From the NCBI GenBank assembly GCA_039815185.1, contig JBCBZT010000029.1:38217-102216 (forward strand): a DNA stretch of 64,000 bases. Reading direction: 5' to 3'. The stretch is from Cyanobacteria bacterium P01_A01_bin.123. GTDB lineage: Bacteria; Cyanobacteriota; Cyanobacteriia; Phormidesmidales; Phormidesmidaceae. A model generated the notes under the pieces. The model saw only the letters and a program-made list of their open reading frames with translations, was not told the DNA's origin and searched no databases. Positions within the stretch are counted from its first letter, which is position 1. Every line of letters begins with the position of its first letter. Below, in pieces: positions 1 through 64,000 of this stretch. The translations under genes were made by a program, and so were the position numbers.

Positions 1-870
1 CAAAATCCAGCGATAGTCGGCTCCGGCCCAAAATCGAACAATGTGAGGCACAATCAACCCGATAAAGCCGATTGGCCCGGCGATCGCCACCGATCCCCCC
101 GCTAATAACACCACGCTGATTGCCCCAAACCCTTTAACCCAGGCCGTCTTTTGCCCCAACCCCTGGGCGATCGCATCACCTAAACTCAACGTGGTCAATT
201 GCTTGCCCATCAATAAGCCCAAGACTAATCCCACAGCCAGATAGGGCAGCACCTGCACCACCAGTTCCATATCGCGGCCCGCTACTGATCCAGCCAGCCA
301 AAAGCGAATTTCTTCCAGGGTACGTTGGCTAATAATGAGAATGCCTGTCGTCAACGATGACACGAGAGCCGTTAAGGCAGCCCCGGCAATGGTCAAATTT
401 AATGGCGTCAGGCCGCCGCGTCCTAGGGAGCCCAGCCCATAGACGGTAACCGCCGCGATCGCCGCCCCGATCAGAGCAAACCCAGCGTAGACACTTAGCG
501 AAGCGGCGTCGAGCCAAAAGACTGCCATTACTACCGCTAGGGCTGCTCCCGAATTGATGCCCAAAATCCCCGGATCGGCTAGCGGGTTGCGGGTGAGCCC
601 CTGCATAATGGCCCCAGCCACAGCCACCGCTGCCCCAACCAATAGAGCCGTAATCGAACGCGGGGCGCGGACGGTGCGAATAATCAAATGTTCGGTGGAA
701 TCAGTGGGGGCAGTTAATGCTTGATAAACTTCTGCGGGACTAATATCGGCAACCCCCAAGGCAATACTGGCAACAAAACAGCCTAAGAGCAGTAATACGC
801 CTAAAAAGATGCCTGCTGTGAGTAGCACATGGGTGGGCAATCGCGATCGCTGAACTGTTCTGACTGACAC
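1..870 (-). CDS. Iron-siderophore ABC transporter permease, FecCD/FhuB family (3' end outside window)
   Basis: Not in ORF track. Manual translation from GTG at 870: ...[48 protein letters not shown]...[11 protein letters not shown], the FecCD signature. Confidence 0.93.
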
Positions 871-891
871 AAGAGGCGCACCCCTACCCGG

Positions 892-948
892 TAAGAAATA
901 TTCCCATTAATGATACGCTTTTTTTGACTGAGACTCCCATTTTCAAAT
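892..948. promoter_or_regulatory. Possible Fur-box-like AT-rich sites in the divergent FecCD/MFS promoter
   Basis: TAAGAAATATTCCCATTA and TGAGACTCCCATTTTCAA in an 80-bp divergent gap next to an iron-uptake gene; imperfect match. Confidence 0.35.
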
Positions 949-951
949 TGG

Positions 952-2145
952 ATGGGGCTGATGCCAAACCCAACTCAGCTAAATCCTCACAAGCTCAGCC
1001 ATACTGTACGCGCCCTCGGCTTAGTCAGTCTGTGCACTGACCTTGCCAGCAAAATGGTGTATCCGCTCACGCCTATTTTTTTGACCACTGTCTTAGGGGC
1101 ACCGATCTGGACAGTTGGCGTGATTGAAGGGATTGCCGAGAGCACCGCCAGCCTGCTCAAGCTTTATTCAGGCTGGTTATCTGACCGGGTGGGGCGGCGC
1201 AAACCTTTTGCAGTGGTCGGTTATGGGCTAGGGGCAGTGTCCAAATTAGGATTGGCACTGTCAGTCGGTTGGGGCACTGTTTTGGGCGCCCGCTTGCTCG
1301 ATCGCGTGGGCAAAGGGCTACGGGCTGCCCCCAGAGATGCCCTGATTGTCGAAAATTGTTCGCCCCAGCAGCGGGGTCAAGCCTTTGGGTTACACCACAG
1401 TTTAGAAACGACGGGGGAGGCGATCGGCCCGCTAATCGGCTTTTTATGGTTGCAACAGTTTACAGGGAATTATCGCGGGGTGTTCGCGATCGCGTTTCTA
1501 CCCGCCTTCATCGGCGTTGGAATTTTACTTCAGAGTGTGCAAGATCCGCAGCGATCTGCTCCCCAACGGCGATCGCGTCCCCAATTTGCCCTACAGGGAT
1601 TAAGCCCCAACTATCGAAGATACCTCGGCGTCATTGGCTTGTTTAGTTTGGGTAACGCTTCCGATGCCTTTTTGCTGTTGCGGGCTCAAGATTTAGGGTT
1701 TAGCGGGGCTGACATTTTGCTACTTTATGCAGTGTTTAACCTGATCTCAGTCGGACTGGGATTTACCCTGGGTCGGCTATCAGATCGAATCGGGCGACGA
1801 CCGCTATTAGCCATCGGCTATCTGCTGTTTGCCCTGGTGTATTTTGGCTTTGCCGTCAACCAGAGCGCTAGCGTCGTTTGGGGGTTGTTTATGCTCTATG
1901 GCTTGTATACCGCGCTAACCCGTGGCGTTCAAAAAGCTTTAGTGGCAGACCTAGTGCATCCCGATCGCCGGGGGGCAGAGATTGGCACCTTTCATATGCT
2001 GGTGGGCTTAGCAGCATTGCCTGCTAGCTTGATCGCAGGATTACTTTATACGCAGGTTTCTGCTGCTGCACCGTTTTATTTGAGTACGGTGACTGCTGCG
2101 ATCGCCGCAGGGTTATTGGCGAGTGTTCACCGTCCAGTCCGGTAA
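952..2145 (+). CDS. MFS transporter
   Basis: Multiple hydrophobic segments; MFS motif A twice (GWLSDRVGRRK, GRLSDRIGRRP). Confidence 0.92.
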   Translation: MGLMPNPTQLNPHKLSHTVRALGLVSLCTDLASKMVYPLTPIFLTTVLGAPIWTVGVIEGIAESTASLLKLYSGWLSDRVGRRKPFAVVGYGLGAVSKLGLALSVGWGTVLGARLLDRVGKGLRAAPRDALIVENCSPQQRGQAFGLHHSLETTGEAIGPLIGFLWLQQFTGNYRGVFAIAFLPAFIGVGILLQSVQDPQRSAPQRRSRPQFALQGLSPNYRRYLGVIGLFSLGNASDAFLLLRAQDLGFSGADILLLYAVFNLISVGLGFTLGRLSDRIGRRPLLAIGYLLFALVYFGFAVNQSASVVWGLFMLYGLYTALTRGVQKALVADLVHPDRRGAEIGTFHMLVGLAALPASLIAGLLYTQVSAAAPFYLSTVTAAIAAGLLASVHRPVR

Positions 2146-2367
2146 ACGCCGCGATCGCCAACGCCATCTCATAACCGGCAGTTGGGAATAACGCTGTTAT
2201 TCCGCCAATACCAAGAGCACACCTATGCAGCGCCTTTTATAGCCGACCTAGTCTAAACACCAGGACTCTAGTTGCAGAATTGCCTGCATTTCCCAAGATC
2301 CTGAAACCTACCCACTTGCACCACAGACTCAAGTCTTGCAAAAGCGGGTAGGTCTCAGCAGTTCAAA

Positions 2368-2440
2368 ATTGGGGGACGATCGCCGACTATTACAACCTCA
2401 AAGTCCCACTTTTGAAGGGGGATGTAGGGGAATCTGAATC
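2368..2440. repeat. Cyanobacterial REP-like dispersed repeat
   Basis: AAGTCCCACTTTTGAAGGGGGATGTAGGGGAATCT resembles the element at 26915-26975. Confidence 0.5.
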
Positions 2441-2478
2441 GTTTAACGACCAACATTACGTTCAAATGTCCTCTCAGA

Positions 2479-3624
2479 TTAAGCGTCAGTCTGACCAGAA
2501 TCATCACCCGCGTTAGCACCATCCCCAGTAGTCCCGGGCTCTGAACTTGACTCACTGGTGTCAGTCTCAACAGATGGGGAGCTAACCGCCGTCTGCACTT
2601 TAGAGCTGGTGGTTGGCTCAAACATCAAGCGGGGAGCAACGGCAGCCGGATCAGCTTTGAGTCCCTCGCCGCTGATGACCCGGTAGGCATGCCACAGGTG
2701 GCCTAGCAGTGCGATACTACCCAACAAAATCTGGATGTTTGCGATAAAGAGACGGTCAGCACCAAACAAGTCTACTGGATAAGCAGCTGTGTTGTGGCTG
2801 ACGTAAGCACTAGACAGAAATGCCATGAAGGCCACCCCCCCCAGGCTGTAAGACAACAACGCTTCCCCTTCAACCCTTACAATCCGCTTAAAAACTGGCA
2901 GCATGGGGGTCAAGATATGCCAAATACCCCCACCAATCAGCAGGATGGCAATCCATAAATGTCCACCCACAATGTCTTCAAGATTATTAGCGGCAGCCAG
3001 ACCGAACCCGCTAAACCCATCTGGTGTTTGACCCGCCAAATAACCAAAGATGCGCGTCGGGTCAAACGTGGGTGACTCAATCAGGCGGACAGTGTGCAGT
3101 TCACCATCGTACAGTCCTCCCCAACGGGTCGCCTTTAAATAAAGCCCAAGGGCGCCAGCGCCGAGCAACAGCAGGTGATGCCCCAAAATCAGCGTGAGCT
3201 GACGATCGTCATCCCAGGCGTAGCCAAATTTACGGGTTGTCTCCCCACTATCCTCCAGTTTGGCAGGCCCCCGCAATACATGAAACAGCCCCCCAGCCGC
3301 CAGCACAGCAGAGGAAACCAGGTGCAATACACCCACGACGAAGAAAGGATAGGTTTCGGTGACCACACCCCCCTCGCCAATTCCCCAACCCAGCAGCGCC
3401 AGGTGGGGCAGCAATGTCAGATTCTGCTCACCAAGCGGTATCCCCAGTTCCACTTGACTGACTTCGACTAGGGTGAACGAGCCAGCCCAAAGCAGAATCA
3501 GCGCCGCATGGGCAAGATGGGCACCCAACAACAAGCCGGAAAAACTGACTAGTCTGGCATTACCAATCAACCATTCATTTTTGGGATTATTGGCTACAAA
3601 TGTTTTATCGAGTGAAAGGGTCAA
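2479..3624 (-). CDS. isiA: Iron-stress-induced chlorophyll-binding protein, IsiA/CP43'/Pcb family, with low-complexity C-terminal tail
   Basis: GAHLAHAALILLWAG, LLPHLA, ILGHHL, LEDIVGGHLW, LSYSLG and GHLWHA motifs; no large CP43 loop E; GGAGG RBS before TTG start. Confidence 0.9.
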   Translation of the reverse strand: MTLSLDKTFVANNPKNEWLIGNARLVSFSGLLLGAHLAHAALILLWAGSFTLVEVSQVELGIPLGEQNLTLLPHLALLGWGIGEGGVVTETYPFFVVGVLHLVSSAVLAAGGLFHVLRGPAKLEDSGETTRKFGYAWDDDRQLTLILGHHLLLLGAGALGLYLKATRWGGLYDGELHTVRLIESPTFDPTRIFGYLAGQTPDGFSGFGLAAANNLEDIVGGHLWIAILLIGGGIWHILTPMLPVFKRIVRVEGEALLSYSLGGVAFMAFLSSAYVSHNTAAYPVDLFGADRLFIANIQILLGSIALLGHLWHAYRVISGEGLKADPAAVAPRLMFEPTTSSKVQTAVSSPSVETDTSESSSEPGTTGDGANAGDDSGQTDA

Positions 3625-3650
3625 TGCATCCTCCTCCGCATGGAAAATAC

Positions 3651-3668
3651 TTGAGAATCTTTTTCATC
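3651..3668. promoter_or_regulatory. Putative Fur box upstream of isiA
   Basis: TTGAGAATCTTTTTCATC, 27 bp upstream of the isiA start; a second site (TGATTCTCAATT) at about 3803-3814. Confidence 0.6.
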
Positions 3669-3920
3669 ACCACTAGTGCAATTGTATCAAAACCAGAAAG
3701 CTGATTTATTGGTGAAATTAAGTCTGAAAAAGCGCCTTCTAGGGAGATACTAGTCAAAAACTCTTATCAGACAATCTGACATAGCCTATTGCTTATTAGC
3801 TTTGATTCTCAATTAAAGATCATTATCTAGATGGCCGCATTTAGCAACTTATGGTCAAACAAGTTTTGTAGCGAAATTATGTAGAAACCTGAATAAATAA
3901 CAAGCGCGATTTAGGACGGT

Positions 3921-4166
3921 ATGCAAGTCACTTTCACAGCCACAGATTTCCAAGCAGCACTGATTGAGTTTCAGCAGCAAACGGGCACAGCCTGTCAGCT
4001 TTCGGGCTATGAAAGTACGCTGACACTCCCTAAAACCCTAGGAGAAGGGCAAGTCCACAATATCAACTTGCGTCAGGAGACGTTTGATCTGTTTGTTCAC
4101 CAACATCTGCTAGACGAAAATTTGGTGATTAAAAAGGATTTCAGTTGGTTTATGGCCGATCCCTGA
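3921..4166 (+). pseudogene. N-terminal fragment of an AraC/PchR-type regulator
   Basis: TLPKTLGEGQVHNINLRQ...LFVHQH resembles the N-terminus of cyanobacterial iron-island AraC proteins; no HTH domain; ORF ends in unrelated sequence. Confidence 0.6.
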
Positions 4167-4260
4167 AAGCCTTTTGCAGTAAGGGCTCCACTATTTCCGA
4201 TTAACTCTATTAAGTCTAGACTTGGGCCAACCGCCAACATTGCACAGAACCCTGACCAAG
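4128..4260. mobile_element. Possible IS-end remnant truncating the AraC gene
   Basis: AAAAAGGATTTCAG...CTGAAAGCCTTTTGCAGTAAGGG imperfect inverted motif of a kind seen near cyanobacterial IS ends, starting where AraC similarity stops; no transposase ORF. Confidence 0.35.
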
Positions 4261-4460
4261 TTGTTTCGAGAATTCGAACGTTTCAGACTGATTGGCAGTT
4301 GTGCTGGGGTCAGGGGAATGAGGCAGTTGATGCAGCGCTTCAAATAGCGCGTCGATGTTTGGCAACCGCATGGGAGGATAACCAGGAAACTAATGTCCCT
4401 AACTTTATTGAAATTCATTCTCAAAAGCGATATTGCCTTAATACAACGAGAACCCTTGTA

Positions 4461-6203
4461 TTAAGCCGCAATGCGCCATCCCTGAGACTGTTGCTGCACA
4501 GTCCACATCTGGGCATAGCGTCCCCGCTGGGCTAGCAGCTCCGGGTGGGTTCCCCGTTCAATTACCCGTCCATCTGCCAAGACCAAAATTAAATCTGACC
4601 CCACAACCGTTGATAGACGATGGGCGATAACAATGACGGTTTTATCCACCACCAATCGGTTGATGGCCTCTTGTACCGCCACTTCACTTTCGGTATCCAA
4701 GGCTGAGGTAGGTTCATCCAACAACACAATCGGGGCATTTTTGAGCATGGCCCGGGCGATTGAAATCCGCTGACGTTCACCCCCAGATAGAGCACCCCCA
4801 ATGTCGCCGATGCGGGTTTCATAGCCATCGGGAAGACGGGTGATAAATTGGTGACAGTTGGCGGCCCGCGCGACTACTTCGATATCGGCATCGGTGGCGT
4901 CTAGCTTGGCCATGCGGATGTTGTTGAGAATCGTATCGTCAAATAGATACACGTCTTGAAACACAACCGAAAGCGATCGCATCAGTTCAGCCGGATCAAC
5001 CCGTCGAATATCGACCCCACCGAGGCGAATGGCACCCGTCTGGACATCGGCAAAGCGGCTGATTAAACGGGTGATGGTGGTTTTTCCACCACCGGAGGGG
5101 CCAACCAGTGCCGTTAGCGATCGCGCCGGTAATTGAAAAGAGACGTCTTGCAGTGCCCACTCCGTTTGATCGGCGTAGCGGAAGGACACCTGATCAAACG
5201 CAATGTCAAAGCTCGTTAGTTGGCTTGCCGGAGGTTGCACTGGCAGCGCTGGAATGCTCATCAACGCTTCAATACGCTCCAGGCCAATTTCCATCAGATC
5301 AAAGACGCTGGCGAGGTGGATGAGCTGAGTCAGGGGTTCTGTAAACCGCATAGCAATCACCAGCAGGGCAAATAGCGCTGGAATGGGAAGACTGCCTTGC
5401 AAAATAAACAGGGCACCTAGCCCCATCAATGCCACCACCCCCACTTCCACCAGCGTTGCCATCGTAATCGAAGGCAGGCTGCCAAGTCGTTGGCCCTTGG
5501 CTTGGATTTGACGCTGGTACTCAAGGGTGGTTTGTAATCGTTGCGATCGCGCTCCGACTTGCTTGGTCGCCCGCAAAACGGGCAATCCCTGGGCATATTC
5601 CACCACCCGTGAGGCGGTTTCAGCATCCGCTGCTGCCACATCTCGCAACATCGCCTTAACCAACGATCGCATATAACGATAGGTCGGCACCGCAATCGGA
5701 AACGCTACGAGTAATGCCATCGCCAACCGCCAGTCAATCCACAGGGTAATCAGAAACGTGATCAACGGCACCACAAGGGTTTGAATCACCAGGGTGGCTA
5801 GGCTGCCAATCCACATCACCAACTCGCTAACATTGCCACTCATAATCACATTGAGATCCCCCGATCGCCGCCGACTCAGATCTTGCAAGGGGATGCGTCG
5901 CAGTTGCTCGGCTAACTTCAATCGAGTTTCGTGGGCCACTTTAGAGGAGATTAGCCAAGAAAAGTCTAGTTCGCGCCAGCGGAGTAGCCCTTCAATGGCA
6001 ACCAGGATGCCAAACCCGCCCAGCAACAGCCAAACCCTTTGGGCATCGATGGGTTGCGTCAGCAACGCTGAAAATAGCGGAAAAAACAGCGCAAAAATAA
6101 TGCCCTGAATCATCGATGCAATGACGGAGAGACGCAGGGCGGCTTGCAGTTGCGGCCGATATGAACCGGCAACGGTCATCATGCGGCGATAGGTATTTAA
6201 CAT
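4461..6203 (-). CDS. ABC transporter fused permease/ATPase, YbtQ/IrtB-like
   Basis: TM domain plus Walker A GPSGGGKT, LSGGERQR, LLDEPTSALD, IAHRLST. Confidence 0.92.
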   Translation of the reverse strand: MLNTYRRMMTVAGSYRPQLQAALRLSVIASMIQGIIFALFFPLFSALLTQPIDAQRVWLLLGGFGILVAIEGLLRWRELDFSWLISSKVAHETRLKLAEQLRRIPLQDLSRRRSGDLNVIMSGNVSELVMWIGSLATLVIQTLVVPLITFLITLWIDWRLAMALLVAFPIAVPTYRYMRSLVKAMLRDVAAADAETASRVVEYAQGLPVLRATKQVGARSQRLQTTLEYQRQIQAKGQRLGSLPSITMATLVEVGVVALMGLGALFILQGSLPIPALFALLVIAMRFTEPLTQLIHLASVFDLMEIGLERIEALMSIPALPVQPPASQLTSFDIAFDQVSFRYADQTEWALQDVSFQLPARSLTALVGPSGGGKTTITRLISRFADVQTGAIRLGGVDIRRVDPAELMRSLSVVFQDVYLFDDTILNNIRMAKLDATDADIEVVARAANCHQFITRLPDGYETRIGDIGGALSGGERQRISIARAMLKNAPIVLLDEPTSALDTESEVAVQEAINRLVVDKTVIVIAHRLSTVVGSDLILVLADGRVIERGTHPELLAQRGRYAQMWTVQQQSQGWRIAA

Positions 6204-6278
6204 GCCAGCTCCTAAGCCAAGACAATAGTAGAGTTAAAGAAATCGCTGCTAGGCATTAGCTGCCCAATCACTGGTCTG

Positions 6279-7139
6279 CTAGTGCGTCATAGATGGTGAA
6301 AGGGCATCGGTGATTTTTAAACGCAAAATCCGACCCGAATTTTTGAACAGTGGCACCAGGATGAAAGAGAGATATCTAGCCCAGCTTGGGAGACGCTGGG
6401 GATGTTTAGCAAATTGGGTGAGATAGTAAATTTCGTCTTTGAGGTGAATGCCAGATCCCCAGGTTTCCAATTCTTTACCGCTGTCGATGCCTGATTTGAA
6501 CTCGGCATCAGTTTGAGAAACAGTGTCGTGCCGTTTAGAACTTTTGGCTGACTTTTTGTTGAGCACGTCAAAGACAAATTCTGTGGGTGCGAGACGACGT
6601 TGAATTTGCGATATCAAGGCTCGATTGTCAGCTTCGCTTAAGTAAGGAGCCACCCCTTCCATGACAATCAAACAGGGATGATTGGGCGATCGCTGAATTT
6701 GATCAATCCAAGCAAAATCTAAAATAGATTGGCCAATAAACTGATAGCGATCCGTCTCTTCAAAAAACTTATGTCGCAGCTCAATAACTTCGAGGAAGTC
6801 AACTTCATACCAGCGAACGCTGCCATTATCCACCCGCATAAATCGGGTACACAACCCGCAACCCAGATTGATCACAATGGCATCGGGATGGGTTTCAATA
6901 AAGTTTTTAACGATGCGATCGTATTCTTTTACTCGAATGACTACGCCCAGTTTTGAAGCCCAACCCTTCGCATATTTCTCAAAGTTGTAGTCAGTGTTTT
7001 GGCTAATCTCGACGGCTTTTGGATCTTGAAATAAGCTATCGTCTCGCTGGGTTTCGACAGCTCGGGCATAGAGCGTAATCATTAAGGTTTCGGCAACCCC
7101 CGTGAGTTGATCGGTGGGTTGGCGTTGGGTACTGGTCAT
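6279..7139 (-). CDS. Class I SAM-dependent methyltransferase, LCM/TcmP-like
   Basis: ETLMITLYARA, VINLGCGLCTRF, WYEVDF, MEGV..YL motifs. Confidence 0.9.
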   Translation of the reverse strand: MTSTQRQPTDQLTGVAETLMITLYARAVETQRDDSLFQDPKAVEISQNTDYNFEKYAKGWASKLGVVIRVKEYDRIVKNFIETHPDAIVINLGCGLCTRFMRVDNGSVRWYEVDFLEVIELRHKFFEETDRYQFIGQSILDFAWIDQIQRSPNHPCLIVMEGVAPYLSEADNRALISQIQRRLAPTEFVFDVLNKKSAKSSKRHDTVSQTDAEFKSGIDSGKELETWGSGIHLKDEIYYLTQFAKHPQRLPSWARYLSFILVPLFKNSGRILRLKITDALSPSMTH

Positions 7140-7192
7140 GGTAATTAAATTAGACGTAATTTGTGACTGCTGAGTTAACTGGAATCGCCGAT

Positions 7193-7792
7193 CTAAAAAA
7201 GATAGGGCAATAATCGCTTTGTCTTCTGCATGTACGCTTGATACTGATCGCCAAACTGCTCTAGCATCATTTTTTCTTCATTGCCAACCCGGAGAAAATA
7301 CAACGTGCCGAAAGCAAGAATACCAGATGGACCAGCAATCCAATTCGCTAGCAGTAGAGCTTGCGCCATCGCCCATAACCAAATCGCAGTGTACATCGGG
7401 TGGCGAATGATTTGATAGATACCATCCGTAATCAGGCCATGACCTTCTCGAACTTGCAACGTTGGCGACCAGTTTTTACCTAAATCGTGATGGGATTTCC
7501 AAAATAACCATATCGCGATCGCAAATGTCAAAATGCCCAGAATATTAGCCCAAGTAGGCAATGTGTAATTGGCAAAATTAAGCCAGGGCGTCAAGACATA
7601 GACCATCGGCAAAATAAACATGCCCAGGAATACCAAAAACAACAGCCCCTTTTCCTGAGTCGTTTGGCGATCCTCTACGATAGTGTTTTGGCGAATTTCT
7701 CGGCTATGGGGAAAACGAATGATCGAGGAAGAGACGATGCCAATGAAGAAAATGATTTTAAGTACGGTTGTGTCCATTGCTAACCTCATCAA
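7193..7792 (-). CDS. Isoprenylcysteine carboxyl methyltransferase (ICMT/STE14) family membrane protein
   Basis: LGKNWS, LITDGIYQIIRHPMY, EEKMMLEQFGDQYQAY motifs. Confidence 0.92.
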   Translation of the reverse strand: MMRLAMDTTVLKIIFFIGIVSSSIIRFPHSREIRQNTIVEDRQTTQEKGLLFLVFLGMFILPMVYVLTPWLNFANYTLPTWANILGILTFAIAIWLFWKSHHDLGKNWSPTLQVREGHGLITDGIYQIIRHPMYTAIWLWAMAQALLLANWIAGPSGILAFGTLYFLRVGNEEKMMLEQFGDQYQAYMQKTKRLLPYLF

Positions 7793-7796
7793 TCAC

Positions 7797-9593
7797 TTAA
7801 ATTGAGTTTGCACTGGCTGCTAAGTTGCGCGAACGAACGCTGAGTTCCCAGTTTTGGGCCTGCTGATAACGACTCCAAAGTCTGGCGTATACGCCATTGG
7901 TCTGAAGCAACTGATCATGGTTGCCCAGTTCAACCAATTGCCCCTGGTCGAGGACGGCGATCTGGTCAGCATGCATGATGGTGCTGAGGCGATGGGCCAC
8001 GACGATTAGGGTTTTGCCTCGGGTGAGTGAGGCGATCGCATCTTGAATGAGTGCCTCATTTTCAGGGTCAGCAAAGGCGGTCGCTTCATCGAGCACCACA
8101 ATTGGGTTGTCTTGCAAAATAGCCCGGGCAATGGTGATGCGTTGGCGTTGCCCCCCCGACAGTCGCGTGCCCCGTTCCCCGGCGATGGTGTCGTAGCCGT
8201 TGGGTAGGGCCAAAATAAAGTCGTGGGCTTGGGCGGCACGGGCAGCGGCCTCAACTTCGGTGGCGGTGGCGGTGGGTCTACCCAGCTTAATATTGTTGCC
8301 GATGGTGTCGTAGAGCAAGAAGGTATCTTGAAACACAAACGAAACCCAAGACATTAACGTGTCAGATGTCATCTGCCGCACATCCACCCCGCCAATCTCA
8401 ATCGACCCTTGATCCACATCCCAAAATCGCGGAATCAATCGCGCCAACGTGGTTTTGCCTGCACCCGAGGGGCCGACCAACGCCGTCACGCTACCTGCTG
8501 GCATTTGCAGTGAAATATCTTGCAAAGCCAGGCGATCATCACCGTAGGCAAAGGTGACATTTTTCAAGGTAATGTCGGCTGTTTTGGGGCGCTGGGGAGA
8601 CTGCGGTTGGGACAGTATGGGTTCGGCTAAGACTGTACCAATCCGCAGGGCGCCAGCATTAGATTGATTGATGAAGTGGGCCAGGGTAAAGATGGGTTTG
8701 AAGGCACCACAGAGTCGCGGTGCCAATAACAAAAACACCAACAGTCGCGGTAGGGACAAACTGCCCTGCATCATCAACCACGCCCCAGCCGTGGAGACCA
8801 CCAGTAAGGTCGGGAGGGGTTCAAACAGCAGTGTGCCTAAGCGACCGGATAGCTGGGTTTTGCCATTCCACTCTCGTAGGGTTTGGGTAAAGCTATCGAG
8901 CGATCGCTGGAACCGAGCAAAAGAGCTGCTGCCGTCGTCAAAGGTACGTACCACCTGCATGCCCTGGACAAATTCAATGATGACACCATTGATTTTCTCA
9001 TTGGCCTGATCGTAAGCATCCCGCTGTGCGCTGTAGTCTCGCAGGGCGAGCTGAATAAAAATCATGCCGATGGGGAGCACGGCCAGGGTAATCAACCCCA
9101 ACCGCCAATCTGCCAAAAACATGGCCACCAAAGACAGCACTGGAATCGTATAGGCTTGCCCGATTAAAGGCGTACTATCGGCCACAAAAGCATGCAGCGC
9201 CTTAACATCGTCTTGCACGAGCTTTTTGATGGCCCCAGATCCAGTGGTAATCACATAACCCAGGGGAACCTGGGCCAAATGTTCGGTCAAAGCCGTGCGC
9301 AAAATCACTTCCAACTTGAAAGCCGCCAAGTGAGAAATGGTAAAGGCCAGGCTACGGGTGGTAAAGGCGATCGAGACCAAAGCTACAGCGATCGCCAGCC
9401 ATCGCCAAATAACCGCAGGCTCAGGTGACTCAGACAAAAGCTCTGCGGCGATCGGGGGAACCGCCAGCAGGGAACCAAGGCCGGTAATAGCGCTGAGAAC
9501 TGCAAGGGCGATCGCGCTGACAATTCTGCCCTTGACCGGAGCCATTATGCCCCAAATACTGGTGGGAGGCTGGGAAAAGGTGGGTTGAGTCAT
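7797..9593 (-). CDS. ABC transporter fused permease/ATPase, YbtP/IrtA-like
   Basis: SHLAAFKLE..LR, GPSGAGKT, LSGGQRQR, and LDEATAFADPENE typical of this subfamily. Confidence 0.92.
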   Translation of the reverse strand: MTQPTFSQPPTSIWGIMAPVKGRIVSAIALAVLSAITGLGSLLAVPPIAAELLSESPEPAVIWRWLAIAVALVSIAFTTRSLAFTISHLAAFKLEVILRTALTEHLAQVPLGYVITTGSGAIKKLVQDDVKALHAFVADSTPLIGQAYTIPVLSLVAMFLADWRLGLITLAVLPIGMIFIQLALRDYSAQRDAYDQANEKINGVIIEFVQGMQVVRTFDDGSSSFARFQRSLDSFTQTLREWNGKTQLSGRLGTLLFEPLPTLLVVSTAGAWLMMQGSLSLPRLLVFLLLAPRLCGAFKPIFTLAHFINQSNAGALRIGTVLAEPILSQPQSPQRPKTADITLKNVTFAYGDDRLALQDISLQMPAGSVTALVGPSGAGKTTLARLIPRFWDVDQGSIEIGGVDVRQMTSDTLMSWVSFVFQDTFLLYDTIGNNIKLGRPTATATEVEAAARAAQAHDFILALPNGYDTIAGERGTRLSGGQRQRITIARAILQDNPIVVLDEATAFADPENEALIQDAIASLTRGKTLIVVAHRLSTIMHADQIAVLDQGQLVELGNHDQLLQTNGVYARLWSRYQQAQNWELSVRSRNLAASANSI

Positions 9594-9644
9594 GAAGTCT
9601 AGTGGGGTGAAAACAACACTGTGGAGAACCCTATCGACTTGCTT

Positions 9645-9663
9645 GATGCAAATAATTCTTAAG
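9645..9663. promoter_or_regulatory. Putative Fur box upstream of the ABC-methyltransferase operon
   Basis: GATGCAAATAATTCTTAAG about 50 bp upstream of the start at 9593. Confidence 0.5.
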
Positions 9664-9756
9664 AAGATAGGATTATCCTAGCAAAAACAACTTTTGACTA
9701 TTTTTTTCGATAGATTTTCTTAACTGCCCAGTGATAGAGCCCTATTCGATATTGCA

Positions 9757-9966
9757 ATGGCAGTTTTGAATTCTTCCACAATTCACACCGCCCCGCCGCC
9801 AAACCCCTACACCCCCATCTACCTTGCCGTTTCTCACCGCCCCTCAGTAATCCAGTGGGCTGATCAATTGATTGTGCTTGAAGCGGGTCAGGTCATTTTG
9901 TCAGGCCTCCCCTATGAATTCGATGCAGGCAACCTAATCGGGGGGCGAGGTTCAATAGAGCCATGA
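9757..9966 (+). pseudogene. C-terminal remnant of an ABC ATPase (HlyB/peptidase-domain exporter-like tail)
   Basis: IYLAVSHRPSVIQWADQLIVLEAGQV is an H-loop and final strands with no Walker motifs. Confidence 0.65.
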
Positions 9967-10006
9967 TTGGGAAAAGATCTTTGAATTACCGTGCCAGTTT
10001 TGGTCA

Positions 10007-10627
10007 TCAAGCCAACAGCTCAACCACCGCAAACAGTAAAAATAGACAGCCACCCAATGCCGTCAACGTCCGTTCTGAAATTCGTCCGCACAGCCAGCGA
10101 CCGCAGTTAGTCGCGATCGCCGCACAGATCGCATGCCCCAATACCGCACCCGACACCACCCCAACAGGGTGATTAGCGGCAGCTAGGGCAATGGTGGCAA
10201 TTTGAGTGCGATCGCCCCACTCAGCTACAAACGTCAACCCAAAGGCTTCAGTCATGATAGTTAGGGGGGTAGGTTGTTGCTTTTGATGAGCCAATGTTTG
10301 CTCAGCCCGAGCGACGGTTGCAGCCGCCTCTTTCTCCTCGGCACCGTTTGCTGTGGGAGACATTTGACTCGCCTGGTACAGCAGCTTTAATCCAAATATT
10401 GCAAACAGGCTGACCTCAGCCCATTCGACAACCGTAGTGGGCAGCAGGGTGGCAGCTTGTCCAACTAGCACCGACAACAGTGTCATCAAGGCTAAGGCCG
10501 CAACTGCTCCAGCAAACACCCAGCGACGGGGGTGACGCATCGCCAAAATCGCGGCGATAAAGAAGGTCTTATCGCCCAATTCAGAGACGGTAATCAGCAA
10601 CAAACTCGCCGTAAATGCGCTCAGCAT
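10007..10627 (-). CDS. TMEM165/GDT1 (UPF0016) Mn2+/Ca2+ transporter, Mnx/PAM71-like
   Basis: Two E-x-G-D-[KR]-T motifs: SELGDKTF and AEWGDRTQ. Confidence 0.95.
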   Translation of the reverse strand: MLSAFTASLLLITVSELGDKTFFIAAILAMRHPRRWVFAGAVAALALMTLLSVLVGQAATLLPTTVVEWAEVSLFAIFGLKLLYQASQMSPTANGAEEKEAAATVARAEQTLAHQKQQPTPLTIMTEAFGLTFVAEWGDRTQIATIALAAANHPVGVVSGAVLGHAICAAIATNCGRWLCGRISERTLTALGGCLFLLFAVVELLA

Positions 10628-10715
10628 GCTCTCAAATTCCTCAGATCTGTGTAGTATCTGACATGAACTTGATGAGGCAACAAGACTCCACCAAGCTCAC
10701 GTCAAACGTGAACTT

Positions 10716-10832
10716 AGTGAAGGTCTCGCTAATGCATAGATTTATGGCTACGTCATCCCCTGAACCAGGCTCATCACCAGTATGTTGATTCAGGTGGGCC
10801 AGTCATAGACCAGCAGCTACTCCCCTTCGCCT
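10716..10832 (-). ncRNA. yybP-ykoY (Mn2+) riboswitch
   Basis: Minus strand reads GAAGGGGAGTAGC...TCAACATACTGG...CCTGGTT...GCGAGACCTTC, the conserved ends of the family, about 90 nt upstream of a UPF0016 gene. Confidence 0.88.
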
Positions 10833-10915
10833 CATTATGATACGCGAATGAAGCCGACATAACGACGGCTGGACTGTTTGAAGGCTGCATTCTTCTACAG
10901 CGATCAAGGTCTAAC

Positions 10916-12451
10916 CTATTCAGATTCACCTGATTCTGCCGACGGAGGGGGTGTCGCCTCGGGGGGCGGGGCGGCGGGTACAGGCGGTGGCGCAGCGGGT
11001 GCAGGATTCGGAGCGGCCACAGGCGGTGGTGCCGCAGGGGCAGGTTCCGGACTCGCTGCGGGTACAGGTGTGGGATCCGGTTGAGGACTTGAGGCAGCAG
11101 GCTCAGGCGCAGAATCAGGTTCATTGGTGACTGCTGGCGGAGGCTCAGCAGGGGTGGGGGAGAAAGGATTGCTTTCTGCCTCAGTTTCTGGCGCTTCCTC
11201 TGATGACGGCTCTGTCGTAGCGTCTTCATCAGAAGACTCCTCAGAGTCACCAGTTGTTGCTTCAGTTGGGTCTGGCGTTGAATCAGCCGCCGCGTTATCC
11301 GGTGTGTCTTGAGCCGCAGACTCAGCATCGCTATCTTCTGGTTCATTACCCGCTTCGTTATCAGCCGTCGTCCCAGCATCAGGGACACTCACCTCTCGAC
11401 GGTCACCCTGACTTTCAACCTGCCGCTGGCGATCGCTGCCTTCGAGGACAAACGGCATTTCTAGCGATACTGACCCACCCTGTCCGCCCGTGCCGAACTG
11501 ATAGTTGCGAGCCGCTGACATCGCCGCTTGATCTAAATCTGGATTGCCGCTAGAGCGCTCCAGCGTCACACCGACCACATTGCCATTGGCATCAAACTGG
11601 ATGCTCACCCGGGGTTCCCCTTCAATACCCGCTTGTCGAGCCGATTCAGGGTAGCTCGGGGCAGGACAATTCACACAGGCAATCGTTCTTGAGCCGCCCC
11701 CCGAACCATTCCCATTGCCCGGATTGCCCGTAGAAGAGCCCCCATTACCTGTAGTATTGCTGCCAGAACCAGCCCGAGCGACCGGGCCATCAGCATCGGG
11801 CACATTCTCAGCATCTCCCTCACTCGACGCCTCTGAAAGCCCGTCATCTTGACCAAAACTGAGCCCATTGGTAAAGAGCTGACCCAGGGTGTTGCGCGCT
11901 TGGGCTAACACATCTTCTCCACCCGCTTCCGCTTCATCAACTGCTGTCTCACTGGATTCAGGACTTTCATCAGTTTCAGAATCTGGCTCAGGTACCTCAG
12001 CCGTTTCTTCAGACTCAGTGGTCTCATCAACGACCTCGGGCTCTGTCTCTGCCTCAGGGTCTTCAACGGTTTCAGGTTCTGTTTCTGCTTCTAACTCTTC
12101 TGGTTCTGCCTCCACTTCAGGCTCTGGCGCTAAGTTGGCAGTTGCCGATAATTCGGCTCGCTCGGGTACTTGCAGCGGTGGTGGTTGACTCGCTAGCTCG
12201 GCACTATCTGAACCAGCTTCTGTTGACGTTTCTGCGAGTTCACTTGGAGCAGGCTCTGCCTCAGTTGGCGTCACCACAATCTGAATCGTGTCGGTCTCAG
12301 ATTGATCACTCAGTTGGGCTGGAACCCAGCCAATCAAAGGCAGCAGGCCGAGGTGTAAGCCAGTCGCGCCCAACATGCCCAAGAGGGTCCATCGCTGGGT
12401 CAGCGTATTTTCTCGGTAGTGTTGCCGAAGACAGTCGTTGGAGAGGGCCAT
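10916..12451 (-). CDS. tonB: TonB family energy transducer
   Basis: N-terminal TM with A-x3-H (ATGLHLG), Glu/Pro linker, TonB_C (PSYPESARQAGIEG...SSGNPDLDQAA); divergent from exbBD. Confidence 0.88.
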   Translation of the reverse strand: MALSNDCLRQHYRENTLTQRWTLLGMLGATGLHLGLLPLIGWVPAQLSDQSETDTIQIVVTPTEAEPAPSELAETSTEAGSDSAELASQPPPLQVPERAELSATANLAPEPEVEAEPEELEAETEPETVEDPEAETEPEVVDETTESEETAEVPEPDSETDESPESSETAVDEAEAGGEDVLAQARNTLGQLFTNGLSFGQDDGLSEASSEGDAENVPDADGPVARAGSGSNTTGNGGSSTGNPGNGNGSGGGSRTIACVNCPAPSYPESARQAGIEGEPRVSIQFDANGNVVGVTLERSSGNPDLDQAAMSAARNYQFGTGGQGGSVSLEMPFVLEGSDRQRQVESQGDRREVSVPDAGTTADNEAGNEPEDSDAESAAQDTPDNAAADSTPDPTEATTGDSEESSDEDATTEPSSEEAPETEAESNPFSPTPAEPPPAVTNEPDSAPEPAASSPQPDPTPVPAASPEPAPAAPPPVAAPNPAPAAPPPVPAAPPPEATPPPSAESGESE

Positions 12452-12636
12452 AAAGAACGTTGGGGCTACATGAGGTCAGATATCGTTAAGCAGGTTCAAA
12501 AATACTATTCAAACCAGCCTTATTCTCACCAATAGTTGAACCTATTATTCTTGGAAAAGCAACTCAAAATACGCCTTGAATAGGGTCTGAGAGCAGCCAG
12601 GCTACCCTGACGTCCTCCTAGAGCAGAATATATTAC

Positions 12637-12670
12637 TTGACATCAAGTTGCAATAAGCTTACTTTCATTA
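12637..12670 (+). promoter_or_regulatory. Sigma70-type promoter of exbBD with overlapping AT-rich Fur-like site
   Basis: TTGACA (12637) - 17 bp - TACTTT (12660). Confidence 0.55.
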
Positions 12671-12697
12671 AGTTAAGACTTACTTGGGGCAAAAGTG

Positions 12698-13369
12698 ATG
12701 TCCATAACTCAGATATTTGTGGCAGGGGGCATCGTTATGGTGCCGCTGCTGCTGTTTTCCATCGCCGCGATCGCGTTGTCTATCGAACGAGCCGTTTTCT
12801 GGTGGCGCATCAGCCGTCGTCAACGTCCGGTAGTGAAAACCATTTTGCAGTCCTATCGTTGCGATCCCCCGGCAGCTTTTGCGTCGCTGCGCTCCAACAT
12901 TAATCTCCCGATTTCCCGCATTTTCCTCGAAGCGCTGGAGTTAGAAGGGGCCTCACCCAGTCAGTTTCGCTTGGCTTTAGAAGGGGCAACTCAGGCCGAG
13001 CTGCCGTTGCTCAAACGGTTCAACACGGTGTTCCAAACCATCATTGCCGTCGCTCCGTTGTTGGGGTTGTTAGGCACCATTTTGGGGTTGATTCGATCTT
13101 TTGCGGCAATTCAGATTGGTGAGTTGGGGGCCAATGCGGAAGCGGTTACGGGGGGCATTAGTGAAGCTTTGGTGTCTACCGCTGCAGGGATGGTGGTGGC
13201 GATTTTCACCCTAGTGGCGGCTAATTTATTTCGAGGACTCTACAAGCGTCAAGTGGCATTGCTTCAGGAATATGGCAGCCAGCTTGAAATCCTCTATGAG
13301 TGGCGATACCGGGATGGATTAATGGGTAGTCAATCTTCAGCGGAGTCAGCCTATGCGAGTTTGGGATAA
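12698..13369 (+). CDS. exbB: MotA/TolQ/ExbB proton channel
   Basis: APLLGLLGTILGLI and GISEALVSTAAG motifs. Confidence 0.95.
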   Translation: MSITQIFVAGGIVMVPLLLFSIAAIALSIERAVFWWRISRRQRPVVKTILQSYRCDPPAAFASLRSNINLPISRIFLEALELEGASPSQFRLALEGATQAELPLLKRFNTVFQTIIAVAPLLGLLGTILGLIRSFAAIQIGELGANAEAVTGGISEALVSTAAGMVVAIFTLVAANLFRGLYKRQVALLQEYGSQLEILYEWRYRDGLMGSQSSAESAYASLG

Positions 13370-13769
13370 CGAATCGGAGGAGGAATTTGAAATTAATATC
13401 CTGCCGATGATTGATGTGATTTTTGCTATCCTGGCATTTTTCATTTTGTCGACGCTGTTTTTGACGCGCACTGAAGGACTATCGGTGAATTTGCCGGATG
13501 CAGAGAGTGCGACGCCGCGCCAGCAGGCCGATTTCACGGTGACGGTGACAGCGGCAGGGGAGATCACCCTTGACCAGGACCCGATGGAACTCGCCGAGTT
13601 ACAAAGTGCGGTTCAGGGTGCTTTGGAACCGGGGCAGGCAGCGGTGGTGACCATCCAGGCGGATGAGCAGGCTTACCACGGTCAGGTGATTGCAGTGATG
13701 GACGAGCTGCGACCGTTGGAGGATGTGCAACTGGGCATTGCCACGGAACCTGAAACGTCTCAGGAATGA
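13353..13769 (+). CDS. exbD: Biopolymer transporter ExbD
   Basis: INILPMIDVIFAILAFFI, IQADEQ..HGQVIAVMD; overlaps exbB stop. Confidence 0.95.
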   Translation: MRVWDNESEEEFEINILPMIDVIFAILAFFILSTLFLTRTEGLSVNLPDAESATPRQQADFTVTVTAAGEITLDQDPMELAELQSAVQGALEPGQAAVVTIQADEQAYHGQVIAVMDELRPLEDVQLGIATEPETSQE

Positions 13770-13893
13770 AGCATACGGTGTGTCGCTCTCCTTCCACCAT
13801 CCAAATGGGTTGTCCCGCCGCGATGGTCTAAGACCGGCCCCTAAAGATGACCAATCTTCACACGATTAGTTAGATGTTAACGACTTGATAGAG

Positions 13894-15741
13894 CTAAAGC
13901 TTATGTCGCGCTTTGACGAATAGGCTGACTAGCATTCCTACGATAGCAACAATCAATGCTGCGAGGGAGATATAGCTCACTCCTTCGAGTATCGATCTCA
14001 AGCTAAAGTTGAGGATGCTGAGTATCGAGATTGTCGGGCTTAACGAAATAATTGGCAGGAAAATTACTCCGATAGACCCTGCGCACAAACCTATCCATAG
14101 GAATCTCGCTCCTCCCAGTAGTGCCCCCACTGTTGCTGTAATTGCGGGAATATAAAAGGCTGCTATCACCCATTGCACCCAGATTGGAGTAATCGCAATC
14201 ACATCTTGGATAACCAGATCGACAGGTCTGAAAAATTGCGGCCAAGTGGTTAAGAGAAGTTGGCTGAGGAGGGTGCCTATGAGTAGAGCCGCAATAATCC
14301 ATATAGCCCGGCGGCTAAAAGAATAAATATTTTTCAAGGTAGCATTAGGCCACCTTGAAGAGCCGATTTCTATGCTAAGAGTTGGATCCTTTGATTCAGA
14401 GATCAATTTGTGACCGGAAAAAATCCACTCGGCAATTTTATCGACTAGGGCGTTACGATGGGAATTTGAAAAATTCAAATAGGTGGTGTGGCTGATCAGG
14501 TGAAAGGAATCTGCCTTGTAGGCAATATCAATAGGTTCTGAGACATGGGTGGGTTGATCTGGCCTACTTCTAAAAGGTTGTGTTTCCCCTGCGACAGGAT
14601 CAGTTGGATCATATATGTTGATCCATTGAAAGTCTTTATGAAAGACATCTTTATCCTCATTAATGGGTACAATTGGAGGCCACAAACTTGCAAAATTACT
14701 TAAAGGAGAGCCATAGGTAAGGAGGCCTCTACAATTCTTAAATAATCGTTTTCGATCTAAAATATACTCTTTGTTTCTCCAAGATGGGTGATCGGGGAAC
14801 ATTGCTTTCCTTTCCCCCTCAGTTAAACATTCAACCCCTTGTGCAAGTCGGATTAAAGGTTCATCTTGGCCAGTTTTAGATGGGTTATCTATACATCTAA
14901 GCCATAGATCGTCGGTTAGATAGTTCGGCAAACACTGGGCTGTTTCCATGAGTCCATTGAAAGCCAGGACGGTTCCCTGACTGTGAGCTAGGATATACCA
15001 GCGCTCGTAGGGCATTAGCGACATTTTGACCATTCCCTGAATCATCCGCCTGCGTAATGTTACCCTGGGTGGCTGTCCCAAATCTTGAAGTGGGCCTTTT
15101 CCTATTCGTTCTCCTTGTTGGTAGAGTTTCACGTCGCCAATATACTGGGCGAATAGATCGGGACGAGGCAACTGTATGCCTAATAATCGGCGCAAGACGT
15201 AGCTCAATAAAGACAGTGCTGGCAAAATCAACAGAATGACTAAGGCAACCCAAAACAATCGCAAGCGGTTTCCTGGTGTAAGCGATGTTTGCCCCTCATG
15301 AATATTGGTGGGAAGCTGCATCCGCTTAAAACCGGGTTGTGGAGGATGAAAATAGCCCGGTATACTCCACAGTGATAAACCCCAGATCCAAAATCGTATT
15401 TGAGTCCATAGGCTATCTGGCTCATCTAGATCGGCCCACCACACTTGGTGAAAGTGAATTTGTGTAACATCGCTACTGTGTGAATCAGGCTTAGAATCGA
15501 TTACTTCTACTACCACAGGAGCTTTATCCCAAGCTTGCCAGGTTTCTTGCTCAGCTCCAAATGCAGCTTGAGAAGATGTATTCACACTGACAAGAGTCGA
15601 TCGATTCTTGTCTGGAGGCTTGGGTATCTCAGCAAGGGCGGTAATGATATTTCTAGCTGTTGCCTCAAGATATTTGAATTGACTTTGTTCCCCAATACCA
15701 TGAACTAAGAGAATTCCGACTTTCTTTATGTCACTTTGCAT
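13894..15741 (-). CDS. Membrane-anchored alpha/beta-hydrolase-like hypothetical protein
   Basis: LLVHGIGEQ, AHSQG elbow, TYGSPL, YDPTDPV, SHTTY; several TM segments. Confidence 0.6.
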   Translation of the reverse strand: MQSDIKKVGILLVHGIGEQSQFKYLEATARNIITALAEIPKPPDKNRSTLVSVNTSSQAAFGAEQETWQAWDKAPVVVEVIDSKPDSHSSDVTQIHFHQVWWADLDEPDSLWTQIRFWIWGLSLWSIPGYFHPPQPGFKRMQLPTNIHEGQTSLTPGNRLRLFWVALVILLILPALSLLSYVLRRLLGIQLPRPDLFAQYIGDVKLYQQGERIGKGPLQDLGQPPRVTLRRRMIQGMVKMSLMPYERWYILAHSQGTVLAFNGLMETAQCLPNYLTDDLWLRCIDNPSKTGQDEPLIRLAQGVECLTEGERKAMFPDHPSWRNKEYILDRKRLFKNCRGLLTYGSPLSNFASLWPPIVPINEDKDVFHKDFQWINIYDPTDPVAGETQPFRSRPDQPTHVSEPIDIAYKADSFHLISHTTYLNFSNSHRNALVDKIAEWIFSGHKLISESKDPTLSIEIGSSRWPNATLKNIYSFSRRAIWIIAALLIGTLLSQLLLTTWPQFFRPVDLVIQDVIAITPIWVQWVIAAFYIPAITATVGALLGGARFLWIGLCAGSIGVIFLPIISLSPTISILSILNFSLRSILEGVSYISLAALIVAIVGMLVSLFVKARHKL

Positions 15742-15806
15742 AGCGATAATCTGGATTGAATCAGTTTACGAATAGTTACTTCGTTGGATAGCGACTTTTT
15801 ATCTCT

Positions 15807-15992
15807 ATCATCTACCGAGAGCGACGAAATATCCAGAATGTATAACCTGGTCGGTGATAACTTGCCAATCGAGACTTAAGCGATCGCAGATTTCCACAAA
15901 CGTCGATTCCTCAGCGGGCCTGCCATTGAAGAATCGACTGATGGTCGATAAGTTTAAATCGACTAATTATTGACCTTTAGCGATCGCGACAT
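15807..15992 (-). pseudogene. Degenerate copy of the N-terminal HTH of the adjacent NB-ARC/WD40 gene
   Basis: MSRSLKVNN* then, after a deletion/frameshift, LSTISRFFNGRPAEESTFVEICDRLSLDWQVITD versus LSTVSRFLNGKSVDFATFVEICDRLSLDWQTITD at 19430-19643. Confidence 0.85.
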
Positions 15993-16052
15993 AACCAATA
16001 TGTTGTCTTGTATGGTGTTGCTTCATATTGTTGATAACGTCATGGGAGCCGT

Positions 16053-19000
16053 TCATGCTGAAATTGCCCCTAACGCTTGTAGCGAACTCTTTTGCGCTGC
16101 CGATAGCCCGGTGACCCCTATCAGATTCATTCCCTCATAGGGGCCAGGTAATTGAAGGGTATCAACGCATTGCCATGATTGAGTATCCCAGAGCTTAATC
16201 GTATTTCCTTCGCCGCCACTGGCAAGCACCTTTCCATTCGGACTAAAGGCTAGCGCCCAAAGGATATGGTTATGGGCCTGGATGGTGTGACAGCATTCAC
16301 CCGTATCCACATCCCAAATCTTTAAGCTGCCATCAAATGCACCACTGACAAATCTAGACTCGTCTGGTGAGAAGCAACCCGTTAAAACACCGCTAGTATG
16401 ACCCACCAAGGTTTTGAGACATGCTCCCGTTCGCACATCCCACAACTTGATTTCACCATTAGAACTGGTACTGGCTAGCAGCCGACTATCAGGGCTAAAT
16501 GCGATCGAAAGCACCTGGTCAGAGTGCTGTGCTAGGGTCTGCAGACAGTTACCCGTTTCAACATTCCAGAGTTTGACGGTACAGTCTGTACTGCCTGTTG
16601 CCAGGTACATTGCATCAGGGGAAAACGCAACTGACCAAAGCGCATTCTCGTGTTCTGTTAATGTCTTTATACAGTTGTTGCTGGCAATACTCCAAAGTTT
16701 GCAGGTTTGATCGTCGCTAGCACTTGCCAAAAGCAGATTGTCATTAGGGTGAAATGCCACTGCACGGATGGCGCTAGTATGGCCCTTTAAAGTGCTATGC
16801 AAGGTAGCGTTGTCTAAACCCCAAACTTTGACAACAGCCTGGTCTCCACCGCCGCCACTGGCAAGATAATCACCTCCTGGGCTAAAGCTAATGTCAAAAA
16901 TCGCACTGTCGTGGGATAGGATGGTGTGACATCTCCGTTGGGGCACATCCCAAAGTCGGATCTTGCCATCATGACTGCCACTGGCCAATATTTTTCCATC
17001 TGGTGAAAAGTCAAGGGACCAGACGGTGTTGGTATATCCTGAGAGAGTTTTCAGACAGTGACCACTGTTTGGGTTCCATATCCGGATCGTGCGATCTTGG
17101 CTACCCGTGTGGAGGAGGTTGTTATCTTTTGAAAAGGCTAGTGGCCAAACCCAGCTCGTGTGTCCCTGAAGCGCGCGCTCACATAGATTAGATTCCAGAT
17201 CCCAAAGCTTGATTAAACCACTGTAGTCGCCACTGGCAAGACGTTTACCATCGGCACTCACCTTTACTGAAAACACAGCATGCTGATGACCAGACAATGT
17301 GTTCAGGCAATGCCCTGTTTGTGGATCCCATACTCGAATCGTTTGATCATTGCCACCACTCACCAAGAACCGATCATCAGGACCAAAGTCAATACTCCAA
17401 ATGCCTTGGGGATGTCCCTCTAGGATCTTAGTGCATTGCCCTTGTTGCCAGTCCCAAAGTCTTATACTGCCATCAAAACTAGCACTGGCCAGTATGTTAG
17501 CTGTTTTCTTAGCAAAGACGACCGCTTTAACAGCGCCGGTATGTCCTTCTAATGTTTGCCAACATTGACCACTAGAAACATCCCACAGTTTGATAGTCTG
17601 ATCGAAACTGGCACTGGCAATTCGATCGCCACCTGGAGAAAACGCCACAGACCAGACGATTTGGCGATGCCCCTGAAAGGTTTGGACACACTGATGGTTG
17701 CTGACTCGCCAAATTTTGAGAGTGGCATCACCGCTACCCGTCAACAAATATTGGCCATCGGGAGAGAACGTGATTGCAGTGATCCCCTCCGGATGACCGC
17801 TGATAGTACCTAAAAATTCATAGGTACCTACTTGCCAAAGATGAATATTCCCCTGAAAATCACCAGCTGCCAGCAAGGTATTATCTGGATTTAAGGTTAG
17901 AGCTGTGATAGCACCAAAATTCTGATTAAACCAACAGTCTTTAAAATTTGCCTGGGAAAAGTTGGTTTCTTGTAAGTTGACTTCTCGTAGGTTAGCTTGC
18001 CAGATCGCTAGATTTGAGAAGTCATAACCAGCAAGGTCAATTTGCAGCTGGCGGCACAGATTTATAAAGTTGCCAACACCATAACCCGCGACTAGCTGCC
18101 TGAGAACTAGCAAAATAGAGGTCATATACTGACTGATGAGTTGTGGTTGTACCAAGGTTGTTTGTAGCCGTTGGACCAGAGGGGCAAGAATCATCCGTCG
18201 CTGGCTGTCGCGAATGTAATCTTTAGTGGTGATTTTGAGTAACGCATGGGTGCAGAACAGGAGCGGCGATAAAAAAGTAAGATCTCCCCGTTGACTCAGC
18301 CTGTCTAGTTCTCTACAAACTGTCTGAATCAACCGTTCAGTCACATACTCCATGATCACTGGCTGCTGAGTATATTGGCCTGCTTTGATTTCAATCAGCG
18401 ATCGCCAGCTCAAGGATTCTAAAGCTTCAAAGATATTGGCGCGTGACGCCACTGGCCAAATATCATCCAGCAATTCAGATATGGTCGTCCATTCGCGATT
18501 TATGGACAGCCAGTATAAGATGCTTTGCTCAAGGGAAGAAAGCCGCTCAAATTGCTGATCAAGCAGTCTGCGAAAATCATTAACAATAGGAGCATTTTCT
18601 TGCAAAAAGAGATTGATATCTCCATCGAAAATTGCCTGAATTGATGTGCCGACAATTTTGATGGCGAGTGGGTTATCCCCATATCGTTGACAGAACTGTT
18701 TGATAATCTCCGGTTCCCCCAGCAACCCTTTGGCCTGAACAATGGCTTGGGCGGCTTCGACTGATCCGCTGAGCTGAAACGAGCGAGTTAACAACTGCTC
18801 GCTTTCTAAGCGGCCAATTTCGCTAGGTTTCTCTCGGCCAGTGATCATCAAACAACTGCGGTGCCTGGTTTCGCCGCATTGACGGAGTAAGGTACCGTAG
18901 TCTTCGTACCCAGCCCGGTATTGACCCGATTGGCCACTTTCCAGCAAGGTTTCGACATTGTCTAAAATCACCAAGCAACGACGCATTCGTAACCAGTGAA

Positions 19001-19643
19001 AGAGCCGTTCTAGGGTGGGTTCTAGATCCTGCTGTTGCGAGAGAAAGGGAACTAAGGCTTGAAGCAAGGTCTTGAGGGGGGGCGCGTTGCGTACAGAGCG
19101 CCAGATAACGGCGTCAAAATCGGAGTGAATCGTACGTGCTAGTTTTGCTGCCAGGCTGGTTTTGCCAATACCCCCAATCCCTAAAATGGCAACTAGACGG
19201 CAATTCTCTGTGAGAATTGCGGTTTGTAACTGGGCTAACTCATCCCTGCGTCCGTGGAAAAAGGCGGTGTCAATCGCTTCGCCCCAATCCTGTTGCGGTT
19301 CGTTGGTTTTAGGCTCAGACTTTGATTCAGAGAGAGTTGCTGGGCCGTTGTTAGGCGCAATTGAGGCAGACTGAGAAGCTGGGGGCGATGTTGGTTCTGA
19401 GTCTGCTTGGGCAGCGGTACCCGCTATAAGATCGGTGATAGTTTGCCAATCGAGACTCAAGCGATCGCAGATTTCCACAAACGTCGCGAAGTCAACGGAC
19501 TTGCCATTGAGGAATCGACTCACGGTCGATAGGGCCATATTCAGGTCTTCAGCCAAGGCGCGTTGGCTGCGCAAGCCACACCGCTTGAGGGAAGCTTTCA
19601 CCAGCTCAATGGATTGACTATTGACCTTTAGGGAGCGGGACAT
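16053..19643 (-). CDS. STAND (NLR-like) protein: HTH - NB-ARC/NACHT - pentapeptide - WD40 repeats
   Basis: Xre-like HTH; P-loop GIGGIGKT; Walker B LVILDNVE; ANLREVNLQETNF; about 14 GH...WD repeats. Confidence 0.95.
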   Translation of the reverse strand: MSRSLKVNSQSIELVKASLKRCGLRSQRALAEDLNMALSTVSRFLNGKSVDFATFVEICDRLSLDWQTITDLIAGTAAQADSEPTSPPASQSASIAPNNGPATLSESKSEPKTNEPQQDWGEAIDTAFFHGRRDELAQLQTAILTENCRLVAILGIGGIGKTSLAAKLARTIHSDFDAVIWRSVRNAPPLKTLLQALVPFLSQQQDLEPTLERLFHWLRMRRCLVILDNVETLLESGQSGQYRAGYEDYGTLLRQCGETRHRSCLMITGREKPSEIGRLESEQLLTRSFQLSGSVEAAQAIVQAKGLLGEPEIIKQFCQRYGDNPLAIKIVGTSIQAIFDGDINLFLQENAPIVNDFRRLLDQQFERLSSLEQSILYWLSINREWTTISELLDDIWPVASRANIFEALESLSWRSLIEIKAGQYTQQPVIMEYVTERLIQTVCRELDRLSQRGDLTFLSPLLFCTHALLKITTKDYIRDSQRRMILAPLVQRLQTTLVQPQLISQYMTSILLVLRQLVAGYGVGNFINLCRQLQIDLAGYDFSNLAIWQANLREVNLQETNFSQANFKDCWFNQNFGAITALTLNPDNTLLAAGDFQGNIHLWQVGTYEFLGTISGHPEGITAITFSPDGQYLLTGSGDATLKIWRVSNHQCVQTFQGHRQIVWSVAFSPGGDRIASASFDQTIKLWDVSSGQCWQTLEGHTGAVKAVVFAKKTANILASASFDGSIRLWDWQQGQCTKILEGHPQGIWSIDFGPDDRFLVSGGNDQTIRVWDPQTGHCLNTLSGHQHAVFSVKVSADGKRLASGDYSGLIKLWDLESNLCERALQGHTSWVWPLAFSKDNNLLHTGSQDRTIRIWNPNSGHCLKTLSGYTNTVWSLDFSPDGKILASGSHDGKIRLWDVPQRRCHTILSHDSAIFDISFSPGGDYLASGGGGDQAVVKVWGLDNATLHSTLKGHTSAIRAVAFHPNDNLLLASASDDQTCKLWSIASNNCIKTLTEHENALWSVAFSPDAMYLATGSTDCTVKLWNVETGNCLQTLAQHSDQVLSIAFSPDSRLLASTSSNGEIKLWDVRTGACLKTLVGHTSGVLTGCFSPDESRFVSGAFDGSLKIWDVDTGECCHTIQAHNHILWALAFSPNGKVLASGGEGNTIKLWDTQSWQCVDTLQLPGPYEGMNLIGVTGLSAAQKSSLQALGAISA

Positions 19644-20214
19644 AATCAGTAGAGGACCAGGTAGCTATGACTATATCAACCCAAAAATTGAGGCAGTTTA
19701 CTGATTATGGTCCATCAATAGATTGCATCATATTGATGAATACTATCGATAGTGTGCATGGCAAGCCGTTGCTGATTGAAGGGATGAACCGATTGAGTCG
19801 AAGCTAAAATCAAGAATCGACGCCTCAACCGCGCCTAACGCTTTCAGCATCAATTTCTGTTCAGTATTGCAAAAAATCCTTCCAGGACTTGCAGTTCTGC
19901 TAACTGGGCACTTCAGTCATAAGTCATACGAACTCAGTCATGATCTCGGTTATCAGACTGCTTTGATGAATGTAAACCGCATTTATCGGCACTGCCGCAG
20001 CCTGTTTGTCCTTGCCATGCTGAATGAACTCTGACGCTATATCCAACCAGATTTTCTGCCCTGGCTTGAACTTACTTCTGCCAGCGCCGCGATCGCACCA
20101 ACCAATTAAGAACAGTGCGATTGTATGCTGTCCAAAACGCAAAATATCAAGTCGAGCACTAATTCTTAGTCATCAGTGAGAGGTATTTTGTGATCATTTA
20201 TTACCTAAAAAACC

Positions 20215-20379
20215 ATGAAAGAGCAAAAGAAAACGACTGAACTACTGCAATCTATTGCTGAGGCAGAATAAGCCAAAGTCAACGGTGGAAATAAAGAAGA
20301 CAATACAAAAAAGCGCGGCGGCGGTATGTCGATCAATAACCACAATGAAACGTTACTTAAGAATGAAGCGATCGCGTAA
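20215..20379 (+). pseudogene. Double-glycine leader peptide 1 with NHNETL core, in-frame stop in leader
   Basis: Not in ORF track. MKEQKKTTELLQSIAEAE*AKVNGG|NKEDNTKKRGGGMSINNHNETLLKNEAIA; TAA at 20269-20271 occupies the leader Leu(-7) position. Confidence 0.72.
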
Positions 20380-20717
20380 TTTCGCCAATATCAGGCTCCT
20401 GCATAAGTAGTCATTCTCTAGGATAGACATGCTTTAAATCTTTATGTTCAATACTCATTCAATACCTGCAACATTCATCTTGAAAACACTTGTGGACTCA
20501 CTTCACAAACGGAATAATATCTTAGGCATATTTTGAGCAGTTGACTTGTATTCAATCTCTCGATAGAAGCATAACGAGATGATGGCAAAGATCGCTTGAA
20601 ATAGAGACTGAACTTGCCATTTGTCAAACGCATACTGCTTTATCTACTTGCGCTTAACGATGTTTTTGCCCAGCCAAACAGCGACTCAAGAACAGCTTGA
20701 GCCGCCTTTTTTCATGT

Positions 20718-20872
20718 CTTTTTTGAGAAATTTTTTAATTATTAAAAATCTCAAAAAAAGGAAGAAAATTTTCTTTTCTTCTCGACTTATTCTCGATTAA
20801 AAATTATTATCCTAGTGAAGCTAAAATAGAAAATAAGCGAAACGCTAAAAATGCTTTTTTATTTTCAATTTT
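20718..20872. promoter_or_regulatory. AT-rich control region with two imperfect inverted repeats and an 11-bp direct repeat
   Basis: CTTTTTTGAGA...TCTCAAAAAAAG (20718-20760); TTCTCGACTTA-TTCTCGATTAA (20779-20800); AAAATAGAAAATAA...TTATTTTCAATTTT (20823-20872). Confidence 0.45.
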
Positions 20873-20966
20873 CCTTCAATATTCCGGAATTTAATCATGC
20901 TTTATTGGAGTCAAAGCTGGTACTTAAATATGCCAAGTTAATCTATTGTTAGACAGGAGAAATATA

Positions 20967-21149
20967 ATGCAAGATCGCTATGTCTCAAACAAATCTGATG
21001 CTGCCAAGACCATTGATATTGACAACAAGCAATTGACTCTTCAAGAACTATCTGAAACTCAAATCAGTACGATTTCTGGTGGAGCTGGAGTTGGCATTAA
21101 TCATCGGCTTAGCCTTACCATGACTCACGGCGACGGTTTGGGTTGGTAA
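20967..21149 (+). CDS. Double-glycine leader peptide 2
   Basis: AGGAG RBS; ...LQELSETQISTISGG|AGVGINHRLSLTMTHGDGLGW. Confidence 0.8.
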   Translation: MQDRYVSNKSDAAKTIDIDNKQLTLQELSETQISTISGGAGVGINHRLSLTMTHGDGLGW

Positions 21150-21170
21150 TGATAAGGAGCCAGTAATTTC

Positions 21171-21232
21171 GTAGGGTGGGCAAGCCTATTCCCAGTAGGC
21201 TGTGCAATGGCCAAAATTTTGCTTGCCCACAC
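21171..21232. repeat. REP-like palindrome
   Basis: GTAGGGTGGGCAAGC...GCTTGCCCAC inverted arms. Confidence 0.6.
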
Positions 21233-21710
21233 GATCCTGAATTTGATGAGTATTCGACAATTGTTACTCAATCACATACACCAGCTCCAGGAGAATCTCC
21301 ATTGACAAACCTAGCTCTACCTACTATCGAAGATGCGGTGGGTAATGAGAAGTTTTAGTTAGGCAATAGGGCGATCGCTGAAGATTTTGCTCACCCTAAG
21401 AACCATGAACACCTGCCGCCTAAACCAACCAGAGTTTCTCGGCTGAAACGGTGCTCTTTCCATACAGACAATGTCAATAGGCTTTTCTCTTACTAGAGAG
21501 CCCTACTGCCATTTTGGGGGACTGATACTAGGAGTTAGTTAGCAGTTTCATAACCCAACGAGACCGTTGCCGGTGTTGGCTTATTGCCTCGGTAAGGCTA
21601 GCCAACGTTACCTTAACCCAACCTCTAAGAGTAACGTTTATCCGTTACTCAGCCGATACCCTTTTACTTCGCGACAAAGCTGTTTATTTCAAATATTTGG
21701 AGTCTAAACC

Positions 21711-23807
21711 ATGGCTTACGGATCAGGGACATCAACCAAGAACAATACGCCAACTGGAAGTATTAACGTTGATGCCCTTATGTACAAAAAAAGCTGGGCA
21801 TCTAACGTTGTTAGCTTTAGCTTTACCGATAACTTTAGCAATGACTACGAAGATGATTATGATCTAGACGCTGGTGATGTCTACCAAAACGGTTTCGGAC
21901 AGCTTGTCCCAGCTCAGCAGAGTGCCATGCTTGAATGGATTGAGATGTTTGAAAACGTCTCAGGTCTCGAGTTTGAGCAGAAAACCGGCTCTGAAGATCG
22001 GGATGCAACTATTCGGATCGCTCGCTCAACTTATCCAGCCAATGCTGGTGCTGTTGCTCTTGCAAGTTACCCTGGGAGCTCTTTCAAAGCGGGGGATATC
22101 TGGTTAGATAACGACCAGCTCCTTAACCCAGAGATAGGAAACTTCGACTATTACGTCTTGGGGCACGAACTGGGGCATGCGGTAGGGCTAGTGCATGGCC
22201 ATGAAAAGACTGGGGTTGCAAATATGGCCCTGCTTCCTCAGCATGACTCAATGGAGTTTTCGATTATGACCTACCGCGCCTACATTGGGGATCCCGGAAA
22301 TGGCGTCTCCCTTAGACCCTCGGGATACCCCCAGTCGCTGATGATGCATGACATCAGGGCGCTGCAGGAGATGTATGGGGCCAATTACGATTACAACAGT
22401 TCCGACACAGTCTATAGCTTCTCAACCCTCACGGGCGAGATGTCGATCAACGGCGTGGGTCAAGGGAAACCCATCGACAACCAGATCTTTCGCACGATTT
22501 GGGATGGGGGTGGTATTGATACCTATGATTTCTCTAACTACATCACAAATCTCTCCATTAACCTCCAACCCGGAGAATATGTCGATCTCGATGTGGGAGT
22601 GCACGGAGTCAGCGGCAATTTTCAACGGGCTCAGCTCGACAAGGATGGGTCTGAATATGCCCGGGGACACGTGTTTAATGCCTTAAGTTTCAGTGGTGAA
22701 GATCATAGAGATGAGAAATCACTCATCGAAAATGCCGAGGGTGGATCGGGAAATGATGTTTTTCAGGGTAACAGCGCTGACAATATGCTCTCCGGTAATG
22801 CCGGTAACGATACGATAAACGGCCACTCAGGTAACGACTCACTGTATGGCGATGAAGGTGCCGACGTTATCAACGGTGGAACTGGCGACGATAACATCTA
22901 CGGTGGCAAAGACCCTGACGTGATGGACGGGGGGACGGGCGTTGATACGCTCATCGTATTCGAGCATGCTGGTTATGAGTTGGATATGAATACCGGCAAC
23001 ACCAACGTCCGAGGCGAAGTTGCCCAAAATTTTGAAAACGTTTTAACTGGCCTTGGTAACAATGTGATCATCGGTACCGATACCGATAACATGATCAGCA
23101 CAGGGTCGCATGATGACAAAATTTTTGGGAATGGCGGTAACGACTTTATCGTAGCTGGTGACGGTAACGATTGGGTTGATGGCGGTTTTGGTGATGACTC
23201 CATGGATGGGGGGCCTGGGGTAGACACATTAGACGTTCGCTTCTGGAACGCTGGTTACGAGCTCAATATGAAGACAGGTGTAACCAATTTTGCGGGCGAA
23301 ACGGCTGAGAACTTTGAAAACGTCTACACCGGGGATGGCAATGACGAAATTATTGGTACCTCAGAGGCTAACTTCATCGACGCTGGCGCTGGTAATGACC
23401 GCCTTGAGGGTAAAGACGGGGACGATATTCTGATTGGGGGAGAGGGGGATGACGTTCTCGACGGGGGCGCATTAGATCACCACGGTGAGATTGACTATGT
23501 GACCGGTGGTGGCGGCGCAGATCTCTTTAGCCTGCAGGATGATGGTGATGTTTACAAGGGGCTCACCGTGATCAATGACTTTCATTACTTTGATGGTGAC
23601 ACCATTAGTCTGCCGGGTTTTGGCAAAGATGCCTTTAATGGCAAATTTGAGTTCCAACATGGTTCCTTAGGCATTGCGACTGGCGCTTACCTAGTGACTA
23701 CGGGTGGCAGCGAAGTGGCCTTCTTCCAGTACAACGCTCCCGGTGGTATTGGTTCTGAGGCCGAATTGAATAATTTGTTCAGCGGTATTCTTTCGCCCAT
23801 TGTGTAA
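21711..23807 (+). CDS. M10B serralysin-like zinc metalloprotease with RTX repeats
   Basis: HELGHAVGLVH, Met-turn SIMTY, TIWDGGGIDTYDFS, IENAEGGSGND, many GGxGxD nonapeptides; no signal peptide evident. Confidence 0.95.
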   Translation: MAYGSGTSTKNNTPTGSINVDALMYKKSWASNVVSFSFTDNFSNDYEDDYDLDAGDVYQNGFGQLVPAQQSAMLEWIEMFENVSGLEFEQKTGSEDRDATIRIARSTYPANAGAVALASYPGSSFKAGDIWLDNDQLLNPEIGNFDYYVLGHELGHAVGLVHGHEKTGVANMALLPQHDSMEFSIMTYRAYIGDPGNGVSLRPSGYPQSLMMHDIRALQEMYGANYDYNSSDTVYSFSTLTGEMSINGVGQGKPIDNQIFRTIWDGGGIDTYDFSNYITNLSINLQPGEYVDLDVGVHGVSGNFQRAQLDKDGSEYARGHVFNALSFSGEDHRDEKSLIENAEGGSGNDVFQGNSADNMLSGNAGNDTINGHSGNDSLYGDEGADVINGGTGDDNIYGGKDPDVMDGGTGVDTLIVFEHAGYELDMNTGNTNVRGEVAQNFENVLTGLGNNVIIGTDTDNMISTGSHDDKIFGNGGNDFIVAGDGNDWVDGGFGDDSMDGGPGVDTLDVRFWNAGYELNMKTGVTNFAGETAENFENVYTGDGNDEIIGTSEANFIDAGAGNDRLEGKDGDDILIGGEGDDVLDGGALDHHGEIDYVTGGGGADLFSLQDDGDVYKGLTVINDFHYFDGDTISLPGFGKDAFNGKFEFQHGSLGIATGAYLVTTGGSEVAFFQYNAPGGIGSEAELNNLFSGILSPIV

Positions 23808-23986
23808 CCCAAAGCGAATGATGAGTAGGTTACCCAAAGTGAATCTCCCCCTACAAATATTGGCCCTGCTGACATCGAGGGTGCAGTAAACAACAAGAGA
23901 CTTTGCTTTCGCGATCGGACAATCGATAAGGGCTTTTCTCACCCTAAAAACTTGCTTCAACTGAAAATAGCAAGGAGTTGAAAATC

Positions 23987-24169
23987 ATGAAGCTTCAAAA
24001 CAAATCGACCTCAAAAGAAGCAGCTAAAAGCAGCGATCTTCTCAGCGAGCTGACACCAGAGCAACTCTCTGCAATTGCAGGCGGCGACGGTTGGTGGCGT
24101 CCGGTTGGGAGTGTGCACCTCTCCGACAACCATAACATCACGATGGTCAGTCGTAAAGCAATTCATTGA
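23987..24169 (+). CDS. Double-glycine leader peptide 3
   Basis: AAGGAG RBS; ...LLSELTPEQLSAIAGG|DGWWRPVGSVHLSDNHNITMVSRKAIH. Confidence 0.85.
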   Translation: MKLQNKSTSKEAAKSSDLLSELTPEQLSAIAGGDGWWRPVGSVHLSDNHNITMVSRKAIH

Positions 24170-24247
24170 TCACAAACTGCAGTGGCTGATTCAAAAAATG
24201 CACTTTAAAGTGCCCAATTTTATCTCTTATCTAAAAGGAGAAGCACA

Positions 24248-24469
24248 ATGACACCTTGTCAAAATTCATCAATGAATAGTTTGTCCCAAGCATTAACAGA
24301 AATTCAGTTGGCTCAGATTCGAGGTGGTATCACACTACCTCAGGATCTCAAGTTCCAAGAAAAGCTTGTTGAGGAGGATGTGGGAATAGATCTCTCTGCT
24401 CTAAACAGTCAGAGAGGTAGGGATCATGATCATGCTGTAGATGGGCTAATTTGGCTGAGAACAGTCTAG
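24248..24469 (+). CDS. Double-glycine leader peptide 4
   Basis: AAGGAG RBS; ...SQALTEIQLAQIRGG|ITLPQDLKFQEK...GLIWLRTV. Confidence 0.75.
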   Translation: MTPCQNSSMNSLSQALTEIQLAQIRGGITLPQDLKFQEKLVEEDVGIDLSALNSQRGRDHDHAVDGLIWLRTV

Positions 24470-24648
24470 AAAGCAGCGTGGAATCTGACCTGATCAAAAT
24501 AGCTTCAATTTGATAGGCAGATCGCTTAAAAGTTTCCCGGTGCGTTAGCACCCAAGGAAAGCATCTACCTCATGCTAGGCGGTGCCTTAAAAGCTTCGTC
24601 TAACCCATCTTTGCGACCATTCAAAACAATTGAAATTGAGGAAACCTT

Positions 24649-26790
24649 ATGAACATTCGATCTTCCGGGCACGCTTGGGGCACGCTCGAACCCCAGGTAG
24701 ACGCCCTCGTTAAAGACCTGATGCAACAGCAACACCTGCCCGGTATAACCGTGGCAGTGACCCAACAGGGTCGTTTAATCTTCTCCAAAGGCTATGGCTG
24801 GGCCAATGTTCAAACTAAGCAGGCCATGGAACCTTTCATGAGCAGCCGCATTGGTAGTGTGACCAAAGCTGTCGTTACGGGGCCTGCTGGCTGGCAGCTG
24901 ATGCGGGCAAAGGGCATTAATCCTCAGCAGCAAAAGCTTTATGGGCCAAGTGGTCTATTCAAAAACCGCTTTGCAGAAGATATTGCCCTCAGCTCTGACC
25001 CAAACAAGCATTGGTACGACCAAATCACGCTGCAACACCTCCTAGATCATGCCGCAGGGTTTGTCCGTGAGCCCGATACGAAGGGCGCTGCAGCCATGTT
25101 TACTAATAACAATGCAGCAGCTCTGACCTACGAACAAATCCACAAACACTTTCTCAGAACGAAGAAATTGCTCTTCAAACCAGGGACCCGTATCAACTAT
25201 TCCAACCACGGTTTCGGCCTATGGACGTTGATTATCGAAGCCCTGTCTGGCAAGACTTATCGTGCCTATGCGATAAACAACTATCTGCGATCGCTCGGTC
25301 TCCACGCGGCGGTGCTGCCTGAAAGCACTGAACTCGGCAACCGTCAGGCCTGGAGCCACGTTTACAACGAGCAAGAGAAGCCTGTCTTCATTCAGCCTCA
25401 GAATTCAGGCACGGGTTTAGCAGCGGGTGGATTCCGGGCCTCCGCTCAGGATCTGACCTACATCACGGCTTACCTCGCCGACACCTATGCCGACTCAGAG
25501 CTGAATAAGATGGCTTGGGGAAGAGAGCCCCGCGGCAAGTTAGAACATAATGGCCGGATCCACAATGCCGGAACCGCCTATGTCGCCATGTTTCCAGACG
25601 GTTATACCGCCTCGAATGGTGCCGATCTTAGTCGTATCCATATCGCTGTGGCCACCAACCTCAATATGGACAAGACAGATAATCAGACTGCTTTACTTGA
25701 GTCCCTCTCGACTCAAATTGCGCTTGCGGTTCCTGCGGCGAAGGTTCCGGCAAACTACGCGATTACCCAGTTCCTGCGTCAGGATACCGATTTTGGCGGT
25801 GACTTCAAGGAGGCTAGCCTAGACGGTTCCATTGCCGCGTTTGTCAACGCAGAAGGCAACCTGCAACTGATTCCCTACTTGGTGAATGGACAGGGCACAC
25901 TGACCCGCGGCCAGGTGGTCACCGCCGGGGCCGCCAGTCAAATTAACCTGATTAGGCCCAATAGCAGTGCCGATGCAGTCACGGCTTTTCGCGATGCCGA
26001 TGGCAATCTGAAGACGATCGCGTGGGAGATTTCAAGCATTGGCCAGGTGAGGCGACGCGACGATGCCGTGGCCGGCCCGGTGAAGGCCATCGCCGGAACC
26101 CCCTTCCCCGATGGCAAAGGCGTGATTACACTCACCCGAGGCCTGCAGGATGACTTGAAGTTAATTGCTTGGGAAGTGACCCCCTCGTTTAACATTATCT
26201 GCCGTGGCGATATTGATGCGGGGGCCGTCCGGGATATCGCAGTAACCACAACCCATGCTGACTTCGATGGGGTGGTGAGTGCAACCACTGGGAGCGATCG
26301 CACGCTAAAGCTGATTGCCTGGTCATTTGACTCGACGGCTAAAACCTTCTCTCGTCGAGGCGAGGCCGAGGCCGGTGCTATCAAGGGCGAGTTGAACATT
26401 GTTCGAGCCCAGTTGGGTGGCAAAGACATTGTCGTCACAGCGTTTAGCAACGAAGATGCCAATCTTAAACTGATTACTTGGCAGGTTGACGCCAATGGTC
26501 AGATCAAGCGTAAGGATTCCACCACTGCGGGCTTTGCCAGCATCATCGATCTCACTGCGGCTCAAGGGGGACAGATTATTGCTTCGGTTAAAGACACCGA
26601 CGGCATTCTGCGCATGATTGCTTACAAAGTGCAGAGTAATGGCCAGATCGAGCGGGTCGGCACGGACATTGCGGGTCAGGCCAGCCGACTGGCCTCATCT
26701 CGGGTGAGTCGTAACGGGCGCGAGTTTTTGTTGACCGCCGTGCGTGACGCTGAAAACAAACTGCGGACCATATCGTGGCGACTTGACTAG
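24649..26790 (+). CDS. Serine hydrolase (beta-lactamase/AmpC-like fold) with C-terminal repeat domain
   Basis: RIGSVTK (SxxK), LLDHAAG, YSNHGF (YxN), HNG; C-terminal half has about 7 repeats of the form D/E-G-N-L-K-L-I-A-W. Confidence 0.88.
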   Translation: MNIRSSGHAWGTLEPQVDALVKDLMQQQHLPGITVAVTQQGRLIFSKGYGWANVQTKQAMEPFMSSRIGSVTKAVVTGPAGWQLMRAKGINPQQQKLYGPSGLFKNRFAEDIALSSDPNKHWYDQITLQHLLDHAAGFVREPDTKGAAAMFTNNNAAALTYEQIHKHFLRTKKLLFKPGTRINYSNHGFGLWTLIIEALSGKTYRAYAINNYLRSLGLHAAVLPESTELGNRQAWSHVYNEQEKPVFIQPQNSGTGLAAGGFRASAQDLTYITAYLADTYADSELNKMAWGREPRGKLEHNGRIHNAGTAYVAMFPDGYTASNGADLSRIHIAVATNLNMDKTDNQTALLESLSTQIALAVPAAKVPANYAITQFLRQDTDFGGDFKEASLDGSIAAFVNAEGNLQLIPYLVNGQGTLTRGQVVTAGAASQINLIRPNSSADAVTAFRDADGNLKTIAWEISSIGQVRRRDDAVAGPVKAIAGTPFPDGKGVITLTRGLQDDLKLIAWEVTPSFNIICRGDIDAGAVRDIAVTTTHADFDGVVSATTGSDRTLKLIAWSFDSTAKTFSRRGEAEAGAIKGELNIVRAQLGGKDIVVTAFSNEDANLKLITWQVDANGQIKRKDSTTAGFASIIDLTAAQGGQIIASVKDTDGILRMIAYKVQSNGQIERVGTDIAGQASRLASSRVSRNGREFLLTAVRDAENKLRTISWRLD

Positions 26791-26825
26791 TCTGCCTAAA
26801 TCTCAAGCAACTTGCCGTTGTAATG

Positions 26826-27017
26826 AGAGGCTGTTTGAAAAGTGATTGACTGTACCATTAAGCACTGCATGATCCCCCCTAACCCCCCTTAAAAAAAGGG
26901 GGGAAACAGCCTTTGAGTCCTCCTTTTTTTTGGCGTAGCCTGCCCAGAGGGCTTAGGGGGATTTAGGGGAATCTCAAGCGTTTTGCTACCAAAATCAAGA
27001 CCTTTAAAGCATCCTCT
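26826..27017. mobile_element. MITE-like element with REP-like core
   Basis: Imperfect terminal inverted repeats AGAGGCTGTTTGAAAAG...CCTTTAAAGCATCCTCT around CCCCCTTAAAAAAAGGGGGG palindromes. Confidence 0.65.
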
Positions 27018-27066
27018 GAGCGAATTCTGCATAGAACAGATCTATAGAACCTTGGAGAAGATCGAA

Positions 27067-27243
27067 ATGAAGAACTCACAAATCAAAAATTGCCAACTAA
27101 AACTGAACTCGGAGATGAATCCATCAAGCCTTTTCGCTGAAGTTCTAGACCGAGAAGCGAGCACGATCAGCGGAGGTTTATTGCCATTACTCCGGACTCA
27201 GGCAGTTCTCACAATTACAGAAAACGAACCTGATCCTAATTAA
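27067..27243 (+). CDS. Double-glycine leader peptide 5
   Basis: GGAG RBS; ...LFAEVLDREASTISGG|LLPLLRTQAVLTITENEPDPN. Confidence 0.72.
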   Translation: MKNSQIKNCQLKLNSEMNPSSLFAEVLDREASTISGGLLPLLRTQAVLTITENEPDPN

Positions 27244-27284
27244 GGATAGTAGGGATCTTTGTAACATGGGTAAGCCCATTTCTA

Positions 27285-27416
27285 AGACCTCTGGGCAGAC
27301 TACACAAGAATAAGGGGGGCAAGTCCTATCCCAGTCGGGATAGCCCCCTTTGCAAGGGGGCGGCGACAGCGGGGGATCTTCAATATCTGTAGTTGCACTT
27401 CTGAGATTTGGGATTA
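27285..27416. repeat. MITE/REP-like repeat, boundary copy 1 (others at 29510-29702 and 31835-31990)
   Basis: Shared CCTATCCCAGT.GG.ATAGCCCCCTTTGCAAGGGGGCGGC.ACAGCGGGGGATC. Confidence 0.8.
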
Positions 27417-27639
27417 GCTTTCAATGAAAGCATACGTTTAATTCAAATAAGTAGATTGCCGCAAATAAAACAAGCACTTGTAGGTTGTGGTTGAGGAACG
27501 TAGCTTGCTTCCCGCAGGGTAAGCCAACGCCCGCATGGGTTATGCTATCGCTTTTCTGGGATGCGCCTTGGGCTATACCCATCCTACAAATATATAAGGC
27601 GACCTACTTAATTAGTGATGCGATCGCCTTTGAAAAGTT

Positions 27640-27683
27640 GACACAAAGTCAAGACAAACTCAGCACAAAGTCAGGACAAGTTT
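27640..27683 (+). promoter_or_regulatory. Four 11-bp direct repeats upstream of RTX gene 1
   Basis: GACACAAAGTC-AAGACAAACTC-AGCACAAAGTC-AGGACAAGTTT; identical at 29867-29910. Confidence 0.6.
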
Positions 27684-27780
27684 AATCTGAAATTCAACGC
27701 ATTATTTGTGATGATAAAAGAGCGTTGATCCATCAGCTAAATCTTACTATTTCAACACTTTAACCACGGTTTACAGTGCT

Positions 27781-27950
27781 TATACCAGTTCTCCAGAACT
27801 TGGCTGCGCTTAGAAGCTGGGCAGATCCCCCCTTCCCCCCTTGCAAAGGGGGGCAAGTCCCATCTCAATTGGAATAGCCCTTTTTTTAAGGGGGCGGCGA
27901 TCGCGGGGGATCGTCAGCATCCATCGCCGCACTTCTGAGATTTGGTATTA
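27781..27950. mobile_element. MITE-like element (second copy at 30008-30175)
   Basis: Termini TATACCAGTTCTC...GAGATTTGGTATTA enclosing CCCCCTTGCAAAGGGGGG palindromes. Confidence 0.7.
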
Positions 27951-28163
27951 CTTCAAGATCCCACAAACGGCTTTAGCGCTAACAAAACTGTGCACGTTTT
28001 AAGGAGCATGAAATCCCAGCGCTGATCGACACCTGTCGTGCATAAACCATCGCTCTCCCATTTGACGGATTGAAGCGATGGGGGTGACTTCTCTACCAGC
28101 AGCTTAACCACAAGGCTAATGGCCTTCAATAACTATCCCAAAAATTTTCCAAGGAGCAGACCC

Positions 28164-29441
28164 ATGACTATTCTTCTAGCCCACATGCCACCCAACCCTA
28201 TGGATGAGCAAGATGTTTTCGTTCCACTCTTTGCTGACCCTATCGTCAACCTTATCGATGAGCAGCGTGTTCTAAATCCATTCTTCTCTGTCCCTGTCGT
28301 GGCTAACCATGAGGCAAAGTTTGAGATGCCATCGGACGATTTGCCTCTGGGATTATCTGGTGAGCAAAACGACCTTGTTTGGGAAAAAAGACCGCTCAAC
28401 GGTGGCGGGCTTCCCGTCTTTGACCCCGGCATCGCTGATAAAACGCTGATCTTAGGGACGAGTGACGCTGAATATATCCCCGGTTCCCCCGATGACGATG
28501 AAATCCATGGGTATGGGGGCGGCGACTCCATTTTGGGTGGCGACGGCAACGATACCATTTTTGGTGGTGAGGGGGGTGATGCACTTTATGGTAACGAGGG
28601 CAACGACATCCTAGAGGGCGGTCAAGGCGATGACAACCTTTATGGTGAGGAAGGCGATGACTTGCTGAGCGGTGGCGAGGGCGGTGACGACATTTTTGGT
28701 GGCGTAGGCCATGACAACCTTTATGGTGGTGAGGGCGATGACTACCTTTCTGGTAGCGAGGGTGATGATGAAATTTACGGTCAGGGGGGTGATGACGAAC
28801 TTTTTGGTGGCGAGGACGATGACGACCTTTACGGTGGCGAGGGCGATGATGACCTTTACGGTCAGGGGGGCGATGACGAACTTTATGGCGGCGAGGGCGA
28901 TGACTTCCTGAGCGGTGGCGTTGGCAATAACAACCTTTTTGGTGGTGATGGCGATGACGAACTTTATGCTGGCGATGGCAATAACAATCTTTACGGTGGC
29001 GATGGCGATGACGAACTTTACGGTTCTGGTACCCTCTACGGCGAAGACGGCAATGACGACCTTATCGGTCTTGGAGGGACGGCTGATTTGTTGGTTGGTG
29101 GCACTGGGATTGATCGCTATAACGGACTAGGAGGGGGCGATACCTATCAGTCCTTTGCAGACAATGCCCAGGATACGTTTGTAGTCCGTAACTATGGTGA
29201 CAACAACCCCGTTGATATCCACGGCTTCCAACTGATGAATGATCCAGCCGATACCACTCACGACATCATTGAGCTGGATCTCAATAACGACTTTTACATC
29301 ATCGAGCACGTCAACACGTTCGGCGTCGCAGACCAAACCGACACCCTGATCAAAAGTTCTTCAACTACCGATGTGTTAGCGGTATTGGTCGATGTGGAGA
29401 TACCCATTCTGCAAGACAACCCCTACATCAATATGGTCTAG
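28164..29441 (+). CDS. RTX Ca2+-binding repeat protein 1
   Basis: More than 20 GGxGxDxLx nonapeptides; ATG after AAGGAG at 28164 (the upstream ATG frame is closed in the paralogue). Confidence 0.92.
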   Translation: MTILLAHMPPNPMDEQDVFVPLFADPIVNLIDEQRVLNPFFSVPVVANHEAKFEMPSDDLPLGLSGEQNDLVWEKRPLNGGGLPVFDPGIADKTLILGTSDAEYIPGSPDDDEIHGYGGGDSILGGDGNDTIFGGEGGDALYGNEGNDILEGGQGDDNLYGEEGDDLLSGGEGGDDIFGGVGHDNLYGGEGDDYLSGSEGDDEIYGQGGDDELFGGEDDDDLYGGEGDDDLYGQGGDDELYGGEGDDFLSGGVGNNNLFGGDGDDELYAGDGNNNLYGGDGDDELYGSGTLYGEDGNDDLIGLGGTADLLVGGTGIDRYNGLGGGDTYQSFADNAQDTFVVRNYGDNNPVDIHGFQLMNDPADTTHDIIELDLNNDFYIIEHVNTFGVADQTDTLIKSSSTTDVLAVLVDVEIPILQDNPYINMV

Positions 29442-29866
29442 TCATTGATTTAACCGTCCCCTGAGCGGAGTCGAAGGGGACATTCTGGCTGAGGTATTGC
29501 CTCCGGTAAGATCGATTCTTCAAAACTGGACTATGTTTAGCAGCTAGCGAGATCTCCCCTTCCCCCCTAAGCTCTGTGGGCAGGCTACGCCAAGAAAAAG
29601 GGGGGCAACCCCTATCCCAGTTGGAATAGCCCCCTTTGCAAGGGGGCGGCAACAGCGGGGGATCTTCAATCTCTGTAGTTGCATTTCTGAGATTTAGTAT
29701 TAAACCGCGTCCACATCCAGATCCATGGTTTTTCCTTTGCAGGGGCGAGAGGCCCCTCGCCCCGACGCCAGGTTTCAAATCGGATGTGGTTTAGCTCTCA
29801 ATGAAAGCACATGTTTACTTCAAATAATTAGTGATTAATTAGTGATGCGATCGCTTTTGATAAGCT

Positions 29867-29910
29867 GACACAAAGTCAAGACAAACTCAGCACAAAGTCA
29901 GGACAAGTTT
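29867..29910 (+). promoter_or_regulatory. Four 11-bp direct repeats upstream of RTX gene 2
   Basis: Exact copy of 27640-27683. Confidence 0.6.
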
Positions 29911-30385
29911 AATCTGAAATTCAACGCATTCTTTGTGATGATAAAAGAGCGTTGATTCATCAGTTTAATCTCATTATTGAAACAATTTGACCACGATTTA
30001 CAGTGCCTATATAGTTCTCCAGAACTTGGCTACGCTTAGAAGCTGGGCAGATCCCCCCTTCCCCCTTGCAAAGGGGGGCAACCCCTATCCCGATTGGAAT
30101 AGCCCCCTTTGCAAGGGGGCGGTGACAGCGGGGGATCGTCAGCATCCATCGCCGCACTTCTGAGATTTGGTATTACTTCAAGGTCTCATAAACGGCTTTA
30201 GCGTTAACAGAACTGTGCATGTTTTAAGGAGCTGAAATCATAGCGCTGATCGACACCTGTCGTGCATAAACCATCGCTCTCCCTTTTAATGAATTGCAGC
30301 GATGGGGTGCCTTCTCTACCAGCAGCTTAACCCCAAGGCTGATGGCCTTAAATAACTATCCCAAAAGTTTCTAAGGAGCAAATCT

Positions 30386-31615
30386 ATGACTATTCTTCTA
30401 ACCCCCATCACACGAAGACCGATGGATGAGCAGGATGTTTTCGTTTCACTCGTTGCTGACCCTATCGTCAACCCTATGGATGAGCAGCGTGTTCTAAATC
30501 CACTCTTTGCTGCCCCTGTTGTTGCTAACCATGAGACAAAGTTTGAGCTGCCAGCGGACGATTCCCCCTTGGGATTGTCTGGTGAGCAAAACGACCTTCT
30601 TTTGAAGAAGGAACCAGTCAAAGGTGGCGGGCTTCCCATCTTTGACCCCAACAACGATGTTGCCACTCTGATTTTAGGCACTAGTGGCGATGACTTTATC
30701 CCTGGTTCCTCCGGTGACGATGAAATCCATGGGTATGAGGGAGACGATGACCTCTTCGGTGTGGCCGGAAACGATACGATTTTTGGTGGCGAAGGCAATG
30801 ATGACATTTACGGTGGCGAGGGCGATGACATCGTAGAGGGAGGCCAAGGCAATGACGATATTGCCGGTGACGAAGGTAATGACATCCTTCGGGGTGGCGA
30901 AGGCGATGACCACGTTTACGGTGACGATGGCAATGACGTCATTAGAGGTGGCGAGGGCAATGACAACCTTTACGGTAATGATGGCAATGACGACCTGAGA
31001 GGTGGTGCAGGCAATGACAGGCTCTATGGTGGCAATGGCGGCGATGACTATCTTGAGGGTGGCGATGGCGATGACTACCTTGACGCTGGTGGCAATGGCA
31101 ATAATGAAGCTTACGGTGGCGCTGGTAATGACGAGATTTACGGTTCTGGCACGCTCTATGGTGGCACTGGCAATGATTACTTGTTCGCCTATGAACATAA
31201 CACCACCCTCCACGGCGAAGATGGCAATGACACCCTGATCGGGTCTTCTTCTGGGGCTGATTTGCTAGTCGGCGGCACTGGGGCTGACCGCTACGACGGG
31301 AAAGGGGGGGGCGACATTTACGAGTCCACCGCAGATGGTGCCCAGGATACGTTTGTAGTCCGTAACTATGGTGACGGCAACCCCGTTGATATTCACGGCT
31401 TCCAGCTGATGAATGATCCAGCCGATACCACCCACGACATCCTTGAGCTGGACCTCGGCTTAGATTATTACATCATCGAGCACATCAACACGGTCGGCGT
31501 CGCAGACCAAACCGACACCCTGATCAAAAGTTCGTCTTCTGGCGATGCGTTAGCGATATTGGTAGATGTGGAGATACCAATTCTGCCAAACAACCCCTAC
31601 ATCAATATGGTCTAG
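30386..31615 (+). CDS. RTX Ca2+-binding repeat protein 2 (tandem paralogue)
   Basis: GGxGxD repeats; N- and C-termini closely similar to 28164-29441 (e.g. DIHGFQLMNDPADTTHDI, NPYINMV). Confidence 0.92.
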   Translation: MTILLTPITRRPMDEQDVFVSLVADPIVNPMDEQRVLNPLFAAPVVANHETKFELPADDSPLGLSGEQNDLLLKKEPVKGGGLPIFDPNNDVATLILGTSGDDFIPGSSGDDEIHGYEGDDDLFGVAGNDTIFGGEGNDDIYGGEGDDIVEGGQGNDDIAGDEGNDILRGGEGDDHVYGDDGNDVIRGGEGNDNLYGNDGNDDLRGGAGNDRLYGGNGGDDYLEGGDGDDYLDAGGNGNNEAYGGAGNDEIYGSGTLYGGTGNDYLFAYEHNTTLHGEDGNDTLIGSSSGADLLVGGTGADRYDGKGGGDIYESTADGAQDTFVVRNYGDGNPVDIHGFQLMNDPADTTHDILELDLGLDYYIIEHINTVGVADQTDTLIKSSSSGDALAILVDVEIPILPNNPYINMV

Positions 31616-32043
31616 TCGTCAGTTGGGTCGGCGCTGACAATAAGTAGGTTGTCCTAATTATGTTTCAGATACCGAGGCCCCTTCCGTCCCCCAATACTGG
31701 GGGAGACTAGACTTAAAGCCCGCAGTATTCGGGGTTTGGAGGCTTGTACGAGGAAGCAAAACATCTGATCTTCTATCTCATAAACGATTACGCTAACCCA
31801 CTTAACGGTTTGGTTGAGGTATTGCCTCCGGTAAGACCGCTTCTTCAAAACTGGACTACGTTTAGCAGCTAGCAAGATCCCCCCTTCCCTCCCAAGCCCT
31901 GTGGGCAGGCTACGCCAAGAAAAAAGGAGGCAAGTCCCATCCCAGTTGGAATAGCTTCCTTTGCAAGGGGGCAGCGACATCGGGAGATCTTCTGATTGGG
32001 CATCCCTACGACGGATAGTCATTGCAAATGTCACTGAATAACC

Positions 32044-32579
32044 ATGAATTCTGTTTTAGACTCTTCGCTTCAGTTTGCTGAAATTGAGAAACTGCAATTA
32101 CAGCAACGCTATGCCGATGCAGAAATACTCTGCAATCAACTGCTAGAAAAACTCTCCTCTGAGCCAATTGATCTAGCCGTTCAGCTCAGACTTCATAGCT
32201 ATCTATTCACCAGCTTAGAAGCCCAAGCTCGCTACCCCGAAGCCCAAAATCAACTAGAGGTTGCACAAAGTATCTTGAGTGCGTTAGAGCAAGTTACCCC
32301 GCTCAGATTTCGCGTAAATCGTACCAACTCCATCTAGACCTGCTCGGCCCAGACCATGGGCAAACCGTTGCCGATGGAGCAGCGCTAGCGGCGATTCTAC
32401 ATGGGTTGAGCCAATGGGATGAGGCAGTTCCACACTTTGAGACTGCTATCGCCTCTGGGCCAGGCGGTCATCAGTGCGCCCTGCGTCCTGGGATGACGGG
32501 CCGCGCTGACATCGTGACCCATGAAAAAACGGTACTCACATTTTTGTTGCGGAAGGCCAAACGTCTGACCGATTTGTGA
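32044..32579 (+). pseudogene. Frameshifted TPR gene joined to the last ~36 codons of an HlyD-family adaptor
   Basis: Frame 1 TPR helices (QARYPEAQNQLEVAQ); second frame YQLHLDLLGPDHGQTVADGAALAAILHGLSQWDEAVPHFETAIA continues in frame into QCALRPGMTGRADIVTHEKTVLTFLLRKAKRLTDL*. Confidence 0.75.
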
Positions 32580-33215
32580 AGGGTATCCACTTAGGTTTTC
32601 TCGGGGGCAAAAACAAACGCACTAGCAACCAATTGTATTCCTGTATCGACTGAAGTCATCGTAAACGTGATAATTCATTGAAGTTTACTTATGCTTTTAA
32701 TCAGAGAAAAGCGAAAGCATAAACTTTAGTATCAGGATTGGAAATTAATCTTTTTGGGGAGTACTCTAATAAATAAGAAGTGAACAGCTTCGAGTCCGAG
32801 CCAGTTACTCAGTCAACGTTAGAGAGGAGGTTAGACATCGATTTAACGTCTGAGATAGATTCGCAAAACGTGACAGCACCCAATCAGCTTTTTGATATTT
32901 CCTATTTGTTGTAGCTGAGAGAAATGCGAAGGATATAGTGGAGCGATCAACTCCGAGCTAACTATATTTGAGTATCTCTATATAGGCTTCTTAAATGTGA
33001 GGAAAGTATTCAGAAAAGCAGTTCTGGGTGCTGTCGTTGTTTTTATCAATAAATCGGACTGACTACTATTAAATTTCTTGCTTTGGCCTAGTCATAGGTT
33101 AATATTTTTATTTCTTTCATCTCAACAGCAGTGCGGTAGGTTCAAAAAACCCTGGGTAAACTGATTTCAAGGTTTGCTAAGGAATTCATGCGCTGTTTAG
33201 TCTGAGGTTCAATGC

Positions 33216-34226
33216 ATGTGGAACTACGTCGATGAGACCAATCAACAGCAAAAAGCCACAGGGGTAGAACTCCGTCAACTGATCTCCCAAGGTATTGTCA
33301 ACAAAGACACGATGGTCTGGACTCAAGGGATGTCAGAGTGGCAACCTGCGATCGCCGCCGTACCTAACTTATTTCAAAAAACTGCACCTGTGGCACCACC
33401 ACCACCGCCCATGAACAGGGGCCAACGTGATCGTCGCACCGACGAGATTGACTATGAAATCTTCGGCGACGATATGCAGATTGTTGAAGTAGAACTAGAC
33501 CCCCATGAAACCGTTGTTGCCGAAGCTGGGGCGATGAACTATATGGAAGACGGCATCACCTTTGAACCCCGTATGGGTGACGGTTCCCAAGCCGCCACAG
33601 GCGGACTGATGGGAATGATCAAAAACGTTGGTCAGCGGGTTTTAACTGGCGAATCTATTTTCATGACCCATTTCACCAACACAGCCTCCAGCAAGCGCCG
33701 CGTCGCCTTTGCCGCACCCTATCCAGGCAGCATTATTCCTGTGCATCTAAATGAAATTGGCGGTGAAATTACCTGCCAGAAAGACGCGTTTCTTTGTGCG
33801 GCTAGAGGCACACAGCTGTCCATTGCGTTTAATAAACGTTTGGGAGCTGGTTTTTTTGGCGGCGAGGGCTTTATTTTGCAGCGCTTACGGGGTGAAGGGC
33901 TGGCGTTTTTACATGCGGGTGGCACCGTGATCAAACGCGAACTCAAAAACGATACCCTACGCCTTGATACAGGCTGCCTAGTGGCCTTTAGCCCCGGCAT
34001 CAATTACGGTATTGAGCAGGCAGGCAACCTAAAATCAATGTTCTTTGGGGGTGAAGGGCTATTTTTAGCCACGCTACAGGGCACAGGTACTGTTTACCTG
34101 CAGAGCTTACCCTTTTCTCGATTGGCTGATCGCATTCTCCAACACGCCCCAACGACAGGGGGTAGTTCAGTCGGTGAAGGTTCAGTATTAGGCGAGCTAG
34201 GCAGGTTGCTAGATGGTGATAATTGA
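33216..34226 (+). CDS. AIM24/TIGR00266 family protein with N-terminal GYF_2 domain
   Basis: [49 protein letters not shown]. Confidence 0.92.
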
Positions 34227-34245
34227 GGTTCTGCCACGATGTGGT

Positions 34246-34818
34246 TTAGACCTTTTTCACCATCAGAATGGCATCCCCCGTATAGTGAATCAGCGGGTGG
34301 GGCACAATCGCTTCACGGGCAGTTTCGACATATCCCAGACGATCGTACAGGCGCTTAGCCACAACATTTTGCTCAAAAACGATTAGGCTTAGCTTGCTAA
34401 ACCCTTTTGTAATTGCCTGGGCTTCTGCGACCTTCATCATCTGGGTACCAATGCCTTGCTTTCGATACTCTGGAAATACGGCTATTCCGCAGACGTAGTA
34501 GCTATTGTCGGCTTCCAACTTGCTGTAGGGTACTAATACAGGGTCTTCCTCCGGTTCCGCATCTGCATCGACCACCATGGGAAAAGCAACCAACATGCCC
34601 GCGATCGCGCCATCCTGAACTGCCAAAGTGCAGTTTTGATAGCTGAAGAGTGTATTTTCCCGTTCATAACGCTGCTGACCAACAGCCAGTAAATCTTCAC
34701 CGGGTTGCGCAAGTTTTGACCAGATATAATCAGCGACCCCATCAGACGAAATCCTGTAGAGAGAAGCAATGATTCGACAGTCTGGCTTTTGGGCTGCTCG
34801 GAAGCGTATCGTACTCAT
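34246..34818 (-). CDS. GNAT family N-acetyltransferase
   Basis: IAVFPEYRKQGIG motif A, N..AKRLYDRLGY; probable start MSTIRFR. Confidence 0.9.
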   Translation of the reverse strand: MSTIRFRAAQKPDCRIIASLYRISSDGVADYIWSKLAQPGEDLLAVGQQRYERENTLFSYQNCTLAVQDGAIAGMLVAFPMVVDADAEPEEDPVLVPYSKLEADNSYYVCGIAVFPEYRKQGIGTQMMKVAEAQAITKGFSKLSLIVFEQNVVAKRLYDRLGYVETAREAIVPHPLIHYTGDAILMVKKV

Positions 34819-34952
34819 GGGATAATCCTCGTTCGTCTCTTTGAGCCTGAAGCCCATGCCACACTCTAGAGATAAATCGAGAAGAAACCGGGAAAGCCCC
34901 AACTCACAAATGAGCCTCCAACATGAGTATAAGAAGGCGGAAAGTCATTTCC

Positions 34953-35432
34953 TTAAAGATCTAATGGGGGTGGATAGGGCTTGGCAAAGGTGAAACAGTC
35001 AGGGGAATCTCTATGTAACGTCAGATGCTCTAGTTTTGTCTTACCTTCCTCAACCGTGGGCCAATGTCCAGAAGGAACCCACCACATGGCAAAGTGTTCG
35101 CCCTGGTATTTCTCAAACCATTGGCGACGGCGAATGAAAAAATCACCGTGTAGGCTTTTGTACACGTAGGCTCTGAGTGATGCTACAGTCTCCCAGACTG
35201 AAATATTGACCAGCATTTTCGGATTATCGTAGGCATGAATATCGGTGGCATTGCCTGACGCGGTTTTGAGTCGCCATACAAACCCTGGACTTTGATCGGC
35301 AACTGTATTGACGTCATCAAGCGCCGCTGCGAACTCAGCCATAATCGGATCATCAAGAGGGGCTTTCATCAAGGCAACATTGATCTGAGCCAGATAATGG
35401 GCTTGTGGATATTGAACTAAGTTTGGGGTCAT
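34953..35432 (-). CDS. DUF3291 family protein
   Basis: LAQINVA, ADQSPGFVWRL, VNISVWE, RRRQWF, MWWVP..H.PT. Confidence 0.88.
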   Translation of the reverse strand: MTPNLVQYPQAHYLAQINVALMKAPLDDPIMAEFAAALDDVNTVADQSPGFVWRLKTASGNATDIHAYDNPKMLVNISVWETVASLRAYVYKSLHGDFFIRRRQWFEKYQGEHFAMWWVPSGHWPTVEEGKTKLEHLTLHRDSPDCFTFAKPYPPPLDL

Positions 35433-35476
35433 TGTTGCTTACCTAAACCATGCCCCGGAGTATCTAACCCATAGGA

Positions 35477-36316
35477 TTAGCCTGTCTTGAAGGATGTTGA
35501 CATCTTGCGATAGTGACCGGGTGTAACGCCGAAGATGCGCTTGAAGTGACGTGTTAGGTGACTTTGATCTGACATGCCCACTGCGATCGCGGCCTCTGCA
35601 ACCGCCATTCCTTGCTCTAAAAACTGCCTTGCTTTGCGTACTCGAATTTGCGTTAAATAGGCATAGGGAGGCATACCCACCGCTTGACGAAATACACGAA
35701 TTAAATAAGATCGGTTGAGTTGTGTCAGCTCGACCAGTTGCGCTAAGGCAATATCAGCACTGAAGTTGTCGTCCAGATAGGCCTTAACTAAATCAACGGC
35801 ACGGTGCTCTTTGCCCAGCCGATGCGATCGCGTTTTAGCATCCCCATAATGAAGCAGGATGGCAGATAAAATTTCAACCAGCAAGGATTGTTTTTCCAGC
35901 CGAGAATTGGACTGTTCCAGGGCTGTATGAAGCGTAAAAACACTGTAAGTCAAATCTGGGTTTTCAACCACCGCATCTCTAAAGTATGGGGCACCAGCAA
36001 TTTGAGCCTCATGTGCAATTTGATGTACTAGCTCAGGACTGGGATAAAGCATTCGATAGGTTAATGGCAGTCCCTCGGCAGAGTAGCCCGTGTGGGCTTC
36101 TTCTGGATTCATAAAGACAACGCTCTTAGGCGGGGCTAAGTATGTTGTTCCCTGATAATAATTGCCGCCGACACCAGCCTCAATGATACCGATTGAGTAA
36201 CCTGGATGGGCATGACGGGCATAGCTGTAGCACATGGAATCTGCACGAAACAACTCCAAGTTGTCGAACTCTGGCATCAATATCAGCTTTGCTTTTGAAT
36301 GATTTAAATGACCCAT
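35477..36316 (-). CDS. AraC family transcriptional regulator
   Basis: Cupin ARHAH; C-terminal GMSDQSHLTRHFKRIFGVTPGHY. Confidence 0.95.
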   Translation of the reverse strand: MGHLNHSKAKLILMPEFDNLELFRADSMCYSYARHAHPGYSIGIIEAGVGGNYYQGTTYLAPPKSVVFMNPEEAHTGYSAEGLPLTYRMLYPSPELVHQIAHEAQIAGAPYFRDAVVENPDLTYSVFTLHTALEQSNSRLEKQSLLVEILSAILLHYGDAKTRSHRLGKEHRAVDLVKAYLDDNFSADIALAQLVELTQLNRSYLIRVFRQAVGMPPYAYLTQIRVRKARQFLEQGMAVAEAAIAVGMSDQSHLTRHFKRIFGVTPGHYRKMSTSFKTG

Positions 36317-36456
36317 ATTAGGGATAAAAATGCACGAATCTTTGGCCGCCCGAGAAAAATATTTAATGTATTAATCAGCGAAATGTCCATGTGGGTAGCG
36401 CTTTAATATCACAAACGTTTTCTTTCCGCGACAATCAGGGTTGCCATTAATTCCCT

Positions 36457-37083
36457 TTATGTCGGGCGCTTAGCCATCAATGCATAGATGCCCGCAGCCG
36501 AGAGTAATGAGCCGCCTGCGATGTTGAAACCTCTTTGGGCTCGGCGAGTTGATAAAACGCTGCGAGCTGATGCCGCAAATATCGTGCAAAGCGTCACGTT
36601 GAGCACGGCCATCGTGATGAAGGTAATGGCGAGGATCCACAGCTGAAGGGTGACATTGGCGTTGGGGTTTGTGAACTGCGGCAAAAAAGCCACATAGAAC
36701 ACAATGCCTTTGGGGTTGAGGGCTGAGACCAGATAGGTATTGAGAAATAGTCGCCGCCGAGAGCTGGCTGGCACTTGCATAGCCCACTGAGTTGGTGAAA
36801 CCCCCGCCCGCAGCAGTTTGATGCCGAGGTAAAGGATGTACAACCCCCCTATCCACTTCACAATGCCAAACCAAAATGCAGACGTTGCTAGGAGGGCTCC
36901 CAAGCCCAGTAGTGACAAAATCAACGCCGTTGAGTCACCGAGGGCCACGGCTGCAATTAGGGGTAGATTGGCGCGGCGACCATGGGCCAAAGCGTAACTG
37001 ATCACAGTCAGCACAGTTGGGCCGGGGATGATCAACAGCAGGGCCGAGGCGATGACAAACGCAAACCAAAGTTCGATAAACAT
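36457..37083 (-). CDS. LysE/RhtB family exporter
   Basis: IPGP, KWIGGLYILYLG, ALNPKGIVFYVAFLPQF. Confidence 0.95.
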   Translation of the reverse strand: MFIELWFAFVIASALLLIIPGPTVLTVISYALAHGRRANLPLIAAVALGDSTALILSLLGLGALLATSAFWFGIVKWIGGLYILYLGIKLLRAGVSPTQWAMQVPASSRRRLFLNTYLVSALNPKGIVFYVAFLPQFTNPNANVTLQLWILAITFITMAVLNVTLCTIFAASARSVLSTRRAQRGFNIAGGSLLSAAGIYALMAKRPT

Positions 37084-37384
37084 GGGCTTTTGTTTCTAAG
37101 GGTCAATAAGACATCAGGAACAAGAGACTATGGCGCGTCATCTAAACGCAGAAAGATTTACGGCTGAGCCTTGCCACGCCCGCCCCAACTAAACGAGCTA
37201 GGGGCTATAACCGCTGTTCTGCAAGTAATGAACGATTTGACTGATGACAGCCCCTAGTAAGTCGCTATCACCGTCAAATCGATGAATCGTTTGTCATCTC
37301 CTGTTCCTTCCTACATTCATCAAGAATCTGCTCAGTTTTGGCTCGGAAATTTACAAATCTAAAGATTAAGGGTTGTTCGTCAGG

Positions 37385-37582
37385 TCATTGCATAGAACCA
37401 CAGGGGCAAAGGTCATTATTCCCTAGCTTTTCTTGGAGTTCTTTATCGCCATGTACAACTCGATGACCCCGCTTTACTGCTCGCTCAGAAGGATAGCCTC
37501 GGCGGCGTTTGCTTGAAGGTTCAAAAGTTAAAGGCTTCAAGATTTTCGAAGTCTCTAAATCCGTCGCTTGCAAATTCATCAT
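37385..37582 (-). CDS. SEC-C motif small protein, C-terminally truncated
   Basis: [12 protein letters not shown] then MQ*; the distal K-x-CC ligands are missing. Confidence 0.65.
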
Positions 37583-37634
37583 CGAGTTTGGAATTTGGAT
37601 TAATGGGTTCCATAGGTCTTACCTCTAATGAAAT

Positions 37635-38378
<744 letters not shown>

Positions 38379-38461
38379 CTAATGTCTGATTAACTCGATT
38401 TCTTAGGGGTCAGGTTTTAGAAAGTGCATTGTGGCGTTTGTTTTAGAGGAAGACAATATTT

Positions 38462-38479
38462 ATACTACAAATGTAGTAT
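38462..38479. promoter_or_regulatory. Palindromic operator-like site
   Basis: ATACTACA-AA-TGTAGTAT, 90 bp upstream of the 38372 start. Confidence 0.55.
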
Positions 38480-38628
38480 TTTGCAGCACAAATGTCAAGC
38501 GTGTACTACATAGCCCGCCATCCGACTGCTGCATCATCATCAAAAAGCCAACTTGCTAAAACGTAGTGGTTATGAGTATGATTTATTTAATGGAATTATT
38601 GCTGTCTTCGCACTCCATAGGAGGTTCC

Positions 38629-38766
38629 ATGAACAGCGCAAAACGACCTGATAAACCTCGACGGCTTACCCAGGGTGAACTAGTCGCGATCGCCCTATTG
38701 TTTGTCGGCATCAGGGTTAGCTCAAATCATCTGTCTGACTTGCTGTTGAGCCACTTTAGCCATTAG
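38629..38766 (+). CDS. Small hypothetical membrane peptide
   Basis: AGGAGG RBS; basic N-terminus and one hydrophobic stretch. Confidence 0.35.
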   Translation: MNSAKRPDKPRRLTQGELVAIALLFVGIRVSSNHLSDLLLSHFSH

Positions 38767-39043
38767 CATGCAGGGCTAAAACCCTTTGCGCGATCGCGTA
38801 ATTTACGGCTTCATAGCTGGAGCGAAAAGACATGATGTGGCGATCGCCTTTAAACCAGACATACAGGCCATAGAAGTCTTCCCCGTGAATCAGGTGGGTG
38901 TCGTTATTTGAGGCAACTAGCTGCCAGTAGTGGTACCCACTGAGGATGCCAGGTAAACCACCTTTCCAGGCTAAGCGTTGGTTCGGCTCAAAATCTACAA
39001 TCTTGACTTGAAATGTATATTGTGAGCCAGAGCCAATATATAG
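38756..39043 (-). pseudogene. 5'-truncated SRPBCC (polyketide cyclase/START-like) gene
   Basis: Not in ORF track. Startless open frame YTFQVKIVDFEPNQRLAWKGGLPGILSGYHYWQL...THLIHGEDFYG...SYEAVNYAIAQRV. Confidence 0.7.
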
Positions 39044-39646
39044 TTAAGCAAACGGTAGCGGCTCAAAGTGCTGATTCAGATGAGCTTCAAATCGAATGAA
39101 ATCGTTCTCAATGTCGGGGTTTTTCATCACGTCAAAACAAGCGAAGGTCGCCATCGGTTGCATGCCAAAGAACTTAAAGTTCAAATGCATCGGCCAAAAC
39201 AAATCGTCTAGCCCCTTACCTTCGAAAAGCCACTGATTCGGATCATCAAAGGCCGCTTTAGGCGCATTCAAGGTGAGGGAGAGCATGTATTTGGTTTTGG
39301 TTAAGGTGCCCCCAGTGCCATATTGCTGGCTAGGGTCTTGACGACTTCTACCGTCGCCATTGCAAAGCTGTCCACCCATACCAGCGGAATAAACGGTGTC
39401 CATATAACGCTTGAAGCTCCAAGGCACTTCCATCCAATTCACTGGGCTTTGCAGAATCAGCGCATCAGCCCATTGATGGTTTGCCAACTCCTGTTCGACA
39501 TCGTAATCGTCTTTCATCGTGGTAATTCTGATGTCATAGCCTTTCTGGGTCAGATGGGTCTTGGCCTTATCGACTAACGTGGCATTGAGCTTTCCCTCTG
39601 AGAAAGGATAGGCTTCGTGAGCATTGATGATAAAAACGTTCTTCAT
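39044..39646 (-). CDS. NAD(P)H:quinone oxidoreductase, MdaB/flavodoxin-2 family
   Basis: [42 protein letters not shown]. Confidence 0.92.
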
Positions 39647-39704
39647 GGCAGATTCTTTCGTGAGGATAGGATGTTGGAGTAGAGCAAAATCGCAGCCTCA
39701 TATC

Positions 39705-40403
39705 TTAAAAACGAGAAGCATTTTCAGCCTGAGAGGTGGCTTCATCGCCGTTGCCAAAAAATGCCGGAAAAGGTTTGGGAATGGTGACAGCCTTTTGGGT
39801 GGCGGGGCGGGCATCAATGCGATCAAACCAGGCGTTCAGGTTGTCCAGACCTTCGACCGAAACTTTGGCCCAGGGGTAAGACCGCGCCCAGGGATACATC
39901 GCCATATCAACAATGGTGAAATCGTCGCTGAGTAAGTAGGCTTTGCCCGCGAGCTGTTTGTCCAACACCTCTAACAGTCGTCTGGACTCGTTCACAAAGC
40001 GCTCGATCGCGTATGGGTCTTCATTACCCTTGGGGGCCGCGATACGCTGAAAGTACATAGCCTGGCCCATCATGGGGCCAATACCGGACATTTGGAACAT
40101 CAGCCATTGCAACGCTTGCGACCTTGCCTTGTCACTCGTAGGCAGAAACTTCTGGTATTTCTCCGCCAGATACCAAAGAATTGCGCCAGATTCAAAGACA
40201 ACAAAATCATCATTGCCGCGATCGACAATAGTCGGAATGCGACCATTGGGATTGAGCTGCATATACCACTCAGACTTCTGCTCTTTTTTTCCAAAGTCGA
40301 TATAGGTCAGTTCGTACTCGACCTCAGCTTCTTCGAGAAAAATGACGGGCTTCCAGCCATTCATAGTGGAGGCGGTGTAGAGATGGATATCGGGGATCGG
40401 CAT
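39705..40403 (-). CDS. Glutathione S-transferase, YfcG-like
   Basis: TMNGWK, NPNGRIPTI, FESGAILWYLAEK, GPMMGQA. Confidence 0.95.
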   Translation of the reverse strand: MPIPDIHLYTASTMNGWKPVIFLEEAEVEYELTYIDFGKKEQKSEWYMQLNPNGRIPTIVDRGNDDFVVFESGAILWYLAEKYQKFLPTSDKARSQALQWLMFQMSGIGPMMGQAMYFQRIAAPKGNEDPYAIERFVNESRRLLEVLDKQLAGKAYLLSDDFTIVDMAMYPWARSYPWAKVSVEGLDNLNAWFDRIDARPATQKAVTIPKPFPAFFGNGDEATSQAENASRF

Positions 40404-40562
40404 AGGAGGTTCCTGGCTGGCGATGACTCAAGATTTGAAAGGATACGCAGTAGTAAATAGCCCATCAGGGATGGGATCCATGACATTTGCTGCTGACGTG
40501 ACTTAACATAATCAGACTAGTCACTAGAGTCAACCAGTTTACTTTTAGTAACCACCCATCCC

Positions 40563-40925
40563 ATGAGCACTTCTTTAGGAATCACCACTGATGACCAAGG
40601 CCGTAAATACGTCTCAGAGCCTTGTCTAGAACCCTGCCCCATAGAGCGCGGCATGCGGTTTTTGGGGGGTAAATGGAAGGGGTCGATTCTCTGGCATCTC
40701 AAAGATGGCCCGGTACGCTTCAATGATTTAGCGCGTCAACTGGGCGGCGCTAGTAAAAAGATGGTGGTGCAGAGACTCCGTGAAATGGAAGAGACAGGCT
40801 TAGTTACCCGTGAGGTAGTGAGCGATCGCCCCATTGCAGTCACCTATGAAATCACCGAGTTTGGCAAGACTGCTTTGAGTTTTCTGGAAGCGCTTAAAAA
40901 CTGGGCAGAACAGCACCAGATTTAG
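40563..40925 (+). CDS. HxlR family winged-helix regulator
   Basis: CPIE...GGKWK..IL...RFNDL, V.YEITEFG; divergent from GST. Confidence 0.93.
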   Translation: MSTSLGITTDDQGRKYVSEPCLEPCPIERGMRFLGGKWKGSILWHLKDGPVRFNDLARQLGGASKKMVVQRLREMEETGLVTREVVSDRPIAVTYEITEFGKTALSFLEALKNWAEQHQI

Positions 40926-40929
40926 ACTG

Positions 40930-41238
40930 TTGTATACTGATTTGCCTGACACTTCGTTGGAACGGTGGACAAAACCTTTGCCTGTAGAAAGTCTTCTATT
41001 GTCTGAAGCAGGACGCTCTATAGACTTTAAATGTGATGAGGGTTTTGATCCTGCTCCATATTCACACTTATATTCATCGATCCGAATCACGGTCGAGTTA
41101 GAGCCCAACCGTTTTGATCGCTTTCAACAAGATCTTCAAATTGCGGATCCATTTCAATCCTTGAAGAATTTTAGTGATAATTTGCCTGATGGTAGCGAGT
41201 ACAATGTTGCAACGTGCAACGCCTATGGAACGTGCTAA
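40930..41238 (+). CDS. Hypothetical protein or gene fragment
   Basis: 102-aa open frame with a weak TTG start filling the gap between HxlR and GNAT. Confidence 0.35.
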   Translation: MYTDLPDTSLERWTKPLPVESLLLSEAGRSIDFKCDEGFDPAPYSHLYSSIRITVELEPNRFDRFQQDLQIADPFQSLKNFSDNLPDGSEYNVATCNAYGTC

Positions 41239-41756
41239 TGTCGCATTTGCTCCGCACTGAACGTTTGAGTTTGCGCCCCTGTCAAATGAGCGATTTAGGT
41301 GCTATACACCAGCTATGGACAGAGTCTGATGTCCGACGGTTTCTCTTCGACGACCGACAAATTACTCATGAGGAAGCAAAGTCGTTCATCGAGGCGAGTG
41401 TAGTGAGCTTTGCTAGTCACGGCTATGGAATTTGGCTCTTCTTCGAGCATCAAAACGACCAGATGGCAGGGTTTTCAGGGTTGTTTCATTCATTACAAAG
41501 TTCACCGAGTTTAATTTTTGGCACACGACCTCAACTCTGGGGACGGGGGTATGCAAAGGAAGCTACACTTTCTGTACTTCGCTACGCATTTGATGTGCTT
41601 GGATTGAAGAAAGTAGAGGCAGATGTTGATGAGCCTAACCAAGCTTCCATTCGAGTACTTGAAGCATTGGGAATGTCCCGAACTCGGAGAGCGATCATCA
41701 ACGACTGTCCATTGCTTTACTATGAAATTCAAACTTGGAGAAGAGAAGTCTTGTAG
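41238..41756 (+). CDS. GNAT acetyltransferase, RimJ/RimL type
   Basis: LRTERLSLRP, LWGRGYAKEA, N.ASIRVLEALG. Confidence 0.92.
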   Translation: MSHLLRTERLSLRPCQMSDLGAIHQLWTESDVRRFLFDDRQITHEEAKSFIEASVVSFASHGYGIWLFFEHQNDQMAGFSGLFHSLQSSPSLIFGTRPQLWGRGYAKEATLSVLRYAFDVLGLKKVEADVDEPNQASIRVLEALGMSRTRRAIINDCPLLYYEIQTWRREVL

Positions 41757-41796
41757 ATACTGTTTTGACAGCCTCAATTCAAAACAGTATCTACAA
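41751..41796. terminator. 18-bp perfect hairpin over the GNAT stop codon
   Basis: TTGTAGATACTGTTTTGA-10 nt-TCAAAACAGTATCTACAA. Confidence 0.55.
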
Positions 41797-41869
41797 AGTG
41801 AGCGGTCGCACTACGTTTGAGTGAATTGAGCTAAAAGATTGGTTGAAATTTGAAAGTGGTGCTATCAAA

Positions 41870-41947
41870 ATGATTCAAGGCGCTTGTCATTGTGGTTCTG
41901 TTCGATGGCAGTTTGAAAGCCAACCCGACGGAGCAACAGCCTGCAAC
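41870..41947 (+). pseudogene. N-terminal fragment of a GFA/CENP-V family gene
   Basis: MIQGACHCGSVRWQF......ACN stops before the expected C-x-x-C. Confidence 0.75.
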
Positions 41948-41977
41948 GTTATGCATCCCAACCAACCGCTGACTGAT

Positions 41978-42424
41978 ATGCCCTACCCATATCCAAAACC
42001 TAGTCATGAACTTAGTGAACAGGACATCATCGGCGCGGCTCTATTATCCCCAGGATTTGCGTACGATTTATCAACCTGGCAGCTGACAATCAGCAACAAC
42101 GGATTACTTAGCCAAAGAGTCCGCAAATCACAACCTCCGAATTACTCCGCTGAACACATAATTCTTCAGCGTCAATTGTCCTATGAGCAACTGGGGATGT
42201 TGCATGAATTGATCGATAACATCAAATTCAACAACCTAGACGATGAATACTCGTGCGCTTGGACAGACCAACCCTACACAAGACTTGTAGTGCGCACAGA
42301 TGATTTTGTTAAATCCGTATTTTCTTATGGGCCACATGCAGCCGCATACGACGGTGACGCACACATGAAACGATACGTGCAACTTTGGGATGCAATCGTT
42401 GAACTGGCTCCATTTGACGCTTAA
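41978..42424 (+). CDS. Hypothetical protein, in frame with the GFA fragment
   Basis: Open frame MPYPYPKPS...APFDA with no GFA features. Confidence 0.55.
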   Translation: MPYPYPKPSHELSEQDIIGAALLSPGFAYDLSTWQLTISNNGLLSQRVRKSQPPNYSAEHIILQRQLSYEQLGMLHELIDNIKFNNLDDEYSCAWTDQPYTRLVVRTDDFVKSVFSYGPHAAAYDGDAHMKRYVQLWDAIVELAPFDA

Positions 42425-42473
42425 GCGATCGCACTACCCATACCCCTGACGACTAGGGAAAGGGGTAATTGGA

Positions 42474-43079
42474 CTACTCAGACTTGAGTGCCTGACGGAA
42501 GGTTTTGGCCGCATCGAGGCGAGAGGTTTGGGCGATCAATATGCAACGGGTGAGCAGCGTCATATCAAGGGTGCCCAGTTCAGGAACTCCACTTTGGGTA
42601 ATGGGCTCATACTCGAAGCCGCGCAGGCGATAGAGGCTAAACACGCCATCTTCCCAAAACCAGACTTCAGGAATTTGAAGTGCCCGATAGCGATTCAGCT
42701 TATTAGGGCTACCGCTAGTGAAGATCACTTCAATCACTAAATCGGGAGTAGGTTTGGACTCCCCAAAGCAATAAGACTCATCCGGTTCGGCGGCGGCTTC
42801 GCCCTCCCGTTCTTGGGTGGTGGAACCAAGGGGTTCAAACTCAGTATCTGTTTCTAGGCAAAACAGCTCTAGCAGAAAGCCAATGATGGATTTGAAGAAT
42901 TCGTGATCGCGCCCCGGCATTAGAATCTCAACGGTGTTGTCGTAGTAAAACAGGCGCACGTTGCGGGTGTCGCCAAAACCAGACCGAATCAGCTTAAATT
43001 GCTGCCAGGTAATGCCGGAATGGACAATTCGCTGATCGGAGGATGGGGGCTTGAGTCGTTCGGGTTGGAGTTGAACCAT
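42474..43079 (-). CDS. Uma2 family endonuclease-like protein
   Basis: ITWQQF, GSTT, EPDESY, PDLVIEV, IPEVWFW. Confidence 0.93.
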   Translation of the reverse strand: MVQLQPERLKPPSSDQRIVHSGITWQQFKLIRSGFGDTRNVRLFYYDNTVEILMPGRDHEFFKSIIGFLLELFCLETDTEFEPLGSTTQEREGEAAAEPDESYCFGESKPTPDLVIEVIFTSGSPNKLNRYRALQIPEVWFWEDGVFSLYRLRGFEYEPITQSGVPELGTLDMTLLTRCILIAQTSRLDAAKTFRQALKSE

Positions 43080-43250
43080 CGCCTTGCCTCATCTACAGTG
43101 TCTACATTTTAGTGGAACCACTTGATATACCCTGCCAGCAGTCGTTCATTAGTTTTGCTGACCATGGCGTTGATCTCAGATTTTTATTTTCGCAGTTACA
43201 GCGTTGGCGATAAAATTTCTTTCCCGTTTCGCTGTATTGGATTTCTGTGG

Positions 43251-43772
43251 CTAATCAGATGGCAGTGGATGCTGATAAATGTGCCAATTATTACCCCGAA
43301 ATTCAACTTCTTTTTCAAATTTTGCGCCGATGGCCACGGCAAGATGGATCGAGGGCAGATTTTCCCCATGGATAAAGCTAATGAGTGATGTATCGGGCAT
43401 GTATTGCCGACCCACCTGCTGCACTGCCCTCGCGGCTTCACTGGCAAACCCTTGCCCCCAATACTGTGGGGCCAAAGCCCACTTGATTTCTGGGCTAGGC
43501 CAATCGTTGGGATACCAAAAGCCGACTGGGCCAAGCACTTTGCCACTGACTTTTGCTTCAACAGTGTAAGGGCCATACCCCCGCACTTGCCAATGACCAA
43601 TCATGCCGCACATGGTGCGCCAGGTTTCACCCTCTGAGAAGGCACGACCGACGGTGTATTTTGTTGCTATGGCATCAGCGTAGTATTGATGCAAATCTTT
43701 CCAGTCTTCTTCTCTAAACTGTCTCAGAATTAATCTTTCTGTTTCGAGTTTTTCTGGAACGAGAAAGTCCAT
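43251..43772 (-). CDS. GNAT acetyltransferase, RimJ/RimL type
   Basis: LETERLILR, GHWQVRGYG, YWGQGFASEAA. Confidence 0.92.
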   Translation of the reverse strand: MDFLVPEKLETERLILRQFREEDWKDLHQYYADAIATKYTVGRAFSEGETWRTMCGMIGHWQVRGYGPYTVEAKVSGKVLGPVGFWYPNDWPSPEIKWALAPQYWGQGFASEAARAVQQVGRQYMPDTSLISFIHGENLPSIHLAVAIGAKFEKEVEFRGNNWHIYQHPLPSD

Positions 43773-44046
43773 TTTGAAATTTAATTCTCCATCTTTTTTT
43801 AGCTCATAACTATTGAGCTAGCGCCAATGCCTTGAGCTTTGCCGAGCAGATTTTATTGACTTTATCAAGGTAATCATAAAAGTGTTTGAGTAAAAATCCT
43901 TCGTGGATATTCACATATCAATATGCTCGATCGGGTTGCCATGACAGCTTACCCCCCAATGGCGACGAGGCATCGGTGGTCTCAAAATGGGTTTGCGATC
44001 GCCCAAGGCCTGATTAACAAAGGTCGAACATTTCGACTTTTCTGCC

Positions 44047-44562
44047 TTAGGAGAAGAAGTACACCAAACCTAAAATAATGCCTAAACCGACTACGGCGAT
44101 CGTAGCGTACAAGCGCCTAGACAGTTTTTTAAGTTGTTTGCTCACCCCCCGGTTAGAACTGCTCAAATGCCCTAAGCGCAATAGACTCTGCTCGAAAGCT
44201 TGGCGCATTTGCGAGAAGTTATCGGAGAATTGTTCCAGATGAGTTTCTAGGGCATCGACGCGATCGTTAAGGGCTGCCTGCCCTTGCTTAAACTGTTCTA
44301 GGGCTTCTGTCATTTTGTGATTATCCGTCTGAACCATTGTTTGTAATTGGTCCAAAGCGCGGAGTTGAGCCTGAATCTTCGTCAGTTCTTCCACAGAACT
44401 AAAATGCTGTTTGATCAGACCCTGTAAGTCCTCAAATTCCTGTTCGACATGGGCTAATCCATCTAGTTGCTCCGTCGGGCTAACCATAGAAACCTCTTCG
44501 ACATATGCTAGCTCATCCATTTGTTCAGTAGGGCTGATCATAGTTACCTCGCAATAGTTCAA
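44047..44562 (-). CDS. Coiled-coil protein with C-terminal membrane anchor
   Basis: Heptad-rich body, C-terminal hydrophobic helix, N-terminal 17-aa tandem repeat. Confidence 0.7.
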   Translation of the reverse strand: MNYCEVTMISPTEQMDELAYVEEVSMVSPTEQLDGLAHVEQEFEDLQGLIKQHFSSVEELTKIQAQLRALDQLQTMVQTDNHKMTEALEQFKQGQAALNDRVDALETHLEQFSDNFSQMRQAFEQSLLRLGHLSSSNRGVSKQLKKLSRRLYATIAVVGLGIILGLVYFFS

Positions 44563-45671
44563 ATTGCACTCAGAACGACTGAGTTATGTCCTGGGGTCAC
44601 GATTGGTGGCTGCCCAGCGTGGTGCTTCTGACGGGTTAATATCATTGCTTTCACGGTCCGGATGCGATACGTCAATAACAACGAACGATATTGAGGCGAT
44701 CCTTTGCCAAATAACTTGGCAGCTTCTCGAATCAAAAACGGCAACCCTTTACGAGAATTCCAAGGACTATCCACATGGGTCAGCCAGCTAAACGCTAGGG
44801 TTGGATTGAGTGATCTAGCAGCTTTATAGAACAACCACAAGGCATGGGGTGAAACTTCTTGTTGAATTCCTGCTTGAAACCCTGCCTGTAAAGACGCATA
44901 TGCTTTTTTAGGCTGTTGCCAGGCTTGACTCGCTAAAACACCCTGCAAATAGAGCGCTGCCAGGTTTGTAGGCTCTTTCGCAAGGCGCTGGGTCAGGATT
45001 GGCTTGAGGGCGATCGTAGTCTTGGTGTGCCCTTGCAACTGCTGAACAAATGTCAATAGTTCATCCGGCTCAAATCGGTTCAACAGCTTTGTGACCGACG
45101 ACTTGGAAAGTTTCCTTTGGGGCGACCCTAGCACTAATGCCGATGACGGTGCGGAATTCTCTATGCCGTGGGCTGAAGCAGAGGTTGGTGTGGATGCCGC
45201 TAAAGCATCTTGCTCTGCCACGACCTCAGACGAAGCCTCCTCAGTTGTGGTGATACCTGCCACCATCTTTTCTAAAATTCCGGGCCCAAATTGACCATAG
45301 CCCTTGTGAACCATCCGGATGGTGTTGATCAGTTCTTCACTCAACGTGTCCTTGAGTAAGTAGCTTTTGGCCCCGGCTTTCAGCGCATTGACCAAATAAG
45401 TATTTTGGTCGTGGGCACTCAACACAATCACTTTCGTCTCTGGAAAGCGTTGAGTAATCAGTTGAGTTGCACTCAAACCATCCAGAGCAGGCATTTCAAC
45501 GTCGATCAGAGCAATATCCGGTCGATGCAGGGCAACCTGCCTAATCGCCTCATGACCATCCGAGGCGTTACTGACAATCTTGATATCCGAATTTTGTTCC
45601 AGCAAAGATGCCAGCGCTTGCCGGAGCAATGCCTGATCATCAACCAACAGAACGCTTATTGGGTCAGCCAT
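44559..45671 (-). CDS. NarL-type receiver domain with atypical helical output region
   Basis: LLVDDQ, PDIALIDVEMP..DG, GAKSYLLK; no LuxR HTH seen. Confidence 0.85.
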   Translation of the reverse strand: MADPISVLLVDDQALLRQALASLLEQNSDIKIVSNASDGHEAIRQVALHRPDIALIDVEMPALDGLSATQLITQRFPETKVIVLSAHDQNTYLVNALKAGAKSYLLKDTLSEELINTIRMVHKGYGQFGPGILEKMVAGITTTEEASSEVVAEQDALAASTPTSASAHGIENSAPSSALVLGSPQRKLSKSSVTKLLNRFEPDELLTFVQQLQGHTKTTIALKPILTQRLAKEPTNLAALYLQGVLASQAWQQPKKAYASLQAGFQAGIQQEVSPHALWLFYKAARSLNPTLAFSWLTHVDSPWNSRKGLPFLIREAAKLFGKGSPQYRSLLLTYRIRTVKAMILTRQKHHAGQPPIVTPGHNSVVLSAI

Positions 45672-45886
45672 AGTCAGCCAGCGCTTAAGGGGGGAGGAGA
45701 AAGGGTTGCTATTTTGACGCCAGCCAGAATCAGAAAACTGGCAGGCTTCTCCTTAAGCCACTTTGCAGCGTCGGTGGGCAAAATCAGGATAAATTGGCGT
45801 CACATTTCCCAGCTTTAAAGTTGCTTTACGAAATCCTTTTGGCTGCATGATTTCAGGCGATTGTCAATCCCTTTTTACTGTGGTGA

Positions 45887-46606
45887 TCATGGAGCTGGCG
45901 CTGTCTGTTTGGATATTTTCCGCCAAGCTTGCTTCCTTTTGTCATTTATAAAGCAATAAATATATTCACTATCTTCATACAATTTGCTGTAACGATCTGA
46001 AACTCCAGGCAGAAGCAAGGCTCCAGGAATATCCTGTATGCTTTTCTGTTTGATCTCTTGTGTTTTGTCGTAATCCCATTTCAAATCTTGAAAATCTTGC
46101 AAGAAGTCTATTTGCAAGAAAAACATCTCGGGTGATTCGTTGATTGGATCACCTGAACAATAAATGACACAGTTTTGATCGATATAAAGTTGTTCATCTT
46201 GGGGATTTATATCAGCGCAGCGCAAACGAATGTGAAAAAGGATATTTGGAGAGTAATCTTCATCGTCTTCCTCTAAATTATCCTCTTCTAAATCGTCTTC
46301 TAGCGAACAGTATTCTTCCCAGGATGCTTGTACCTGAATTTTCCCATCAGGTACAAACCAATACGAACCTTCTTGAACAATACCAAACGTAATGATCTCA
46401 GCCCCATTCCTCCAAGTTCTACCACCAAATTTTTTCTGACAGTCTAATAATTTATCTGGATTTTGAATGCCTGCTTGCTCTAATTGCTTTTGCAAATCTG
46501 CGTAATCGACCATGAGTGTTTTACCTGTAGATCTCATGATAGGAATATGACTGCTTTGAAAACCCAATTCGACAGTCTCAAGAGTCTTATTTACCTTGAG
46601 AAACAA
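45887..46606 (-). CDS. Acidic hypothetical protein (true start probably further downstream)
   Basis: Long AT-rich ORF with no recognised motif. Confidence 0.6.
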   Translation of the reverse strand: MFLKVNKTLETVELGFQSSHIPIMRSTGKTLMVDYADLQKQLEQAGIQNPDKLLDCQKKFGGRTWRNGAEIITFGIVQEGSYWFVPDGKIQVQASWEEYCSLEDDLEEDNLEEDDEDYSPNILFHIRLRCADINPQDEQLYIDQNCVIYCSGDPINESPEMFFLQIDFLQDFQDLKWDYDKTQEIKQKSIQDIPGALLLPGVSDRYSKLYEDSEYIYCFINDKRKQAWRKISKQTAPAP

Positions 46607-47140
46607 AAGCTGGAAGCGAATTGACGTTCGGTAATTTTCGGGCAGCAGAGAGCGTTGATGGCAGAGTCTAGCGAGCTCTCTGAAGCCTATTGAACTTGAA
46701 CTAGGTAAACCCTCCAGGCATGACTGTGCCCTTTTAGTATGCCTGGAGGGCGAGCGGAGCGGAAGCTCTGGTCTTCAAAGTCGATCCAACACTTTAGTCT
46801 GGATATAACAGCGCTGGAGAAGAGAGCGATCGCATTTTCGGGTCTGGGTTAGAATCCAGCAAGTCTAGAACGTACTCCGGACAGAATGGCAAGAGAGGAT
46901 TCGTCCGATGCATATAAAAATTGTGCTGCAAGAAAATAGAGTATTTGGAAAAGATTCAGATCACTTTTTGATCAAATTTGGATCACTTTGTACCTCTGAC
47001 TAATCTGCTCGCTTGGCACAATCAGCCATGCCGCCTCAAATCTTTCAGTAAAAGGGGAGGAAGAATTGTCCTGGAGATGTAGTTTCTCATTAGATGGCTG
47101 TCTGACGAATTAGATTTTGACGATGACATCAAGCATAGTC

Positions 47141-47755
47141 TTAAGGTTCTAGTACGCTGACTAAAATCCGCAAAAGATCGTCCAGATCGGCAGGGACTCG
47201 ATAAAGTTCGAGATCTTGGGTTACTTCACGAGACTGTCGATTAAACTGGCCAAACTGCCAGATATTTCCAGTTGAAATTGCCCCTTTCAAGACAGTTTGG
47301 TCGGACTCAATCCACTGATCTAGGGCAATCAATTCGACAGCAAGTTGTACAAATCCCCTTTCCAGGTCTTCATTTTTGGCCTCAATCACCAAAAAAGTTT
47401 GGTCATTTTGCAGGAGATAGTCTAAGGAGCCTTTGAGCTGGTTACTGACCGCAACAGGATACTCAACATTGAGAGTAGCCTGGGTATAGTGCAACACATC
47501 AGTTAGTACAGGCGCAATTAAGAATTCCCGTCGGGCCATTTCACTGGTCAAGCTCAGGCGGGGCAAGCTTTCTTCAATTCGCGCCTTGAGATCAGTGAGG
47601 CGATCGAGGGCACCAGTGTAGCGGGGTAATTGCAAGGCGCGACGTTGGAGCGAAACCTTGAAATGCGCCAAAATGTCTTGTGGGGCAAAGTTGAGCTTAA
47701 AGTAGTCCGCAAAGGTATAGGACTGATCGGGTTGGATAATGGCGGCTCTGGGCAT
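47141..47755 (-). CDS. PD-(D/E)xK restriction-endonuclease-like hypothetical protein
   Basis: SEMARREFLIAP, GSLDY, VIEAK, QL..EL, STGNIWQF. Confidence 0.75.
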   Translation of the reverse strand: MPRAAIIQPDQSYTFADYFKLNFAPQDILAHFKVSLQRRALQLPRYTGALDRLTDLKARIEESLPRLSLTSEMARREFLIAPVLTDVLHYTQATLNVEYPVAVSNQLKGSLDYLLQNDQTFLVIEAKNEDLERGFVQLAVELIALDQWIESDQTVLKGAISTGNIWQFGQFNRQSREVTQDLELYRVPADLDDLLRILVSVLEP

Positions 47756-47853
47756 GGTATTTAATCGTCCACAACTATTTGTCTGTAATGCTCAAAACAG
47801 CTTGCTGCTCCCTTTACAGTCAGGATAAGGCAGTCAGTTCCAAAGTAAAATTC

Positions 47854-49092
47854 GTGGCCATTACCACTTCATTGCAGATCAACCGCGATCGCCTCCAACA
47901 GCAATTAACCACCCTCGCCACTATCGGCCAACTGCCAAGCGGCGGCGTCCGTCGTACGGCCTACAGCCTTGAAGATCTAGAAGCTCGCCAGTGGGTGATG
48001 GCTGCCATGGAACAAGCGGGCATGACAATTACCATTGATGCCGCCGGAAACATTATTGGTCGCTACAACGGTACCCAAGCCCTACCCGCGATCGCCACCG
48101 GATCGCACATTGACACCGTACCAACCGGGGGGCGTTATGACGGGGCACTGGGTGTACTGGCGGGTATAGAAGTTGTGGCAACGCTACATGATGCTGGGCA
48201 GCAGTTGAACCATCCTATTGAAGTGATTGTCTTCACCGACGAAGAAGGGGAGATGATTGGCAGCAAGGCCATGGCTGGGACAGGGCATTTTCACGAGCCG
48301 GAGCTGTTTCGTCGGTTAGACGGGTGCGCCATTCAAGACTGCTTGCAGCGCATTGGTGGCGATTGGGATGCCTTATCTAGTGCCCAACGCACCGCCCAAG
48401 ACATCGCTGCCTATCTAGAACTGCACGTAGAACAAGGGGGCGTGTTGGAAACCGTGCAGCGTCAAGTCGGGGTTGTACAAGGCATCGTCGGTCTGCAACG
48501 CTACCGGGTTGAGATCATCGGACGGCCCAACCATGCCGGGACAACACCCATGGGGATGCGGCAAGATGCACTCTATGCCGCCGCTCTACTCGTGGCAGCA
48601 GTACATGACATGGCGATCGACATCCCTGGCGATCAGGTGGCAACCGTGGGGTCCTTGCAGGTCTTCCCCAATGCCGCCAACATCGTACCGGGGCGAGTAG
48701 AACTGACCATTGACATGCGAGATCTATCCTCCGACACGCTTCAAGCGATGGTCGAAGCTTTGCAGCATCGCATTCAAGCGATTGAAGCCACGACCCAAAC
48801 TAAAATTCAGATGCAGGCACAACACGCGGTTGATCCTACCCTGGCAAGTCCTGCGATCCAAGAAACTATTGCAGCGGTCTGCGAAACCCTCCAACTCAGT
48901 CATTACTCGATGCCCAGCCGTGCCATCCACGATGCCCAAGAAATCGGACGGTTTACCCAGATGGGGATGATTTTTGTCCCCAGCCAAGCTGGGGTGAGCC
49001 ATGCTGAAGATGAATACACCTCGCCAGACCAATGTGCCCAGGGCGCTAACGTTTTGCTGAATACGCTGCTGCGATTAGATACTCTGCTGTAG
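47854..49092 (+). CDS. M20 Zn-dependent hydrolase (N-carbamoyl-amino acid/allantoate amidohydrolase)
   Basis: GSHIDTVPTGGRYDG, DEEG, ELHVEQG, NHAGTTPM, HDAQ. Confidence 0.94.
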   Translation: MAITTSLQINRDRLQQQLTTLATIGQLPSGGVRRTAYSLEDLEARQWVMAAMEQAGMTITIDAAGNIIGRYNGTQALPAIATGSHIDTVPTGGRYDGALGVLAGIEVVATLHDAGQQLNHPIEVIVFTDEEGEMIGSKAMAGTGHFHEPELFRRLDGCAIQDCLQRIGGDWDALSSAQRTAQDIAAYLELHVEQGGVLETVQRQVGVVQGIVGLQRYRVEIIGRPNHAGTTPMGMRQDALYAAALLVAAVHDMAIDIPGDQVATVGSLQVFPNAANIVPGRVELTIDMRDLSSDTLQAMVEALQHRIQAIEATTQTKIQMQAQHAVDPTLASPAIQETIAAVCETLQLSHYSMPSRAIHDAQEIGRFTQMGMIFVPSQAGVSHAEDEYTSPDQCAQGANVLLNTLLRLDTLL

Positions 49093-49275
49093 TCAATCGC
49101 TCTACTACCTATTCATAGGGATTACAGCGATCGGTGTATTTGGCTACCCTATATTTACCCTGAATTTGGGCTCATATAAACGAATTTCCCTAGAATACCG
49201 CAGAGGAGCCGGATGCTGGGAAACTTGCATGTTCGGTTCTGTAGACCATCGTCGGGGGCGACTCCGGCAATGAGT

Positions 49276-50694
49276 TTAACAGGTTTGCTTGAATTTGCGT
49301 TTCAAGCCCAAAGTCATTCCTGCTATTGTTACTAAGCTCCAAAGCGTGCCAGGTTCAGGTACTGAACGGAAATCTACACTCCCAGTTCTGATTAGGTCAG
49401 AGAAAGGTTCACGTACCGTACCAACATCTCCTCCAACGGCAAACAGTTCAAATCCCACTTGCCCGCTAGCAGAATCAGGGCCGAAGAGAGAGAAATCGAC
49501 TGTAGAAGCACCAACAATCGGTCCAAAAGCATTTGAGGGTGTACCGACGAGGTTTACGAAGTTGCTTGCATTGAAGCGCAATTCATCCGCAGTCACCTCG
49601 AAAAATGAACTACCGCTGGGACCACTACCACCTTCTACATCAAACTCCCACTGGGAACCATCACTTGTTAGGGTAAATCCAAACCTTTCTTGCGTGTTCT
49701 GATCTATGCCCGTGAAATCAATATTCCAAGTTGCATTATCGTTAAGAATACCTTCATCTGTAAATCTGCCAAATGAACCTGTGTAAAGAATCCTTCCATT
49801 AGCAGTAATGCTGCCTGCAGTAGCTTCAAATGAAAACTCTGAGCCAGGCGTTACTGCAGCGCTTTCAATGGCCTCAAACCAGTTTTGGGCCATTTTTTCG
49901 TAGCCTTCCGCTGTGGGGTGCTCTGCATCATTCTCCCTATACAAATTCGCTTTTAACATATCTCCATCGAGAAAGGTAACATCATGATCTACAAAGATGA
50001 CGTTTTTACGAGGGTTGTTGACCAGGTATTCTTCTCTAATTAGGCTGTTATATTCTATCGAGTCATCTTTATCATTCGCATTATTGACTGGCGGTATTGT
50101 TGAAACAAAAACAGCATCAATCTTAGTCGGCTCATCCAATAGTTGATCGACTATCCGTGTCAACCTATCAAAAGCATCTTGTGGATCCTCATCCAAATCC
50201 TTCGTGTCCGGATTAGTTCCTATGCTACTGACATCATTGGTTCCTGCCATTAGTAAAACAATCAAGTTGTCATCAAGGGAGATTTCATTGTTCTTGGCAA
50301 TGAAACTAGTGACATTATTGACGGATCCAAAGTTTATAAACGATGGCCTATTACCTTTGTTCCCAGACGGAATATCTCCAGGTTCCTCTGCCATTTCTCT
50401 TAAGGTAATCCCACCCTTGCCTTGATGCTTCAAACTGCCGCTTCCACCTTGCCCGACAAACTCAAAGTTGAATTCATTTTTAGTCAATTTTTCGCTAAGA
50501 AACTCTCGATATCCATTGCTTTCTGGTTGTGGGAAGCCTTGAGTATTTGAATCTCCGTAGGGCAAGATTAGAAGATCATCTGTTCTTGTAAATGTAAAAG
50601 CCTTCGCACTTGCAGTAGTGAGCGCAAGGATTGTTGATGAAGTGATAGTGGCGGACACGAATACAAGCAATTTCCAGCAAACCATTCTATTCAT
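49276..50694 (-). CDS. SGNH/GDSL hydrolase with signal peptide and PEP-CTERM tail
   Basis: GDSNT, AGTND, DAEHPTAEGY; C-terminal VPEPGT, TM segment, KRK. Confidence 0.9.
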   Translation of the reverse strand: MNRMVCWKLLVFVSATITSSTILALTTASAKAFTFTRTDDLLILPYGDSNTQGFPQPESNGYREFLSEKLTKNEFNFEFVGQGGSGSLKHQGKGGITLREMAEEPGDIPSGNKGNRPSFINFGSVNNVTSFIAKNNEISLDDNLIVLLMAGTNDVSSIGTNPDTKDLDEDPQDAFDRLTRIVDQLLDEPTKIDAVFVSTIPPVNNANDKDDSIEYNSLIREEYLVNNPRKNVIFVDHDVTFLDGDMLKANLYRENDAEHPTAEGYEKMAQNWFEAIESAAVTPGSEFSFEATAGSITANGRILYTGSFGRFTDEGILNDNATWNIDFTGIDQNTQERFGFTLTSDGSQWEFDVEGGSGPSGSSFFEVTADELRFNASNFVNLVGTPSNAFGPIVGASTVDFSLFGPDSASGQVGFELFAVGGDVGTVREPFSDLIRTGSVDFRSVPEPGTLWSLVTIAGMTLGLKRKFKQTC

Positions 50695-50848
50695 GATGAT
50701 TAAGCCTTTACTAAAGTTAATGCGGCGTGGCAAAACTTTAACTCTATTAAACTTTATCCATTATTAACCGTATGATCAGCTCATCGAAGCAACAAGCTTT
50801 TTATGGGAAACTTCACAGTAGTGGGCAGTCATTAGCCAAGTTACAAGC

Positions 50849-50892
50849 GCGATCTCACCTCTAATCAACAAGGGGATTAGAGGTGAGATCGC
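50849..50892. repeat. 18-bp perfect inverted repeat
   Basis: GCGATCTCACCTCTAATC-AACAAGGG-GATTAGAGGTGAGATCGC. Confidence 0.75.
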
Positions 50893-50950
50893 TATTCCAT
50901 GCAGCAGTAAAGCCAAGATAGCGGTTCAATATGTTTCTCAGGGAGCAGTG

Positions 50951-51273
50951 ATGAACTCAGACGACACCCCATCTCCCAGCAAAAAGAGTTTTTATGCCCT
51001 CGTAGTAAATACTATGGAGAGTTCACCCCTGAAGAATTAGTTTTGAACGCTAACCTCCAAGAATTTTTTCAGAGCGTGAGTTACCTCTGTGCTCTCGAAA
51101 CTGGCGGGAAGATTTCTACTGATGAAGCTTACCAAGGCGTCAAACGGGCATGGAAAGAACTCAAGCACAGTAAAAAGGGATTGGGATTGGGAAAAATCAG
51201 CAACCGCCGAGTGAGGAGATATAGGCTTGCTGCCTTAATCCTGAAGGCGGGTCGTGTTCTCAGAAACAGCTAA
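50951..51273 (+). pseudogene. Conserved small cyanobacterial protein (NANLQEF family), 5' frameshift
   Basis: EFLCPRSKYYGEFTPEELVLNANLQEF...LETGGKIS..EAY; the ATG at 50951 is out of frame with the conserved part. Confidence 0.65.
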
Positions 51274-51310
51274 GCCATTCTCTACTATTGAGTCACGATG
51301 AAGAGGTCAT

Positions 51311-51490
51311 ATGAACCGAAACTTACTTGTTTTACTGGTGATTGGTTGCTTCGCGCTAGTCGTGGCAGTCACTGTTCCCATGATGGCTCTCAAGCTGAAA
51401 CTCAAATCGCTCAGTGGCCCATGGGCAATTGCATGATGAATGGAGACATGATGGGGTCTGGGATGATGGGTGACAACTTCGAAGACATGT
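51311..51490 (+). pseudogene. Fragment of an exported Met-rich protein
   Basis: GAGG RBS, signal-like MNRNLLVLLVIG..., frameshift into MGNCMMNGDMMGSGMMG, then abrupt end. Confidence 0.4.
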
Positions 51491-51689
51491 CAAGGCTTTC
51501 AGCACGTATTCTTTAAAGTCTTGAAATTGGCTCCAGTTTTGGCGTAGGGAGCGTTCTGATTTTTGTGTAAATCCCGGTCTTGAGCACGAAAAATCAAGGG
51601 TTCCAGGCTGATTAAACCCAGTTTTCTGAACACTCCCTTGGCGTACGACTCAAGTTTGACTATCGTTCTTTTGCTGCATCCACTCTTCA

Positions 51690-51926
51690 TTACTGGTATC
51701 TGCTGATTGACATCACTAACTGCGATCGAAGCTCAGAGGCGCTCAATCCTAACTTCTTAGCTTTCGCCTTGAATCCGTCCCAGCCATCCTGGGTAACCAT
51801 CACCTCACGCTGCTTTTTGGGCTCGTCATAGAGCGTTTCTCGCGGCGATAAATTTTCCAAACTGCTTGGATTCTCACTAGGCCGATATTCGCTTTTCTTG
51901 CGAGCCGTAACTAAATCCATATCCAT
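51690..51926 (-). CDS. Small ribbon-helix-helix/CopG-like DNA-binding protein, possibly truncated
   Basis: YDEPKKQREVMVTQDGWDGFKAKAKKLGLSASEL. Confidence 0.5.
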   Translation of the reverse strand: MDMDLVTARKKSEYRPSENPSSLENLSPRETLYDEPKKQREVMVTQDGWDGFKAKAKKLGLSASELRSQLVMSISRYQ

Positions 51927-52496
51927 ATCAAAGACGAGCAGCGCGGCCCTGAGTTTCGGTGCTGCAACATTCCCCAACTCAAAGCGATCGCGTCGCTTTA
52001 CCGAGTGCCAAAGTACAACCGCCTGCGTAAGGCCGAACTGGTGGCAGCACTGAGTGGGTGAGTCTACCGGGGTGGGCAAGTGGCGCAGTTCACCCCGTGA
52101 CCGATGACAGTACATCCAATTGTGACCGATACCAGTACATCTAATAACGAGGACTAGAAATGACTTCAACAACCCACAAGCAACCCACACAATCCAGGGG
52201 CAACAACAGCACTGAGCTGAGGACCATGATGGTTCAGAGTTAATGCGGCTCTACCACGTGCATCAAATTCGAGGGGCGTCTTATCAGTATCGATTAAGGG
52301 CCAAGCCGAAGCCTAGTGGCGACCACTCCATTTCTCCCCGCATGGTTGCCGCCTCTAACGTCTCACCGATATCCAAATGAAACGACTAGTTTGTAGTCTG
52401 ACTTACAGTGTTGCGCCAGGAAACACACCATGATGCCTGCATTCATCAAGATGCCGCAAGTTTTAATCGAGACTTAAGACGGGGAACCGGTTTGGT

Positions 52497-53174
52497 ATGC
52501 GAATCCTGCTAGTCGAAGACGATCTCCATTTATCAGCGTCGCTGTCAGAAGCTCTCGAAGCGATGCAATACACCGTGGATGTAGCCACTGACGGGGAAAT
52601 GGCCTGGCAGCAAATGATGATGTTACCCTATGACCTCATGCTGATGGATGTGACGCTGCCCTGCATTGATGGCCTGACCTTGTGCCAACGCATGCGATCG
52701 CGCAACATTGATTCGCCCGTGCTGATGTTGACCGCGCGCGATACCAGCCAAGACAAGATTGCCGGGCTTGATGCCGGGGCCGATGCTTATATGGTCAAGC
52801 CCTTTGATCTGGCTGAATTGACCGCCCAGATTCGAGCGTTGCTAAGGCGCGGGCAGACCAGCGCTAGCACCACCCTCCGTTGGGGAGCCTTAAGTCTGAA
52901 CCCCAATACCTTTGAAGTGGCTTACCAAGACACCCCCCTACGATTAACCCCTAAAGAATTTGCCATCCTCGATCTGCTGATGCGCCATGGTCGTCGAGTG
53001 TTGAGCCGCCATTTCATTTTGGAATCGATCTGGCAAATGGATGATCCACCGGGGGAGGAAACCGTGAAGGCCCATCTCAAATCCCTCAGGCAGAAATTGC
53101 GGAAAGCAAGTGCTCCACGTAATTTTGTAGAAACATTGCATGGGTTGGGCTATCGGTTGATGGCAGTTGAGTAG
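52497..53174 (+). CDS. OmpR/PhoB family response regulator
   Basis: MRILLVEDD, MLTARD, GADAYMVKPF, LTPKEF, ETLHGLGYRL. Confidence 0.96.
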   Translation: MRILLVEDDLHLSASLSEALEAMQYTVDVATDGEMAWQQMMMLPYDLMLMDVTLPCIDGLTLCQRMRSRNIDSPVLMLTARDTSQDKIAGLDAGADAYMVKPFDLAELTAQIRALLRRGQTSASTTLRWGALSLNPNTFEVAYQDTPLRLTPKEFAILDLLMRHGRRVLSRHFILESIWQMDDPPGEETVKAHLKSLRQKLRKASAPRNFVETLHGLGYRLMAVE

Positions 53175-53202
53175 GTGCAGGAGTAAAGTGACTGGCCTAT
53201 CT

Positions 53203-54948
53203 TCATTCCATATACGGCAAGGTCACAGTAATCCGGGTGCCTTGATCGAGATTATTGGTAATTTCCAAGGTGCCTTGGTGCCGGTCTACGCAGGTTTTGA
53301 CCACGGCCAGCCCCAACCCAGTTCCCGAAACAGTGCCGACATTTTTGCCGCGATAAAAAGCCTCTAAGATGGCCGATCGCTCTTCTGCTAAAATCCCGAT
53401 GCCCTGGTCGGTCACTTGAAAGCAAATTGTGTTTTTGGCCTGGTTGATCACCAAGCGAATCACGCTGCGCTCCGGCGAATATTTAGAGGCATTGGACAAG
53501 ACGTTAATCAGAATCAACGTGAGCAAATGCTTGTCGGCAAACATCTGGGCCTTAGCCGCATTCCCCTCCATTACCAGGATTTGTCCGGCTTGCCACGTAA
53601 TTTGCTCAGACAGCTCTTGGCCAAAAGGCTCTAGGGCAATAATTTCGGGGTTAAATTCGAGCTTGCCAGCTTCGGCCCGAGTCAAGGTCAAAATATCACT
53701 CACCAGCTTCCCCATCCGTTGAGCAGCCAGTTGAATGCGGTGGATGCTCTTCGCCTGTTTTTCCAGCGGTAGCTCATCAAGGCTGGTTTCAAGGGACTGG
53801 GCTGAGACCGAAATAATGCTCAGGGGAGTACGCAGTTCGTGGGAGGCCATGGAAAACAGTCGCAGTTTGAGTTCGCTCAGTTCTTGGGTGCGCTGGAGTT
53901 CGCTTTGCCAGCGTAAAAAATAAACCAGCACGGTAGTCGTGAGCAGTAGACCAATAATCAACGTGGCTAAGGTGCCCCACAAGAGCGATCGCGAAGCCGG
54001 GGGAACAAATACGATCTGCCACTGCCGCTGACCGAGCTGAATGGTTTGCGTACAGTCACTCGGATTCGTACAGAGAAAACTGGTGGGTTCAAGGGCGGCG
54101 ATCGCCTGGGGGTCGGCGCTGACGCTTTGGGTTGACGTTTGGTAAACCCCCAACAGTTGATCCGGGGGAGTCGCCGTCTGGTCAAGGATGTAAAAATCGA
54201 TGTCGTAATCCAGGTCACGCAACGATTCTTCGACTACATCAGCCACTCGGAAAACCCCCAACACGTAGCCCTCAATAGCTGCTCTGCGCTCAGGTAGGGT
54301 CGCCGCCACGGCTTGATAGATCGGGACAAACACCAAAAACCCATACTGGTCTGCATTCGTTTCTTGCACGAGCTGAATGCGTCCGGTGGTCGCGATCGTA
54401 CCGGTATCTCGCGCAATTTCCAACGCGACGCGGCGGGTGTCATCGGAGGCGAGGTCATAGCCCAGCGCCACCTCGTTACTCGCAACGGGTTCTAAAAACG
54501 TGACGGGCACATAGCGATTGCGCTCCCGCGCTGGAATCAGTTGCCCCGTATCGCTATCCCGCTCCGTGATTAACGCCTGCGGATTCTGGGTGACGGTTTT
54601 GAGCTGCTGCTCGTAGTCAGCGCGATCTCGTTGGGGAATCTCGGGTGCCCATTCCAGCGCTTGAATACCAGGATAGGTGGCGATCGCGCGACTCACAAAT
54701 CGCTGAAAAGTGGCCTCATCTACTCCATTTTCCGCCGCATCATACAAATCACTAATCGATAGCAATAATTCTGTATAGCGGTTGGTAGTGCGCTGCACTG
54801 CTGTCGTCAGATTATTGGTTTGCTTTTGAAATTCGCTCTGCTTCGATAATTTTTCCCAACGCTCAACCCACACTGTTGTAGACAGCGTTGCCCCTAGGCC
54901 CAGCATCACAATTAAAGCGGTGGGTAAATGTCGTAAAACCGCAAGCAT
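53203..54948 (-). CDS. CHASE-domain sensor histidine kinase
   Basis: PGIQALEW, N..ALGYDL, IQLVQE; H-box SHELRTPL, NASKYS, GTGLGL. Confidence 0.94.
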   Translation of the reverse strand: MLAVLRHLPTALIVMLGLGATLSTTVWVERWEKLSKQSEFQKQTNNLTTAVQRTTNRYTELLLSISDLYDAAENGVDEATFQRFVSRAIATYPGIQALEWAPEIPQRDRADYEQQLKTVTQNPQALITERDSDTGQLIPARERNRYVPVTFLEPVASNEVALGYDLASDDTRRVALEIARDTGTIATTGRIQLVQETNADQYGFLVFVPIYQAVAATLPERRAAIEGYVLGVFRVADVVEESLRDLDYDIDFYILDQTATPPDQLLGVYQTSTQSVSADPQAIAALEPTSFLCTNPSDCTQTIQLGQRQWQIVFVPPASRSLLWGTLATLIIGLLLTTTVLVYFLRWQSELQRTQELSELKLRLFSMASHELRTPLSIISVSAQSLETSLDELPLEKQAKSIHRIQLAAQRMGKLVSDILTLTRAEAGKLEFNPEIIALEPFGQELSEQITWQAGQILVMEGNAAKAQMFADKHLLTLILINVLSNASKYSPERSVIRLVINQAKNTICFQVTDQGIGILAEERSAILEAFYRGKNVGTVSGTGLGLAVVKTCVDRHQGTLEITNNLDQGTRITVTLPYME

Positions 54949-55332
54949 CCCATCAACAGCAATGAATGACTTAGCGATTCATCCTATCGGAAATATTAGA
55001 CCTCTTGCACGAATCGAGAAAGTAGTTTCCAATCAGGGCATTTAGGCTGTGTCCAATGCTGTACGAAGACCTCATTGAGTCGGCAGCGAAGCCGACACTG
55101 CCAAGATTGCATCAGAAGAATTTCCCGATTTCTTCCCGATTTCTTCTCAAAAATTTGCTAAGGCAAGCCATAGATTAACGTTTAACTCTAGATGGCTTGT
55201 GATTGCTTCCGAATTGAATTGTAGCGCTTTTTACTATTTTTGAAATTTTCGTTTGGGTTCTGGTAAAGCGATCGCTGCAAACAGTCTTGCACAAGCAGAG
55301 TATCTAGAACTGCCCTCCAATTTTTAACTGCC

Positions 55333-57021
55333 ATGAGACGCCGACGCTTAATTCAAACCAGTATGGGATTTGCCGCTGGCCTTACCCTGGCGGGTGGCCT
55401 AAAAGCGTGTAGCAGCGATGATTCTGCTTCAACCCCAGGTGCTGCCCCAGCGGACACAGCTGAAGGCGGTGCTGAGTCATCTGATGCCACCCTCACGGTG
55501 GTGCAAGGCGGCGGCTTCCCAAATAGTTTGGACTTGCACCGCGTTGGCACTAACCGTCCTGCCTATGGGGTTTCTTGGGTGATGTACGATCGCCTCATGA
55601 CCTTTGGCAAAAAGACCCTGGACGACGGTTCTATTTCCTACGACTACACCGTGCTAGAACCGGAACTGGCGGAAAGTTGGGAAATGGCCGAAGATGGCAT
55701 GTCCGTCACCTTTAACTTGCGCCCCGATGCCACCTTCCACGACGGCACTCCCGTCACCGCCAACGATGTGAAGTGGTCGTTTGATCGTGCTGTTTCCATT
55801 GGTGGTTTCCCGAGCTTCCAGATGAAAGCCGGCGCCCTCGAAAGTCCCGATCAGTTTGAAGTGGTGGACGATCAGACTTTCCGTGTGAAGTTTCTGCGTC
55901 CCGATAAGCTCACCATGATGGACATGGCGGTGCCGATTCCCGTTATTATCAACGCCAAACTGGTAGAACCCCATCTCACTGAAGAAGACCCCTGGGGCGC
56001 GGAATGGCTCAACAACAATGATGCCGGGAGCGGGGCATACACCATCAAAGCATACAAGCCCAATGAGCGCATCGTTCTAGAGCGATTTGAGGACTGGAAA
56101 TCAGGCCCGATGCCCCAGATTCAGGAAGTGATTTTGCTGAACGTTCCCGAAGCGGGCAACCGTCGCGCCCTGCTAGAGAAAGGGGATGTCGATGTCAACT
56201 TCACCGTGTCGGAAAAAGACCAGACGGAACTAGACGCTACGGGCAATTTCACTGTGATCTCGACCCCGATTGAGAACTGCTTGTATTCCGTCGATATGCA
56301 TGCTAACCCTCAGCTCAATGGGGAAGACAACCCCTTTGGTGATGTGAAAGTGCGGCAGGCCGTGTCCTACGCAATTCCCTATGATGCCATCATGGATACC
56401 GCCCTGTATGACCAGGCGGTACCTATGTACGGTGGCTCTACCCAGCCCGAAACCATTGACTGGCCTCAACCCAGCCCGTACACCACCGACATGGAGAAGG
56501 CCAAAGCCCTCCTGGCAGAATCCAGCTATCCCGATGGGTTTGAAACGACCCTTGCCTTCAATATGGGCACCCAAGAATGGGCCGAGCCGACGGTCGTGCT
56601 AATTCAAGAAGCGCTGGCCGAACTGGGCATCACCGTCAACATTGAAAAGGTCCCTGGTGCCAACTTCCGCTCCGTCTTGGTAGAAAAGAGCCGTCCCATG
56701 ATTATCAATAACTTTGGTGGCTGGCTCAACTATCCGGATTACTTCTTCTTCTACGCCTATCACGGGCAAGACGCTACCTTTAACGGCAGCTCCTACAAAA
56801 ATCCGGAGATGGATACCAAGATTGAGGCCGCCCTCGCATCTGAACCGGGCAATAAAGAGTACGACGACAACGTCAAAGGCTTTATCGAAATGGCTTGGCA
56901 GGAAGTCCCTCGCGCGCCGCTGGTGCAGCCTCAACTCGGGGTCGCCATGCAGCCCAACATCACCGGCTATCAGTACTGGTTCCATCGGCAGTTGGATTTC
57001 CGGCAATTGGAGAAAGCGTAG
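55333..57021 (+). CDS. ABC substrate-binding protein family 5 (Tat lipoprotein)
   Basis: MRRRRLI...LKAC; PELAESW, FHDGTPVTANDVKWSF, VRQAVSYAI. Confidence 0.94.
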   Translation: MRRRRLIQTSMGFAAGLTLAGGLKACSSDDSASTPGAAPADTAEGGAESSDATLTVVQGGGFPNSLDLHRVGTNRPAYGVSWVMYDRLMTFGKKTLDDGSISYDYTVLEPELAESWEMAEDGMSVTFNLRPDATFHDGTPVTANDVKWSFDRAVSIGGFPSFQMKAGALESPDQFEVVDDQTFRVKFLRPDKLTMMDMAVPIPVIINAKLVEPHLTEEDPWGAEWLNNNDAGSGAYTIKAYKPNERIVLERFEDWKSGPMPQIQEVILLNVPEAGNRRALLEKGDVDVNFTVSEKDQTELDATGNFTVISTPIENCLYSVDMHANPQLNGEDNPFGDVKVRQAVSYAIPYDAIMDTALYDQAVPMYGGSTQPETIDWPQPSPYTTDMEKAKALLAESSYPDGFETTLAFNMGTQEWAEPTVVLIQEALAELGITVNIEKVPGANFRSVLVEKSRPMIINNFGGWLNYPDYFFFYAYHGQDATFNGSSYKNPEMDTKIEAALASEPGNKEYDDNVKGFIEMAWQEVPRAPLVQPQLGVAMQPNITGYQYWFHRQLDFRQLEKA

Positions 57022-57029
57022 TGCCTGAT

Positions 57030-57160
57030 GAGCAAGGGAGCTTGATGAGCACAGGGAGCGTAAGGCGCGAAAGAGCTTTAAAGGCTAGAAAGCCCGGCTC
57101 GTTTCCTGCTTCAACAGGTTGTCTATTTGCCCCATCCCCCTTGCTCCCCTGCCCTGACTT
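57030..57160. repeat. Short tandem GGGAGCA-type repeats in operon spacers (also 59078-59190, 59260-59310, 60361-60440)
   Basis: GAGCAAGGGAGC/GAGCAGGGGAGC followed by complementary CTCCCCTGC runs. Confidence 0.6.
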
Positions 57161-57200
57161 ACACCGGGCTTATTCCGCGATCCACTAGCCCCTGCACAAC

Positions 57201-58226
57201 ATGGCTCATTCCACCGGCAAAATTATTGGTCAACGTATCCTGGGCGCAATACCGAGTGTCATTGGCGTGGTGATTGTGACGTTTGTGTTGACGCGAGCCC
57301 TGCCGGGGGATCCGGCGGCGTTTTTTGCCGGACCGGCTGCCACAGCGGAAGCGATTGAGGACGTGCGAGCTACCTTGGGACTCGATAAGACCTTGCCGGA
57401 ACAGTTCTTTCTGTATCTCGGCGACTTAGTGCAGGGGGATTTGGGTACGTCTCTGACAACGGGGCAAACAGTAGTCTTTGACTTGGCAACTCGGTTACCG
57501 GCGTCCCTGGAGTTGACGTTAGCGGGGTTAGTATTTGCGATCGCTCTGGCGCTCCCCCTAGGCATTCTCGCCGCCACTCGGCCTAACTCTTGGGTTGACC
57601 ACAGCGTGCGCATACTGGCCACTGCTGGCGTTTCTCTCCCGACCTTTTTTACCGGGTTGTTCCTCATCTACATGCTGTATTATCGACTGGGCTGGGCGCC
57701 TGCACCGCTGGGTCGACTCGATATTCTTTACAGTGCACCCACTCACGTGACTGGGTTGTATCTGATTGATAGTTTACTGGCAGGTGACTTAGAACTCTTC
57801 TGGGCGGCTGCTTCCCAGCTCTTTTTACCTGCCGTCACGCTGGGCCTGTTTGCGTTGGCTCCGTTGGCTCGGGTAACCCGTGCTTCTATGCTCGGCATGT
57901 TGTCCAGCGATTTTATCCGCACCGCTCGCGCCAGCGGTTTGCCACCGCGACAAGTGCTGTTTGGCTATGCCTTCCGTAATGCTATGTTGCCCGTGATTAC
58001 CACCCTGGGGGTGGTGTTCTCGTTTCTATTGGGCGCCAACATTCTCGTGGAGAAGGTGTTTGCTTGGCCAGGCATCGGTTCCTATGCGGTCGAGGCCCTG
58101 GTTGCCTCAGACTATGCCCCGATTCAGGGCTTCATTCTGACCATGGCACTGCTGTATGTCGTGCTGAACTTATTGATTGATTTGCTCTATGTCGTGATTG
58201 ATCCACGCGCGGGAGTTGAAACATGA
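57201..58226 (+). CDS. Dpp/Opp ABC permease (DppB-like)
   Basis: LPGDPA, LGLDK, PASLEL, FIRTARASG, FAWPGIG. Confidence 0.95.
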   Translation: MAHSTGKIIGQRILGAIPSVIGVVIVTFVLTRALPGDPAAFFAGPAATAEAIEDVRATLGLDKTLPEQFFLYLGDLVQGDLGTSLTTGQTVVFDLATRLPASLELTLAGLVFAIALALPLGILAATRPNSWVDHSVRILATAGVSLPTFFTGLFLIYMLYYRLGWAPAPLGRLDILYSAPTHVTGLYLIDSLLAGDLELFWAAASQLFLPAVTLGLFALAPLARVTRASMLGMLSSDFIRTARASGLPPRQVLFGYAFRNAMLPVITTLGVVFSFLLGANILVEKVFAWPGIGSYAVEALVASDYAPIQGFILTMALLYVVLNLLIDLLYVVIDPRAGVET

Positions 58227-59071
58227 CCTCCACGACCTTCCAACACACTCGCTATGTCATTAGCGAGAACTTGGTCACCTTTGGGGCCTTTGCGCTGTTT
58301 TTGGTGTTTGTATTGTTTGCGATTTTTGGCGAAGCGATCGCCCCTTACGATTCGCTCGCGAGCAATGCGGCTGTTGCCCTACAACCACCCTCCGCAGCTC
58401 ATTGGTTTGGCACTGACGAACTGGGTCGCGATATTCTCAGCCGGGTGATCGTCGCCACGCGCTTGGATTTGGGCATTGCCGTAGTTGCGGTGTTCCTCTC
58501 ATTTATAGTCGGTAGCCTGTTGGGCACTTGTGCGGGATACTTTGGCGGCTGGAGCGATCGCATCATTTCCCGTTGTATTGACACACTCATGGCCTTTCCA
58601 CTTTTCGTCCTCGCCATGGGTCTCGTCGCAGCCTTAGGTAACACTGTCGCCAATATTATTTACGCCACTGCCATTATCAACCTGCCCCTTTACACCCGCG
58701 TGGTGCGCTCCGAAATTCTGGTGCGGCGGGAAGCAGGGTTTGTAGAAGCGGCGAGACTTACGGGCAACAGCGAATGGCGCATCATGGCTCGGCATCTTTT
58801 CCCGAACGTGCTTCCTGTAATGATGGTCCATATTTCTCTGAATATGGGTTGGGCCATTCTCAATGCCGCTGGTCTTTCCTTCATTGGATTGGGGGTGCAG
58901 CCGCCCACACCAGAATGGGGCATCATGGTCGCCGAAGGTGCGACGTACATCGTGTCGGGGGAATGGTGGTTGGCCTTGTTCCCCGGCGCTGTCTTGATGT
59001 TAGCCGTCTTTTGTTTCAACCTACTTGGCGATGGCCTCAGAGACTTGATTGACCCCAGAATGCGTACGTAA
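58223..59071 (+). CDS. Dpp/Opp ABC permease (DppC-like)
   Basis: HWFGTDELGRDI, FVEAAR, LSFIGLGVQPPTPEWG, GDGLRDLIDP. Confidence 0.95.
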   Translation: MTSTTFQHTRYVISENLVTFGAFALFLVFVLFAIFGEAIAPYDSLASNAAVALQPPSAAHWFGTDELGRDILSRVIVATRLDLGIAVVAVFLSFIVGSLLGTCAGYFGGWSDRIISRCIDTLMAFPLFVLAMGLVAALGNTVANIIYATAIINLPLYTRVVRSEILVRREAGFVEAARLTGNSEWRIMARHLFPNVLPVMMVHISLNMGWAILNAAGLSFIGLGVQPPTPEWGIMVAEGATYIVSGEWWLALFPGAVLMLAVFCFNLLGDGLRDLIDPRMRT

Positions 59072-59321
59072 TAAGGGCGAGGGAGCAGGGGAGCGTGAGC
59101 AGCAGGGGAGCTAAAACCTCTAATCGAGCTGCTTTTTCCAACAGCATGTCAACAAGTCTCTGCCCCCAAAGCCCCTGTTGCTCCCTCGCCTTTTGTCCTA
59201 CTCATATCAACCACGAAGACGGATTATGAATAATCTTCTTTCTCTCTAATTTTTCCCAAATCCCCTCTCGCTCCCTTGCCCCTCATCTTCCCCGCCCCCC
59301 TGCTCCTCCATTCTTTCTGCC

Positions 59322-60356
59322 ATGATGCTTTACCCGTCTTCCTCGCCACCACCAACCTCAGCGGCAACCGTTTCGACAAAGCTATTGGCCGTCGACAATC
59401 TTGACGTAGAATTCCGCACTCGTTCTGGGACGGTAAAGGCATTAGAAGCGGTCAGTTTTGCTATTGAACCGGGGGAAACTGTTGGTATTGTGGGGGAAAG
59501 TGGCTCGGGTAAGTCTGTTACCGCCTTTACTTTAATGGGCGTGTTGGATCGAGCGGGTAAAGTCACTGCTGGGAAGGCGCTGTTTCAAACCGATCGCGTC
59601 GCCGTCGACCTGCTCAGAGAGCCGGAATCCTCCCTGCGACAGTTACGCGGCAAAGAACTGTCGATGATTTTTCAGAACCCCCGTACGGCGCTGAACCCTA
59701 TTCGGAAAGTGGGCAAGCAGATCACCGATGTTTTGCGCTGCCACACCGATTTATCCGGCAATGCCCTCCGCGATCGCGCCATTGAAATGCTGGCTAGCGT
59801 CCGCATTCCTGACCCAGAAAAGCGCTATGACGCCTATCCCTACGAACTTTCCGGTGGGCTGTGCCAGCGCATCATGATTGCGATCGCCCTCGCCTGTTCC
59901 CCAAAACTGCTGATCGCCGATGAACCCACCACTGGTCTGGACGTGACCACTCAAGCCACGGTGATGAATCTCATTAAAGATCTGGCGACCCAGCAACAGA
60001 TGGCTGCCATTCTCATCACCCATGACCTGGCACTAGCGTCAGAATATTGCGATCGCATCGTTGTCATGCACGCCGGACACGTCGTCGAGTTTGCCCCCAC
60101 CCACAGACTGTTTCAATCTCCTCGTCACCCTTACACCGCCAAACTCATCGCCGCCACACCCGAACCCCACAAAGCCTTTGCAGACCTGATTCCCATTCCG
60201 GGCAACCTCCCTGACCTTAAAGCGACGAGCATTCCCCCCTGTCGATTTAGCCCACGGTGCGATCGCTACGAACCTGCCCTCTGCGACCAAGCCCCTCTGA
60301 CTCGCCAACAGCCGATTTCAGAGCATCATGTCGCCTGCTGGAAACCACTGGAATGA
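59322..60356 (+). CDS. Dpp/Opp ABC ATPase (DppD-like)
   Basis: [30 protein letters not shown]-terminal Cys cluster. Confidence 0.95.
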
Positions 60357-60470
60357 TTAACAGAGCAGAGGAGCAGGAACACGTTAAAAAATAAATCTTT
60401 GCCTACCGCCCCAGAGCCCCGCTAGCTCCCTTGTCCTTGCAATCCCAATGCTTACTTAGCTCCAAATCCC

Positions 60471-61442
60471 ATGGCCTCCCTCATCCAAACCGACACTTTG
60501 CTGCAAGTGCGCGACCTTTGCAAAACTTTCCCCGTTGGCAAAAGCGCGAACCTGCACGCCGTCGATCACGTTTCCTTCGACATTCGTCCGGGTGAAAGTG
60601 TTGGATTGGTGGGAGAGTCGGGCTGCGGTAAGTCCACCCTGATTCGACTAATCACCCGTCTGCTGGATGTCACCTCCGGCACCATCAAATTTGATGACAC
60701 GATTCTCAGCACTGTCACTGTGCGTCAATTCCCAAAAAGTCCTCACCGCAAGGGCATTCAGCTGGTGTTTCAAGACCCGACCGATAGCTTAAATCCCCGA
60801 TTCACTGCTTATGACACCATCACCGAACCCATCAAACGACTAGCAGGTGGGCGCAACAAAGCTCAACTGCAAACCCGCGCTGCTGAGTTATCCGACCTTG
60901 TGGGCTTACCCCAAGAACTGCTGAGCCGTTTTCCGCACCAGCTCTCTGGGGGCCAAAAGGCCCGAGTGGGAATTGCCCGCGCGATCGCTCTCAATCCCAA
61001 TCTCCTGGTTTTAGACGAACCCACGTCAGCACTGGATGTCTCCGTCCAAGCCGTCATTCTGCATCTCCTCGCTGACCTTAAAGAACGGTTGGGCATGAGC
61101 TACCTCTTTGTGTCCCATGACCTAAACGTAGTGCGGCTGCTGTGCGATCGCATCCTCGTCATGTACCTGGGCAAAATCATTGAAGCGGGTCCCGTCGAGC
61201 AAGTCTTCAACCAGCCCCGCCACCCCTATACCGAAGCTCTGATCTCTGCCATTCCTAGCTTTGAAGCCAAACCCCATCCCATTCCCCTCACCGGCGAACC
61301 CCGTAGCCCCATCAACCCCGATCCCAACGTCTGTCGGCTCTATGGGCGCTGCCCTAAAGGCGAAGCAACATGCCAACAGTTCATGCCCACTCTCAACGAA
61401 GTCGCCCCTGACCACTGGGCAGCCTGTCACTTCCATAACTGA
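60471..61442 (+). CDS. Dpp/Opp ABC ATPase (DppF-like)
   Basis: GESGCGKS, FPHQLSGGQ, LDEPTSALDVSVQA. Confidence 0.95.
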   Translation: MASLIQTDTLLQVRDLCKTFPVGKSANLHAVDHVSFDIRPGESVGLVGESGCGKSTLIRLITRLLDVTSGTIKFDDTILSTVTVRQFPKSPHRKGIQLVFQDPTDSLNPRFTAYDTITEPIKRLAGGRNKAQLQTRAAELSDLVGLPQELLSRFPHQLSGGQKARVGIARAIALNPNLLVLDEPTSALDVSVQAVILHLLADLKERLGMSYLFVSHDLNVVRLLCDRILVMYLGKIIEAGPVEQVFNQPRHPYTEALISAIPSFEAKPHPIPLTGEPRSPINPDPNVCRLYGRCPKGEATCQQFMPTLNEVAPDHWAACHFHN

Positions 61443-61501
61443 CGGCTGGAACCCCGCCCACACATCCTAAAAGCCCCCTTTGCCCTCAAAGCCCAGCCCC
61501 A

Positions 61502-62719
61502 ATGCAAACCTACAACCTCGTTCTCACTGGCGGACACGTTATCGACTCCAGTCAATCCCTGGATGGGCCATACGATGTTGCGATTCGCGATGGCAAAATT
61601 GCGGCGATCGCTCCCCAATTGCCACCCTACACCGCTAAAGCTACTCAAGACGTCACCGGAAAACTCGTTTGCCCAGGTTTCATCGATCTCCACGTTCATG
61701 TTTACGAATGGGTAACGGACTTTGGCCTATGGCCCGATGATGTGGGTGTGAACGCGGGCGTTACGACTGTGGTTGACCAGGGCAGTTGTGGCCCGCTGAC
61801 ATTTCTGGGCTTCAAAGCCAATATTGTGGAGCAGGCGCAAACGGACGTGCGCTGTTTTCCTTCAGTCAATCTAGCCGGGGCACTGAAGGGCGGCATGGGT
61901 TCCCCGGCGTTGCACAGCCCCGACATGGTTGATCTTGATGCTTTACGGCGACTCGCCCAAGAGAATCCAGGAACAGTACGCGGATTCAAAGTTCATGGCG
62001 AATCAGGCGCGTTGTCTCGCTGGGGTACCCAGGTGATTGAACTGGCACGCCAAGCCGCCGATGCCGCGCAGTTGCCGCTGTATGTGCATACGGGCGAACT
62101 CTTTGCCGTGGTGGAGGAAAATCGCCCTTCCCCTGAACAGGTCATTGATTACGTCCTGCCGCATCTCAAGCCGGGTGATCTGTTGGCCCACTGCTATAGC
62201 TGTCGTCCCGATGGTCTGATGGGCGATCGCGACACTCCCTCTCTAGCTCTTGTGCAAGCAATTGCGGAAGGGGTGCGCCTTGATTTGGGACACGGTATCA
62301 ACTTCAGCTTTGCGATCGCCCGTCGCATGATGGAGCAGGGACTGATGCCATACACAATCAGCAGCGATGTCCACGGTGATTTTGCCACTCCCCACAATGA
62401 CGCCACCCTCGACTACAGCCTCTGTGGAGCGCTCTCGAAGCTGGTTGCATTAGGCATGGAATTAAAGGAGGCGATCGCCGCCGTCACCCTTCACCCCGCC
62501 ACTGTTCTTCAAGCCGAAGCTGACCTCGGCACCCTAAAAGCAGGCACCCGTGCCGATATCACAGTGTTAGAAAAAATGGATGCCCCTTGGATTTGCCGCG
62601 ATGCCAAAGGCGAACAGTTAATCGCACCACAAAGATTTAGCCCAGCCTGGGTTGTCAAATCTGGAGAATTGATTACGCCTCATCGTCGCTTGCTCAAGGA
62701 TTTGGTTGTCGCGGGCTAA
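61502..62719 (+). CDS. Metal-dependent amidohydrolase, dihydroorotase/deacetylase-like
   Basis: PGFIDLHVH, AGVTTVVDQG, YVHTG, ISSDVH, VTLHPA. Confidence 0.92.
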   Translation: MQTYNLVLTGGHVIDSSQSLDGPYDVAIRDGKIAAIAPQLPPYTAKATQDVTGKLVCPGFIDLHVHVYEWVTDFGLWPDDVGVNAGVTTVVDQGSCGPLTFLGFKANIVEQAQTDVRCFPSVNLAGALKGGMGSPALHSPDMVDLDALRRLAQENPGTVRGFKVHGESGALSRWGTQVIELARQAADAAQLPLYVHTGELFAVVEENRPSPEQVIDYVLPHLKPGDLLAHCYSCRPDGLMGDRDTPSLALVQAIAEGVRLDLGHGINFSFAIARRMMEQGLMPYTISSDVHGDFATPHNDATLDYSLCGALSKLVALGMELKEAIAAVTLHPATVLQAEADLGTLKAGTRADITVLEKMDAPWICRDAKGEQLIAPQRFSPAWVVKSGELITPHRRLLKDLVVAG

Positions 62720-62869
62720 GCTGTAAGCTCGACAACAACTCGCTATCGTGCTCTTATCTGGGCATAAGATCCCTGGTGGCACAATCCGTGTTGAACCGTC
62801 TACCTATTCGGACGTAGCTTAGTGCTATTCTGGCGAATCTCCGTGCCTTCAGGCCGGAGAGGATGTCAA
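62720..62869 (+). mobile_element. IS200/IS605 right-end remnant without tnpB
   Basis: GAATCTCCGTGCCTTCAGGCCGGAGAGGATGTCAA: subterminal hairpin followed by TCAA; left boundary approximate. Confidence 0.75.
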
Positions 62870-62901
62870 GTACTTGATCCCGCCAAAGCTAGTGAAATGA
62901 G

Positions 62902-63201
62902 TTGTTTGAGGAGCAGCAGATGGAGCAGATGGAGCAGACTTTGATCACACAAGATTTTGCGATTTTAGCTCCAGTACCCGAGCAGCATCTGGTCACCGGG
63001 TTAGAGGCAATCGCGCCGCCTTCAACCAAAAATGACGCGCCAACCTGGGCCATTTTCTGGCTGGTTCAAGATCTGATTGAGCTGAGAGAACCCATCCTGG
63101 TTAGCGACTTTCAGGGGCTCGGCAAAAAGACAGCCTACGCTTCACGGTTCATTCCAGAAGGTCCGTTGTTGGTTGAACATCCTGGGTTGATCGCGGTATG
63201 A
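62902..63201 (+). CDS. Hypothetical protein, possibly internally deleted
   Basis: Open frame (FAILAPVP...FIPEGPLLVEHP); stop overlaps the next ATG (ATGA). Confidence 0.5.
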   Translation: MFEEQQMEQMEQTLITQDFAILAPVPEQHLVTGLEAIAPPSTKNDAPTWAIFWLVQDLIELREPILVSDFQGLGKKTAYASRFIPEGPLLVEHPGLIAV

Positions 63202-64000
63202 GACTTGCGACTTATAACTTACGCTTTGGCGGGAAGGCAGGCCGACGCATTCACTGGCAGAAGATCTTTGCTGACGTCCAGCCAGATATTTTCCTTGTGC
63301 AAGAAACACTGCATCCCCGCGAGTACCTGCCGTCTTACGAAGACGAAAAACAGCAGCTTCACTGGAAAGCGGTCGCAGGTAGGCCGTGGGGTAGCGCGGT
63401 TTACGTGAGGCACGGTCAGGTCACGCCGTTAGCCCCGCTGTCAGCAGGGCTAGCGGGATGGGTTACTGGCGTCTGCGTCACCGACTTTAGCGCACCTTCG
63501 AGGTCGGGACAGCTGCTTTATGTGTATAGCGTTCACGCGCCCAGCGGTCGCTCTAGCTACGTCAAAGAGGTGAACTTCATCCTTGATGCTATCCAGGCCC
63601 AGGTATCTAACGGAGCAGACGTCATCATTGGCGGCGATTTCAACCTCACTGTCGGGTTCCGGCACCCCTCAGAAGCGCTACAGCAAAATCAGCCCAAGCT
63701 GATGGCCCGTTTCCAGAGAGAGATGGGGCTGATCAACTGCTGGCAAAGCGCTAACCCGAACCAGAACCTGCCGCAAACACTGCGGTGGAGCAACGACCCG
63801 TCCAAGCCTTACCACTGCGACGGCCTGTTTGTACCGGCTAGCTGGTACCGCTACCTCGAATCGGCTGAGGTGCTATCTGGGCCTGACTGGGAACCCCTCA
63901 GCGATCACAACCCTGTCGTGGGCGGGCGGGGCGTGGAGGCGCCAAGCCGTGGGAAAAAAAAAAAAAACCACACTAACACCCACCACCGCGCAACCTCCAC
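63198..64000 (+). CDS. Endonuclease/exonuclease/phosphatase (EEP) family protein, open at window end
   Basis: Not in ORF track. MRLATYNLR...DIFLVQE...SVHAP...IIGGDFN...HCDGLF...SDHNPV. Confidence 0.88.
   Translation, partial: MRLATYNLRFGGKAGRRIHWQKIFADVQPDIFLVQETLHPREYLPSYEDEKQQLHWKAVAGRPWGSAVYVRHGQVTPLAPLSAGLAGWVTGVCVTDFSAPSRSGQLLYVYSVHAPSGRSSYVKEVNFILDAIQAQVSNGADVIIGGDFNLTVGFRHPSEALQQNQPKLMARFQREMGLINCWQSANPNQNLPQTLRWSNDPSKPYHCDGLFVPASWYRYLESAEVLSGPDWEPLSDHNPVVGGRGVEAPSRGKKKKNHTNTHHRATS

Follow-up and report, generated by a model that had tools for sequence, protein, structure and literature searches.

Genes for small double-glycine (GG) peptides alternate here with genes for large secreted proteins, all of them divergent from a gene for a STAND protein, and the question is whether they make up one system. 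The first-pass annotation of the window (the whole stretch of 64,000 nucleotides that was analyzed) read them as a single conserved STAND/peptide/RTX system. Its gene order and strand are correct: from 20215 to 32579 all genes lie on the + strand, in the order peptide 1, peptide 2, serralysin-type protease, peptide 3, peptide 4, serine hydrolase, peptide 5, RTX1, RTX2 and a deletion scar. Pfam matches and motifs also verify the serralysin-type protease, the beta-lactamase-fold hydrolase, the two RTX-repeat proteins and the HTH, NB-ARC and WD40 domains (Table 1). The lost exporter, the broken peptide 1 and the cores that copy motifs of other proteins were absent from that reading.

The idea of one conserved system finds no support in ten orthologous loci, in which peptides occur in four and the serralysin and RTX genes in one. 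The locus is a decaying composite of a partly lost peptide cluster and other genes. The interpretation that we prefer is a decaying GG-peptide export cassette behind a promoter that is likely STAND-controlled, whose peptides would be cleaved behind GG and secreted unmodified, those with copied motifs likely being molecular mimics; we put the chance that this interpretation is right at about even.

Table 1. Features of the locus, with positions in the window.
Feature	Position	Strand	Evidence
XRE-type HTH - NB-ARC - WD40 (STAND) protein, 1196 aa	16053..19643	-	Pfam HTH_3/HTH_26, NB-ARC, WD40
Predicted STAND operator, 46-bp element, four phased repeats 10-12 bp apart	19908..19953	+	conservation in orthologous loci
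Peptide 1, NHNET-type GG precursor	20215..20379	+	no RBS; orthologues' frames open in G014, L016/G072
Peptide 2, intact GG precursor, 21-aa core	20967..21149	+	orthologue in G014
Serralysin-like M10 metalloprotease with RTX repeats	21711..23807	+	HExxHxxGxxH at 152, Met-turn at 184, Pfam
Peptide 3, GG precursor, NHNIT variant of NHNET motif	23987..24169	+	present/absent among strains
Peptide 4, GG precursor; core copies heme-peroxidase signature motif	24248..24469 (motif 24383-24427)	+	Pfam, PDB, relatives
Serine hydrolase, beta-lactamase fold (SxxK, YxN, HxG), C-terminal beta-propeller	24649..26790	+	Pfam, motifs, model, synteny
Peptide 5, intact GG precursor	27067..27243	+	GG leader and RBS; L016 has a peptide at the equivalent place
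11-bp phased repeat array upstream of RTX1	27640..27685	+	lag-11 identity 25/33, null share 0.0007
RTX-repeat protein 1	28164..29441	+	Pfam, repeats; RBS supports start 28164 rather than 28119
Copy of phased array upstream of RTX2	29867..29912	+	duplicate of RTX1 array
RTX-repeat protein 2	30386..31615	+	Pfam
Deletion scar: TPR residues 1-90, then 203-250, in frame with last 40 codons of hlyD	32044..32579	+	comparison with intact relatives

The annotated TPR::HlyD scar proves to be pieces of a TPR gene joined in frame to the end of hlyD. The TPR gene is the one that accompanies NHNET peptides; the C39-ABC gene and most of HlyD are lost, and the genome contains no orthologue of the short-type C39-ABC transporter at E<=1e-200. 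That transporter is present in four related genomes (G014, G072, G045 and G181), HlyD is intact in relatives, and the intact cassette adjoins the same STAND gene in G014 and L016/G072. A metagenome scan with the C39 gene returned eight loci, one of them a duplicate of L016. The proposal that the peptides are GG precursors for a C39/HlyD exporter is borne out by the orthologous loci of G014 and G072, which retain both genes, and by pN<pS in eight of nine orthologous core pairs.

Decay also extends to the peptides. Five with GG leaders had been claimed, four of them with clear ribosome binding sites (RBSs); peptides 2-5 do have GG leaders and AGGAG/GGAG-type RBSs, but peptide 1 lacks an RBS and is broken within its leader by an in-frame TAA (20269-20271). 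Contigs from both run X2 and run X4 contain the same stop, so peptide 1 is a pseudogene. An assembly error is ruled out for this stop and likewise for the scar, which is contiguous in strain X4. In that strain the bulk of peptide 3 is missing too, and the joint, 23842-24137, is seen in run X4 as well as X2. Peptide 2 is 75% identical to an orthologue at the same position in G014 (core pN/pS 0.11/0.36). The cores had been described as dissimilar and free of cysteine; all five are Cys-free, but peptides 1 and 3 share NHN-x-T, an NHNET-type motif. Peptides 2-5 fall below cut-off in the curated CTB, NHLP, Nif11 and CCRG-2 precursor models, with peptide 3 weakly matching CCRG-2 (16.5 vs 24 bits) and plantaricin models. 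A Calx-beta origin of peptide 5 was considered and set aside as weak (3.3 bits in a targeted test, with 0/500 shuffles as high). Sigma-70 promoters and terminators do not exceed their count in shuffles.

These losses raise the possibility that the peptide genes of this strain are a dead relic that exports nothing, leaving only the STAND-hydrolase pair and the RTX and serralysin genes functional. The deleted exporter, the broken TPR, a peptide 1 broken in three samples and a peptide 3 lost in one strain are all as such a relic would have them, but peptides 2, 4 and 5 retain reading frame, RBS and GG, and a relic limited to this strain leaves the relatives untouched. Moreover, contig C92 encodes a C39 exporter (NHLP-type) with catalytic Cys and His. 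A leader matrix finds 24 matches in the 8.09-Mb genome, nine of which are its own seeds: four in the window, 18 on contig C70 and two weak ones elsewhere. Because the C92 exporter has its catalytic residues, and because the 18 C70 matches likewise have no exporter nearby, export in trans is plausible, and we regard the relic as somewhat unlikely. In the preferred interpretation, a decaying cassette, the C92 exporter is the one route by which peptides 2, 4 and 5 could still exit.

The cargo of this cassette is best seen in peptide 4. Its core matches Pfam An_peroxidase (E=0.0095), and all 11 PDB matches are myelo- or eosinophil peroxidases. Just 22 of 530 model positions of heme peroxidase are covered and the full domain is absent; peptide 4 is a motif copy and no enzyme. 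The motif is retained in the relatives P0002, P0003 and P0014. Between peptide 4 and the distant relative P0014, 11 of 15 residues are identical within the motif and two of 18 outside it, and P0014 stops exactly at the motif. These comparisons show the motif to be maintained by selection. Relatives are few (three near clusters, counting that of peptide 4 itself, one distant, and none in metagenome contigs), and no longer relative of the core is found at E<=10. A search of its own genome found no donor gene, and the peroxidase of that genome does not match.

In sister arrays, the motifs reproduced by cores are those of Hcp, DUF1559 pilins, GH9 cellulases and PsaB. The Hcp-like cores include N-terminal patches matched by two separate profiles (adjacent residues 4-18 and 17-30) as well as a C-terminal patch; the three separate patches are retained across genomes, and no full Hcp was found in five genomes searched, G014 and G072 included. 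A DUF1559-like core has 17 residues identical to a prepilin, the GH9-like core has GH9 in 17/17 PDB matches, and for the PsaB-like core the best 60 of 168 matches are PsaB. Pfam matches at E<0.01 were found for 3/59 cores and 0/136 control stretches (one-sided Fisher p=0.027), the 59 cores including orthologues and the PDB queries being chosen by eye or following Pfam matches. A CAP-like core gave a lone match (E=0.11) and is retained as a lead, and guesses of kinase-like and EF-Tu-like cores found no support. One Hcp-like core used alone matched nothing in the PDB or in plasmids, a DUF1559-like core matched nothing in plasmids, and an atlas search with the DUF1559-like peptide gave only leads under 0.9. 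A donor family is demonstrated for one of the five cores in the window and is lacking for the majority of the 59; because detection is biased toward conserved motifs, other cores may derive from variable regions that go unrecognized. Together the cores copy motifs of at least five unrelated families, from which it is likely that a library of molecular mimics is secreted by these bacteria.

The same cores could instead be ordinary matrix or antimicrobial peptides, whose sticky or amphipathic cores are assembled from foreign gene scraps and in which the identity of a motif is irrelevant. EbfG1-4 of Synechococcus elongatus are such diverse, unmodified GG peptides and are required for biofilm (PMC4997328). 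Like EbfG1-4 with PteB, the peptides here would be cyanobacterial GG peptides that stay unmodified and mature through a C39 transporter. Consistent with this explanation, the cores are mosaics of short modules swapped among loci, most match nothing, and many are basic and Gly/Arg-rich as in ordinary cyanobacterial GG peptides. We nevertheless consider it unlikely: it does not account for a peptide 4 motif conserved far above its surroundings and at which P0014 exactly ends, nor for the retention of three separate Hcp patches. Cores of the locus and its sister arrays match known families; for mature EbfG, known domains are reported to be absent (PMC4997328).

Modification is a further option for the NHNET peptides, which the TPR protein might hold while enzymes of contig C70 tailor them in trans; that contig encodes one LanM, two iron-redox (HDO-type) enzymes and one ATP-grasp gene. 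NHNET peptides directly precede the same TPR (66-67% identity) on C70, G075 and G076, in clusters with LanM, to which the C70 cluster adds HDO-type and ATP-grasp genes. This reading is improbable: it covers only peptides 1 and 3, the NHNET peptide of G014 has no recognizable TPR, and no tailoring gene was seen at the locus or in L016. Among ORFs of at least 120 aa listed for the window and read by eye, there was no LanM, YcaO or radical SAM gene.

As precursors for export, rather than for tailoring, the peptides resemble the cyanobacterial group III bacteriocin-type clusters as set out in Wang, Fewer and Sivonen 2011 (PMC3140520): GG leaders, dense arrays of diverse cores and frequent truncations occur in both, and relatives of the locus have the short-type C39 transporter and HlyD. 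The locus itself has the GG array, but its short-type C39-ABC is gone and the last 40 hlyD codons are what is left of HlyD. It differs from these clusters in this deletion, in cores with motifs of unrelated proteins and in a divergently transcribed STAND regulator whose operator is conserved. Five core motif strings are absent from five supplement files of that paper (PMC3140520), and a literature search found no paper matching GG cores that copy motifs of unrelated proteins. The export chassis is already known; the motif-copying cargo was not found in the literature searched.

The STAND protein (orthologues 64-86% identical) combines a DNA-binding domain, an NB-ARC ATPase (Walker A at 155, Walker B at 224) and a repeat sensor, beside a conserved operator-like element. 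It shares these domains with the activators MalT, GutR and AfsR, which PMC13581612 lists as non-immune STANDs, and with the Apaf-1-like WD40 STANDs of cyanobacteria. The phased repeats of the element are compatible with oligomeric binding as in such activators. From activators of the MalT, GutR and AfsR type it differs in joining an N-terminal XRE HTH to a WD40 sensor and in a target that is a propeller-tailed serine hydrolase. The element is present in all ten orthologous intergenic regions. A matrix made without this genome scores 60.5 bits at the element, 18.8 bits at the second-best site in the genome and <=4 bits upstream of distant STAND homologues. From this conserved phased element, the annotated possibility that the STAND protein controls the divergent side is raised to a likely role as its transcription activator.

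The other steady partner of the STAND gene is the serine hydrolase, present in eight of ten loci. Because of this linkage, and because loci with the hydrolase alone are basal in the tree, the hydrolase is evidently the ancestral partner. Exceptions are G014, with peptides and no hydrolase, and G183, with a hydrolase and no STAND gene within 12 kb. The hydrolase has catalytic motifs of the wider serine-hydrolase fold and scores below the curated cut-off for class C beta-lactamases (55 vs 415 bits). Its structure model is confident for residues 385-713 only, and that part matches 7-blade propellers. A literature search found no paper on the pairing of HTH-NB-ARC-WD40 proteins with serine hydrolases.

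The serralysin-like gene, not seen in the other nine orthologous loci, is a lineage-specific insertion. Its product has the zinc motif, Met-turn and RTX repeats of family NF035945 and scores 172.9 bits against a curated cut-off of 500, so it is called serralysin-like only. RTX1 and RTX2 are tandem duplicates (period ~2.2 kb) that score about 142 bits against a curated RTX hemolysin cut-off of 1000, with matches limited to the repeats and none to a pore-forming domain. The phased arrays upstream of both are likely sites of a regulator other than the STAND protein: with a matrix for the operator unit that was trained without this genome, they score 5.5 bits and rank below the top 110, against 35-39 bits for the STAND operator. 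The RTX arrays are the only two found in the whole genome with a pattern that was fitted after the fact. Shared STAND control of the RTX genes is thus unsupported. In the preferred interpretation, the serralysin gene and the duplicated RTX genes are later passengers, their products likely exported by an HlyB-type system on contig C128.

It is quite improbable that, as the first-pass annotation suggested, the WD40 propellers sense a peptide of the locus itself in a quorum-like loop and jointly activate the peptide, protease and RTX genes: in four of the ten loci the operator is immediately followed by peptides, opposite the STAND gene, GG arrays also lie opposite three further STAND genes of C70 and peptide 2 is conserved in position in G014, but six of the ten loci, basal ones included, have no peptide between STAND gene and hydrolase, the linkage expected to recur elsewhere is found at none of 50 distant STAND homologues with at least 3 kb upstream, and the RTX arrays fail to match the operator. 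A general STAND-peptide linkage was likewise rejected: of 53 loci with at least 3 kb upstream, one (a close orthologue) has peptides there, and downstream the count is 0/61.

In the preferred interpretation, the STAND protein would bind the four phased repeats and, on ligand binding, turn on the divergent genes. Synteny and the tree show that its ancestral target is the hydrolase and that the peptide/TPR/C39/HlyD cassette joined the switch in one sub-lineage. The processing and export of GG peptides by C39-ABC transporters is established PCAT biology, and the short-type transporter with HlyD would act in this way in the relatives. The copied motifs suggest that the cores may engage whatever reads or assembles such motifs in neighboring cells.

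HTH-NB-ARC-WD40 proteins are abundant in filamentous cyanobacteria and, to our knowledge, unstudied; with this locus they gain a first candidate for an operator and for a target gene. In plant immunity, secreted peptides of the SCOOP/MIK2 type mimic conserved microbial patterns, and the peptides described here would be alike as short secreted peptides resembling conserved internal motifs of other proteins. This is an analogy only, the proposed system being bacterial and PCAT-exported. It is tempting, if decidedly speculative, to propose that mat cyanobacteria maintain and update a library of secreted "pattern peptides," with a constant leader and motifs captured from the weapons, enzymes and photosystems of neighbors. 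These peptides would serve as decoys or would alert receptors that read such motifs, for which the NLR-like HTH-NB-ARC-WD40 proteins encoded next to them are candidates. If true, such a library would be a bacterial counterpart of danger-peptide signaling. Hundreds of cyanobacterial GG peptides are classed as precursors of bacteriocins, with "variable cores" and no assigned function. Should some of these cores prove to be hallmark motifs of unrelated proteins, copied and kept by selection, each core would name a candidate target, and function could be tested with short synthetic peptides.

A phased 46-bp element with four repeats spaced 10-12 bp is common to all ten orthologous intergenic regions upstream of the gene for the HTH-NB-ARC-WD40 (STAND) protein. 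These loci (the window, G014, G072, L017, G185, G061, G063, G060, G077 and G186) have a close STAND orthologue with at least 1.5 kb of upstream DNA; L014 and L020, whose upstream DNA is too short, were excluded. An element matrix built without the window's own genome gives 60.5 bits at 19908; the runner-up site has 18.8 bits, and distant STAND homologues have at most 4. In four distant homologues that share this HTH type, phased cores of a related kind are present. With MalT/AfsR-type regulators as the model, the element is a predicted operator of the STAND protein, which likely binds there to switch on expression of the divergent side. The RTX genes carry their own 11-bp phased array, in which no match to this operator unit was found. 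Phased arrays also lie upstream of another STAND-type gene, on contig C82 of the same genome, which suggests that they are a general feature of this regulator class.

The divergent side holds a serine hydrolase in eight of the ten orthologous loci, peptides with double-glycine (GG) leaders in four, and serralysin or RTX genes in one. Among 53 STAND loci with at least 3 kb of upstream DNA, peptides occur in L016 only, and GG peptides face none of the 50 distant homologues with that much upstream DNA. Thus, the recurring STAND/peptide/RTX linkage proposed in the first-pass annotation was not borne out. Within the window's own genome, four of ten close STAND paralogues face GG peptides, namely the window gene and three on contig C70. 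A tree of 14 STAND proteins, rooted at its midpoint with three distant homologues as the outgroup and with one fork left unresolved, places the hydrolase-only loci of G063 and G061 at the base and nests the peptide loci within. The serine hydrolase, a propeller-tailed predicted enzyme, is likely the old target of the STAND protein, and the peptide export cassette was probably placed under this switch in one sub-lineage. A rival reading of the peptide-facing genes is the sensing loop suggested earlier, in which the WD40 propellers would detect a peptide.

In the window, nine genes and a scar follow the order and + strand originally read: peptides 1 and 2, serralysin-like protease, peptides 3 and 4, serine hydrolase, peptide 5, RTX1 and RTX2. 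GG leaders and ribosome-binding sites are present in peptides 2-5; the leader of peptide 1 is broken by an in-frame TAA. This stop recurs in contigs of sequencing runs X2 and X4, the latter from another strain that also differs at neighboring sites, so peptide 1 is a genuine pseudogene. In the window scar, TPR residues 1-90, then 203-250, continue in frame into the final 40 residues of HlyD; the scar is contiguous in X4 as well, a strain in which most of peptide 3 is missing. The RTX genes are a tandem duplicate, and palindromic repeats of ~110 bp, common in this genome and its relatives, may be behind the duplication and the deletions. A leader matrix has 24 matches in the 8.09-Mb genome (nine being its seeds): four in the window, 18 on C70 and two weak.

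The G014 STAND gene, 85% identical in DNA to that of the window, faces orthologues of peptides 2 and 1 and >12 other GG peptides, together with HlyD and a C39-ABC transporter of the short type. L016 and G072:C89 are one contig, which has the STAND gene, a peptide 1 orthologue, the hydrolase, a broken TPR gene, C39, HlyD and more peptides. The short-type exporter is present in 45 of the 173 genomes of the order, a search that did not find it in the window's own genome. This genome has two C39-domain transporters outside the window, with catalytic Cys and His kept on contig C92 and not on C128; no exporter was found on C70. As a chassis, the cassette corresponds to the group III cluster described in the available part of PMC3140520, and the window locus falls outside that group because its exporter and HlyD are missing. 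Export by the chassis would work like that of EbfG/PteB, judging from the available part of PMC4997328. In the sub-lineage, peptides would be cleaved after GG and exported unmodified. Because the window strain lost the cassette's exporter and TPR, export of peptides 2, 4 and 5 would require the C92 exporter; alternatively, the peptide part is a dead relic in this strain. Across orthologous core pairs, pN is below pS in eight of nine (uncorrected counts, 15-34 codons each).

Peptides 1 and 3 are of the NHNET core type, which is present in 5 of 173 genomes. On C70 and in G075 and G076, NHNET peptides immediately precede the same TPR gene. A rival to unmodified export is that NHNET peptides are modified in trans.

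Coordinates of features in the window and in related loci
Location	Strand	Feature
16053..19643	-	STAND gene
15850-15992	-	Broken remnant of second XRE HTH, directly downstream of STAND gene
19666-19680		Second conserved element, shared by most orthologous loci; lies 22-36 bp before the STAND start
20215..20379	+	Peptide 1
20269-20271	+	In-frame TAA
20967..21149	+	Peptide 2
23987..24169	+	Peptide 3
24248..24469	+	Peptide 4
27067..27243	+	Peptide 5
26870-26960, 27305-27416, 27839-27950, 29591-29702, 30064-30175, 31916-32027		Palindromic repeats
G000 (own genome):C82:68039, 68277		Phased arrays
G000:C113:15015		Another XRE HTH remnant, phased array ~2 kb away
G000:C70:2500-49000 (L094-L096)		Large cluster: numerous GG peptides plus NHNET polyproteins, whose repeats span up to 481 aa, lie opposite three HTH-NB-ARC-WD40 genes; also TPR, two HDO-type enzymes, ATP-grasp, LanM; GRAS-domain protein with GG/NHNET N-terminus
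G000:C19:31879, C56:41884, C92:56780		GG-leader peptides with repeated acidic core, one adjoining an NHLP-type exporter on C92
L011:8168-10132	-	654-aa protein inside G014 peptide array; no Pfam or NCBIfam match; Asp-rich motifs, which we take to be reminiscent of terpene synthases
L013:101-6836		Six Nif11-like GG precursors, halogenase-like and amine-oxidase-like gene, downstream of G014 array
L016:7598-8236	-	212-aa protein without family match, between Cys-rich GG peptide and serine hydrolase

The Pfam match of peptide 4 (E=0.0095) covers heme-peroxidase model positions 380-404, and all 11 of its PDB matches are myelo- or eosinophil peroxidases (best E=0.34). The motif is kept in full-length relatives at 86% and 78%. 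A distant GG-leader relative, P0014, was found among 1.84 billion representatives by a search with four matches, including one unrelated repeat protein and one leader-only match. Its C-terminal end falls exactly at the motif, where the two peptides agree at 11 of 15 positions, compared with 2 of 18 before it; its 11 PDB matches are all lactoperoxidases.

Cores in sister arrays copy other motifs. A profile of four cores has eight PDB matches, three named Hcp1, one unrelated, and four that we take to be Hcp from their aligned sequence. A profile of two other cores has four matches on the adjacent Hcp stretch, and one peptide joins an N-terminal Hcp patch to a C-terminal one (Pfam Hcp 113-127, E=0.11). 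Full Hcp was found in none of five genomes searched and in 1 of 301 across the phylum. The peptide preceding the C39 gene is identical to a DUF1559-type prepilin across 17 residues, and all eight matches to this pattern in viral contigs are such prepilins. A G014 core resembles GH9 cellulases (E=5e-4; 17 of 17 PDB matches), a G119 core resembles the cluster-binding loop of PsaB (E=4e-4; best 60 of 168 matches), and a CAP-like core has one match. Two further donor-family guesses found no support in searches and were rejected. Of 59 cores, three match Pfam at E<0.01, compared with none of 136 control stretches (p=0.027, the cores not being independent); most of the 59 have no Pfam match. Elsewhere, L179, L180 and L182 contain GG peptides that share a short hydrophobic core and adjoin AraC-type regulators and C39; those of L182 lie beside a PatG-like protease, and one is extended by the PsaB motif.

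The export chassis is known, and a literature search that reached few subscription journals found no paper matching the motif-copying cores, the NHNET peptides or the STAND-hydrolase pair. The cores might be incidental captures of gene pieces for matrix or antimicrobial use. We favor the reading that motif-copying cores likely act, by interference or by signaling, on whatever assembles or recognizes the copied motifs.
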